Source: Trichodelitschia bisporula
Taxonomy: Eukaryota
DNA length: 64,000 nt
Assembly (NCBI GenBank): GCA_010356995.1
Contig: ML996688.1
Location: 1,648,579-1,712,578, forward strand
Reading direction: 5' to 3'
Shown here: positions 1 through 64,000 of the stretch, one piece after another
Numbering within the stretch: the stretch's first letter is position 1
Layout of the letters: the number at the start of each line of letters is the position of its first letter
The notes under the pieces: model-generated
The model's database searches: none
What the model saw: only the letters and a program-made list of their open reading frames with translations
Told to the model about the DNA's origin: nothing
Made by a program: the position numbers and the translations under genes

Positions 1-1990
1 TGCGATAGCTCCCCTTCGACCAAGTTGCCTCCTCCGTCAAAGCGCAAGCGTCCGGCCTCCCCTCCGCATGAAGAGGTTCTCGCAGACAAAGATGATATTG
101 CGGTATGTTGTTGGCGCGTAAATCGCGTCGAGAAGTGCGCGAAATGCGCGTACACGGCGGGCTGCTCGGGTACCTTTGAGATCAGGTTGCTAACGCCTCC
201 GTCGCATTCATAGTTCATCGTCATGTTCCGGTCGCGCTTCAGCGAAGTGTTTTCCACCAAGTTGATTCAGTTCGGGCCGCAGGATATCGAGCGCGGCGTC
301 GCTGGTCAGCTGCCATCGCCTCAAGTTGAGGCACTGCTCTGCGCCCTTCTGGGCTTGGTCCTCAATCGCAAGAAGCCTGTTGAGTGAGTCCGGCATACCC
401 TTCGCGTAAACATAGACGGAGTATAGGTTGGGGGCTCGAAGCTCCTGCTCTGTCTTCCTGGAACATGTTCTGACCACAACTGCAACATAGGCGCGGACAC
501 TATGGGCGTGCCCTCGAAGAAGCCATATCGGTCAACAAGTCTCAGTGGCCTCGGGCGTGGGGTAGTGCCAACCCTATCAACAGCAACAGGTCCTTCAATA
601 CGATGTCAGCTATGGAGCGCGTACGTATCTCTGCATTCTTCGACAGTACCTGACTAACAACACTAGCTCACTCTCCTGAAGGCGCTGATCATGTGGTCGT
701 TGCACAGTTCCGATGCTGTCTCCGGCTTGATTAGAAAGTCCTACAAGCAGTCGCGCCACGATGATGACCTGAATCAACCTCTCTCTGTGCAGCCGTGGGG
801 GCGTGACGGTGACAAGCGGAGATACTGGCTGATTGAAGGGCGTGATGACACTCCTTTCCGCCTCTATCGCGAAAGTAACCCGGTGCTGAAGAACGTCACC
901 TGGCGGAGCGTTGCAGGCACGATTGACGAGCTGCGCGCCGTCGTTGAAAAGCTAAACGCAGATGGTACCCAGGCTGCGCGCCGACTTGCTGATCGCATCA
1001 CCAACGCCATTCCCCGGTTCGAGGCTACTGAGGAGGTATGTACTTTTGCTTACCATACAATGCAGTGGGGTTCTAACTGCGATACAGAAGCGTAAGCGAC
1101 GCGAGTACCGCCAGGCTAGAAAGGCCCAGTTCACGCGACCGGAGCCTGGATTCTCTCTCTATGAGGGCCGTACCCGTGGCAAGCGGATGAAGTACACTTT
1201 CTCAGATGAGGATGAGGAGGATGACTTAGAGGAGGATGACGTCGTCGAAAACAAGGGAACGCGCCGGTCCGCCCGGAATTCTGGCAAGAATTCCGGGACT
1301 GGCACTTCAGCTGAGCCCACTGGTCCAACCTACACCTCCAGTGGCCGGCGCACCGGATTACGCGGCGGAAGCAAAGACGTCAGCGGCCCGTCGAGCACTG
1401 CTGGAATTTCTCCAGCTGCGGAAGACCCCAACCATACGGATGCTTCAAATGCTCCAGCACCCCGCAACGGCCGATCGACGCGGACTTCCGGCCGGGTCGG
1501 CAAGACTGAGTGGGCGAAAGGGCGGAAGCACATTGAATCGTACAACTCGGTCGACGAGATGGACGACGAAGAAGATGCAACTTCATCCGGTGGCGACTGG
1601 GATGGTGGGGATGAGGATGAACCGGAGGAGGTCGTTTCCGACGAAGACGAAGACAGCTCCATGGGAGACTCGGATTTTGACACTGAGCCTAAGAGTCTCA
1701 TTGTCAAGCTCCCCGTTGGCAATGGTGGACTCAAGGCTAATACGGATGTGAGCAAGCAGAATGACACGATCGCCGTCGCTGCACCCAAGCTGTCCATCAC
1801 CAACGGGACCTCGGTTCAAGCGCCTGCTGATCCAGCCGTCAAGACCCGCAACGGCGACTTTATTGTCCTCAAGTCGCCTGTGGAGCCAGCGTCCGTCAAG
1901 CCGGAACACGCTCTTGTCTTGAGCCCTGCGTCACAGCACAAACCCGTCGTGGCTGCCTTCGCTCCGTTGGCTGCTCAGGGTTCGCAGTGA
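1..1990 (+). CDS. WHIM1/WSD-domain chromatin-remodelling accessory protein (Ioc3/DDT-WHIM-like), 5' end outside window
   Basis: Spliced exons (introns ~103-213, ~384-490, ~621-666, ~1036-1088) give ...FNTMSAMER/LTLLKALIMWSL (WHIM1-like) and QPWGRDGDKRRYWLIEG (WSD-like), then SLYEGRTRGKRMKYTFS and an acidic low-complexity tail; stop at 1990. Confidence 0.65.
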
Positions 1991-2391
1991 TGTGTTCATG
2001 GACCATTCTAACGGTAACTGCAGCCCTTCTGATGATTGATATCATCTATCGACAGATTGGTTGTGGTTAGGGATTGGATTGGTGGGTTCGGCTGGGATAG
2101 GATAGGATCGTACGGGTTAGCTGGTTGTTCTCATGAGGCTTCATACGGCCTTGGGGGTCGGCGTGCCCCTTTCAGCAATTACATGTATCAATAGCTTCAG
2201 ACTCTAGAATGGGGGTTGTAGACGGTTTATTTTCTGTAGCGAGAATGGACGATTCCCCAAGCTTCAATCCACCTTGTGGTTTACCAACATGAGCTGATCC
2301 TTGCTCTCTGGTACAGCTCAATCGTGTCACTTCAACCGACTCTGAGCGTAGCGGTATTCATTATGTACATTTGTTCTCATTACCGCACGGC

Positions 2392-3611
2392 CTATACAAA
2401 CTGCCCCGGAATCCTCAAATCCCCCGTACTCTGGAATCTTGCCCCACGAGGTCTCCTCCTCACCCCCTCTCTCCCCACACCTTCCGCCCTTCCCCTCCCC
2501 TCAGCCTCCCTCATCTTCCTCCCCTCCGCCACCATCCTAGCCTGCAAATCCGCATCACTCGCAACCTNNNNNNNNNNNNNNNNNNNNNNNNNTCCCCCTC
2601 CTCCCCATCCTCCACCGCCTCCTCCTCATACTCAAATTCATCCCCCACGCCCGCACTCCCCCCCACACTCCCTGCCTCCTCCTCCCGGTCCCGCGTATTC
2701 TTCTTCCGCGGCCACAAACTCGGGAGCACAATCTGCTGCACCCGCGGCTCGACACATCGTTCATCAAACCACGCGTGCAAACGCGCTTCGACCAGTTGTG
2801 CTATTTTGGGCACGTCCTGCAAGCGGCTGCGACTACCCATCAGCGAGCGCACGGATAGGTCCAGGCGGTAGTCCGGCAGGAAGGAGAAGGCGAGGGTAGT
2901 AGGTGCGGGCGCGGGGCCGTTGTTAGACGTAGGTGTGGGGGAGGGAATGAAAGACAGAGACAGCGTGCCGCTGAAGCGCACGACCGAGACCGCGAGCGCG
3001 ACGGGGAGAACCGCAGAGAGGGGTTTCGGGTAATTGAGCACGAGCTTCGTTTCTATACCCAGTGTGATCACGTCCGCGAGGTCGACGTCCAGGCGCGCCT
3101 GGAGCCGGGTGCCCTCGCTTACGCCCTCTGCCTGTCGACCTCCTTCATCGACGGGGATGATGCGGCAGTTACTGAAGATCGGAAACTCCTCGCCGAGATT
3201 GATCTCCGTCACGCTGATCTCGCCGATGAAATCCGGGCGCTGGGTCCCGTTCAGAACGCCAGTGAGCATCTTGAGTATCGCGCCGTCATGCTGGGCGTCC
3301 GCGCGGAGCTGTGCGATTGTCTGGGCTACGAGGACGTTGAACCAGTCTAGGCTCTCTGGGGTGTGTCCGCTGACGTTGTAGTATGTTTTTGCGAGGATGG
3401 TTGCCGGGGAGAGGGCGGGTTGGGGGCGAAGGATGGAGGAGGCTTTGTGCCTCAGGGCGGAGGTGGAGGGTCTGAGGTAGGACTGGGAGGAGCGTCGGGC
3501 TGCTGTGTGCGAGGGGGGAGGGGGGTCGCCGAAGATGAAGAATTTTATAAAGGCGAAGATTAGGATTGCGAGGGTGAGTTGGCCGAGGAAGAAGGCGGCG
3601 AGGGCGTTCAT
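2392..3611 (-). CDS. MMM1: ERMES complex subunit Mmm1 (SMP lipid-transfer domain); contains assembly gap
   Basis: [27 protein letters not shown] segment, [57 protein letters not shown]; after the N-gap the C-terminus ...DLRIPGQFV* lies in another frame ending at 2392. Confidence 0.93.
2568..2592. other. Assembly gap (25 N)
   Basis: Run of N inside a purine-rich part of MMM1. Confidence 0.99.
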
Positions 3612-4063
3612 GGTGACGACGGCGGGGGAAGAATTTGAGGTGTAGGGTTGGCTTCTATGGTGGTGAGAAATGGGATGATGACTGCTGCTGTTCAATTCCT
3701 TTTCCAAACGCCATTGGGAGGCTGAGGTTGGTGGCTCACGAGATAGCTCGCATATTTTGGCGGTTGGAGGTTGGTGATGTCAAAGTTTGGAGGTGCGACG
3801 TCACATGCGGACAGCTGAGCAAAGCTTGACGTTGCGGCTCATCAGCCCTATGGAGATTTCCCCGCAACCTCAGCTCCTCCGCCTTTCCTTCCACTGGCTC
3901 GGATATCGTTGCTTTGTATCATAACTGCATCTTCACTTTGAATTTTGGTGCAAAGAAGCTCATGGAGAAGGAATTCGGATCTACATCCATATCATCCCAA
4001 TTCTGGTCCCTAACGGCTTGCTTGTCTTCATTCTCATAGAAGCGCACAGTAACCACTGATCAA

Positions 4064-5293
4064 ATGGAGGAGCTATCAGCCTCCAGGCTCTCACCAAGTT
4101 CAGCATCGTGTCATCCAGCTCTTAGACTCCCGGCCACATGTAACCCGCCCAGCGAGCAGAATCCTCCGGAACAGGCCGTATGGATTGTATGATGTCCCAA
4201 CCCCTCAAACAATTGACCATAATTGATACCAGTTCAGATCTTTGGAGCCACTGGCCAGTTGGGCCGGTCACTTGTCCGAGCAGCCATTTCCCATGGCGAT
4301 AAAGTCACCTCCGTGGGCTGGACTCAAGAAGACAGCATGGAAGATGTGCGAGGCTGGCAGGAGACCAATTCAATCAGCATGTTATGCGACGTGAGAGTAC
4401 GAGAAACGGTCGATGCCGTAATCAAGAAATCGATTGAGCATTGGGGACGAATCGACGTCATTGCAAAGTAAGCTGATCTTTCTTCCCTCGTCACAAATGC
4501 TGAGACATCATATAGCTGTACCGGCTACGGCAAGTCCTCGAAGCCTTATCGGCCCAATTTGAAACTAACTTAGATCCAGGTGTCATGGGATCCTGTGAAG
4601 ATCAGGATGAGCACGAAATCCGCAACCAATTTGACACCAACTTCATGGGAACGCTGAACATCCTCCAACTCTCCCTCCCGCATTTCCGCGCTCAGGAATA
4701 CGGCCGGTATCTCATCTTCAGCAGCACCTCCGGTGCGCTCGGCGTCCCGGGTCTGGGGCCCTTCTGTGCCACCAAATACGCCGTAGAAGGACTCATCGAA
4801 AGCCTCTTGTACGAAATTGATACCTACAATGTCAAGGCCACTCTAGTCGAACCGAGCCACATGCGTCCTGACGAGCATGATACAATGGCTTTGGGCCTGA
4901 AGAAGTACGCCGCTTTCAAAGTGAAGGCGGCAAGCGAGCCGTATGCCGTGCCGAATGCGCCCGCGGGCCATGCGAAGCGGATGGTACAATGGCTGAATGA
5001 CAGGCAGCCGACTAGTACGGTCAAGAGCGCGGAGCTGATTTGGCAGTTGGCGCATTGCTCGTATCCGCCGCTACGGCTGCTTTTGGGAACCTATGCAGTT
5101 GAGAGCATCCGGGACAGGTTGAGATATATCATCGAAGAGGTACGTCATAGCCTCTGCGGTAGAGCCATTTCTGACTTATACGGTGCAGATCGAAGACTGG
5201 AAGCACCTCAACTTCCCCGTAACCGCAGCGGAAGACGCGGCTCAGAAAGAGGCTGCCCAGGATTCACCAGCAGAGCAATCCGACAAGGAATGA
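4064..5293 (+). CDS. Short-chain dehydrogenase/reductase
   Basis: VWI/IFGATGQLGRSL Rossmann motif, GRIDVIAN/CTGY/GVMG, catalytic-region FCATKYAVEG, PPLRLLLG; introns ~4187-4238, 4468-4515, 4530-4579 (GC-AG), ~5140-5188; last exon IEDWKHLNFP...DKE*. Confidence 0.85.
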
Positions 5294-5375
5294 GACCAGT
5301 GAATCCGTCTATCATTATCGGCACCTTACACGCCCTTTCTACCATCGGTCCCGAATACCCGCTCGAACGCTATCG

Positions 5376-6381
5376 CTATGATCCCCTTGAATACTCAACA
5401 CCAAGTCTAATCCCCGCTATCCACTCCTTCCCCATCCGTACCCTCGGCCGCACAGCCCATACATACAAGCTAAATCCAAAATACAACACATACGTCGTCA
5501 GCATCACAAACCCAAACACAACCTTCGCCCACATCAACCCCTCACTAACCCCCGCGATCGTCCCCCCCTCAGGCACCAACCTCCTCTGCACACAAGCTAC
5601 GTTCATCAACATCTCCCCAACACGCCCATTCACAAGAACACTTACAATCGAACCCCCATCCCCCGCTTGTTCCCAAATCACACCCAACCCACCACCCCAC
5701 ATACGCCCCCCACCCCAGCGCCATCCACCCCGCCCCAACCCCCGCCCACGCCACACTCGCCTTCCCGCTAACCCACATCAACACCCCCAGCCCCGCGCTC
5801 AGGATACTCAGCAACGGCATCACAGCGCCGTATGCAACTACCCGCCCAAGACCGCTAGGCCGGTCGCTTGGCTCGGCGAGCGGGGTGAGCGGGGCGGAGG
5901 GCGCGCTGGCTAGGGAGATTAGGCGCGGGGTGAGGGTGTTGGGGATGCTGGTGCTGGGTGGGGAGGCTTGCGAGCGAAGTGCGCGGGCGATCTGCGCGGC
6001 GTGGAGGAGGGCGAGGATCAGGGTTAGGGAGGCGAGGAGCAGGAGCGTGGTGTCGAAGGCAAGGATCCAGGTTGGGCCTTTAAGTTTGCGCGGCTTCGTC
6101 TCGGAGGGGTAGTGGTACGGCGGTGGGGGGTCGGTATCCGTGCCTAGGAGCGGGGAGGGCGAGGCGGAGAGCAGCGGCGATGGGGAGGCGGAGATACGTG
6201 GTGAGGGGTCGGGGGAGTGGAAGTACTGCGGCGCGGGATTGAGGGGTTTGGATGGGGGAATACAGCGATCGAGGAACGGGTGGGCCTGGTGGGCTCGCGG
6301 ACTCAATGAGGAGACAGGAGAATGCTCGCTCGCGACGTCCTGTGCGATGTTTGGGCCGGGTCCGGGGAGGGGGAGAGCCAT
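5376..6381 (-). CDS. Hypothetical multi-pass membrane protein
   Basis: Pro/Ser-rich N-terminus then several hydrophobic segments (WILAFDTTLLLLASLTLILALL; VMPLLSILSAGLGVLMW; LMWAKVVFGFVML); GTAAGT...TAG intron at ~5599-5646; ends uncertain. Confidence 0.5.
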
Positions 6382-7497
6382 GTCCTGCTCGCGGTGCGGG
6401 CGGTGATGCACACTGTGCACCTTTTGCAGGAGGGAGAGGAGGAGGGGTAGGACGCGTATGGTGATGGTGATAGGGGAGGGGATCGTGGCCGGCGGAGGCG
6501 GGTTAGGAGGGACGATTTTAGGGACCGGTAGGAGGAGAGGTGCATTGTGATATACGGTAGCACTACTGCGGCCGGAGGGTGGGGTTGGGCGGGCTCGGTA
6601 GGCGTTTTTGGGGCGGCGCAGTAGGGAATATATGGCGCGGCGTCGGGCTGCCTGTGTGAGGCGTGGGTTGGGGTGGTGGGGTGTTGGTGAGGGGTGCGGG
6701 AGAGGCGAGGTGAGGTGATGAGGGTTGGGATAGGCTGTGTTACTGCATTTTTTCGTCTGCGTGCGCGATCCGATTATTCAAATGCTGTGATACCGGTTCG
6801 TGGAGGGCGGGTGGGATGGATGTAAGGCATGGTGTTGTGATTGGTTGGCGAGGCTGAGCCTTGTTGGTTGAGATGCGTAGCCGCGAAGGATGGGCGCCAC
6901 CAACAGTAGATCCAACCGCGATACGCAGCGGGGCATGAAGATTTGCGATAACCAACTACCGTGTAGGAGTTGGGTTTGATGCTTGAGGAAGCTTAAGATG
7001 CGGGGCTTTGCGCATCACATGGTCCTCGGAATAACGGGCCGAAGAACCAAATGATACCAAGACCGGTGAACAGTTTCTAATGCATGACAATTCGTAAACA
7101 TGTCAGATGATGTCTCTGTTTATATCTCCCTAGGAGAGCTTCCCAAATCACGATCATGCTTTGTTTACTCATAATTCATACCCCGAGAACCGGGAGGTGG
7201 TCAACTAAATGGCCGTGATAAGGCTTAGCGTTCGAGTCCACGCTACAGGACGGCTGTGCATGAATTCCTAGTACCAACATATTAGTGCTTGCCTGAGGAG
7301 CGGGTGATATCGACTTGCGGACGATCTTCCGACATCCGCAGAAGGAAGGCTGCAAGCAGTCATAAGCCTCCAGCAGCACATGGATTCTCGCATCCAGCAA
7401 GGGCAGATATAGACCTGCGGAAGGATGACCGCTCGCCCATCGAGCATAGCCTCTCAACAGCGGATGAACTCTGACAACCGTAGTGGCCGACTATCCC

Positions 7498-8709
7498 TCA
7501 GAGCTCAATCTCCTCGCACTCCATCCCACACTCAACACACCGCTTCGTCGACACCCCAGTCTCCGGATTCATAACCTCCCCTCCCCACTCATGCTCATGC
7601 CGCTCATTCCGCCCAAGTATCGTATCCCCAAAATTGGTAGCCGCATTCCCCTCCCCAAGTCGCTGCCTCCGGTAAGCCTCAACCCTCGTCCGCTTCTTCA
7701 AGTCGTCGAGCTTAGCCTTGAACTTCTTCTCCTTCCGCACCTTCTTATCCGCTTCCCTCCGCTCGAATTCAGCATCAAGTGCTTCAGGCGAGCCCCATTT
7801 CTTCGCGGAGAAGGCGTACTCCTCGACCTGAAAGCGCAGGTACAGTTGCATATTGTTCCACGTCGACTTATGCGGATTCGGCTTCTCCAACCGCGGCAAA
7901 AGATCCTTATCCTTGAGTTCCGCTGCTTCAATTAGCCAACCCCCCTAAAATCACCCCCAGGAGGAACTCACGATCCGTAAGTAAATAATCATCCCTCGCC
8001 TCCGTCTTCGTCAACAAACTATACTTATCCGGATACTTATCCTTACACCTCCAACAAACATTCACCCCAAACGCCTCCTCCCACTGAAAATCAATCTCCA
8101 CACTCCCGCAATCCCTACACTCCCGTCCCTTCGGATCAACCACACTAATCCCCGGCTCAAACGGGCCCGTCCGCGCCTTCCGCAGCTTCTGAAGTAGCGT
8201 ATGCCGCTCCCATTCCTTAACACTCATATGCGCCGGCTTCCCCGCCAACGGGTCTACCACCGCCCCGGCACCCCCGGGATTCAAAGCGCGATTCGTCGGA
8301 TCGTCCGCGACGGATAAAAACCCGCCCCGCGTGTCGCTCATCTTGCTAAAGTCATACTCGACATATCTTCCCATCTTGGCGGGGCGAATCGCGGCGTCCG
8401 CCGGGGCGGCAGCCGGCTTCGCGGGCGAAGCTGCATTACGCAGCGAGGAAGGTACATTCGATGACCCGGCGATTTGTGAGTGTGGGCGTTTAGGCGCAGT
8501 GGGTGCGGTGGTGGTGGTTGCGGTTGCGGCGGCGGCGTCGGCGCGCGCCTGCAGTGCTTTGGCTTTGAGGCGCGCTTCTTCCTGTGCGGCGTTAGATGCG
8601 CTTGTTGGGCGTTGGGAGGACGTACTCTGCGCCGGACTTGTTCCGGCGTGAGGGGGTTTGGGGGGAGGGAGCCGGTGTGGCGTGGGGGGGTAGAGGGGCG
8701 ATCTGCCAT
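7498..8709 (-). CDS. RAD14: Nucleotide excision repair protein Rad14/XPA
   Basis: YVEYDFSKMSDTRGGF, zinc finger CRDC...CWRC, KYSLLTKTEARDDYLLTD, KPNPHKSTWNNMQLYLRFQVE, C-terminal HEHEWG...CVECG; two introns. Confidence 0.95.
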
Positions 8710-9267
8710 GATTGAGTGCGTGGGGTGGCGATGCTGGTTTATGGTGCGGGTTCGATGTTGGTGAGACTCGAGGCCGGGTTCGAGGCCGGCGGAGGTGAGT
8801 TCTTTGTTCGTGAATAGATGTTCCTGGGGTACGGATCTGGGTGGGAGTCGCGATGCGGAATGCAGTCGTGAGGGGTGCCCAAGCCCTGGCGCGTGGTCCC
8901 GTGCTGGGAGGCGAATGGGTTTGAAGCCAATTAGGCAACGAGATTAGGAGAGTTGCAGGCGCAATGACGAGGAGGCTCAGCAACGAAAGGATTCCCAACT
9001 GCACCACCAGCTAGGATACTCTAACTAAATGGCCAACAGCCAACCGCCAACATTAACCGTTCCTAGTCTCCCACCCCAATGCGAAGAGACCATCAAGTAC
9101 TCGTACATGAACGCATACTCTGTACAAGCAAGCCCATCTTCACATGCAACGGCTTCGGTGGAATTCCATTCCTATGCTCAACCAGTTACGACTCTATTCC
9201 CGGAGATAAACCCGACCCCCAACAAGAGACTGCCAGACTCCGTTCCCAGCCCAAACCCGATCGTGCA

Positions 9268-10019
9268 TTACTCCTCCTTCGCACCGCCACGGCTCGACTT
9301 CTCCGCCTGCTCAATGCTCTTCTTGTCCGTCTTGACCTCGCCACCCTGCATGGCGCCCATGAGGCCGGCGTTAGCCTTGAAGGGCCGCTTAAGCTCTCCG
9401 ACAGCAGGCTTCCCGAACATGTGGATCTTGATCAAGTTGCCCTCGAGAGCGCCCTTGAGCGGGATGATCGACTGGATGAGCAGCGGGTTGGTGTACTTAA
9501 AGTAGATGTGCATCACCGCCATCATGCCAATGCCCATGAGCTGGCTGCGGAACAGCGCACGAAGCTGCTGCTGGTCGTAGGCGTGGATGGTCGTCACGAC
9601 GGGCTTGGGCTCCTCGGCGGAGCCCATAGGGGCAGGCTCGACATACTTCAGAACCGTCAGGTCTAGGGGATGTTAGCCAGTCGCACCACGTGGAAAATTC
9701 TGCGCCCATACCCTTCTTCTTGTCGATCTGCAGCTTGACGTAGAAGTAGATCCCGACGATGATCACGTTCGACAGAATGTATAGCGCCCGAACACCGTTC
9801 AGGACGTCAGGGTTGTCGAACGGCACCTTCTTGGACGCCTGCATCATGAACCTTGACACAATTAGACATGGTCGATGCACGTCCTCGCTAGCGGTTGTAC
9901 GTACAGTATGATGGCGATGTTCGTCCTGTTCCAAACTCGTTAGCATCCATCAGAAACATCCGCAGTCTCACAGGCGGCGAGGGGCGGGCGACATACACCT
10001 GGGGGCTAAGGCCGACCAT
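9268..10019 (-). CDS. PHO88: Pho88/Snd3 ER membrane protein (SRP-independent targeting)
   Basis: MVGLSPQ, MMQASKKVPFDNPDVLNGVRALYILSN, LKYVEPAPMGSAEEPKPVVTTIHAYD, KYTNPLLIQSIIPLK, GELKRPFK; three introns. Confidence 0.93.
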
Positions 10020-10774
10020 CTTGAATGTTCGTCGCGAGAGAAACTGGCTTAAACGTAAAAAGTATTCACGAGAAGTGATGCAAGATCTTCACACGCAGTG
10101 GCGGTCGGGGAGAACGGAGAGTATGGATGAAGTTGAGAACTCTGGCTTGCGAACGAACTGCGTGCGCCAAAGAACAGATGGCGGTTCCCGGCCAGGTCCA
10201 GGGTCCGTCGGCTTGGAACATTCCAATTCCCCGGCTTTGCCCAAGCCCATGCAATTTGGGAGGGCGCAACGTCACCTCAACTCCTTCCGCGTCTGTACAT
10301 CTGCGCAAATGCAAAATCATCGTCGACTGCCATTTTGAGGTATGCAAATATCTTTCCTTTCGGCCCATACAGCCGATATACTTCTAGCGCATCGACGGAA
10401 ACATCTAAGCATGCATGAACTGTTGCCACGAGCTCGTGTTTCAGTTTGTCCAGCTGATCGAGCATTGAAACACTTCAATAGCCACTTTGCGAAATATGAA
10501 GCCACAGAGTCAGTCCCCGCATATGCGTGCGATGCTTCAGCGGGGTGAATCGTCAGATCTGGAGTTCAGTAGCATTAGCTCTCGTATCACCAAAGGCTGC
10601 GGACACATGTCGTAAAGCAAGCTGGACGAACCCACTAGGTCATACTGCTCTAAGATTCTCTTGAAGTCTATCCCTCTAATATATTCTGGTTGTGAAGATG
10701 CAGACGATGAGAAATGTACAGGTCGACCGTCTAGAGACAAACGTAGAGAACGTATCAACCACCAGTCGGATGAC

Positions 10775-12290
10775 TCAATCTTCCGCTGGCTTCTCCACAA
10801 CCCAATGCGCACACTGGTACACATTCTGCAGCATGCTGGTCGTGTCCCTCACATACCCCGCTTGCTTCATGTCCTCGTTGTTGCGGATGAGCGTGAACCC
10901 GATCTGCTCAAGCAACGCCAAAATTTCCTGGTTGCTCAGCTCAATTTTCATGTCCCATTGCTTCCCCGGCGCCACCGCCTGCTGTCCATTCACTTGCCTT
11001 GCTCGTGCATTCTCATCGTCGTCCACATCACCCTCCCGTCTGCCCCCTGGGCCATTCTCGTAACAGTTCCACAGCAAGGGGCCAACATTGATCCACTGGC
11101 CTCCGGGCTTGAGAATGTGCCATGCGGTTCGCATATAATCTAGAACATTTGTGGCCGTGTCCAGGAAGAAGACGGTGGCAAGGATATCGAATGCGGATGA
11201 GTGCTCCGGCCCCTGGAAATCCTTGGTGAAATCACGGCCATTGATTTGCAGGTTTGCCATCTTGATACCCAGCGTGCCAGATGAGAAATCAAATGAAGGA
11301 ACCTCGTGTAGAACATCTACTGGGCAAAGGTCAGGGATCGAGTAGTGTCGGAACTGGTCATCCGTCTTGACGTGGTTCGAGAACTGAGTGACCCATGGGT
11401 ACACTTCGATCTGGTTGCCATTCCTTGAAAGGTGGATTTGGCTATCGCTTTTCGCGAGGTTCCTGATGTGGTGCTTTGCATACTCTCGCGTGTAGCTCAG
11501 GATGAAGTTCGTTGCCAGAAGTTGATGATAGGACACTTCGTTAGCCTCAACATCATGTCCGGCGGCGGCAAGGTTAAAGGGGAGCCGACAAAGTCCGGCA
11601 CCGGGAACCTCAAAAGACGCGTAAGCAGAGTGCGCCAATTAAGTGACATAGTCGCTTGACGTGCACATACAAGGATACGTTTTGCGCCTTCCGTTGGAGT
11701 GCGCTGTGAATAATTCTGAACGTCCTCCATGACTGCCTGGTGGCAAGGATACCGTTCGGACTCGCTTTCCTTCGACCAATCCCGCCTACAAGCAAGTCAT
11801 CAGCAGTCTCTTAAGCAAATTTCTGAGCTTGCGGACCATATTTGTCTGATGGTTGAGCGAACAATGGCATGATCTTCTTCCGTTGCTAAATGGCCTTGAG
11901 ATGCCGGGTCGAACGTCGTGTCTAGACATAGTTCAGAACTTGGGACAACCTGTTGACGAGGTAGACAAACCGACCCCCCATTGCAGCCAACTCCTGCCTT
12001 GCTCATGAATGAGCCATGCAATCTTACCGTTTACTTGGAGCAAATTTTCACAAGCATTGAGCCTTTGGTTCATCATCTCTCTCAGCCGATCCTCCTCCGG
12101 TCTGGTGAGGGTGCTCGCTAGCTGCCGTCTCGGCAGCAAGATGTCATTTTCGGCAGCTTCATTGTAACGACTGAACTTCCTGTTAACACTATGGGTTCCT
12201 TGACAAGGGCCAGCAACTCAAAGGACGGGCTCACCGAAATGCGTCGAAGGCTTTGTACAGGCGGTCGGTGTCGACGCCATCGGGAAACAT
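10775..12290 (-). CDS. N2227-like SAM-dependent methyltransferase (carnosine N-methyltransferase family)
   Basis: Spliced model MFPDGVD... includes IRQIW/RDWSKESESER, RIL/VPGAGLCRL, ANEVSYHQLLATNFIL, TVFFLDTATNVLDY, LKPGGQWINVGPLLW. Confidence 0.85.
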
Positions 12291-14120
12291 TCTTGAGATG
12301 GCTAGGAACCAAGCTCGAGTGACTTGCTCCGAAAATCAGTACGATGCGGACTCTTTTACATCCGCGGTCATCGGATTGCCCAACACAGCAAGCTAGTACA
12401 AGGAACGCCGAGCTTCCCCCATCAGGAGCAAGGGATTACCCAAAGGACCCGAAATTTGACGTTTATGTCACTACAGCAATAGCCGCATATTACGAGTGCG
12501 GGTACACAAACACTTGTGGGTAAGGCGCTTGTCATGACCCCGCTACGGTTACACAACGGTGCGGCTGCAGGCGATAGTCGAGCAATGCTCAATATCATAT
12601 CAACACAATATTTTTGAAAGTGGCTGCTCTAGCCGTACTTCCATTGCCGCTATTGCAAGGGTGCTAAGAGAGGGGGACGGACGGGAGTGCATATGCAAGA
12701 AGTGGGGACTCATGGAAGGTCAAGGTGACCAACTTGGGACCAACTTGGACGACGACAAAGGGTATGAGGGGTCACCACGCTTGAACACCGGTTGTTACAT
12801 CGAAGGATTTCGGCATAAGAGTCTTACTAGGCTTTGCACCGGTTCATTATTTTGACCGGCTGAACAACAGCCATGATGGTGAGATCAAACGGATGTTGGT
12901 GCAGATAATAGGAGAGAAGAAAAGGATGCATACCGCCTCAAGCCGGCCACTTGCAGACAAACAGAGTAAAAGATCGGCGGTCAGACGGAGGCTGAAGACG
13001 CGAAGGCTTAACTTAGGTCGGGTTGGCCACAGCAACGGTGCGCGTAGAGTAATAGGAACTTTGTGGATTGCAGAGATCGGAGAGGTCGATTGGGATTGCG
13101 TATGTAGCCGATGACTGCAGACAGGGCGACGACGACACCCATGTTGGCTGAGGCAAGTGTCAGCGAGTCTGGACATGAGGGTGTGAGGAAAGCGCAATAC
13201 AGGAGACTCAGCCGAGAGGTTGACTAGCGAGTCAAGGAAGGGCCGAAGGCCAAGGATTTTCTTTTGAGGGCGGGTAGGGGGTACCTTTCCGACTTCCGCA
13301 GCTCGGACCCGCTTTGAGAAGGGAATTTTGTGAATTGCACTTGCCTCAATTCCCATCTTGATCGGCAAGAATGGTGAAGGGGGGAAGCGCCATCTGGACC
13401 GTTAGGCCACCTCGGAATGAACCCCCCGAGCCGTCTGTGGATGAGATGGGGGATGGAAGGGAAGTGGTGGTGATGTTGGACACTCACATCCTCACATCCT
13501 CACCCTCCTCCTTTCAGCCTGCTGCCTTCAGCTTTGCAGAGCCCACCCATCTCGGCCGTTTGCCCTGTGAAAAGCACGTCCTCCGTTGATGTGCATTGTC
13601 CTCACCATTCCGTCCGTGTTGTACGCAATTCACTACCCGTGGCCGGTCATTGCCCCCAGTTCCGTTTGCTACAGCAAGGTGCCCGCTGCCGAAGTCCCGC
13701 ACTTGCACCGCCAGCATCAACTCCAACAGCAACGGTCCCCCTCGTAAAATACCAACAGAACCAACATCGCCAGCCAAACCAACATCAGTCAGTCAGCATC
13801 AGGATAGGAACTTACAACACTACCGATACTCCATCGCGACAAAGATCCAAGAGGAACCAACACTATCAGACGGCCACCTGCTCGGACACTCCGCCCAAAC
13901 ATTGTACTTGTGCCTTTCGTTTCCGAAGGATGCGGCGTTGGTCGCTTTGCAGCTAGAGTACTCCGTTTATGGCCTTGGTTTCACTGGTTCTTGCAAAGGG
14001 TGTGTGACACCTGTCAGTAGTTCCCCGGCTTCTTCTGCAGTCTGGTGCGTTGAGCGTACCGCCTGAAACGGTGGAAGCGTTACGGAGTATAAGGGGACGA
14101 GGTACCCCTCCAAACTCAGG

Positions 14121-15939
14121 ATGAATCTGGGAGAACGGCAGGCACACGAACTCGACATTCTCCCCTCTCGGCCGAAGCGATCCAGCTACGCGCGGATGCC
14201 TCCCTCTTCGGAGAAAGCGGCAACTATCGACTCTCGAGCCATCTTCTACGGCGACGATGATGGATCTTGGGTGATCCGGGACTCGCGCCTCAACTCAACC
14301 ACAGCCACAATCGCAGGGAAGGTCTCGCCAGGCCCGCCAATCGATGGCGGGGCGCGAGCCTGGCTGTTCATGCTTGGCGCTTTTGTCATCGAGGCTGTCA
14401 TGTGGGGTAAGAGAAGCAATTCCTATTATTCCCAACTCCCCATTTCCATCCCAGTCATTCTTGATATTTTTATGCCTTTCTGTTCATAGTTTGCATCACC
14501 CTCCCTTGGGTTGCAATCTGCAGCCATGCGTCCTGTTGCAGTATGCTGGCGACCGCCCCTCGTCTTTTCCCTATCGTTGCAAAAAACTCTTGAAGCTCTT
14601 CCATCGCTGACAGTCTCACGCCTTCAGGGTTCCCGCTGTCGTTCGGAATATTTGCTGCACATTACCGCGATCTACCACAGTTCCGGGACGACAGATCCAT
14701 CCCGGTGATTGGGACCCTGGCAACGGTAGGTAGCCTTCCACTCGCGGGAAGCATGCGGTGTTCCATTCGCGCTAGAACAAGTTACCAGTTAGAGGAAAAC
14801 TAACGAATTGCAGGGAATACCATTTTTGGGCGCGCCTTTCATCACTCCATTGATGGGAAGATGGCACAACTATCGTCGCCAGATGATATGGGCCGGCTGG
14901 TTAACCTGTGCTGGTAGTCTCCTCGCCGCCAGTTTTGCAACAAAGCCCTGGCATCTCGTCGTTACGCAAGGCGTCGCCTACGGTCTTGGCTTCCTTGTGC
15001 TCTACTACTCCTTGTTGAGCATGTTGAATGAGTGGTGGGTCAAGAGGCGCGGACTTGCATACGGCGTCATATTTGCTGCTGCCGGGATCAGCGGCGTGGG
15101 CCTCCCTTATCTGATCCAAGTCTTGCTGCATCGCTTCGGCTTTGCCAACACGCTTCGCGCCTACGCGGTCGCCATTTTGGCTCTTGTCGGGCCAATTTTG
15201 CCACTCTGCGCCGGAAGGATAACGGAGAGGGACCCACAGCCGAGCACCCCTTTGGACTGGGAAACGATAAAAAATCCGCTGTTCTGGGCCTTCTCGTTTG
15301 CCAATTTATTCCAGGGGTTAGCTTTCTATCTTCCTGGGATATATCTGCCATGTGAGTTGTACCTATTGGTTACTGGCCAGTGTCTAATCATCCGCAGCAT
15401 TTGCACAAGCTCTAGCGCTCACCCCCTCGCAAGGCGCCTTGCTACTTTGCTTTTTGAATGGCTCCCAAGTGGCCGGACAAGTCCTAGTGGGTTGGGCTTC
15501 TGACTGGGTCAATGTCGTAACTCTTCTCATGGTTACGACGCTTTTCCCTGCCATCTTGGCGGGTGTGCTGTGGTATTTAGCGAGTCGGTTCGAACACATG
15601 GTTATCTTCAGCTTGCTGTTCGGTCTGCTCGCCGGGGGATTCAGTGTGCTCTGGCCCCGATTTATCAGCCTTTTGAGCGACGAGCCGACGACAAGCTTGT
15701 GGCTCTACGGGCTTCTGGCATTCCAGCGCGGCCTTGGCAGTGTTTCTTCAGGCCCGCTCAGTGCCGGCTTGCTCAAGCTGGAAATCATCAAGGGCAGCAC
15801 AAACCCCGCCGACTCTTACAAAGTTTTGATTCTCTTTGTGTCCATCTGTCTCTTCATCAGTGCCTTTGGAGGCGTGGCCTACTTCTTTCCCCAGCGAAAG
15901 GATTCGCAAGCTTCGGTTCGAGCGGAGAGTCCATTGTAA
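14121..15939 (+). CDS. MFS monocarboxylate transporter (Mch-like)
   Basis: PPIDGGARAWLFMLGAFVIEAVMW/GFPLSFGIF, TQGVAYGLG, EWWVKRRGLAYG, many TM helices; introns ~14407-14627, ~14726-14813, ~15352-15397. Confidence 0.88.
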
Positions 15940-18657
15940 GATTGTGTGGGCGGGCTTTTGTGACCACACTGCTTCTTATTTGTACATGAATGCATGTTAA
16001 CAAGGCGTATTGGGAGGGGCGGATGACTGATCAAAGCATTTTCGAGGCATCCGGACGGACGGAAAGTCCGAAGGATAGGAGTTTGGACTTGGAATACGGG
16101 CCGAGATTTGGCGGAGCTCTGATGGAGTACTTCTATCTCCTCCGCGATGTGGGCTATATGGCCTATGTAGATTTAGCTGCTCTGGGGGATGACTTGAGTC
16201 TCTCCTCACAATGCGAAATCAGTTTGAAACAACCTTAGAGCTCGTGAATGCCCGTCCCGGGGTGAGCCTGTAGATGGCGGCGAGGGTATAATTACTCCGG
16301 TATATAGGTGGCGATGGAGCCGGCAAAGAAGTGCCATGTGACTTGTACAGGATACGAAGGTGGATCGCACGCATCGGACGCAACGCACACAAGCGTGGCA
16401 ACGGTAAGGAAAGGCTAAAGTTCCCGCGAGATGTGGGACAGAAAGCGGCGGCAAAGACGGTTGAGGACGGGGACGAGACTAACAAACAAAGGCCTCTGTG
16501 CTTCGTGCTCGTCAATTACGACGACGGACTAAAAAACGCGCAGTCTGGCGCTGCGGTGCAGCGTGAGACACCCGGGACGGTTCGGTAATGCTGCACGACG
16601 GGTCAGCCGCGCGGCCGCGCAGGCGCAGGCCGGCGGCTCGGAGGATGATGCCGTTGAGGGGACTGACGGGCGGAGAGAAGGGCGGAGAGGGTCGCGTGTT
16701 GGGAGGCAGAATGTGCACAAGATGTAGTGGAGGGCCGGGTTGGGGCGCGTCGCTTCGCGGCCGCTTGCGCGGTCTCACGGTGCGGCTGGTGGTGTATTGA
16801 CAGTGACGACACTCCCGCATCTCGATGCGGCCGAACCCACCACCGTTTTGGCCCAAAGGGGGAACGCGAGAAACGCCAGTGCCGATCGCCCGCGGTCAAG
16901 CTCAAAGGCCAAGGAGCGCCAGCTTGGCATCTCCACAGTCTGCCTGGATGAGCTGACGGGACGGCTTGGGAGTTTGTTCTGACATCAACTCTTACCCCGC
17001 TTGCTTGAGCGTGGGGATATTGCCATTGTTGTGGTTGCTTATCGCATGATGATCCGTGGCTATAGCGATGATGGCCGCGGAGATGCCTATCTGAGGCGAA
17101 AATCGTCCGCTGGACGTGCCCCCTTCCGCTTTTCCAATAACCCAACAACGAGTCTCTCCGCGGCCGCGGCATCCTTCGAGTTAGATACGGCGAGTCACGC
17201 CCGAACGACGCATTCCTTTGCTCTCGCACCCGCTCTTACACCCCTTTGTCGAGGTGGTATTGCGCTATGCTCTTCATTCCCGTGGACTCAAATCAAGCCC
17301 CGGATTTGTCCCCGCTTACTCTGCCGACCCATATGGAGCATAAGCCGAGCAGTAAGCTGCGTTTAGCTGAAGAGCACCTGCGGCGAAGATGCCCTTGACC
17401 GGCTCGAGGGCTTGCTTGACGAATATCGGGAGTGGGACTTCTGCCCGGGAAACCCATGCGGTGAATGTTTAGCGCCCCCAAACGAACATGAAATAGACTG
17501 ACAGCCTCCCAATCAACGAGAGCTAAACATAACAGGAAGCGGGAATCCAATAATACATAAATTGATGTGCAGGAGAGTGGTCAAGCTCATGTCTGTGTGG
17601 CCGTAGGCTGGCCCTTCCGGCGCAGGGGCGCATGCACTCCCAACGTTGTTGGCCGCGCCTGCTGCGCCTACTTTGTTCATTTTGGTCTGCATCCTTCTGG
17701 TTGTTTGGGGCCGAATCCTCATTGTTTCCATGCCACTCACACGACGATGATGTAGTGCCCTGTGTCAAACTTGGGGGCAAGGAGGCCAACCTTGCTCACA
17801 ACCCCAATTACCTTCCGGCCTGTGAATAGCAACCTTTGGATTGATTGAAGAAAGGTGTTTTGATGGAGAGAGAGAGGCGAAGAAAGACAGAGAGCGACCC
17901 CACACAAGGAGAGAAGCTACGTATAAAGCTTTCATTGCCACCAGCCTGTGCGCATCGTACCACCATCCAGCCCCTTCACGTTCCGATTCTCTCTCCTCCT
18001 TGCCCTCACCGGCCTCTCCTCCGCCATTTGCTACTAAGCCCTAACAAAACTCTCCTCAGTTCGTTTCACCCCCCCGATCTGCGGCAGGATCGAGGAACGA
18101 GGGCACCATAATATATTCCGCATCAACTTGGATTCTGCACCCAAACGCTAGAGCACGCCAGCTCCGGTCTGGACCTTTAAGCTTGGGTTCTTCCCTCCCC
18201 CCTTCCGCCATCTTCGATTCTCAGCATTCACTTGGCAACCTCACCTGGGGTGCCTTCCTAATTCGAGGCCCGTTACTTCCTCCACGCATTGGCCCCCCCC
18301 GCAGCAATTCTTTGACTCGTTTGTTCACTTCTGCACTCCCTTTGATAAACAAGGTCACTACCACGCTTCCTTCAGAATTCGAATCCCACAAAGCGGCGGC
18401 TTCGACCTCCCTCGTCCCCCCCCGCCGGAACCTTTGCCCATCTCATATCTCGGTGCGATCTCGTACTCGAACCGGTTCATTGCACCAGAGCTCCGAATCT
18501 CCTATCCTTTGCTTCCATTCCGTCCGGAAAGTGCAAAGAATGAGCACTGTTGGAGCCTAAACCCACCGCCAAAAAAACTGACCTCATCGAATCCTCTACA
18601 CCCCAGCGTCGTGCCTCGCAGTACAGCTCAGCTCCTCAAACCAACCCCACCGGAACC

Positions 18658-19798
18658 ATGGACGAGTTGCGCTTAAAAAACCGCACGAGTAACGGCCACC
18701 ACCGAAGGCCTCACATTGCCGTCATACCCAACCAGCAGATCTCGAATCTCACCGCGTACTCCGGCCTAATAATCACGATATGGATGGTAATACTGTTCTT
18801 CATTCGGTTCTACATTCTTGAGGGCTTCATATTTCCGCGGTTCTATGGGCGAAAATGGAGGGACATGGATGACCCGCTGAAGCGCGGCTTCATGAATCAC
18901 CACATTGCTGGTGGAGTGAAGATCGTGCTACTCATCGCTGGCGCGAAGCCGTTCGTCAATGTCGTCTTCGGGTACTCGGATTTCACGTCGCCGATGGGGA
19001 AGCATGCACACCCGACAATGGGTGACCTGCTCATAGTTCTCACTCAACTGTTTGTCGCGATGTACGTCTTCGAGCTTTTTTACCGCAAGACTCTCTCGCC
19101 AGTTGCGGTGATGCATCACGTCGGCGCCGTCATCATCGCACAGAGCGCGGTGGTGCTCAGTCTGGACTTGGAGCACGAGCGCGATGCCACGATTGAGTTC
19201 GTCCTGTGTCTTGTATGGGGTAAGTTTCCACTTCCGGCTTTCTTCTTATGCGGCATCTAACCAGCTGCTAGGTGCCTTTGATGTCCTTGCTGAAGGCTGG
19301 CTCAATCTCGCCTTTATATTGTACCGCATACATCCTCGAAACCACGCCTTCCTTTGCTACCTCTTCTTCAGCACATGTGCCATCACAGTCATGGGGTCAG
19401 TGGCAGAGACAATCATGATCATGGTCTTGTTCGGTCAAAGCTGGTCCCGCTGGGAGCTCTCCTTCAAGATTGTCACGCCGATACTGCACTTCATCTTCAC
19501 CCTCGCCCAGTTACATGGCAGCCGCATCCTGTTCTCCATGTGGCTGAAGCAGAAGCGCTACCTGAAGGAGGAAGACGAGGCACACATGGATCCGGAGCTG
19601 GGACGGCCCAAGGCGAGCGACGAGGCTAAGCCTGAAGTGATCGTTACGACAGACAGCGGAGAGGCCTCGCGGACAGAAAGCAATCCTCCCGATACGCCGG
19701 AAGCTTCAACAATGCCGTCGGGCTCAACAACAGAACCCCCGGCTGAGACGCGGCGACGCATCGGTCCAATTACTCGCTTTATCACGGGGTTGCGGTGA
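18658..19798 (+). CDS. Uncharacterised fungal multi-pass membrane protein (TLC-like)
   Basis: Six to seven hydrophobic segments with RGFMNHH, MYVFELFYR, SPVAVMHHVG motifs; intron ~19220-19271; start could extend via an upstream exon. Confidence 0.7.
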
Positions 19799-20794
19799 TA
19801 GATACGGCGGACGGCGCTCTTTAGGCTCAGACTTTTATCATCAGCATCATGTACGGCGCATTCCGGGATCGTGTTTTCGGTTGGGACAGGCATTGGGCAC
19901 GGCGTTAGAGGAGCGGATGTACGTGTAATGGGAGCATTCCTTGGAGGATCAGGCGGATAGCTCTGATATTGCGGAAATACTTATCGGTAGTTGCATCTAT
20001 CTTTGCAAGCGTGATTGGTTGTTTGGCAACTACTAACTCGTCGTACTTTTGAGTTTCGAGATAGGAGGGCTAGAAGGGGGCAGATTTTGACCGGGTTGGA
20101 TCTGTTGGGGGGCTGGGTGGTGAGGCGAAGTTGACTCAGCATCTCAGGATCCCAACTGAAGGATCTCATTCCTCAGCCTAGGGACGGCTGGTCATCTATT
20201 TGCTTTCGGGCACTAAATGTGCGACTGCGTGGTCTAGACCCGAGCCCTGCATGGGTGTATGTGGGTGGGATCGGATCTACACGTGCGGTAGGGGTTCAGG
20301 GTACAGCAGGATGCAAGTTTTGATACCACGTTGATTTGTAAACGCCTGCCTGGGTTGCTTTGGTGAGTAGGGGCGTGAGCAGGGGAGTTATCGCTGCGAT
20401 CCTGCAGAGGTTCAGGGGCTAGGGAAGCAGTGACTTTACGCCCTGGCGGAGGGTCGTGGTCCGAACGATATCAGGCAAGTGCTCTGGGTTTCTCGACGTC
20501 GATCGATTCCGTCTGTGGGGTTCTTGTACGCTGATCATGCAACTGTAGCACTTATGTTTATGACTTAACCCTCCGATCCCTCTGCATCACATCGTCATAC
20601 CCTGATGCTCTTCGGCTGTGCCTCCTCCTACGGCGAGGCGAGGCCCAGCACGCACTGCCACGCCCCGGAGGTTGGAGCTGTTGGCAACCTCCCGCAGATG
20701 GTCTCTAACAACAGTCGGGTGCACCTGCAGTCTCTCGTGTTTTCATATTCATCATACTTCCATTGCTATCTAAGTCTCGCTCTAGTTCCAGCAC

Positions 20795-22013
20795 TCAGAT
20801 CACATCCTCCTGCCCGCCCAGAGCCTCACGGCGCGACTTGCTGGCCGGGTCGTAGTACGGCCGCTCGCCCAGGCTCACGGCGCGCTGGCCGGTGCGCGGG
20901 CCGAGGTTGAGATAGTCCCAGGTGGCCGTGTGGTAGACGCTGCGGTTGTCCCAGATGGCCAGGTCATTCGGGTTCTCCCACCGGAAGCGCACTTGCAGAT
21001 CGTGGTTGTCGGCAATGAGCTGCACGAACCAGGCGAGCGCCGCTTTGCTTTCCTGCGGGATGTCAGTCACGGAATATGCTCTGGAGAGAAACTCCATACC
21101 TCGGGGGTCAGGTCGTCGATGGACTGCACGTGCGAGCCCACGGCGAACACTGACTTCCAGCCCGTAACGGGATTCGTCCGAATCACAGGGTGCGTAGCCT
21201 TAAGCTCACTCCCCACATTCTCCGGCGCCCCGCGCTGCTCGGCATAAAGCTCATACCCATTCTCCTGCGCCGCCTTCCCAAACCCGGGCTGGGCATACGT
21301 CGCCGTCAAACTCTCAAAAAACTTCTGATAAGGCTTGGAAAGGCGGTCATACAACTCGTACCCCGAGGCCCAAAGAGTGTCGCCCCCGGTCTTGGGCAGT
21401 TGCGTCAGACGCAGGATGGCGTAGTCGCTGGGGATGGGCTCGAAGGTGATGTCGCTGTGCCAGCCGGATTTGCCGTTCTGCCGCTTGTCACTGATTTGGA
21501 TTAGGTTGCTCTTGCTGTAGGACTCTTTGATGCCTTCGCTGCTGATGACGCTGATTTCGTTGTCTTTGCCGCCGAGGCGCCGGCCCGCGTTGGCAATGGG
21601 GTGGATGTGCAGGCCGGAGGTTTTGGGCTTGCCGCTGGGGGGAGTGAGTAGACTGGTTATATAAGGAGGATGGGAGTATACCTGAGCTGGCCGAGGCGCT
21701 GCGCAAGTTCCTTTTGCAGGTCGTTGTCGAGGTCATCTTGCTTGCGGAAGAAGACGACGCCGCGGCGCGAGATGGTGATGGCGAGATCACGAATCAAGTC
21801 GTCTGAGTTCGGGGCGCGGAGTAGCTGTTTGAGGTTTATGGTCGGGTACTCGCGGCCGATGACGGGGGTCAGGTCGTGGGATTTGTACTGGTTGAGCAGG
21901 CCTTTGAGCTGGAGGGGCTCGCGGTGCTGGGTCGCGGGAGTCTGGGTCTGCTCTGCGGCGAGAGTCTCCTTTGACTCGGCGACGACGGGGATGGTTTGGG
22001 TTTCGGTGGCCAT
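20795..22013 (-). CDS. TauD/TfdA-family Fe(II)/2-oxoglutarate-dependent (sulfonate) dioxygenase
   Basis: DLTPVIGREY, RGVVFFRKQD, GWHSDITFEP (HxD), GGDTLWASGY, HPVIRTNPVTGWKS, DLAIWDNRSVYH; two introns. Confidence 0.93.
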
Positions 22014-22168
22014 TGTGGTGGTTATGCTGGGATGGGATTGAGGGATTGATACTTTTGTATTTGATACTGCTTCTATGGATGCTTTATACACATGGCTTTG
22101 CTGGCTAGGCTTCAGCCTTTCTTGCGACATCGAATCCGAGATACCGGGTTGCAACAGACAGGCAAGCA

Positions 22169-22178
22169 ATGGCATCAT
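22169..22178. promoter_or_regulatory. Putative CYS-3/MetR-type bZIP binding site upstream of the TauD gene
   Basis: ATGGCATCAT fits ATGRYRYCAT, ~155 bp upstream of the ATG; TATAAAG on the minus strand at ~22082-22088. Confidence 0.45.
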
Positions 22179-23108
22179 ACAGGGGCGCTGAATACACCCC
22201 GAATTGGAAATCAAGCAGCCAATAAGGCTATCACGAACGATCAACGGGCATATAGCATTGCAGCACCAAGCCTCGCATTGTGAGTTCGTGAGTTCTCGCC
22301 CCCGGCAGGTCGTGAGAATGGTGCCGATCTATCCGTCCGAAGAGCCGTGTATTCCGGGGAATATGGGGTTGTTCGTGAAGGGTGGTGATGTTGAGTGTGA
22401 AGTCGCGATTTACGGTTCATTGGCGTGATTTCAGCAAAAGCAAAGATGGGGTGCTGTTGCGATTGTGGAGTCGCATGTCGAGATCTAGGCCTGCATGTAG
22501 GTCAGCCTTGGCGACCCGGAGAGGTGAGAGCTCGGAGGGGAGTTTGCTCGGTCGCGAGCGCGTCTATCTCCAACGTGACCCCGCTGTTGCAATCTGTCTT
22601 TGCCGTTCTTCGCCATTGCCAACAGATGCCGCAATCATCTCTTTCCTTGACAGCTAGCATGACTTCTCGATTGACTCTTGCCATTGGAGTAGACGAGGAG
22701 CGCGGTGTGCACTGTGTCGGCATGTTTCTTGACGTTTCTCGTCTCAGCCACTTTGTGATCTGATACCCCAGAAAGCTTGTCTGCTAGAACCTCACCATTG
22801 TAGCTTTCAAACATCCCCGACCCAAGAGCCTGAGCTGTCGGCGATGAGTCTCAAGGGCGTATCGTGTGTTTACAAACAGCAAGGGATAGCTGTGAATATG
22901 AAGCCACTGATTTTGACCGCGTTTCGAGGGATCTGCGTTTGAACTTCTGTCGTTCCCTTTTGAAGGTTGAATCGCCATCCATATTGAGGACTTTCACTCT
23001 CGCTCTCGCTTACGCTTGCCCTAGAGCTACAGCTGTCGTTTAGTTGTCGAGATCTTCGAGTGTGCAGTTCAATTCTTCAAAACTTCACCTCCAAGCTGGT
23101 CTTGAGCC

Positions 23109-24488
23109 ATGTATGCCCCCATCCTCCTCGCCCTTCTCCCCACCATCCTCGCCTTCACCACCTCCCCCAATGCAGACCCATCAACCTGCCAAATCCCCTT
23201 CCTCATCCCTCCCGCCTTCCAACGATCCTGCGCCCCCTTCCTCTCCCCCACTGTCGACCTCGAATCCACCCCTCAAGACGCCAGCAACATATCCTCAGCC
23301 CTAATCCGCTCCCTCCCCACCCTCTGGTCCCACGAACCCTACTGCGTCCACAGCCCCTCCGCCCGCACCACATTCTGCGTCTACACCCGCACGCCCTTCG
23401 CCTCCGGCCGCGGCCTCAGCATAATCTGCTCCCGGGAAGCACTCTCCCAAGTAACCAGCGCATCCGCCTTCCGCAACCCTGAGCCATGGACCGTGGCCCG
23501 GCCCGCGGCGGCGGGGAAATACACCGCGACGCCAATTCCAAACAAAGGATTGGGAAATGTAGCGACGGCTGCGATATCGCAGTACGAAGAGCTGCACGCC
23601 GAGACGCCGCTGCTGCTCGTTCAGGACACTGCGATGCAACATGTGGAGTGGGATGTGCTGTTCGGGATGCTGCGCGTGGCGGTGGAACGGTTGCCGGATA
23701 AGAGTAGGAGGCGGTTTATGGAGCTGCATGGACAGTTTGGGGGCGATCCGTTGTATGACCGGATCAATACCAATGCGTTTAACGGGAAGGTGGGGAGTGG
23801 CAGTGAGTCGTGGTGGACGGTTATGCCGGAGTCGTCGGTAAGTGGTTAGGCAATGCGGGAGGGCGAGGCTGATGCGGACCGTAGCGGTTCAACCACGATT
23901 GCAGGCCAAACGCCGTATACCACTTCGATCCCCAGGGCCTGACGCAGCACATCCACACCGTGCGACCCATCGCGCCCGGCGAAGAAATCACCGTCTCATG
24001 TACGCTCCCCGTCCCTGCATTCTACCCCTTCTAACCCCGCAGACCTGATCCCCACCCTCACACACGCCGAGCGGCACCAGAAGTTGAAGGCGGAATGGGG
24101 CTTCCAATGCGACTGCGCGGCGTGCAACGCAGCGCCCTGGGCCGTGGAACTGTCCGACGCGCGCCTCTCGCTCATCAGCAAGCTCGAGGGGCACCTTGAT
24201 GATATTTTGTCACGGAACGACGCTTCGACCGCGTCGGCGGAGTTGTTGGTTAGCTTGTATGAGTCGGAGAGGCTGGATGGGGCTATGGCGGATGCGTATG
24301 TGTTTGTGGCGTTGGAGTGGGCGTATGTGGCAAATGCCGAGAAGGCACGACAGTGGGCTGACAAGGCTATGGCGGCGATTGGAGCTTTGAGGGGACCATG
24401 GAACGAGTGGTATCAATCGATGGCGAAGTTGTTGGTGGAGCCGGAGGGTAGTCCTGCTTGGGATTATTTTGCGCGGAAAAAGGCGTAG
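23109..24488 (+). CDS. SET-domain protein (Set5/SMYD-like) with N-terminal signal peptide
   Basis: IPNKGLGNVAT, INTNAF, S/RFNHDCRPN, IAPGEEITVS/Y, post-SET WGFQCDCAAC, helical C-terminus; introns 23838-23884 and 24000-24042; N-terminus MYAPILLALLPTILA. Confidence 0.88.
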
Positions 24489-25403
24489 ACAGCCGGAGAA
24501 TGTAAATCATAGGTACACGAAGCAGAGACAATCGGGACATCTTTGATAAAGTGGTATTGCTAACTAGATGACTATATGCAAGAAGCATAGTCGGGTATTG
24601 ATCTGAATCTGTAATCCATCAGTTGATGTCCGCCAGAGCAAAAAGCAATGATGAATGAGAGAATGTCCTCAGTGATCTTGGTGTGTGTAAGCATCATCCC
24701 CAGTGGGTCAAATACTATCTAGTGCTAGAGTTTTAATCATTGGACGGGGTGTAAAAAAATTGAACTGACCTAGCGCATGTGGGGCTGCAGACTCGGGAGC
24801 TTGATAAAGCTGCTTCCTACGGACAATCCTATGAGCAAGTTAGCAGAGAACAGGCATTCGCTGCTGACTCGGAAGATATGATTATGCTCAGAATATGTAA
24901 GAATTGAATATCATCGCTTCAGCGCCGTTGAGGGACTCCGGCGAGAGTCCCCGGTCACCGAGATCAATCGCAAATTATATCATCTCGGCAAGAGGGTAAA
25001 GGGAAGAAAAGAAGGGAAAGTCTTACCTGTTGAGTCAGTACAATGAAAGGATAACTGTCGGGAGCATCAGGTTAGTGAAGATGAAGCCATCCTCACGATG
25101 GATGAGGCTCTGGGAGCTGCAGAAGAGTCCATATGAAGGAGCTTGAAGGAGAAGCAAAACTTCTGAGCCTCTAAATACTAGTCCCTTGTCCGGGGTATGG
25201 TTATTCCGGGCGGAAGCTAAGTGGCTCCGGTTGCGTGTTCTTGCGCCTGAGGCAGCACCCACAAACCGAGCGCCAAGCGTCCGAGCGCACCCACTGCACC
25301 TCTGCGAATATTCACCGCAACCATCGCCAACTAACGACAACCGACAACCACAGCAACCCCATCCCCCAGTTGAATTCCGGCGGATCCCCATTCGACTTTC
25401 ACA

Positions 25404-26070
25404 ATGCCTTCAGGAGCCGGCCACAGGTGTAAGTTGATTCCCCCACGCCTCTGGCGGGCGCGTGCAATTTCGCGTTGCTCGCGCTCCCCGTCGCTTCGCA
25501 ATCCATAGGCTAACTTTGGCGATAGTATACGTGAAAGGGTATGTCCACTCCAAGATGCCTTCCAAGCCGCATGAATCCCATCGAGAAACGTCGAACTCCC
25601 GGTGTCTGCACCTTGCGCACCATGCACGACCGACTTCGATACCCACGGCGGTGACGAACTTGGGCTAAGAAACATAACAGACGTCACATCTCCTACCAGC
25701 GGGCCAAGCGCAACACGAACCCGAACACCAGCCTGATCCAGATTGAGGGCGTCGAGTCCACCGAGGCCGCCAAGTGAGTGCTACGAGGTCCAGTCGAGTT
25801 GCGATGCTAATGGTGCACAGCTTCTACCTGGGCAAGAAGGTTGCGTTCGTTTACCGTGCGTCCAAGGAGGTTCGGGGTACCAAGATCCGCTGCATCTGGG
25901 GCAAGGTCACGCGGACGTATGTTGTCACCGCTTCCACAGTACAACATATGGCTAACATAAGACGCAGACATGGCAACTCCGGCGTCGTTCGCGCTCAGTT
26001 CCGCAACAACCTGCCTCCCAAGTCGTTCGGTGCTGCGGTCCGGGTGATGCTCTACCCCTCCAACGTGTAG
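25404..26070 (+). CDS. RPL33: 60S ribosomal protein eL33 (L33/L35A)
   Basis: Exons give [37 protein letters not shown]...[16 protein letters not shown]...[28 protein letters not shown]...MLYPSNV. Confidence 0.97.
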
Positions 26071-26849
26071 GGTGGTCGTCATGGTGCGGTCGTGGTTGTG
26101 TAGACAGGGGAGGAATCCAGGAAGGTTGCGCTGCATGGCTTGTATGAGAGACTCTTCGAGACTCTTTGTGCTCATGGGTCTGGTGTCCCGGATGTTTTCA
26201 ATGGGCGGAGCAACCATAAGCAGACCTTAAATGGACGAATCAACAGCTTTCTGCACAGCAACGGGAAGAGATTCCTAGATCACGTAGTTCGCATGTTGAT
26301 ATCCTTCGTCTACCCAATGGTACTTGTGAATCTCCGGCTTTCTATATTTTGTGCCACGTGCGTGTGATTTCCCGAAGTATTGCGACAATGCGTCGTCCCT
26401 GTACGGATGTAGATGGTTCAGTGGTGATGGCTCGGCGACGACGGCTCAGCGTTCGCAGTCAATCATTCCAGTCCTTGACATATTGCCCAAACAAAAACGA
26501 GGAACCGATGTGTCTGAGCATCAGTGTAGAGGGTAAAACTAGACTGGCGGAATGAAAGCCCTGTAACGGGGACTTGGAACTTTGTTGATTCCAGCGGCGG
26601 AAGCGCATCCCAAAACCGCCAAGCCATGGCATCAAGAAACGGACCCTGGTCACCGGCCGCGGCGCCTCGCGCCGGTATCTTTGGCAGAGCTCCGGAGAAC
26701 TTCGCATCGAGTCCCCGATCTGGATTTTCTGCCTTAATTCTTCTGCGATAGAGGCACTTCTCGGTTCACTCTTTCCCTTGTAGTTTAGGGCGACATGACT
26801 TGACATCCTTTGTGCGCGTCCACTTGCTTGCGATAGTGCTACTCCTCCA

Positions 26850-29800
26850 ATGGCGGACAACGACGAATTCGACGGCTTCGACGCCTCGAGTCGTCGTAGT
26901 AGCTATGCGACCGAGAGGGGATCCAACTATGGGAGGAGACAGCGGTTCTACAGGCGTGGCTCGAATATGAGCGAGTGCGTGCAGGCTTTTTCGTGAAAGC
27001 ATCTGCTAACAACCGCAGGGCGAGCTTCATGACTGACGTTGAGATGGCGACGGAAGAGGTACACACTCGCTTCCAGGGCTTCCACATGGCGACGCGCGGC
27101 TGATTTTCTAGGTCTTTTCTGGCCCACTTGCTGAAAGCGTTCCGACCAGCGTCTCGTCCTTCGCACACCGCAGGCTCCGGTCTGACTCAAATGCCAGCTT
27201 CGCCTTCTACAATGAGCAACAACGGGGAGAAGATTTGCTTGAAGAGGAGGCTATCGAAGACGGGATGGACGATTTGGAAGCCGGATCGATACGCGGATCT
27301 ACGGTAGACTCGGCGTCGATCCGACCGTCGCTCCGACCTTCGCTCCGCCCGTCGCTGAGCCGCAAGCTCTCGGATGCGTCTCATCGCGATACGGAGGAGC
27401 CCTTGCTCCTGCGGCGCATGTCGACTTCATCAAGCTCACACAGCCGTGCGCACAGGCGAGAAGGGAGACTGAGCCAGAAGATATACATCTTGACCGAGGA
27501 TCTCACGATCGTCGTCGCCGGCTTCAAAACGTCATCCATTGGATTCGCGGTATACATCACGCTCTGCGTGTGTACGGTGGGCCTAGCCTGGCTGCTGTTC
27601 CGGTGGATCCCACGATGGCGGGTTAACCTGGTCGGCCGCGCTACACCTCTACGAGACTGTGACTGGGTTGTCGTCGAAAACCAGTGGGGCGAGATGTCGG
27701 TACAGGATGTGCTGAAGCAGTCGTATGGCCGATCGTTATCCTCCGTCTTTGGCAGCGAGGAGAAGATGGGATACCATACGTACGACGAAGACGATGACCC
27801 CATTCTCAGGCAGCTCCGCTCGCTCGACTACAGATACATCCGCTTCTGCTTTCACCCACTCAAGGACAAGTTTCTTCTTGGGATCAGCTGGAAAGACCCG
27901 TCATGGAACGATGTTCAGGCTGTGCGCTTGGGGCTCGACAATGAAGAAAAGGACTACCGGGAACGGGTTTTTGGCAAGAACCTCATCGACATCGAGGAGA
28001 AGTCTACTAGCCAGCTGCTAGTCGACGAGGCCTTCCACCCATTCTATGTTTTCCAGATCGCCAGTCTCGTCCTCTGGTCCGTGGACGAGTATTATTACTA
28101 TGCCGGCTGCATTTTCGTCATCTCGTTGGTCAGCATCACGACTACCCTAATCGAAACGAAGCAGACCATGCGGCGGCTGCGCGAGGTCTCGAAGTTCGAG
28201 TGCGACGTCCGTGTTCTCCGTAATGGGTTCTGGAACACCGTCGAGTCGAGCGAGCTGGTTCCTGGCGATATCTATGAAGTCACCGACCCGAGTCTCTCGC
28301 TCTTCCCTTGCGACAGCCTTCTTCTTTCTGGGGACTGCATCGTCAACGAGAGTATGCTCACGGGCGAGTCGGTTCCCGTCTCTAAATCGCCTGCATCAGA
28401 TGAGGCTCTACAGCTCCTCAGTCTCGGAGGAGCCTCCATCCACCCAGACGTTGCCAGACATGTTCTCTTTAGCGGCACCAAGATTATCAGAGCTCGTCGG
28501 CCGCATGACGATTCCGATGATGAAGAGGCTGCCGCTATCGCCATGGTTGTCCGGACTGGGTTCAACACTACGAAAGGCGCCCTTGTTCGCTCCATGCTCT
28601 TCCCTAAACCCTCGGGCTTCAAGTTCTACCGCGACTCCTTCCGGTACATCTCAGTCATGGGCATGTTTGCTGCGCTGGGATTTATCGCCTCGTTCATCAA
28701 TTTTGTCCGTCTCGGACTGCAGTGGCATCTCATCGTGGTTCGGGCGTTGGACTTAATTACCATCGTTGTACCGCCAGCATTACCCGCGACGCTCACCATT
28801 GGTACCAACTTTGCGCTCTCGCGACTCAAGAACAAGAAGATCTTCTGCATCAGCCCACAGCGAGTCAACGTTGGCGGCAAGCTTGATGTGGTATGCTTCG
28901 ACAAGACAGGCACGCTTACTGAAGACGGACTCGATGTGCTCGGCGTTCGTGTCGCTCAGAAGCACCGGTTCACCGACATATTAACAGACATCGGAGCCAT
29001 TGCACCTCAAACAGCGCGTGATCGCGATCCTACCATAGACTTTAAGGCAAATAAAGCAGTGTTGTTCACCATGGCTACTTGCCACACGCTGAAGAGTATC
29101 GATGGCGAGCTTCTCGGTGACCCGCTGGACATGAAAATGTTCGAGTTCACTGGATGGACCTTTGAAGAGGGCCAGCACCGCGGCGGCTCGGATGAAGACG
29201 GCGCTACCAAGCTCTCGCCATCTGTGGCCCGGCCTCCACCTGGAATGCATTTCGATATCGACGGCAGCAAGGATCCCGTTGAACTCGGCATTTTAAGGTC
29301 CTTCGAGTTTATCTCGCAGCTGCGGCGAGCCAGCGTCATTGTCCGGCAGTACGGATCCCAAGGCGCAGAGATCTACGTCAAAGGGGCTCCGGAGTGCATG
29401 AAGGAGATCTGCCTTCCCGAGAGTTTCCCGCCTCAGTATGATGAGTTACTAGGCTACTACACCCAGCGCGGATACCGCGTCATCGGCTGCGCGACAAAGT
29501 CGATGCCCAGGCTCAACTGGATCAAGGCCCAGAAGATGAGCCGCGAGGACGTCGAGTCAGACCTGCACTTCAGCGGTTTCATCATCTTCGAGAACAAGCT
29601 CAAGCCCTGCACCGCAGAAATCATAAGCGAGCTTGGCCGGGCAAATATCCGGACCGTGATGTGCACCGGCGATAACATCCTGACCGCCATCAGTGTTGCC
29701 CGGGAGTGTAACCTGGTCGACCCGAACGCGCACTGCTTCGCGCCGCACTTTGTCGAGGGCAACTCGCGCTCCGCGTTGTCAAAACTCGTCTGGCAAAGCG

Positions 29801-31009
29801 TCGACAACGCCTCCTTCGAGCTCGACGAAAACACGCTGAAGCCGCAGCCTGCGCCACCGGGTAGCGACGCCTCGCTCCCTTACGATATTATGAATCTACG
29901 GAACTACACCCTAGCTGTGAGTGGTGATGTATTCCGCTGGATTATCGACTTCGCACCCGAGCAAGTGATGCGCGAGATGCTGGTCCGCGGACAGGTTTTT
30001 GCGCGCATGTCGCCGGATGAGAAGCACGAGTTGGTGGAGAAGCTGCAGAGCATCGACTACTGCTGCGGGTTCTGCGGCGACGGGGCGAATGACTGCGGTG
30101 CGCTCAAGGCAGCGGATGTGGGCATCTCACTGTCGGAGGCAGAGGCCTCGGTCGCGGCGCCCTTTACGAGCCGCGTCTTCGACATTTCGTGCGTGCCGGA
30201 GGTTATTCGCGAGGGCCGCGCGTCGCTGGTGACCAGCTTCAGCTGCTTCAAGTACATGAGCCTGTACTCGGCGATCCAGTTCACGTCCGTCAGCTTCTTG
30301 TATGCGTCGGCGTCGAACCTGGGCGACTTCCAGTTCTTGTACATTGACCTGCTGCTCATTTTGCCGATTGCTATCTTCATGGGCTGGTCCGGGCCGTATC
30401 CTGTGCTTTCGCAGAAGCGCCCGACGGCGAGTCTAGTGAGCCGCAAGGTGCTGACGCCGCTGATCGGGCAGATTTTGCTTGCGATCTTGCTGCAGTTGAT
30501 TGGGTTTGAGGCGGTGCAGAAGCAGCCGTGGTACCAACCGCCTGTGCTGGATCGGAAGCATTCTAACTCGAAGAACTCGCAGAACACGACGCTGTTTTTG
30601 CTGAGCTGTTATCAGTACATATTTGCTGCGATTATCCTGAGTGTAGGGCCGCCGTTTAGGCAGCCGATGAGCCGGAATAGTAAGTTGACGGTTGTTTGTT
30701 GGATAGACGTTGCTAACCAGTTTAGTGCCGTTCGTGGTCACGATGGTGACTGCGCTCCTGCTCTCGACTTATCTACTTGTCGGCCCAGCGGCCTGGCTGT
30801 ACAACCTCATGGAGCTGACATACATGGATGCCGGTTTCAAGGCATTCATTCTTGTCGTTGGAGTTGCCGGGTTCATGATTAGTTACCTGGGGGAGACATT
30901 CTTGTTCCAATACCTCGCTAAGTGGATCGGGCACCTGAAAGTACGGCTGGCGAAGGGACAGGGCAAGAAGCGGAAGGAGTACAAGCTCATACTGGACGGC
31001 AAGGTATGA
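26850..31009 (+). CDS. YPK9: P5B-type ATPase (Ypk9/ATP13A2 family, polyamine transport)
   Basis: ESMLTGES, P5B-type VVPPALP, DKTGTLT phosphorylation site, KGAPE, TGDN, FARMSPDEK, CGDGANDCGALK; introns ~26975-27018, ~27059-27111, ~30680-30725. Confidence 0.95.
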
Positions 31010-31090
31010 TAGACGGATAATGTTTTGAGCGGCTCAATGCCTGAAGCTTCGGGATATCTGTACATACGGTAACTGTTATCCCAACCCACA

Positions 31091-31573
31091 TCACTGCACA
31101 CAAACCATCTTAACCTTCCCACTCAACCGCACCGGCCACCCCGCCTCACAATACACCGCAATTCCCTCCTCGAACACCACCCTGCGTTCCCCAAATACGA
31201 GCTCGGGCTCGTAGCCTGTGTCTTCGACCTGTGCACAGATGAGCACCTGCGGTCGTTCTAGGTTGCACACGACTAGATCCTCTAGCACAACGGGGAGGCG
31301 GACTACGCCGAGGAGGGTGAAGGGCTGGGTAGTCAGACTGCATGTCTAAAATAGTAGCTTAGGGACAAGCCAGAGGATGCTCACATGGCCACCTAGCTCG
31401 GCGGATAAGGCTGAGAGAAGGGGCGTCCCGCGCTTGATTAGATCAGGACTGACGCATTCTTCGATGGGACAGGAGGCGCGCCAGTCGTGGGGGCCGGAGA
31501 TGTAGGTGAGGAAGGAGTCGAGGGTCTCGCGGGTCGCGGATGTTAGGGGGAGGAAATCGAAGTGGGAGGGCAT
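31091..31573 (-). CDS. Hypothetical 147-aa protein (two exons)
   Basis: ATG at 31573; 39-nt intron GTGAGC...CTAAG...TAG (31346-31384) joins two ORF-track fragments in frame. Confidence 0.5.
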
Positions 31574-34077
31574 TGGGTGGGTTAGGGATGTGGACTGTGG
31601 GTTTGGTGGGCGGGATGAGCGTAGGAAGGGCTCTATGTCATGATCTACGGCTTACATATAAGGGTTGCTTTTGCTCTGGACAGCTGTCGCTCTGATGCTG
31701 AAGTGTTGTTGTACATAGCGAGATGAGGCGGGTGGATCCGCTGCGGGTGCTGGCAGACGGAGAGGATGCCAGGTCCGCCGGTCCACATGTCCGGTATGCG
31801 GGTGTGCCTCAGCGGAGGAGAGGCGGCGTTGAACGGCATCTCGCATTTAAGGGATATATCTGGAGAGTGAGAGCATATTGCACGTTGCACGTGCGTTTGT
31901 TGTACTTTGATACTGTATACATGACGCCATGCATGTCGTCGGTGGACCTTGAGCGAGGGCTAGAACTAGATGTCCGGAGCTGGCTCCTTGTCAGCGTCAT
32001 TATCGACCCTGCATGCAAGGAACGAAAGCCACCGCCGCAAACGCCTCATTTACGCCCCCAAAAACGCCTGAGGTGGCTCGCAACTCAAAACTCAGGCACC
32101 AGCCCCGCACGCATCACCGGTGACGTAATGCTCAACTATTACGTCTCTCTCGCCGCTCAGGGAAGCCGTCATGGAAATCTCAACACCAAACAAACGGCTT
32201 CAAGGGAGCACAAGGCTGAAACATAACAAAAAGGGCAGCAATTGACGATCACCCCCTTTTTCCGATCGCATGTTGTGCCACGGCTGGCGGCCAATGCCTC
32301 TGCGCCGGCCCAGTTCCCGTCGCGGGCTTGTCCAACTTTTTCGTTGCGGATTACCCGCTGCTGAGGCCGAGTGCGAAGCGCCACCTCGGAGTCTTCGGCC
32401 CAAGTGTGAAGCACACTCGCCCAAATTTGCGGTGACCCTTGTCTAGGTAATCATGGCATTATTTTGTTCAGTTGGAGAGATTGAAGACTGCTTCTACTAC
32501 TATCCCGCTAAAGATAGGTGGGTGGGTTAAGCGATGCAGGTATGACTGCGGGGCGGGCTGCATAATCCGCCCGCCAGCACTTTCCGCGAGCTGCCGGCTG
32601 ATGGAATAATGAGGCCCAGCGAGCAGTAGCAGCTTTTGGAGCAAAAGCTCTTCTTGTGCGAAGCTGACCTTGGAAGCAAAGTGAGGTGGAAACAAGCGGC
32701 CAGGTGCTTCTGGCTGGAATATTTACCACGCCGTTGACCCCGCTGAGCCTAAGTCTGGGCCTCCGTCTCTCCCGCTTTTAATCCAACTCCTGCCTTGATC
32801 TTACGCGCACTTGAACACTTTTGAGTGTGCTAGCCGCGGGTCTGGTTCCATACTTTGTTCTATTCATTAGGTTACCTCCTCCGACCTACAACTTTGCGTT
32901 CGCCGGTCGTCACTCTGTGCGAAAGTGCGAAAATCCTACATCATCATCATCCCGTAGCCGTCCTTGCGCCCCCCCAGTCGAGATCGACACCGCGTCCCTC
33001 ATCAGCCAAGCGTACGCCTCCCCGCAGTCTACGTACGGTTCAGGCAAAGCTTCTCAGCAATTCAGCCCCAGAAGGCGAACGGCTAGAGCCGCGCACACAG
33101 CTTTCCCATCTCGCACGAGACGAGGGAAATACCCGAACCAACCTGAGAGCTTCCCAACCGACGCAGGAGCAGCACAAGGCGTTAACGCACGGGCACGAGG
33201 AAGCGAAATCGCCGTCATGACGGGTAACTCAATGATTGAGGTGCGTTTGGATGGGGCTTCTTCCAAGTTTTTTTTTCTACTTCGGCTCATGTCGTTCATT
33301 GCCCCTCCTCCTTGCCCCGCGCTGGGGGAGTGGGCTCCGTCGGGTCGAGGCATGCCCGTCCGTAATTCGGGACCCTGACGTGGTTGAGCCCAATGATGGA
33401 TGCTGCTGTTTTTGGCTGCTGTTTTTGGCTGCTGTTGCGTATTTTCCCGCTGTTTTGCTTGCCAGGGAAACGAGAGGGTCAAGAGTCAACAGAACGTCAA
33501 TGAGCCAGCCTTTTGCTTTTGTCAGGCTCTCGCTGACGTTCTTTTGACAACTCTTGACCCACCTCTTTAAGCAAAGCAGCGGAAAAGGGCACTCCACAGG
33601 TCTGCAACGGCTTCAAAATCTTGGCTTCATCCTCTCCACAGATTGAGGGTTTGGCATGCAGATGACCCTGATTACTAAGGCACCCAACCACCCCTCCATC
33701 TCGCGACGTCATCGGTCTTTGGGCTTTGTTGATGTATTCTCTGCCCTCCCCTTCCCTCCTTCCCCCTCATCCTGACCTCTGGGCATTCATCAAATCCACC
33801 AAGCACTTCCCCTCACAAAACCAAGTCGCGAAACCCTAAACGGCAAAAGAGAAGAAGCAGCAGCAGCCGCTCAACAAAAGGGAAAGAGGCGTCACAGTAC
33901 CCTCTTCTCTCATTCGTACCTGCCCTCTTTCACCCGTCCCAAATTACGTCGGACTCTCTCCAAGCTATTCATCATTCGTCATTTGCCCTTGAGCCTACTT
34001 CTTTGCTACTCCCTTTTCGTCACTACTTCCTTCCTTCCTCCCCCCCCCCACCACTCACCCCTCAGACATCACACATC

Positions 34078-34078
<1 letters not shown>

Positions 34079-34140
<62 letters not shown>
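34079..34140 (+). repeat. Poly(C) homopolymer, 62 nt
   Basis: Uninterrupted C run ~145 nt upstream of the kinase ATG. Confidence 0.95.
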
Positions 34141-34142
<2 letters not shown>

Positions 34143-34285
34143 GCCCCTACCTCACCCTTCACACACCCTCCCCCAAGCTACTACATCTTCATCCTGCAGA
34201 CAAAGCCTCCCTTCCCCCGATCAACCCCACTTTCTTACAAACCTTCTTCCCCCCACACTCCTCCCTCCACACTCTGCTCACCATC

Positions 34286-36499
34286 ATGGACACCCTACAG
34301 ACCTTCAAAAACCTGATCCGCCACGGCAGGCAAGCTCGCGGAGCCGAACCAGCAACCTCAAACGTCCATGCCGAGCGGACACACCGTCACGTTCACGCTC
34401 ACACCGATCCCAACATTCCCGATGTCAACCCGCCTCCACCAAATCCCCCCCATGGAGATTTCTCCGCTGCTGCTGTCGACAACCGCGGCGTGGCTGCTCG
34501 CGCTAACGACGTAGCTGCGCGCGCTGTTGACGATGCCCGCAAGCGGGACGCAGCCAAAGAGGCTACGGCTAAGGCTGCGAAATCGAAGGACATCGATCCC
34601 TCGGTCCTGGAACGCATCGTGGCGGAGGAGCGCGAGAGCAAGGGCAAGCTGCCCAAATATCCCGGTCTCGATCGCTATGTATTGCAGGAGAAGATGGGCG
34701 ACGGTGCCTTCAGTAACGTCTATCGTGCCCGTGACACGACTGGGGAATACGGCGAGGTTGCCATCAAGGTGGTTAGAAAGTTTGAGATGAACTCAAGCCA
34801 GGTTCGTGTCAAATTCCCTTCCCGCGTTGATTTTTTACGAGTTTTCGTGATTTGCCTGCTTTTCTTTTCTTCATCGAACCTGGCCAACGTTGTGGGAACG
34901 GTCTAGGGCGATGACGTTTTACATCCGGACTTCAAAAAAGCGCCCAAAACCGTGGAGGTGCGACTCCCACTCCGACTTCCTTCATGAACCTTTTGAGCGT
35001 GTTTGTAGAGACTTGAGAGTAGGTGCTGACGTCAGTCCCAGCGTGCCAACATCCTCAAGGAGGTCCAAATTATGCGAAACCTGGACCACCCCAACATCGT
35101 CAAGCTCGTCGAGTTCTCCGAAGCTCGGCAGTACTACTACATTGTTCTCGAACTGTGCCCCGGCGGAGAGCTGTTCCATCAGATCGTTCGTCTTACCTAC
35201 TTTAGCGAGAACCTTGCGCGTCACGTCATCGTTCAGGTGGCCAAAGCTCTCGAGTATCTGCACGAAGAAGCTGGCGTCGTCCATCGGTGAGTATCTCGGT
35301 GATGATGGTGAGGGGTTTGCTGACGTCATGGTAGTGACATCAAGCCTGAGAATCTTCTCTTCTACCCGACACCCTTCATCCCTTCCAAGAATCGGAAAAC
35401 GAAGGCGACTGATGAAGAAGACAAGGCCGACGAGGGCGAGTTCATTCCGGGCGTCGGTGCTGGTGGCATCGGCGTCATCAAGATTGCCGACTTTGGCCTG
35501 TCCAAGGTCATCTGGGACAGTCAGACGATGACTCCCTGCGGCACGGTTGGATATACCGCACCGGAAATCGTCAAGGATGAGCGGTACTCTAAGAGCGTCG
35601 ACATGTGGGCCATGGGTTGCGTGCTGTACACGCTTCTCTGCGGCTTCCCGCCCTTCTACGACGAGAGCATCCAGACGCTCACCGAAAAGGTCGCCCGCGG
35701 CCAGTACACCTTCCTCTCGCCCTGGTGGGACGACATCTCCAAGTCCGCGCAGGACTTGGTTTCCCATCTCCTCACGGTCGACCCGGCGAAACGTTACGGC
35801 ATCAAAGAGTTCTTGAACCACCCGTGGATCAAGGAGTCTCAAGAGCCGACGTACCCTGCTGCCGATGCGCCTCCACTGGCAACCCCTCTCCCTCAAGAAC
35901 AACCTCAGGAGAAGAACTTCCCTCCGCTTTCGTACCTCGAGGAAGCCACTCCTGGCGGCGGCCCGGCGCGTCGCATGGACTTCCGCTCACCCGGCGCCGT
36001 CAACTTGCGCGAGCTGTTTGACGTCGGCTACGCTGTGCATCGCCAGGAGGAGGAAGCGAAGCGGCGGACGCGTTTCGGCGGGCGGGGTATGAACAACCTC
36101 AACGCCTTGAATGAGGAGGACATGGACGAGGATGAATCACACAACATCTCGCTGTCGGCGCCGTACTCGCACGGCGAGCACGAAGGTCCGCCAGCCAAGG
36201 TGCCTCGCAACGCGGATGTCGGTTCTGTGGAGCGGCAGATGCGGAACGCGAGCTTGAGCGCTGCGGCACAGGCGCGGAAGCCAGGTGGCACTACAGCGGC
36301 ACCGCGAAGCAGTCGTGCCCAGGGCTACGGTCAACACTCTCCCGAGGTAGCGCAGGCGGCGCGGAAACAGGTGCGCAACCGCGCGGCTGGGCAGTTCGAG
36401 CTGAGCCTGGATAATGCAACGCTGCTGGGCCGTCGTGGAAAGAAGGGTGACGGGGAAGGTGGGAATCCGAGCCCGTTGGGTAGAGAGCTTAGGGTGTGA
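34286..36499 (+). CDS. SRK1: Stress-activated CAMK/MAPKAP-like kinase (Srk1/Rck2/SrkA)
   Basis: MDTLQTFKNLIRHG, MGDGAFSNVY, VAIKVVRK, HR/DIKPEN, GVGAGGIGVIKIADFGLSK, TPCGTVGYTAPE, DFRSPGAVNLRELFDV, FELSLDNATLLGRR; introns 34802-34906, 34958-35041, ~35287-35334. Confidence 0.93.
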
Positions 36500-37065
36500 G
36501 ACTTGGAGGCGTTGTAGACGGGTAGTAGGTACATGGTCCACTTTTCCTCTGGTTTTAAGATGAGCTTGACTGGACTGGTGTGATGGAAATTATGGCTTGC
36601 ATTTCTGGGTCGCTTTGTATGTCTCTTTTTCCTGTGCTGAGCTTTTGTCCGGCGGAATTGAGTGTGCGTTTCGGGAGCTGGTGCTGGGGTTGGAACGGGT
36701 TCGTAGGTATGGATTTATCATGCTTGATGCTGCAAGGGTGGGTAGAGAGCGTGTTCCCGGTGCTTTAAGTGTTGGTAGAAAAATGCCACTCATTGCGATG
36801 AGGGTTTGAGAATCGCATCATCGAGCTGTACATTTGCCTCTAATGCGTAGTGCACTGCCCAGCGCGAACGCAAGGCTGCTCAATCTAACCGTCACTCTCT
36901 CCTCACCACATCAACTTCAATACCCACGTAGACCTTTGTAGCTTGGTGTTTCCAGTGGACGTGGCTTCTGGCGGTCGCCCGGGGAAAATCGTATTGAGGT
37001 CCGGGAAAGCCTTGGCTCCAGCAACAAAGGAAATATCAGAAAGTGCACCATCAATAAGCCCAACT

Positions 37066-37136
37066 GCGCCGGTAGTTTAAGGGTAGAATTTAGCCTTCCC
37101 AAGGCTGAGGTCCGAGTTCGATTCTCGGCCGGCGCA
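37066..37136 (+). tRNA. tRNA-Gly (CCC)
   Basis: Acceptor stem GCGCCGG/CCGGCGC+A, anticodon arm TAGCC-TTCCCAA-GGCTG, T arm CCGAG-TTCGATT-CTCGG, T-run terminator at ~37140. Confidence 0.95.
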
Positions 37137-38474
37137 CTGTTTTTATCTTGTTCATTAATGGGCACGCCCTTTTTGCTGTTTTGAAGGTGCGTAGATGGTT
37201 GAGAGGTACGGGAAGGTGCGGGGAGGTGTTCGGGACGGAGGATTCGGGACCTCAGCTGCGTTTACGGCGGATATCCACCTGTCCGCTGGCCACTTCAATG
37301 TTCACTTTTGACTTGTAGAACTAATTCTTACTGGAACTCACTGGAATGGCTTTTCAGACACTATGTCGAGGTCATGCATAATGAAGAAAATTCAATCCCA
37401 AATTGCCATCTCATACAAGCGGAACCTTATCTTCATGAGCACCTAGCAAGTTCGATTCTAGCTTTCATAATGGAGCATAGCCTAAGCACGAGCGGAAGCA
37501 ACGAAGTTGCAAAGTGAAAGTTGATCATGATTTTTGGATAGCGACAGGATAACTATGGCAAGCCACGATGGACTATCGTGGTACCGCTTCGCCGCTCCCA
37601 TCTCGCTCCTCTCTCTTCGTCTTTTGATGCTCCTTCCAATGGTGATATTTCGCCTGCCTTGAGAGTACACCATCCTCAATCAATAGCTTCCCGCGATGTC
37701 CGAAGCTCTGCTTTTCGGCTAAAGGGTTTGAGACTAGAATCCCTTATCCAACTTCGAGAATCTCGCGCAACAGACCGTCGTTGATGGCGTCCATGGGTAC
37801 TCCATAACACGGTGTGAGGAAAGTGTTGAGAGCGTACCGTTGGATATATGGCTTCGGACCAACCTCTGCGGAGGCCTGGGCGCCGTTGAAGAGGGGGCTG
37901 ATCAAGACATTCGACTCCAAATCAAACATGCCGCGATAGCTCTTCACAGCCGCTCGGTTCAGGGTTGCTGAAGCCGCTTTCCGCTTCCGCCGACACGACT
38001 CGTCCCATGGACTGGTTTCTGCTGAAAAGCCCTGGGTCGAGGAAATCACATCATGGAAAGTGGTACAACCGCGGGCGATCGATGGTACTGGCCGCGTTGC
38101 CGACGTGAATGCGGCGGCTCCCTTGGTACGAGCTGAGAGCAACAGCGTCACGTGGAGCCGAGTCGGACTTGGAACACGGGATACTGGTGCTTCCTCCGTA
38201 GCCTTTGACACGCCGAGGCATGGTCCTTTCCCAGAAGAAGCACATGGCTGGTGAGTGGGAGGGCTCCTGGAATATCTGGAATGCCTTTGATCTTGGGTAT
38301 GCCCGTCCGGCTCAGAAACTAGCTTTGGAGTCAGAGAAATCGAAAAGTCGCCTATGGAAGCACCTATGTGCCAAAGGGAAAGCACCCCTATGGGCACAAG
38401 GTACATGAAGGTAAAGTTTGGATGTGCTCGAGGCCTGGAGATGGTGTTGAATCGACCGAATGCCACGGGGTGCA

Positions 38475-38745
38475 CTTGGTCTCGTCGCTGCTCCAAGGCA
38501 TGAGCTTCGTCATATAAACGAATGAGGTCCGAGGAGCGCGTCCGAGATGTCAACGCCGTTACGTATCGGGAAATAGGGATTTCTCGGCGTGGACTGTCTG
38601 GAAGTCGATGCGCTCCATCAATATATACGCCAGAAAACACCTATTCCTCGATAACTGAGTTAAGATCTCAGACGCGCTCCTGGGATCTCACTCGCTCATA
38701 CGACGAAGCTCATGCTTTTGCTTTTGGATCAACGACAAGACAAAG
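38475..38745. repeat. Long imperfect inverted repeat / fold-back hairpin
   Basis: 38498-38548 versus reverse complement of 38665-38715 match at 44/51 positions; pairing continues inward and outward. Confidence 0.85.
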
Positions 38746-39970
38746 CTTTTTTTAAAAAGGTGCGTTCGGAGGATAGTCATGCCGGGCCGTCACTGTCTCC
38801 ATCAGCCACAACCGCCAACGTCAAGCGGCCCCTTGGGCCATCGACCGCGACGCGCCTGGGCATCACCGGCTTTTTGAGAGAATTTTGCGGCACAGCAGAG
38901 AGATAAGAGCTTTTGGATAACTTGAGAATGATAACTAGCAAGCAGTTTCATCCACCCCAGCGCTTCTTTGCGCCTAATACAAGGCCTTCGTCATTCTCTG
39001 CTGGAATTCCACAACCGTGATATCTTCATACTTTGGGGGAGTCTGGGGTTGCAAAGTACGACAAAGGACCGGCTGAGGTCATGCGGCTCGCTGTAAAGAA
39101 GAAGATGCTGGAGTATCGGTCTGGGCACACACCCTCCTTGAGGCCCTTCATGGAAGGCGGAATTGTCAGTTGATGAACACCCGCCTTGACGTCATCCTTC
39201 GTCCAACGTTGAATTTTTCCCTCAAACGGTCTCGCGCGATCGGCGCGCGCAGCCAAATCCACTCATGTGCGAAGCAACGGTCTAGGACAATTCAAAAGGC
39301 AAGGGACAAGGAGACATGATCGCATTTGCGCATGTAAAATATGTCATACAAGCACGGTCCTGGTGGATCGGCGCGTGCCGTGCGGGAAGGATGAGGCTGC
39401 GGACCGGCCCGACGGGCGCCAAGGGGCTCAAATGACTTTGTTTTGCGGGGTAGCGGGGCGCCGATGTCGCGGCAGACGTGCTCATCGTTGCAGGTGGTCC
39501 AAGGAAATATATGGGAAAGAGTAATGTGGCTTGCTCTTGTTGCAGAAGCTTGTCGTACCGGCCCGGACAGTTTGGGCGGGTTGAGCGGAAGGTTGTCATG
39601 CAACTTCTGGAATAATGGGGATGGCGGGCTTCTGGGCCAGCAAGATTGGCGAGGGATATATTATGGCAAGCATTCCTAACATCATGTATAGATGGCAACA
39701 GCTCCTTGTATGCTAGAAAGTGACTATCGGGACTCGGTAGGCAGTATGGGTTGGTGAACACCGGTTACTGGAAACTGCGTTATGATGTTGGAAGGAGGCA
39801 TACAGCTCTTGTTTGTATTAATGCCTACGGGCCCCGCGGCCATTATGGCTCTGGGTCTTTTCATTCACATTTTTTTTGGTTCCCCCTTTGGCATGTGGCC
39901 TCGTTAATCACATCTTTAGATACAACATCTCAAACAAACACTCGAACTTACCCGTGTCCAACTCCACACC

Positions 39971-41242
39971 ATGGACGGTTTCACCGCCTTCATTCGCTTC
40001 CCAGCATCGATTCTCTCCTCTTTCCCCGTCCTTGCCATCTGCCTCGTGCTCAGCCTCGCACTCCTTTTTGGGCCCCTCCGCAACTACGTGTATCGCTGGG
40101 CACAACAACGCCGCACGCTTGCAACTCTCTTCCCGCCTCCACCGCCGCTTGCCTCCCTCCCGCCTCCTCCAAACGTCCGGCCATTCAAGTCAATCTACCA
40201 TCACGCCACGAGCGTGTTCCCACACTCACCGGCCTTCCTGATCAGTCTAGACACAACCTTCCCCTCTCGCATCGCCTCCCGCATCTCAATCCTCTCCTCT
40301 ACGCCACACGCCATGGGCGCCCTATCCGCTGCGCTTCCCGCTGTCACAGAGCTGTATACGTACCTAACCCAGTCTTACCTGCCCACTCGCTGTCCAAACC
40401 TCTTCAAACTTACGCCCACCCACCTTTTGACCGCCACAGCACCCCGCTCCCACTCCCTCACCCCCACCCACTCCCTCATCCCCAAAGACCCTCTATTTGC
40501 CCTCGGCGCCTTGGTGGATGAGGACTTCTTGTTTCTTCTCTCCGGCCCCTCCGGATACACCCTGGGGGCCTACATCGTGGCCTACGGCACCGGGTTTACG
40601 CAGACCGGGCTCCTAGGCGCCAACCTTACGGATTTGCATGCTAAGGTTCCGGGGTGGAATGCAGATCTGGGCAGGAGTGTGGAGCGGTGGGTGGGAAGGT
40701 TGCGGGCGGGGGAGGTGTGGGGGCGGTGTAATGTAGGCTTCCCAGTGTAATTTTGAAGGAGAGGGGCTGATGAGGATAGTGGGCGGTGACAGAAAATGGC
40801 CGGTTGAGGGAAGAGGAGGGTGAAAATCAGGTGCATAACCATGAGCAATGGGACAGTGAGGGAGTGAATGTGGACGCGAGCGAGGTGAGTCTGAAACTAG
40901 TGGTGGGAGAGGGGAAGGCTGATGGCAGGCAAGGCGCATCTGGGGACTGAGATTCAGCTCTTCTATCGCTTGCCCCAGTCAGGGGTGGTCGTCTTCTCGT
41001 ATAAGACGTTCTTGTATCCGCTGGCGGAGGTGCGTAAGGAGGGGAGCGGACCGGCGCTGGCGGATGCCATAGAGCGGTTGGGGACGGGGAGTGTGCCGGA
41101 GATGAAGCGGTATGAGGATGCGGATTTGTGGGGGGAGGCTGTTTGTAGGTATTTGAGAGAGAAGGAAGGAGTGAAAGCCCTGGAGGAAAGAGGGCCCAGT
41201 AGCCTGCGAAAACGGCGGCGGGCTCGGAGGAGGAGTGGGTGA
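39971..41242 (+). CDS. DUF3445 / heme-dependent oxidative N-demethylase alpha-subunit-like protein with N-terminal TM segment
   Basis: LVDEDFLFL, LTDLHAKVPG, WGRCN/W, EIQLFYRLPQSGVVVFSYKTFLYPL, GPALADAIE; introns ~40733-40779 and ~40885-40933 restore one frame. Confidence 0.72.
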
Positions 41243-41390
41243 TGGTTTTGATGATATATATTGCATGAAGGCCATGGATAAATGGAAGCGGATCTCAAAT
41301 TATGCCTCTTCGTCTTTCAATATATGTGAACGAAGAAATGAATTGAAGCCGAAGGAGAGGCAAAATACCTGCAAGGCCATCCAGACATTA

Positions 41391-43350
41391 CTACTCCACC
41401 AACTCATACCGAAACTCTCTCCTGACCCTCTCCGCCAGCCCAAACACCTCCTCCCTACTCCGCCTACTCACCAGCAAAAAATAAGCCAAATAGCTCAACT
41501 GCAGGCCCCAGGTCCCTTAAACCTACTACTCCTCTTAAGCACAGTCCGATAATCTACCATCGCCTCCCTCAACACCTCATCCTTCTTCAACAACTCCGCG
41601 CCCGCATCCTCCGTCTGCATAACCCCCGCCCTCTCCTCGGCAGTATCATCAGCACAAGATGTCATTGCGGTTCCGTCAGGGACGGCTGCGCCAGCGCGCG
41701 GTACCGCGCCTCATCCCCAATCAAGAGGAGCACCTGCAAAGCGTAGTAATCGACGCCGTACGTCAGCGCCGTGGCTACGCTCTCGAAGTACCCGGGCGGA
41801 CGCGCCTTAACCTCATGAAGCCATACACTCGGCTCCCCTCCCTCCCCCCCCATTCCCATCACCAATCGGGACCATATCCACCCTCCCCTCCACCGTTTTC
41901 CCATACTCCATCCGCGACCCCCTAATCCGTCCCTCAGCATAAAACGTTCCACTCCTCAACCCCATCCAGCAAATACTCTCCGCAAACCTCTCCTTCACCA
42001 GCGCTACCTCCCCCTCCGGCAAGCCGCGGGGGCAGTAGATTCGCCATCTTCTGAAACCCCGCCGCCTCCCCATCCCCAGGGGACGGGAAATCATCCGCCG
42101 CCTTCGCGAACAGAACCTCCCCATCCAACATCACAAGGTTAGCGGCAACCTCCGGTCCCGTCACAAAGAGCTCGATGAGAACATCGATATTTCCCCGGTG
42201 CCAGGTACTCGCTTTCTCGACGGCGGCGCGTAACTCGGCTTCATCCCTGACTTTGGTCACGCACTCGCTCCCCCAGCCTACGGCGGGCTTGCCCACGGCC
42301 GGGAACTGCATCTTCTCCAGCACTCCAAGCAGTTCATACACCCCGCGTATGCTTACCGCGCCTCCACCCTCGCTGTAACGCGTGAGGCCTTTATCCCCCG
42401 CCACTCTATAAGCCTCCGGATCCTCGCACCTCACCCCCCACCCCCGCAACCTGCGCAACACCCTCAACCCTCGAATCACTAACCGCCATAACCCCATCCA
42501 CCTTCTCCGGATATCCCCTTATCGCACCCACAGCCCTATCCACAAACCCATCATCCGCCTCAATATCCACGGGAACGAAAGGCTCGCGCATATCAGCGTA
42601 GGGGCCGTCGTCTGGCTCAAGCCAATGCCCCGGGTTGTTGAGTACAATGAGGGAAATTCCGAGGGCGGCGGCGGCGGCGTATATGCCGATTGAGGCTAAG
42701 GCGGAGGAGCGGGATTCGATCCAGGCTAGGCATTTGCGGCCGAGAGGCGTGGGGCAGAGGAGGGGGAGGGGGAGACGTGCGGTGAGTTCTGCGTCTAGAG
42801 CTGAGAGGCTGGTGTCAGGGGCGAGGATGGCGGCGCCGAGGGTGTTGGTGAGGAGGGCGGGGAGGGTGGGCGTGACGACTACGCCGTGGATGTGCGGGAG
42901 GCCGGGGAGGCACTGCAGCGGTTCCACGAAACCGAAGGTCTGAGAAGCCAAGTGACAGCCTTTGAGACGCCGCTCAACGATGTCGCACCGGATGGTCCAA
43001 CCGCGAGTTAGGGGGAGAATGAGGACGGCAGTGCTAGGGGTTGAGGGGGAGGAGGCGAGGGCGCTGTCGAAGAGGAGGGATTCTAGGGGTGGTGGGGTGG
43101 GGATTGGGTCTGAGGAGTTTGGGGAGAGGAGGAGGGTACCGCTTTTTTGAGATTAGGTTCGTGGGATGGGGAAGAGGTCGGGGAGAGTGAGAGGGAGAGA
43201 GTTGTGAAGGGCCGGCTTCCTTGAGCAGGGTTGAGAGTCCAGTTGATGAGGATGTGTTCTGCGAGTGTTAGAGCATGTGGTCGGGGAGAGACGGGACTTA
43301 CTTGGCTCGTTGAAGGCGGCGGTGAAGGCGGTCCACCATGTCTTGCTCAT
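41391..43350 (-). pseudogene. Disrupted fungal ATP-grasp ligase (carnosine-synthase-like/amino-acid ligase family)
   Basis: Family-like segments (AAAALGISLIVLNNPGHWL, FPAVGKPAVGWGSECVTKV, ELFVTGPEVAANLVMLDGE, LHEVKARPPGY, YGVDYYAL) are spread over several frames; in-frame TGA after SLTEPQ at ~41662. Confidence 0.75.
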
Positions 43351-46014
43351 ATTGAAGAGGCTCAATGCTCGAAGGGATAAGAAGGTCCAGTGAAGCCAAA
43401 GATGTCAAATAGATGGGAAGCCCTCATTGACAGCAAGCGCATGTGCTGATGCTACCGCTTTATCTCACCGCAGACGACTGCTCTACTTGCCCGACGGCCT
43501 CATCGCCGGTGTCGGAATATGAATATATGCTCAATGTAGCCAACTCGGTACCGCATTAGAGAGGGCGTCATAACCCTCAACATGATAAAAGCCCAAGCCA
43601 TGAGCGCATGCAGCTCGCACGTTAGCACCGGGCCGAGCCAGTGGCCTTTCCTTGCCCGATCAGGGTACGGCTTGGGTGAGGCAATTTGTCAGTCCAATCA
43701 GACTCTCGCATTGCTCCCATATATCATCACCGAAGGACTGGAAACTTACAGGGTGGTGGAGGGCAAAGTGTTCGAGAATGTGCTCCTCTAGCGCTTCATC
43801 CTTTGTCACTATTGTACAGGGGGAAGGACTGAGGGCAAATATGCGGCCCATAAAGTATTAAACATTTTACTGTTACTACCGGTGTAAAAAGACCGTAAAT
43901 CAGAACACCATTGACTGAGTAAAGCATCTAAATCCAATAATAACGCATACCCGGAGGCTTAAACTGATGCCTCTTTCCAAACCGCTAACGCCGGGCCATC
44001 CGGCCACGCTCGAATTTCAGGTCTCCTGCTTGTTCCTATCGTTCTTGTTCTTTGCCAGGGTTCAATTCTTCAGACTATTCGGCGTTCTGTGCTTCGTTAG
44101 CATGTCAATCTGGGTTTTAAGCAGCCGAGTTTGCTTACCCCTTCGGTTTTTGAGTCGATCGTCTCCAAGGCGATGTCGCGGCGCGACAAGATCCAATGGA
44201 GTAGCAAGCCAATGTTCAGGGGGCCTAAGGTAGTGTGTGCGACCCGACGCAGTGCTGTCGCTAACGAAGTTAGCCAGTGCCCAAAGGAGTGTAAGAAGAA
44301 AGCAGAAAGACGGTCGAGGAGGGTCGGAACAAAATGCAGGGGGGAGAAGACGGGCGCGGAAGAGAGCAAGAGACTCGAGCTTGAGACACGGATGAAGCAG
44401 CTAAGGCATTATCTTACCGATGAAGAAGTACATGATTGCGACGTATACTTCTGCGAGGATGTAGTGCATCCAGCCGCGCTGTACACCATGGTCCATGCCG
44501 CGATCCATTTGGTTAAGAGATGAATTGAACGGGCCAAATTCGGCGGATTAAAGTGCGGTAAGCATGATGGCGTTATGGGCTCGTTGATTGACTTTACGCT
44601 GATGACTCTCTGCAGACAAGCAAGCAACGGGTGAAGGAGGCTCAAATCGCAGCTTCGATGTGAAACTCGGTATGGCGGTTTTTGTCAAAACTGTCGGGAA
44701 AGGCGTTTATATACGAAGACGCCGCGTATTCCAGACATAGGACCCAGAGCCCTACCGGGAAACTTCTCTTGCAAAGAAGGGATTTGGCCACGTCATCGGG
44801 ATTTAGTCTTAGTTATCACCAGAGCAAAGCTAACATGTCTGCTGGGACCGATTGAACCGGAACCGGACTTTGAAGAGAAATTACGTCTCTGAGCACTCCA
44901 TCCTCGTTGCTTGGGCAGGCCCGGAGACAGTGTCATCGCCGAACCGTGGATCAGCGATACCTTGATATCACAGACGTTGTCATCCCGTCGCAGACAAGCT
45001 TCCTGGAGATGCCGCTACGCCGCCCGGATGATCGGTGATATCGTTCCGACTGGCGCTTCTACCTTCAACTGGGTCCTAAATCGTAGTGACGGTATCGAAA
45101 CGCACGTCCTTCTCCGGATGGTCTGACTGGAAAGGGTATCCTATGACATCGGACAAGGTGGAAAGCTGCTCTTGGAACCATCGGTCCCATCCACTGGTCC
45201 CTTAGCAGGTCCACGGTGTCCGAAGCAGGTATTTGGTTCGCGCCATTGGAGAGGTGTTCCAGAAAAGACTCAAGACATCGCGGGTTTTGGCGTCAAAGGC
45301 TCTAGAGGATTACTTGGGCCCCAGTAGCGGCGGTTGTACGACTTGATATTCGATACTGCCCTTGATAGACCGGAGTTCAATGCTTGTGTGACCGCTTGGA
45401 CCGATGCTAACGGGCCGTGCCGCTAGTTCGCTACCGGAGTGGCAATTCACTTATGATCAGGACATAGTGGGTAGTCGCTCATAGTATGTGGCCGTTTCCG
45501 TAAAGGTCGAGTGTGGAAGCGGACGCCTCTTCCGTCGACTTCGTGATGAGAGATCCGAGGGCTGATTATGCGGCACGCTAACGAACGAAGAAGAGTGGTA
45601 AATTAGTGAAGACATGTTGGGATGGATTGGAAAGCTAAACGCAAGTTCCCTGAGCCAGACGGTGTGCCATGAACCCTTATTGTAGCTCCTCCTTCGCGGT
45701 AGCAGAAGTGATGAAGCTCCGTCTGGATGGTTCATGGTGTGGACCATCAAGGTTACGTGTAGCTCAAGAGGATGTCATGAAAGGCGCGCAACCATACTAA
45801 GAAACTTCTATTGTAAAGAAAGTGAGATGTTCATGATGCGAAAACCCTTTTGGTGTTGTGCTCCCATCCCGATCTTCGTGACACCAAGCCCCGCCGTCCG
45901 TGCCCATCCCAGAGCGGGGCAGTGCCAAGCCTGAGCTGCATCTTCACTCGATCACCGACGTCAACCCTAACCCAGGCAGCATCACCACAGTCCACAGCCC
46001 AGCCACCCATCGCC

Positions 46015-47125
46015 ATGTCCCGAATCGAAAAGACCATCGCGCGCCAGCAGCAAAAGTACGCTTCCCTAACCCTCCCATTGCCCAGTTAACCGGCGCAACA
46101 GAATCGAAGAAGGCCAGTTCTATGAAGCGCACCAACAGCTCCGCGTCATCGCCTCCCGCTACGTCAAACAGTCCGACTTCGCCTCCGCAATCGACATTCT
46201 CTCCTCCGGCGCACAAGGGCTATTGAAAGCGGGACAGGGCGGCAGCGGCGGCGACCTCGCGCTTTTCCTCCTCGATGTGTACGCGAAGGCGGAGGCCAAG
46301 CCCGATGCCGCGCATAAGGCGCGCCTGCTCTCCCTGCTGCGCGCGTTTCCGAAGCGGGAACCAACGCGCAAGCGCGTGATTAGCGAGATGATTGCGTGAG
46401 TGGAGGTTGCAACCTATGCGACCTGGCTGACGGGACAGATGGTCGTCCAAGTACGGCGAGTATCCCGCGGGAGATCCGGAGCTGCACCACGTAGCCGGGA
46501 CGCTGTACGCGGAAGGCAAGTCGCACCACCGGGCTCTATATGGCGCTAACAGGCCCCAGAGGACGAGGCCTACGACGCTGAGCGCCACCTCGTGCTCGGC
46601 ACCAAGGACTCGCCCGAAGTCCTCGCGCGCCTCGAGTACGAGTGGTACACGGAAAACGACTCGCACACTGCACCCATCTTCGCCGCGCGCGCCGTCCTGC
46701 CCTATCTGCTTACCGGAAATGTTCGAGCTGCGAACAAGGCCCTCCTGCTGTTCACCAGCCGCCTCCAGCAGGCGAATCCCGGGCTCGCGGTGCAGGAGGT
46801 TAGCAGCCAGAGCTCGGATCTGCGGGTGTATCCTAGCTTACCGCTGCTTAATTTCCTGGGGCTGTTGTTGCTGGCGCTGCAGCGGGGGAGCTCGGATTTG
46901 TTCCGGATGTTGAAGAGTCATTATGCGAGTCATTTGAGGGAGGTGGGCGAGTGGGATGAGGCACTGACGCAGATTGGCGAGATGTACTTTGGCATTAAGC
47001 AGCCGACGCAGAGCAATCCGCTTATGGATATGATGGGCCAGTTTTTGATGGGTGGAGGGGGTGGTGGCGGGGCGAAGAAGCCCTCGAGGCAAGTTGGTGG
47101 GCCGCCGGCTCCTGCGGTGGATTGA
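46015..47125 (+). CDS. GET4: GET pathway subunit Get4 (DUF410)
   Basis: MSRIEKTIARQQQK/IEEGQFYEAHQQLRVIASRYVKQ, GQGGSGGDLA, GEYPAGDPELHH, AERHLVLGT, PSLPLLNFLGLLL, QIGEMYFGI; three introns, one GC-AG. Confidence 0.93.
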
Positions 47126-47255
47126 GCTGTGTTTTTCTCTGGCATATTTGGCAGATTAACGATATCCTGGGGTTCATGGCACAAAAAAGCTGGAGTACAT
47201 CAACTGCCATAGTAGGCACATAGCCATATATGCCAAAATCGCTTCCAAACATGCT

Positions 47256-48184
47256 TCACCTCCTCCTCTTCCCCTTCCCTTTAGATTTAAACTTCGGTCC
47301 CTCAATACTCGCCACATCCCTGCTATTAAGCACCAACGTCCCCCCCCTAAACCTGCCAACCGCCGGCGCATCCACCGCCCGCTCCCTCCTCCCCACACTC
47401 TTCCCCTTCGCTTTCTGCGCAACCTCAAGCACAATCCCCGCCTCCTTCGCCTCCTTCCGTCTCTTCGTTTCCCTCTCAGCCCCCTTGCGCACTATACCTT
47501 TCCGATGCGCCATCGGCATCTTTTCTTGTTTAAACAAGCTGCCTTTCGCGCCTAGTGCTTGGAGGCGGAGATCGAGCGCTTTGTGCCGGTTTTTGCCGGT
47601 GGGATCGAGGGCACCTGAGGTGCGGTCTGCGGAGAGGAGGTGAGATTCGGAGAGGAGGCGTTGGAGGGCAACATCGTTTTTTAGGTTCGCGGCGGAGTCT
47701 TCGTCTTCTGCGGGGGTGGGCTTGGGCCCTGAAGAGGGGAAGGGGGTGGGTTTTGCGGCGGTGGGCGGTTTGGAGGACTGCGCTGTGAGCGGGCATCTCA
47801 TTAGACTGCAGGGTGACATACGAGGAAGGCTTTTAACTCCGACTTGTCTATCTCCAGGGCGCGCGAGGGCGTGCTATGCACGACGACCACGGGCGCGGGC
47901 ACGGACTCGGACTCGGACTCGGACTCGGAGTCAAAGCCCGTCCACTCGTCTTCATCCTCGTCCTCCTCCTCCGCGGACTCGTGGTTCCCCTCGTCCGCAG
48001 CGGGAGCGAAGGGCAGCGGCGCGAACTTGGCTTCGAACGCGCGCTTGAAGATGGCTTGGAGGTCACTGTCTCCGTCGCTTTCGGGCTCAGCTGCCTTCGT
48101 TCCCGGAGCAGGTTTGGTTGCCGGAGCTGATTTGGGTGCCTCAGTGGGCCGTTTGCGCTTGCCGAGGGGGGCGAGGGAGGGCAT
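47256..48184 (-). CDS. FAF1: 40S ribosome assembly factor Faf1-like protein
   Basis: LQAIFKRAFEAKFAPL, NLKNDVALQRLLSESHLL, GKNRHKALDLRL, KMPMAHRKGI, AVGRFRGGTLVL; intron ~47778-47821. Confidence 0.85.
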
Positions 48185-49064
48185 TGTGGTTTGTAATGGT
48201 GGTGATGAGGTGTGGTGGTGAGGTGGTGAGCGCGGTTGGGGTTGGAAATTTTGCGCCACTTGTGGCTGCTGGCGGGGCGGGAGGACCCGGCTTGGCGGTG
48301 GACGGGGGGCTGCGGTGGAAAGAAAGAGATGGGCTACGTGATGGCGGAGGAACAGAGAGAAGGTCGGGCTAAGGCGAAGAAACTTTATGAACCTGCTAAG
48401 CTTGGTTCTGGCTGGTAAATCTAGCCTTAAACCGAGTTTGAGGGTTTCCCATCACTCGTTGTGGATGTACTGGCGTTGCGAACCTGTCGGTCGTGGGTGA
48501 GGAGGGGGATTGTGTGGCTCATTTCCTTTTTCTGCAGTTTGCGACTTCAGCCTTGTCCACGAGTTGTTGGGGCCATGGAAGGAGCGGAGCGCACGGCACT
48601 TTAGGTGGAATAGAAGGCACTTTCACTGTGGAGTCTTCAAAGAAAGGGCTTTTTGGAGCTAGAATACATAAAAGTACAGATGGAAGGTGAATTCTATTAG
48701 TTGTCGATTACATTAGTTGGTGTAATGCAAGAGAAATGAAGGACATGAAAGCACAGAGAGAAACTAAACCACATGTGAGCACAGCTGTCCAAGATGGAGA
48801 ACGGAAAGGAAACACGTATCCTTATCCAGAGTCCAGCCTGTGTCCTGACTTGCTTAGCAAAAGCAAGAGCCATACCACAGCGACATTGTAAGAACCACGG
48901 TTGCCTGGCGCTTGTTGTACTTGAATATGTCGTTGAAAGAATCGGTGGTGTGCATGCGAACCGAGGAAAAGGTGCAAAAAGATCCAGACACGTAGTCAGT
49001 GTGCATCGAAGCAGTGGCCGAGATGGAGTGCCGCAGTAGCGGCGACGGTAGACAAAGCAGCCAG

Positions 49065-50097
49065 CTAATCAACCAAATCCTCGATATAACCGTACTTTAT
49101 GCCCGTGAGAGCCTGCCAGTTCGCTTCGAACTCCTCGCTATTGACACGCTCCTCGAAGATCGCGGGCCGGTCTCCCGAGTACTCGTCGGCCATCGCCGAC
49201 GAAACTGGTTCCTGCATGTACTCATGAAACTCTTTAAAGGTGCCATGTAAGTGTTTAGGAGGCATCCCGCTCAGGCACTTGCGAGGTGTTAGCAGGCATG
49301 AGAACTGCTGGATGGGATACTTACTGCCTGGAAATTCACAACCGAGCGGTGCAGGCGGGGCCGGGGAGGGCGCCGGCGCGCGAAGCGACGCACTTTGGCA
49401 ATCACCTCAGCACGCGTAGGCGTAGGGTACTTTGACAGGCTGCGCAGTGGAAAATTCTTCCTTGTCGCCGCGGGAACTGGCTTTGGGCTTTCTGGGCCGG
49501 CAAGGGACTGCTCCAGGCCTTCCGGGGTGGAAACCTCTGAGACGGTCTGATGATCCCCATCCTCAGTATCTTCGAAGGCATCTGGTGGGAAGGTGCCCTC
49601 GTATTTACCCCCCGGGTGTAAGGTAGGCGCTGGAACCTCGACACTGACTGGATAATGCCAGGGCGTAACAGTGTATTTCGTGGCATCTTTCGGGTTCGCT
49701 ACAATGTAGCGGGTGGTCTCCGTGTCCGGGTCTAAACCCGGCCAGACACCGTCGGGACCGCCATGAAAAGCCCAGCGAAAGCGTGCGACGACGTTCACCT
49801 CATCAAGACGCCCGTTCTGGAAAAGCTTTGGTGCGCTAGGTGAGGATGTGAGCAATGGCGCTGCTATGACGGAAGATGCAGTGTAGCCTGAAAGGGATAT
49901 TGCTTGATGGTGGAGACGTACATGGCTTTGAACTGCTCGTGCGTCGTCACATTGAGCCCATCGGGTGTTCTCCCTTGCTTTGCTAGCTCCACACGAAGCT
50001 TGGGAGAAAGCATCGCAGAAAGACATTTGAGAGTCTTATAAGGGCGCTTCTTCTCCCGGGCCACGATGACTGCATATGGAGATCGGAACATCCCCAT
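49065..50097 (-). CDS. Hypothetical ~299-aa protein (three exons)
   Basis: Introns 49836-49921 (GTACGT...TAG) and 49278-49324 (GTAAGT...CTAAC...AAG) join three ORF fragments in frame; no recognisable domain. Confidence 0.55.
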
Positions 50098-52902
50098 CTT
50101 TGCTCTAGACTTTGGATTGTCGCTTGTCGGTTATGTTTTCTGTGCTAGCAATGGTGGGAATCTTCTTCAAGGCGAAATGTGCCAGAGAGAACAGGAATGA
50201 ATGTTGATGAAGATTGTTGGGAGCGAAGTGTGTCTGAAGGAGATGGAATGTGTGGTGGTGGTGAGGACGTAGATCTGAGTTGCGAGGAGAGAGATGCAGA
50301 GCGTCCCTTACGATTTTAAAGGGCAAAACGGTCAAGGTCTAGTACCGATGGCTGCGAGCTTGCGAGCTCTTGCCCTCGCTATCAAGGTCAGCCAAGTAGT
50401 CGAACAGATCAAATGGGGGAGACCGCATTGTCTGGTTACGTTTGCGTAGCTTAGTGACCCTGAAAGCCAGCTTGTCCGGTAAAGGCGGTCTGATAGAGAG
50501 AACCTATGACTGCTGCACTGGAAAGGCGGAAGTCGGGAGATCCAAACGGTCAAATTGCTCGGCGTCATGCCCACGTTGCTGATTGCGGCTCGGCGAAGGA
50601 GTGCGGTTGCTACGGCGTCGCAGCAAAGGGCTGACCGCACGGCTCGGCGGAGTGGGCGATGGCCCCAATGGCACTGCGCTCGAAGTCGTTGAGAACAGCA
50701 TTGTCGTCGACCGCGATATGCTCGTCTTCGAACGAGAGAAGCTCTGTATCGATGCTTCATCTCGCGGGGAACTGCTGAGGTTGTGGTGACGTGGCGCTGA
50801 TGCCAGATGCTTGGAGAAGGGGAAACAACAGCCAACTTGCGTATGCCCTGTGACGGACTTTGCTTGCCATCTTGCCGAAGTTGTCGATGTCCTAATTAGT
50901 ATCACCGTGAGCGTACTATTGCCGTGGTCAAAGTGATTATGGAAGCGCCGATGGGCAGCCGTATGGGACCGAGTGAGCCTTCCAAACCTAAGGGGAGCCG
51001 CTTTTTCGAGCATAATGACATCGCACATGAGATCGGACTGTAGTAAACAACACCACGATCGATATTGAGGAGATAGCATCCGGGGGGGGCTTAACTGAAG
51101 TACGGGTGATGTGTACGGGTAGAACTTTAGTCAGGGTCACGATGTGAACCAGACTCCGAAGCCCGGACCGGACCGCAACGCCGCTGACCAGCCCAGCATC
51201 GCCACCAGAACAACCCTGGACTGAGCAAAGAAGTGGTGGCAACCCCCCCCCCCCCAGTGAATAGTCCGTTTGACTTTGCAAAAGCAGGGAGGGAGGGCGC
51301 CATCACTTTTTCGCCGACATTCCGTAGAGTCTCAAGTTACGAAGCCTCAGGGTCAATGTGAGGTGGTCCATCCTCATCCCAGTCCCGACTGATACAAGTG
51401 GTCCGCCCTTAACCACAGTCCGGAGCGATCTACGGCAGATGCCATCGCGAATGCTTCCTTTGCTTGTGCTATACGAACGGCCAGTCTGGGGGAGAAGGTT
51501 GCGTAAGGTAGTCCGGAAACAAGACCAAAGAGCAAGAGGCCAGCGGCTAGGGCTACAACACCCGCGGTGACGATGACGACTACTCCAGGGGCTAATCGAG
51601 AAAGTGAAGTAGCCGCCCCCCCACCCCAGGCTTCCGCTGAGCATACGCAACGTATGCAGAGACTACAGTAGGGGTGGGGTGGGGAGGGAGGTCGACATGA
51701 CTTTCCACCAGCCCTAGTACTCGTCGAACACCTACGGCTCCGGGAACAAGAGTAGCGGCTACAGTAGGTACACCTCGTGGTGACGACGACAACTGGTATA
51801 CCACGTACGGCATAGGAACCCAGAGCGGTAGATAGTATCGAAAACAGTGCGTAATATTTCCACTTCCGTTCCTGTCATAGCGGCTAGGAGGAGCTGCTAC
51901 CCGTCAAATTCTCGGTCGAGTAGAAGGTGTCGGGAGTGATGGAAAGCATCTGCTATACAAAATGCTTGGGTCCATCCTGCGATACAGTACATCCAACGGC
52001 GATTCCTGCTACGAAAGTCAGTCGTGGTCCACACATCGTAAACATAATGACATCTCATACCGTTCTTACTCTCAACCCCCCACCCGGCCCGTCTCTCCTG
52101 ATTCCATTCGGGCGCGCCTGTACGGGTAAGCCTCAGTGCCTTGTTCGAGCTTTCTCACGGGAGCAGGCGCAACTGCCTCTACCTTCTTCCAATCCTATCT
52201 TTCTCCTCCCCCCTCCTCCCCTCCTTCTCCTTCTCCATCTCCATCTCCTCTCCCCCTCTGCCACTGCCGCCGTGGCGACGACGGGCCGATCGGGCCGCAC
52301 GGGGCAGGCGGTATACGGGGCCCTTCCCGTCCCTACGCATTGCTGTCCCGCTCTTCCCTATAAAAACCCATCCATCTCCCCTTCACCTTCCCCAATCTCT
52401 TCCCGCCGGCTTCCCGTCTTCCCATCTTCTTTCCTTTCTTCCATCTTCCCTCCTTTGATCTTCCTTACTTCCATCTTCCTTCCCTCATCTTCCCTCCCCG
52501 TCCCTTCGCATCTCCCCTCCACCCCATCCCACCCCATCCACCCTCAACCTACCTACCATCACACCTATCTACCATAACATCTACCTACCACCACGCCCTT
52601 CCTTCTCTTTACCCCTCCAGCAAAGACAAAAGGTCAAGCCAGCCACGTGCTTTATTAACCTGCAGCATGACCCTAACCCATACCCAAACCCACGGACCCT
52701 CACACGCATGACACACGCGCATAAAACCCATTCTGACGCCGGCCCCACGCTCCCTGCTCCTTGGTCCTGTAGGGCGTGCATGTGCCGGGCCTCACGCAGG
52801 CCCGAGCGATGGAAATGCAAGGCTGGCCCCAGGGCAGAGCACTTGGCGGGGTCTAGACTATCGAGACTTCCTGAATCGAGAGGGGCTTAGATATGCTGCT
52901 CA

Positions 52903-53027
52903 AGGAGGCAGGTACGATCGGTCATTGAGGAGGCAGGTACGATCGGTCTTTGAGGAGGTAGGTACATTCCGTCTTTGAGGAGGCAGGTGCACTCGGTCTT
53001 TGAGGAAGCAGGCACATGCAGTTTTTG
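52903..53027 (+). repeat. 25-bp tandem minisatellite, five copies
   Basis: Consensus AGGAGGCAGGTACRHTCGGTCTTTG, head-to-tail with no spacers, increasingly diverged toward the 3' end. Confidence 0.9.
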
Positions 53028-53237
53028 GAGAAACATGAAACCTCGGCCTTCAACATTCCCCCTCATCGATCGTCGTATCAGGAGTCGCTAACTACTTACA
53101 GCCTCTCAGCACAAATCCCGGCATCAAGAAGTTGCGCCGAGACAACATTCGCACACACCTTCGTTTTAAAACGAACGTCACGACCTTGAGCATACAGTAC
53201 AAACCGCACCCCATCACGCCCCTCGCTCGTCGTTCGC

Positions 53238-53965
53238 TCAAATGACAACCGCAACCATGCCCGCCGCACCAAGCACGCCCACCGCCCAGGCACCTACCCG
53301 ACCGGCACCCGAACTCGGCTTCGCGGCCGCAGCCGTGCTCGCCGCCGAGCTGGCGGCCGAGGACGTCTTACCGCCCGACGTGGTAGTCCCATTCGGGCTG
53401 GCGTCGGCCTGGGCCCCGCTGAAGAGGGTAGCCGTCACGCCGGTGCTGTTCTTGCAGTGGTCGGTGTAGTCGGATGTGGAGAGGGGGGCGTCAGTGAAGG
53501 TCACGTCGGCGCACTGGCAAGGTTCGTTAGTGCTTGCTCAAGAACTTGATATAGGGGGGGGAGGAGACAAACCTGGTACAGCCCACCACTCGGATCGCCA
53601 TTCGTGAGCACCAGGATGGTGCCGTTGTCCCCTGCCTTAACGCTGGATGGGACGTTAACGCCGCCGATGCAGAAGTTGTCAGGGCCGTTTTCTTGGAATT
53701 GTTGACGGAGGACGGTCGTGAAGTCGTCCCCGGTAGGCGAGTTTCCGGTTGCCAGCAGGACTTTGCCCTTCACGGCTGTGTGCTCCATGTTGAGCTGGAT
53801 GGGGGCGTTGGTGAGCGGGAAGGGCGTGCGGGTGGAGCTGGGACTGTCGAAGCCGCCGCAGGGGTAGGCGACGATCTTGTCTTCATCGAAGCCACGGGCT
53901 GGGGGCCAGACGAGATGGAAGTGGGCGAGGGTAAGAGTTGGGAGGAGGAAGGCTGTGAACCGCAT
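53238..53965 (-). CDS. GPI-anchored copper-binding His-brace protein (Bim1/X325 LPMO-like copper acquisition factor), ~222 aa
   Basis: Signal peptide MRFTAFLLPTLTLA followed directly by His (HFHLVWPPARG), PCGG, second His (NMEHT), FCIGG, NGDPSGGLYQ/CADVTF, Ser/Thr/Ala linker and hydrophobic GPI-type tail; intron 53514-53572. Confidence 0.85.
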
Positions 53966-55513
53966 TTTGGCGGTTGGGGATAAGACTGAATTGGGGGGTG
54001 ATTTTCTGGCGCTGAGAAAGATGGGCGGGGGTGTGCTTCTGGTGTTGAAAAAGATGGGAGGGGAGTTGATTTATATGGGAGTGCGAGCAGAGAAACTCGT
54101 CAGGGCGAGGAGACGGTCTTGGATGTGGGCCGTGGATGGAGAAGTGGAGGCGTAGCCAGAGAACAATGGAAATATCGACTGCAAGAGGGGATGCACACGT
54201 CAAGAGCAGTCAATTGCGAAGCCCGAACCAAAGGTAGAAAGCACAGTTAAAGTACCGGAACGCAGCTACTTTTAAGCCCCGCCCCCCCCCGCCTCGCGCC
54301 TTCTCAAATGCCAAACGCGTTGCGCCAGAGGACACCAAATTCCCTTCGCGGCTGGCGTCCCTGGAATGAGCGCAGGCGCGGCAAAAGCTTGACTTCCCCC
54401 AAGGATCCGGCTCGACGGCACTGTTTGTCTGCTGTACCTTCATGCGGCTGACTTGACACCGCGGATCGGGCTCGGTGCGACATCGCTTTCGGAGTTTGAA
54501 GTGGAGTTTGAAGTCATGTTCCCGTGACGCCGATCGGCGACCCGATGTGCTATTTCTCCGCCGTCTACTACGTAAACCACAGTTACTGGTCCCATCACAT
54601 CGTCCAAACCATAGTTCTACCTACCCAACATTATTTAACTTCGCCGGTCTCCTCCCCTCCCAAACTATCCATCATCCCTTCCTTCAAAACCTCCCATCGC
54701 CCCTTCGGTTTCCAAATCAGCCCATCTCCAAAACTCCCGCTCCGCCAAAATCTCACACCCCGCCAACTGCGCAAGATTGAGCACATTACCCCACCACGCT
54801 CCGCATGTCGACCCGCGCCAAAAAAAGCGCCACCACGACTCAGACCCGCAGGTGGGATGGCGGTTAGCCTAGCGTGGCGCGGCGTGGCTTGCCGCTTGCC
54901 GCAAACAGCACATCCACCTCCCCCTCCCCCTCCAAAAATCCCACCTTCACGCTTGCCCTACCGTGTACACTAACCTCGCGGCCCGCGCATAGGCGAGTCG
55001 CACTGACCCGGATCGTGGGAGGATTTTCATGAATGTTAGGGCGGCAGGGCTTAGAGGGGAAGGTCGAGGCCGGGAATGGAATGTGCCCCTTCAGTGCACG
55101 GCTTCCCGGCGATAATCTGCAGGGCTGTGCGCGGGACGTGACGATGGGTATCCCTGCTGGGCTGGGACGCCACAAGGCTTGTTTTGTGCTGGGGTCGGTA
55201 GTGGAGGGTGGGGCGGGAAACGGTACGTATTACGGTACCGCAAGTTGCTCCGGGTCAGGATGGGATACGTTTCGGTGGTCGTGTGCAGGTTACGAGTAGG
55301 ACACAGCAAGAGATAAAGAACAGGTTGGAGGAATGATGAATGATGGAATTAGTTCTAGCGGCCATTTGTCACTCATTCCAGTTTGAGCGACACAACCAAT
55401 GTATACGTGCTGCCGACGTACGACGCCCACCGAATGCACCCCAAGGCCAGCCCAATCCAGTACCAAAATTCCAAACTCCAGACACGCCATTGCTCCACCG
55501 GGCCCAGAGAGTA

Positions 55514-56149
55514 TCAGTGATGCTCTTCCACCGCCAGGTTATACCGCCCCAGCAGCAGCTCGCCTAGGAACGTGCCCCCCAATATGGACAAGAAGTAGCC
55601 GACGTTGAGCGTCATAACGGCCAACATGCTACATCGTCCCCATTAGCATTTGGTCATTGCGAGGATCTAGAAGCACACTCACAGCAAATACCCCACCCCC
55701 ACAATAACCGTCACAACGCACGCCCTCGGCCCATCCACACTCCACCTCCACGGCACAACCCCATGCACCGGCCGATGCACAACCTTAACCTCCTCCTCCA
55801 CGCCATTCGCCGTCAGCAACGCTGTCTTCACATTCGGCTCCGTGCTCGCGCGGGCCTTCTCTGCGACCGAAGCCTTATCCGCGACGACTACGAAGCGCCT
55901 GTCCCAGGCTTTATCGATCCAGCGCTTTTCGAGGATGTGTTTATAGACGAGGAGTGCGCGGAAGATGCCCGCGAGAGCGATGAGGAAGATGCAGGTGCCG
56001 GCGTAGCTGCCGGTGCTGTTGGGGGTCCAGTGTTGGGAGTAGAGGGGGGTGTGGGGGGAGGTGAAGAAGGTCATTTTCATGTCGGAGGCGTCCATTGTCA
56101 TGGCGGAGGCGGGTGCGGCCGCGAGGGCGGCGAGAAGAAGAGAAACCAT
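55514..56149 (-). CDS. Ctr-family copper transporter
   Basis: Met motif MTMDASDMKMTFF, TPLYSQHWTPNSTGSYAGTCIFLI, PWRWSVDGPRA, GYLL/MLAVM (MxxxM), GTFLG (GxxxG), C-terminal EHH; intron 55629-55682. Confidence 0.93.
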
Positions 56150-57345
56150 GGGAGTGGGGGCGGGTTGAGGGTTTGCGTGAAGTGTGGACGGTGCAGACGT
56201 GAGGGCGAGGAGTATTGATGTGCGATTTAACGGCGGATAGACATACGTCGAGTTCGAGTCGAGTCGAGGTGTTTGTGGAGGTTGAGTGTGGGGAGAATCC
56301 TCACACAAGGGAAAATTAGTGGCCGGTGCCGGGTGTCGCGGGCGCGGGCGCGATTAGAGCAGGAATTGATGATGTGAGCGGGGTGTGGAACGGCGCGGGG
56401 GCCAGCGCGCATTGTAAGAAGACCGAGTCTCTTGAGTCGTGGATTTACCTCCGCGACGACAGGCGGCCGAGAAGACGAGCGCTTAGGAGTTCCTTTTTCC
56501 GCCTGGAGGTGGACTTGTCCTTGTTCTTCGCATTACTCGACTTGCGGCGTTCTCTCACGCGCAAGTTGGGATGTCGAACTGGACCATAGAAGTCGCTCGA
56601 GAGAACCCGGGGTGTGCAGGTAAGAGAGACGCGACTAGACCCGTCGTGGCGAAAACCTTCTCAATCATGCGCACACCAACCTGAGAGGCTGGGCGGGAGC
56701 GGAGACGTCAAACAAAGAAACCTGAGGGGGTTTGCGGCGCCTCTTGAGTCTCCGAGTACACGATGCTTCGTGCCTGAATGCGCGCGGCTGTTATGCGCTG
56801 CTGTTAAGCTTGGGGTTTTATATATGTGTGGGTTATACTTCAGTCCAATACGACTCTGGACCTCGAGACTGTGCGTCAGTTTTGTCTCTGATTGTGGCTT
56901 GAGGCGCTACCCGTAGTGGGATAGGTGGGAGTGGCGGGCTGCTAGTGGGAAGTCCAAGCTCCCTTGATATGCCGACCATCTTGGGCAGGCCGATGATACG
57001 ACCCACACATCTTTTGTCGGCTCATCCTCCTTCCCGCTTTAGGACTTTGCATGGTCTTGCTGGAAAGAATTCCAATGGTTGCAGAAGTAGTCGCTTTGGA
57101 CGCAGTGCGAGTCTGACAGGTTTGAAGTCTTCTCTTGGGCTGTTCCCGGGCGCGTGGTCATCCGTACGGCCCGAGAGTGTGGAGCTTGCTTGCGACTGCG
57201 ATTCCTACGTTCTCATCCGCTTTTACATCTCACCTCACTTCGCATCGCACCTCTTTCTACCGTCTCTCTTATACTCCATTCTCTGCCTATGGTACCTCTT
57301 CCTCGTATACTCCGAGTCGATATCTAACCCTCCATCACCGCCATC

Positions 57346-59662
57346 ATGATGGACATGGACATGGGCGACATGGACATGGGCGCCGGCTCAATGTCCATGG
57401 GCCCGGGCATTCCGTCGCTCTTCGAAGTCCAGAATGCGTACTGGGCTGTAATCGGTGCTGCTGTTGGTGTAGCATTTCTGGCCAACCTCACAAACATGTT
57501 CTTGCACCGTCAACGGTACGTCTCCTCTAGTGTCAAAAGTTGTGATCCTTTGCTCATCGTACTGCAGACTATACGCCGCGCGCAATGGCCTCCCCTCCCC
57601 CGCAAAGCCGAAATCGCTCTTCTTCACGCTGTACGCAACCGTGACGGCAGTCATACGGGAAGCGTCAAACGCGACATTAACACCGCTCAAAATCCGCAAC
57701 TACCATGTGCGCATGCCAACGGTAGGCCAAACCGTCCTAGTACTCGCCAACATGGTCGTCCTCGTCGTGCTCTGCTTCTACGGGTTCGACACCACACTCC
57801 GTGTCAATTTCGAAAACATCGGGTATCGGACTGGGTTCGTCGCCATTGCCCAAATGCCGTTGTTGTTTCTGCTGGCCGGGAAGCATAACGTCATCGGCTG
57901 GCTCTCCGGCATGAGTTACGAGCGGCTGGCGTGGTTGCACCGCTGGGCTGCGCGCTGTTTCCTGCTCACTACTTTCCTTCACTTTGGCTACTGGTTGGCT
58001 GATTGGTGGCCCTATGGCGCGTGGAAGTACCAGAAGATGGCTGGTGATCCGATCACGAAGCACGGCATCATCGCTTTCGCTGTCCTGCTCTGGATTGTAG
58101 TCTCCAGCTCCATGCCTATTCGGGGATGGAACTACGAGTTCTTCGTCGTCCAACACTTGCTCTCGTTCACTGCCTTTGTCACGATGGTCTACATCCACAC
58201 GCCCGTCGAAGTTCACCCCTGGATCTGGGCCTGCGTGGGCATTTTCTTCTTCGATCGCGTCACTCGCTGGCTTCTCGTCCTTTACACCAACATCTCATAC
58301 TTCCACCCGAAGCAACGCGCCTCAAAAACCATGACCGGTCCATGGGCATGCCGCGCCCAATTCACACCCCTCTCCAACGACACCACACGTATCACCGTCC
58401 ACGACCCTCCAGTCAATTGGGCACCGGGCCAACACGTCTTCCTCTCCTGCCACAGCGTCGTCCCATTGCAAAGCCACCCCTTCACCATCGCCTCGATCCC
58501 CCGCGACGGCAAGATGGAATTCTACGTCAAATCCGAAGGCAAAGCCACACGCTCCTTCTTCCGCCACGCCGAGCGCCAACATGGCGCCCTTCCCGTCGAC
58601 GAGCGCGGGATCCAGCGCTCCGAAGTCCGCACCGTCGCCATCGAGGGCCCATACGGTCGCGTCCGCCCGCTACGCCAATTCGACTCCGTCGTTTTGATAG
58701 CCGGTAGCTCCGGCGCTAGCTTCACGGTCCCCCTACTACGCGACATCGTCACAGGCTGGGCCGAGCCCTCCACACCTTCGTCGTGGAAGGACTGGATCAC
58801 CCCCCGCGGCGTAGCCACACGCCACGTACGCTTCGTGTGGGTCGTCAAGGCGCGCGGCCAGGCGGAGTGGTTCGCCTCGCAGCTCTCAGAGGTCGCAGCC
58901 GAAGTCGTCGCTCTGCGCGAAGCGGGCCTATCCATCGAAGTCGAGATGTCAGTCTACTGCACCTGCGACGACGGCTTCACGGCCGAGCACCGCTCCTTCC
59001 TCGCCGAACTCGCCCGCGCGGTCGGCGACGGCGGCGAGAAAGTCCGGGGTCATCTCCCAGGTGGCCGTGGCACGCCGCTGCCCGAGAAGCTGCCCGAGAA
59101 GGAAATCGAGGCTAAGAACGGCACGACGACGACTGAGTACGCTGTCAGCCCTGCCCCCGGCCGTGTCAGCATCGATGACGCTGAGGCTGAAGGGTGTGGG
59201 CCGAACGGGTGCTGCTGCAAACGCGAAGTCGAGGATGAAGACGAGGCGGGCGAGGCCGCGGAGTGCTGCTGCTGTGGGCCCGCTGAGGGCGACAACGGCC
59301 GTATAAAGGACACGCCTAGCACCGCTGCCACCGCGCCCAGCGATGCGAAAATCGAACCCCCAAAGCCCGCCGACCGCCCGACCTCCCTTGCGACAACCAC
59401 ATCCTGGACAGCCGGCGCCACGCCACGGAAGAGCCTGCTTCATCCGCGTATTGCGGTGCTATCGGGCCGTCCAGCGTGTGCGAATGTTATCCGGAAGAGC
59501 CTGGAGCAGGCGAGGGGGGAGAGTGCGGTGGTGGTGTGTGGGCCCGGTGGGCTTGTGAGTGATGTGCGGAGTGCGGTCGTGGGGCTTAGTGATGAACGGG
59601 CTGTGCATAAGGGGACGGGGGCGCAGGGGATTTGGTTGCATTGTGAGGGGTTTGCGTATTAG
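57346..59662 (+). CDS. Fre-family ferric/cupric metalloreductase
   Basis: Heme His pairs (LHRWAAR...LH; QH...IH), HPFT FAD motif, EGPYG, IAGSSG, VVCGP, C-terminal EGFAY; intron 57516-57567; N-terminus MMDMDMGDMDMGAGSMSMG. Confidence 0.93.
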
Positions 59663-60178
59663 GGTTGGGTATGGTGGAGTTTTTGGGGGTAGGGGGTGGG
59701 TTGGGAAGGCGTTTGGTGGGACATTGTTTGTGATGGTTAGGAACATCGTCATACTTGGAAGGCGCACCTATGTGAAGAAGGACAGCTTCTTCTTGATACC
59801 TTGGAAATGCCATAATGCTATTATCTCAATGCGCTGAACATTGCTTCAAAAATGAATGTGTCTCGTCTTTTCTTGCTCACATCTTGCCGGCTAGATGGAG
59901 TGAGAGACCGTATTCATCCTGATGGGAGCAATGGCTCGTTATGCACGTCAAGGCAACTGTAAAAGTGAAGATTGAAGTAGAAGACAAAGAGAGGAAGAGA
60001 GTCAGCGACTCTCGAGATTTTTATATGCGATGCCAAATATCCTACTTTGCTCCTTCCCTCCATCATGAGCTCAATACATCATGTCCCTTACATAAGAATG
60101 CTCCTTCCATGCCTACATAACCTTCTTCACATGCAGCAAAAGCTCTAACCCAGCATGGGATGAAAGGGCAAAAAGGGT

Positions 60179-60282
60179 TGTCCCCAGCGAGAATCGAACT
60201 CGCGGCCTTCGGATCGCTCCAATCTAGGACTGGATCATACAGAGTATGAGACCGACGTGATAACCGACTACACCATGGAGAC
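60179..60282 (-). tRNA. tRNA-Met (CAT), elongator type, with 30-nt intron
   Basis: Acceptor stem GTCTCCA/TGGGGAC+A, anticodon arm TCGGT-CTCATA^A-TCCGA (U31-U39 pair typical of eukaryotic elongator Met), intron ~60215-60244, T arm GCGAG-TTCGATT-CTCGC, downstream T5 terminator. Confidence 0.92.
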
Positions 60283-61654
60283 TGGTATCAGATGATTGGG
60301 ATGGAACACGTTCAACAAGTATATAATCTAGGCAAAACATGCTGCCGTGGGTTGGTTCGGATGACATCACGCCGTCATGGTCTGGAGGACGTATGCTGAA
60401 AGACTGGATATGGGATAGGCCGACTAGGATGCGGAAAAATTTCTTACTGTGGGCGTTCGGCTAAGGGCTTGGGCATGGCTATCGGTCCGAACGACAGCGC
60501 ACTGTGCTCCGCTGTCGATGGGAAGGGCCCACGTGGATCGAGCAAGGACAAACACAGCGCTCGAAGCTGAACTTTCTGTTAAGGTCGATCATGTTCACCC
60601 TCTAGTCCGCAGTTCTCGCCTTCCAAGCATCTAGCGATCCTATACGACTTTCAACACCACCTGTCATAGCGCGATATGCATACCATCTCTCTGTCTGCCT
60701 CCGCCGAACGTCGTCAACTGCATCCACTCCTAAAATTCTGCGAATAAAAGTCTACAATCACCATCATATCTGGTTAGGCGATCGCTCAGACGCGCCGCTC
60801 GCGTGCCGACCATCCAGAAGAAGCATCGACTATTCACATCGGCCTGCAAGTGCGGGAGCGCTAATGGTACCTGCAGTACCCCAGATCCGCACAATGGACG
60901 CGCGCCTGTGGATGAATGCCACAATACAAATGGCCGCAGCGGCAAAGGGCCATGGAGAGTGGACGCCTGCGCGCTCAAGGAGGGAATTCGACGCGTGCCC
61001 TGAAAGCTGACGGAGCGATGAGCGAATCTGCTGATGCACGTATTTGATACGACCAGACGTATCCTTTCGGCTCTTGTCCAGTCCGCTGGCACGACAACCA
61101 GTCGAGCTGCGCTCGCTGTACTGGCTGTCGATAAAGCGCCAGTTGTACCCACTTCCTTCCGCCAGCTTTCGCCCCATCTCAACATTCTGTCTGCAGTCTG
61201 AGCAGACTCGAGCCATCAATCCGATCTGATGAAACGCACACCCCATCTCCATTTTTGCACTCGGCGTTCGCCGCTTTTGGCTGGCTGACGCATTGACCAT
61301 CCCCCCAGTCGAAGCGTACTGTATTATGTCAGCAATGAGCCTTCACGTTCCCACAACTCCTGGAGACCTCATCTTCTCTGCAAACCCGACCTTCTCACCA
61401 CCCCGTTACCTCAACCCACACGGCGAGCCTTGACAAACATTTGCATCGCGTGTCAAATCCGCTGCGCAATCGGGCCCGTTGTGTCCGCGAGCGTCTGCAG
61501 TGGGTGTCACATCCGGGCTGACCGGTTCAACACCTCCTCTCTCCGCCTCATCCTTCCCTTGCTTCTCTATCTCATCCACAACGCATCTGTATGAGAATCG
61601 CGGTACCGCAGCCGGTATCTCACTGTCCTTATCCCTAGCGGTCCTCGTCCCTAG

Positions 61655-64000
61655 ATGCTGATGGCTGAGGGCCGCAAGCGCGCCGCCGAAGACGCAGCGG
61701 CGATCAAGCCCCACAAGCGGCGCGAGGTCAGCGCACATAACAACGTGGCCACCAACGACAGCGCAGCGGCCGATGGCCACCACAACGATGTGATCAAGTT
61801 CGGAACTGCCGGCGCTGCCTGGCAAGTCGATCTCGAGGTATGCGTCTTGTATCCTGGGTGGCGTTGTGCATCGCGGGCAAACTGACGTCGCTCCAGACCT
61901 TCCAGAAAGATGCCATTATGCGCCAGATGCGTGAGCTGAAGCGCGAGAAGCAGGTCCTCGAACAGCAGCTGAAGGCCGTGCAGGAGCGCTCGGAGTTCCA
62001 TGACGAGCACTTGCGCGTTATCGATGCGTGGCTCGCTCAGGTTAGTCACGCGCATTATCTACACGGATGGTCCTCACTCTCGTAGTTGATAGATGAAGTC
62101 AAGGTTGCTGTGGGCAAGACTGAGGACTCCACCAAAGGTTTGATCCCGGTCCATGCGGTATGCTCTAGCTAATGCACCGGCAGATATCCTCCCTTCTGCG
62201 CTCTACACCGCCGATGGTATCAACTTCCGTGAGCGTCTGTCCGCTGTCTCTGAGGAGGTTAAGGCCGTCATCGCCGCCCTGTACTCTAATCTGCCCGATG
62301 CGCCTCCAGAAACGGTTCAGCTCCAGAAACGCGTGAACGAACTGCTTGCGGCCGAGAAGGGTCATATCGCGGAACTGAAGCGCATGACTGTTGAGAGACA
62401 CAATTTGGACGAGCGCCTTGAACTTGCATCATTCAGATACCTGCGCGCTGAGCGGACACTGGACCGCAACAGGAGCAAAGCCGTCTCAAGTGTTGAGATG
62501 CAAGGCCACCATCAGTCATCTGTCTCTCAGTCGGAGAATAAGCCGGAAACTACAAACGGGGTCCACGAAGTCTTGAGCGAGGATGCGCTGCGTGAGCACT
62601 CAGAGGCGGTTGCGACAGCTGCAAAGGTCAAGGAGCAGCTCGCCGCCCTGGAAGCGGACAACACCAAGTTATCCAAGGAGGTCACAATACACAAGGCCAA
62701 GCTGGAGAGCCTCTCGGACGAAGACTTCGCCCAAACGGAACTTTTCAAGGTCATGAAGGCACAGTTGGAGGACAGCTTCAACAAGCTCAACGACCTGGAG
62801 GCTACCCATATCCAGCTCCGGGAGGAGGCCAAGAAACTTCATTCCGAGCGCACGGCGTACCGAATGCAGGTTGATGAGGAGTGTCGGGTTGCCGTTGCGC
62901 GCGCGGACGAGCAGGCAGTTAAAGCCGATACTGACCTCCAGCGCATCCGGGCTACCCGTGATGAGCTGGCAGCCACCAACGACGTGCTCAGGCAGTCCTT
63001 AACCAAGTACGAAGAGCCTCTCAAACTGCAGGAGGACCTGAACAAGGGCAGCCAGCATCGCATCGAGGCACTTGAGGCCGAGGTCGAGCGGTTGAAGGTG
63101 CAGGCGGGCGAGGTTCAACCAGAAGAGGGCGAAATCGCCAAGTACGAGAAGCTCGGATTCGAAGCCGTCTGCGCCGAACTTGTGAATCTGAAGAAGTCAT
63201 ACTCGCTTCTGAACACCGAGCTTCAGTCGATGGAGCAGGCGTACAAGAAGGCGCAAACCCTGGCTTTTGGAAAGATTAAGGAGTTCATCGAAAGCGAAAC
63301 AAAAGCAGCCAAGGCGGCTGCTGATAAGGCAAAAGCGGACCAGAAGTACTTTGCAACAATGAAAGTCAAGGAGGCATATGAGATGGAACTTCGGGCGCTC
63401 AGGAAGCACAACAAGCAGAGCTCCGGTCTCATCGCCGCCATCAAAGACAGGGAGGCGAAGCGTCTCGAACAATGTGCACAACTTGAGAGGCAGGTGGCGG
63501 AGCTTCGCGATGCGATAGGCGTCATGACTCGGGAGCATCAGGCGCTGGAGCGCAAGGGAACGGATGCTACGACACTTTCGGAGGGCCTCTCGACACAAGT
63601 CAAGAAGCTGCGCGAGTCGCTGGAGGAGAAGGATGCTGCGTTGCGTGCCGTTGAGACCGCGAAGCGTGAGGTGGATGCGGATATTGAGGGTCTCAAGTCC
63701 AAGGTCGATTCGTTGAAGAAGAAGGCAGAGGAATGGCGCAATCGTGCGAGGAGCAACCCTACCGAGGAGGTTGAAATGCTCCGGGTAAGTTCCAAGCCAT
63801 CCGTTCTGATATTTCGTATTTCTAACTGCTATGAAGCGCGTTGCCTACTGCGGCACCTGCCAGCGCAACCTTAAGGACACCATCCTCCGGACATGCAACC
63901 ACCTTCTCTGCAAAGAGTGCGTCCAGGAGCGCATCAGCAACCGCATGCGCAAGTGTCCGATCTGCATGAAGCCCTTCGGAATCAACGACCACGCGACCGT
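61655..64000 (+). CDS. BRE1: E3 ubiquitin ligase Bre1 (histone H2B), 3' end outside window
   Basis: MAEGRKRAAED, FQKDAIMRQMRELKREK, HLRVIDAWLAQ, long coiled coil, KAKADQKYFATMK, RING CGTC...CNHLLCKEC...RKCPIC after intron ~63785-63836. Confidence 0.93.

Follow-up and report, generated by a model that had tools for sequence, protein, structure and literature searches.

The locus examined here raises the question of whether three adjacent genes of Trichodelitschia bisporula, each with copper-handling signatures, belong to a common route of copper acquisition, and which part the surface protein of the X325/BIM1-like family could play in it. The window that we analysed is a stretch of 64,000 nucleotides (assembly GCA_010356995.1, contig ML996688.1, positions 1,648,579 to 1,712,578, forward strand). 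Its positions 53238-59662 hold three real genes, transcribed and spliced, with the coordinates and identities given in the original prediction: an X325/BIM1-like gene and a Ctr gene on the minus strand, and a Fre/NOX-type gene on the plus strand. The corresponding profiles, PF20238, PF04145 and PF01794 (ferric reductase), all match. RNA contigs from one sample (two runs, without a copper series) had exactly the three predicted introns spliced out, one per gene. The features of the locus are as follows:

53238..53965, minus strand: gene of the X325/BIM1-like GPI-type putative cuproprotein, 222 aa (exon 1 53573-53965, intron 53514-53572, exon 2 53238-53513)
54768..54785, minus strand: double CuRE-like element TGTGCTCAATCTTGCGCA between Ctr and X325, lying about 800 bp ahead of the X325 start codon
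55514..56149, minus strand: gene of the Ctr copper permease (exon 1 55683-56149, intron 55629-55682, exon 2 55514-55628)
56150..57345, no strand: divergent intergenic region common to Ctr and Fre, 1196 bp between start codons, in agreement with the approximately 1.2 kb previously described
57346..59662, plus strand: gene of the Fre/NOX-type metalloreductase, 754 aa (exon 1 57346-57515, intron 57516-57567, exon 2 57568-59662)
57346..57408, plus strand: Met-rich N-terminus of Fre, MMDMDMGDMDMGAGSMSMGPG, before the first transmembrane helix, predicted extracellular
59195..59275, plus strand: Cys cluster CGPNGCCC-(acidic)-CCCC in an insert of the Fre NADPH-binding domain, cytosolic side

The copper motifs attributed to these proteins beforehand, namely a His after the signal peptide, a second His and an NGD Asp in X325, and Met motifs and MxxxM in Ctr, are all present. 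In a profile search, exon 1 of X325 matched PF20238 with 97.9 bits (cut-off 27) and an E value of 9e-28, and the profile of X325 in turn recovered LaX325 of Laetisaria arvalis (6IBH; E 9e-22). His15 directly follows the signal-peptide-like MRFTAFLLPTLTLA and, in the comparison of the profile with 6IBH, pairs with the first residue of LaX325. A14-H15 and N122 do not vary in either of two alignments, one of 12 sequences and the other of 50, and conservation of G123 and D124 is 90% or higher; H62 is invariant in the smaller alignment and at least 90% conserved in the larger one. The second His and the Asp, the latter placed by alignment, are presumably copper ligands, as in the LaX325 structure. 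An Asp carboxylate on the copper is also reported. X325 would then bind copper through a His brace and an Asp. The protein also contains four Cys residues (36, 99, 132 and 151), and its C-terminus shows a linker rich in Ser, Ala and Gly and then a hydrophobic tail, AWAVGVLGAAGMVAVVI, which by eye resembles a GPI signal; homologues keep both.

The AlphaFold2 model of X325 exon 1, lacking the last strand, which is encoded in exon 2, reached a pLDDT of 76.5 and points to an LPMO-like immunoglobulin-type beta-sandwich fold. The top four Foldseek hits of this model are LaX325 chains (TM 0.68-0.70); AA10 LPMOs come next, as weak matches. LaX325 (PDB 6IBH, 6IBI, 6IBJ) is hence the best match of the window X325 in both sequence and fold. 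The two proteins align at His1 and at the second His, and also over the conserved ...GGLYQCADV stretch. When they are aligned by structure, their identity is about 24%. LaX325 comes from a basidiomycete and is not known to act in uptake.

The Ctr product matches PF04145 with both exons (E 5e-22 for exon 1 and 2e-07 for exon 2). It carries the N-terminal stretch MTMDASDMKM, the MxxxM motif MLAVM in the second transmembrane helix and the GxxxG motif GGTFLG in the third. Translation from the second ATG, at 56101, the more likely start, gives 177 aa; from the first it gives 193 aa. The NCBI model P0098 (177 aa) is spliced identically, and the Ctr N-termini of relatives have MDMS/MxM stretches at the start. 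Fre is 100% identical to the NCBI model P0218 and matches PF01794 (Ferric_reduct), PF08022 (FAD_binding_8) and PF08030 (NAD_binding_6), with two H-x13-H heme pairs (residues 181 and 253) and the motifs HPFT at 360, GPYG at 417 and VCGP at 713.

Linkage was surveyed in 46 metagenome loci, which dereplicated to 25 X325 lineages, 18 of them informative, that is with enough flank. It was anchored on X325 proteins that belong to this clade and have 39-58% identity, and the counts start from X325 and not from Ctr-Fre pairs. Ctr adjoins X325 in 15 of the 18 informative lineages. The original prediction had been staked on such linkage recurring in other genomes, and the full Fre<- ->Ctr ->X325 block, in the order and orientation of the window, was found in 12/18. 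Further cases of Ctr with X325 are two lineages on a cut contig and one with a convergent Ctr. X325 lies in tandem directly behind Ctr in 14/18, and Ctr and Fre are divergent in all 12 lineages whose contig extends past Ctr. X325 is unlinked in 3/18 (L010/L012, L026 and L037/L039/L040), and the one differing arrangement is that of L033 (1/18). When the 40-64 kb part of the window was compared with the loci by tblastx in 500-bp bins, the three genes alone matched, in 13-42 loci per bin. The flanks did so in just 0-2 loci, with the exception of bin 55000-55499, just past the Ctr stop codon (4 loci).

The linked lineages fall into a Leotiomycete clade, Dothideomycete clades and a clade with named proteins of Lecanoromycetes (lichen-forming fungi). 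In a named genome, that of Verruconis gallopava, the locus tags are PV09_00418 for X325 and PV09_00420 for Fre. X325, Ctr and Fre are conserved as a linked unit. Since 12 dereplicated lineages from other fungi repeat the order and orientation while the flanks are unmatched, the adjacency exceeds chance. The notion that the cluster is functional holds. The maintenance of this three-gene block in distantly related fungi suggests that the surface X325 protein works in copper uptake.

Promoter sequences provide further indications. Among relatives, the TGCTCA core occurs 16 times in the Fre-Ctr intergenic region, against 9.4 expected (17 of 500 shuffles reach this number), and 17 times in the Ctr-X325 region, against 9.5 (6/500). 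The longer TTGCTCA occurs 11 times in the latter, against 2.6 (0/500). The TGCTCA core equals the Mac1 ChIP-seq consensus reported for Fusarium. A bipartite element, TGCTCA-N4-T[GT]C[TG]C (TGCTCA-N4-TKCKC), a pattern defined post hoc after inspection of the data, is present in the X325 promoter (Ctr-X325 intergenic region) of 8/12 loci, the window included, where resampling gives a mean of 0.04. Fre-Ctr intergenic sequence, 12 kb in all, and 153 kb of other sequence each yield a single occurrence. A conserved promoter element thus accompanies X325.

The predicted co-regulation has indirect support. The double Mac1-type element at X325, the enrichment of TGCTCA in relatives and published co-induction of linked or nearby homologues speak for it. 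On the other hand, the window's own Ctr-Fre intergenic region (56150..57345) has no exact TGCTCA core, whereas at least one is found in this region in 11/11 relatives. The near-matches CGCTCA and TGCTCT lie about 215 bp ahead of the Ctr start codon, and the window's exact double element is in the X325 promoter and not in the Ctr-Fre promoter.

Part of this arrangement has a precedent. In Aspergillus nidulans ctrA-freC and Fusarium oxysporum ctr3-fre9, as in the window, Ctr and Fre are transcribed divergently from a common promoter. By this arrangement we liken the window to these pairs, which are reported to be Mac1-controlled and copper-repressed: ctrA-freC has a common Mac1 promoter and is kept as a pair in 110/127 species, while ctr3/fre9 is bound by Mac1 and induced by low copper (PMC7705104, PMC11563359). 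In this respect the original prediction needs correction: one half of the cluster, Ctr-Fre, had been published as conserved and Mac1-controlled. In their accessible portions, these accounts describe no X325/BIM1-like third gene (PMC7705104, PMC11563359).

In Pseudogymnoascus destructans, BIM1-like, CTR and Fre genes go up together under copper withholding (PMC12113139). Because its BIM1-like genes respond in this way, the earlier view of the X325 role in ascomycetes as unsettled has become partly outdated. BLP2 (VC83_03095) and the Fre gene VC83_03096, both induced, bear consecutive tags, an adjacency on which the authors do not remark in the available part of their account. Unlike in the window, no Ctr lies between the two by locus tags, and BLP3, the most strongly induced BIM1-like gene, and both CTR genes have distant tags (PMC12113139). 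In young spherules of Coccidioides immitis, a rise of approximately log2 7 is reported for ELI-Ag1 (CIMG_10032) and likewise for a copper transporter (CIMG_10037). The trio of T. bisporula may be induced by low copper as well.

Cryptococcus neoformans Bim1/Cbi1 belongs to PF20238, like the window X325. It is a GPI-type protein of the cell surface and has a His brace, features that are predicted for the window X325 as well, and it has been proposed as a partner of a Ctr permease under low copper, as here. Low-copper growth reportedly needs Bim1, acting via Ctr1 (Garcia-Santamarina et al. 2020, as related in citing papers). What distinguishes the window is that X325 lies directly behind Ctr with a divergent Fre, in a layout conserved in ascomycete classes. 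A more distant parallel is bacterial CopC-CopD, where the gene of a His-brace copper protein reportedly adjoins that of the membrane copper importer which it presumably serves. However, the fold family and transporter are unrelated, and that system is periplasmic, without reductase, and encoded in a prokaryotic operon.

Taken with the linkage, these data make it probable that X325-Ctr-Fre is a conserved three-gene module of reductive high-affinity copper uptake, most likely working as a capture-reduce-import relay. Under copper limitation, a Mac1-type activator would turn on all three genes: Fre, a putative plasma-membrane cupric reductase of the FreC/Fre9 kind; Ctr, a small Cu(I) permease of the Ctr3/CtrA type whose divergent promoter is shared with Fre; and the GPI-type X325, with its own promoter directly downstream of Ctr, which would hold Cu(II) at the cell surface by its His brace and Asp. 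At the interface of wall and membrane, X325 would capture scarce Cu(II) for reduction by Fre; the Met-rich ectodomains of both Fre and Ctr would catch the resulting Cu(I), which would pass through the Ctr pore. Copper would thus be handed over between the three proteins.

A more elaborate version of this relay is tentative and, taken as a whole, rather unlikely: the trio would be an ancient, selectively maintained Leotiomyceta block that combines a surface relay with a Cys-cluster sensor. A common Mac1-type double element would drive the trio, and the His brace of X325 would offer Cu(II) to a dedicated cupric reductase at the heme face of that enzyme. The extracellular Mets motif of Fre would catch Cu(I) and hand it on to Ctr, with its own Mets motif and pore, and the cytosolic CGPxGxCCC...CCC of Fre would sense imported Cu(I) and shut the system down. 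If this were true, the X325 family would gain a biochemical role, that of substrate adaptor of a reductase, and a Fre enzyme would have two unrecognised copper sites.

X325 could also be co-regulated with the uptake genes without feeding Ctr, and either remodel or protect the wall under copper stress or buffer surface Cu(II) against redox damage near an active reductase. Several reports fit such a role: loss of Cryptococcus Cbi1/Bim1 alters cell-wall chitosan and copper stress resistance, and X325 homologues of Podospora, Epichloe and Isaria are tied to growth, cell fusion and synnema development. Furthermore, a GPI-type protein may finish in the wall. That X325 mutants of other ascomycetes are described with developmental rather than copper phenotypes speaks against the uptake module. 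Nevertheless, the tandem place behind Ctr and the Mac1-type element suit acquisition better, as does the reported dependence of low-copper growth on Bim1 through Ctr1, and we regard this explanation as improbable.

Still less probable is that X325 has merely retained its linkage without functional coupling, Ctr-Fre alone being the functional unit. The published conserved unit is reported as this pair alone, the third gene beside it in Fusarium is reportedly annotated differently, and the unlinked X325 lineages point in the same direction. Such passive retention is nonetheless hard to reconcile with the conservation of three genes but not of their flanks, with an order and orientation maintained across fungal classes, with the copper-type cis-element kept in the X325 promoter and with the published co-induction of neighbouring homologues in P. 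destructans and C. immitis. That the module serves iron or another metal, with Fre a ferric reductase and Ctr and X325 secondary, is hardly credible: reductase homologues are named 'ferric-chelate reductase' in the sources and Fre enzymes are said often to reduce both Fe(III) and Cu(II), but no iron permease or ferroxidase was found within the block, the Ctr family is copper-specific, Mets-type and Cys-cluster motifs are present within the reductase, and the Ctr-Fre pairs of Aspergillus and Fusarium, called orthologous, reportedly respond to copper and Mac1.

Concerning the uptake module favoured here, the divergent Ctr-Fre pair, the Bim1-Ctr1 cooperation in Cryptococcus and the low-copper induction of ascomycete BIM1-like genes are already published. 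Our literature search, which did not extend to the two founding X325/Bim1 papers, found no published statement of the three-gene linkage. Two side findings are new for the reductase family, the Met-rich N-terminus, predicted to be extracellular from its probable topology, and the conserved cytosolic Cys cluster. Met makes up 20% of the N-terminal stretch of Fre against 1.3% of the remainder of the protein. Of the 64 homologue models in which the first transmembrane helix is covered, 57 have at least three Met and at least one MxM in this stretch, and 11 of the 12 Fre N-termini derived from the loci are Met-rich. At least one CCC run is present in 117 of 120 Fre homologues, C-x(2-6)-CCC in 102/120 and two or more runs in 56/120.

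The original prediction placed three copper-related genes side by side in the window, a claim confirmed by both the Pfam families and the RNA-supported introns. The fungus is Trichodelitschia bisporula according to a protein that NCBI lists under this name and that matches at 100%; its Ctr and Fre models point to this species as well. Open reading frames gave the following gene models.

Gene models of the trio (window positions)
Exon 1 53965-53573, intron 53572-53514, exon 2 53513-53238, minus strand: X325/BIM1-like gene, 222 aa
Exon 1 56149-55683, intron 55682-55629, exon 2 55628-55514, minus strand: Ctr copper permease gene
Exon 1 57346-57515, intron 57516-57567, exon 2 57568-59662, plus strand: Fre reductase gene, 754 aa

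In Pfam searches, the X325 product belongs to PF20238 (E 9e-28), both Ctr exons match PF04145 (E 5e-22 for exon 1, 2e-07 for exon 2) and the reductase matches PF01794, PF08022 and PF08030. All three predicted introns are skipped exactly by contigs assembled from two runs of a single sample, indicating that these runs are RNA, that the trio is transcribed and that the splice sites are correct. The X325 exon junction LYQ/CADV (intron 53514-53572) is backed by these contigs as well as by all homologues; the public partial model P0001 relies on another intron that gives LYQVSSTNEPCQCADV, for which the RNA contigs offer no support. For Ctr, the public model P0098 (177 aa) begins at the second ATG, 56101, and relatives also begin at this position, with MDMS/MxM stretches. 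Starting from the in-frame upstream ATG would lengthen Ctr by 16 aa that resemble a signal peptide (MVSLLLAALAAAPASA, 56102-56149). One RNA contig of 5048 nt (54676-59829), spliced at both introns, connects Ctr with Fre across the entire intergenic region; it may stem from divergent transcripts that overlap or from a merge during assembly. Other RNA contigs cover 54176-54647, a part of the Ctr-X325 intergenic region devoid of conserved ORF, which may correspond to a long X325 5' leader or to a non-coding transcript.

The X325 protein carries the residues expected of a His-brace protein. In two alignments, one of 12 and one of 50 sequences, His15, which follows a signal-peptide-like stretch, never varies, nor does Ala14; His62 and the N122-G123-D124 motif are invariant there or reach at least 90% conservation. 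When the family profile was compared with the PDB, the sole match was LaX325, the Laetisaria arvalis X325 protein of known structure (6IBH, E 9e-22), with His15 falling on chain residue 1. For exon 1 modelled with AlphaFold2 (pLDDT 76.5), the four best fold matches were likewise all LaX325 chains, with TM scores of 0.68-0.70. The X325 C-terminus looks, from its sequence, like a GPI signal. The Ctr protein has an N-terminal MTMDASDMKM stretch, the MxxxM motif MLAVM and the GxxxG motif GGTFLG.

Linkage of the three genes in other fungi had been set beforehand as one test of the cluster. Metagenome contigs were scanned with an X325 alignment, yielding 46 loci that were read by tblastn with the window exons and dereplicated at 90% identity to 25 lineages, a sample in which the scan pattern favours relatives of the window's X325 clade.

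Arrangement around X325 in the 25 lineages
Full trio (Fre, Ctr, X325), ordered and oriented as in the window: 12 lineages
Ctr then X325, with the contig ending before any Fre: 2 lineages
Ctr downstream and convergent (locus L033): 1 lineage
Upstream flank of at least 5 kb with neither Ctr nor Fre (L010/L012, L026, L037/L039/L040): 3 lineages
Contig too short to judge: 7 lineages

Thus Ctr adjoins X325 in 15 of 18 informative lineages and 12 hold the full trio, a frequency that runs in a single direction, from X325 to Ctr and Fre; Fre was found in all 12 lineages with a long enough contig. Moreover, when window positions 40-64 kb were compared with all loci by tblastx, the trio alone matched, with 13-42 loci per 500-bp bin. 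Flank bins matched 0-2 loci, the exception being 55000-55499, just past the Ctr stop codon, with 4 loci. Since the trio matches while its flanks do not, the block appears to be kept as a unit and not as part of a larger syntenic region. The predicted cluster is real and conserved, and the interpretation placed on it is borne out in part.

The loci were placed, at class level, with a tree of 51 X325 sequences and also by best named match. Linked loci are spread over a Leotiomycete clade (support 96/99), several Dothideomycete groups and a further clade that includes the named Lecanoromycete proteins. Of the unlinked lineages, two group together in one starred clade and the third is a long-branch outlier. 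Among the named genomes matched, locus tags revealed neighbouring genes in Verruconis gallopava only, with X325 as PV09_00418 and Fre as PV09_00420; its Ctr was not among the best 120 of 400 Ctr matches. X325, Ctr or Fre matches of Tothia fuscella (73,092) and of Lepidopterella palustris (148,265) lie on equal-sized sequences, and such size agreement in several species is a weak hint of linkage.

The intergenic regions were then compared for promoter elements. A Fusarium oxysporum study gives DHNTGCTCANNN as the ChIP-seq consensus of Mac1 (PMC11563359). Scanning the window alone was uninformative, with 3 occurrences of TGTGCTCA against 2.3 expected and 10 of TTTGCKCR against 10.5 expected; a GCTCA scan was dropped as too unspecific. 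The k-mer ATGGACATG was rejected as a promoter signal, being N-terminal coding sequence that encodes MDM. The comparison comprised 12 sequences, the window and 11 relatives (L014 was left out, its Fre start not having been found), and 500 dinucleotide shuffles served as control.

Mac1-type motifs in the 12 sequences
TGCTCA, Fre-Ctr intergenic: 16 against 9.4 expected, reached by 17/500 shuffles, present in 11/12 sequences
TGCTCA, Ctr-X325 intergenic: 17 against 9.5 expected, reached by 6/500 shuffles, present in 10/12 sequences
TTGCTCA, Ctr-X325 intergenic: 11 against 2.6 expected, reached by 0/500 shuffles, present in 7/12 sequences
54769-54783 of the window, Ctr-X325 intergenic: two-part element, within TGTGCTCAATCTTGCGCA

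This two-part pattern, TGCTCA-N4-T[GT]C[TG]C, was set post hoc after viewing the sites in context; 8 of 12 sequences, including that of the window, carry it between Ctr and X325, against a resampling mean of 0.04. Elsewhere a single occurrence was found in the 12 kb of Fre-Ctr intergenic sequence and another in the remaining 153 kb. Between Fre and Ctr, the window itself lacks the exact TGCTCA core and contains only the near-matches CGCTCA and TGCTCT, some 215 bp ahead of the Ctr ATG. Separately, the E-box TCACGTGA is enriched between Fre and Ctr in 6 of the 12 scanned sequences. Its form CACGTGA reaches 9 occurrences there against 1.3 expected (0/500 shuffles, 6/12 loci) and occurs neither in the Ctr-X325 regions nor between Fre and Ctr in the window; in some lineages the Ctr-Fre pair may be under a second regulator. 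GCCAAG, often in tandem as GATGCCAAGATGCCAAGA, is enriched in both intergenic regions (L013, L041, L019, L044 and others).

With its two H-x13-H pairs and HPFT, GPYG and VCGP motifs, the reductase looks, as far as sequence can tell, catalytically complete. It also carries two copper-type motifs.

Additional elements of Fre (window positions)
57346-57408, plus strand: Met-rich N-terminus with MxM repeats (MMDMDMGDMDMGAGSMSMGPG), ahead of the first transmembrane helix
59195-59275, plus strand: Cys cluster CGPNGCCC-(acidic)-CCCC, an insert in the NADPH-binding domain

Both are conserved. Among the best 120 homologue models, 64 contain the first transmembrane helix, and in 57 of these 64 the N-terminal stretch (median 23 aa) holds three or more Met, with one MxM or more. 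The stretch is 20% Met against 1.3% elsewhere in the protein; 17 models have at least two His in it. Met-rich N-termini were likewise present in 11 of 12 Fre proteins read from the loci. As for the Cys cluster, at least one CCC run was seen in 117 of 120 homologues and C-x(2-6)-CCC in 102. NOX-type domains begin from the cytosolic side and the loop behind the first helix is Arg- and Lys-rich, so an extracellular position is predicted for the Met-rich N-terminus, as for the Mets motif found in Ctr ectodomains, which it resembles. It may serve Cu(I) hand-over on the outer side of the cell, and the Cys cluster may be a Cu(I)-sensing, -binding or regulatory site on the cytosolic side; the two motifs could account for Cu(I) hand-over and the switching-off of uptake. 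Neither motif is described among the literature matches listed, which returned only Ctr1 reports.

Parts of this system are already known, namely the Ctr-Fre pair and Bim1-Ctr1 cooperation. A. nidulans ctrA and freC share a common promoter that is bound by Mac1, an arrangement present in 110 of 127 species (PMC7705104), and Cryptococcus Bim1/Cbi1 acts with Ctr1 at low copper. In the literature covered, the sole X325/BIM1-like role tested by experiment is that in one basidiomycete yeast, and ascomycete mutants show developmental phenotypes or none. The F. oxysporum study describes a Mac1-bound, low-copper-induced cluster of ctr3, fre9 and FOXG_07771, the last labelled 'SAM domain-containing protein' (PMC11563359); FOXG_07771 does not occur in the 12 of 17 supplement files searched. 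The ascomycete P. destructans responds to copper withholding by raising two BIM1-like genes along with both CTRs and three Fre genes; among them, BLP2 (VC83_03095) and the Fre VC83_03096 bear consecutive tags and are both induced (PMC12113139); the sections covered hold no authors' comment on their proximity. No statement of X325/BIM1-like linkage to Ctr-Fre was found in a search that covered literature listings and reports on histidine-brace proteins, the founding Bim1 and X325 papers aside, and the three-gene linkage thus seems, provisionally, absent from print. What appears to be new is the conserved grouping of three genes, together with the two-part promoter element and the motifs of the reductase.

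Collectively, the trio is very probably a low-copper uptake module, for which we infer induction by copper limitation, copper binding and the predicted relay of Cu(II) capture by X325, reduction by Fre and import by Ctr. His-brace proteins of the X325/BIM1-like family are widespread in fungi, and a block kept across fungal classes together with a copper-type promoter element provides independent evidence that places one X325 clade in the reductive copper-uptake machinery, widening the known Ctr-Fre pair to a trio. Concrete, tractable experiments are possible in any cluster-bearing species.

Some PF20238 homologues bear the name 'expression library immunization antigen 1'. In C. immitis, the gene of that name (CIMG_10032) and a copper transporter gene (CIMG_10037) rise alike in young spherules, each by about log2 7, and the sections covered draw no link between them (PMC8150946). 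The two genes are five tags apart. Our data suggest that homologues labelled as surface antigens are copper-acquisition factors. Some further PF20238 proteins are named 'nascent polypeptide-associated complex subunit beta' by one source, which is probably a mis-annotation.
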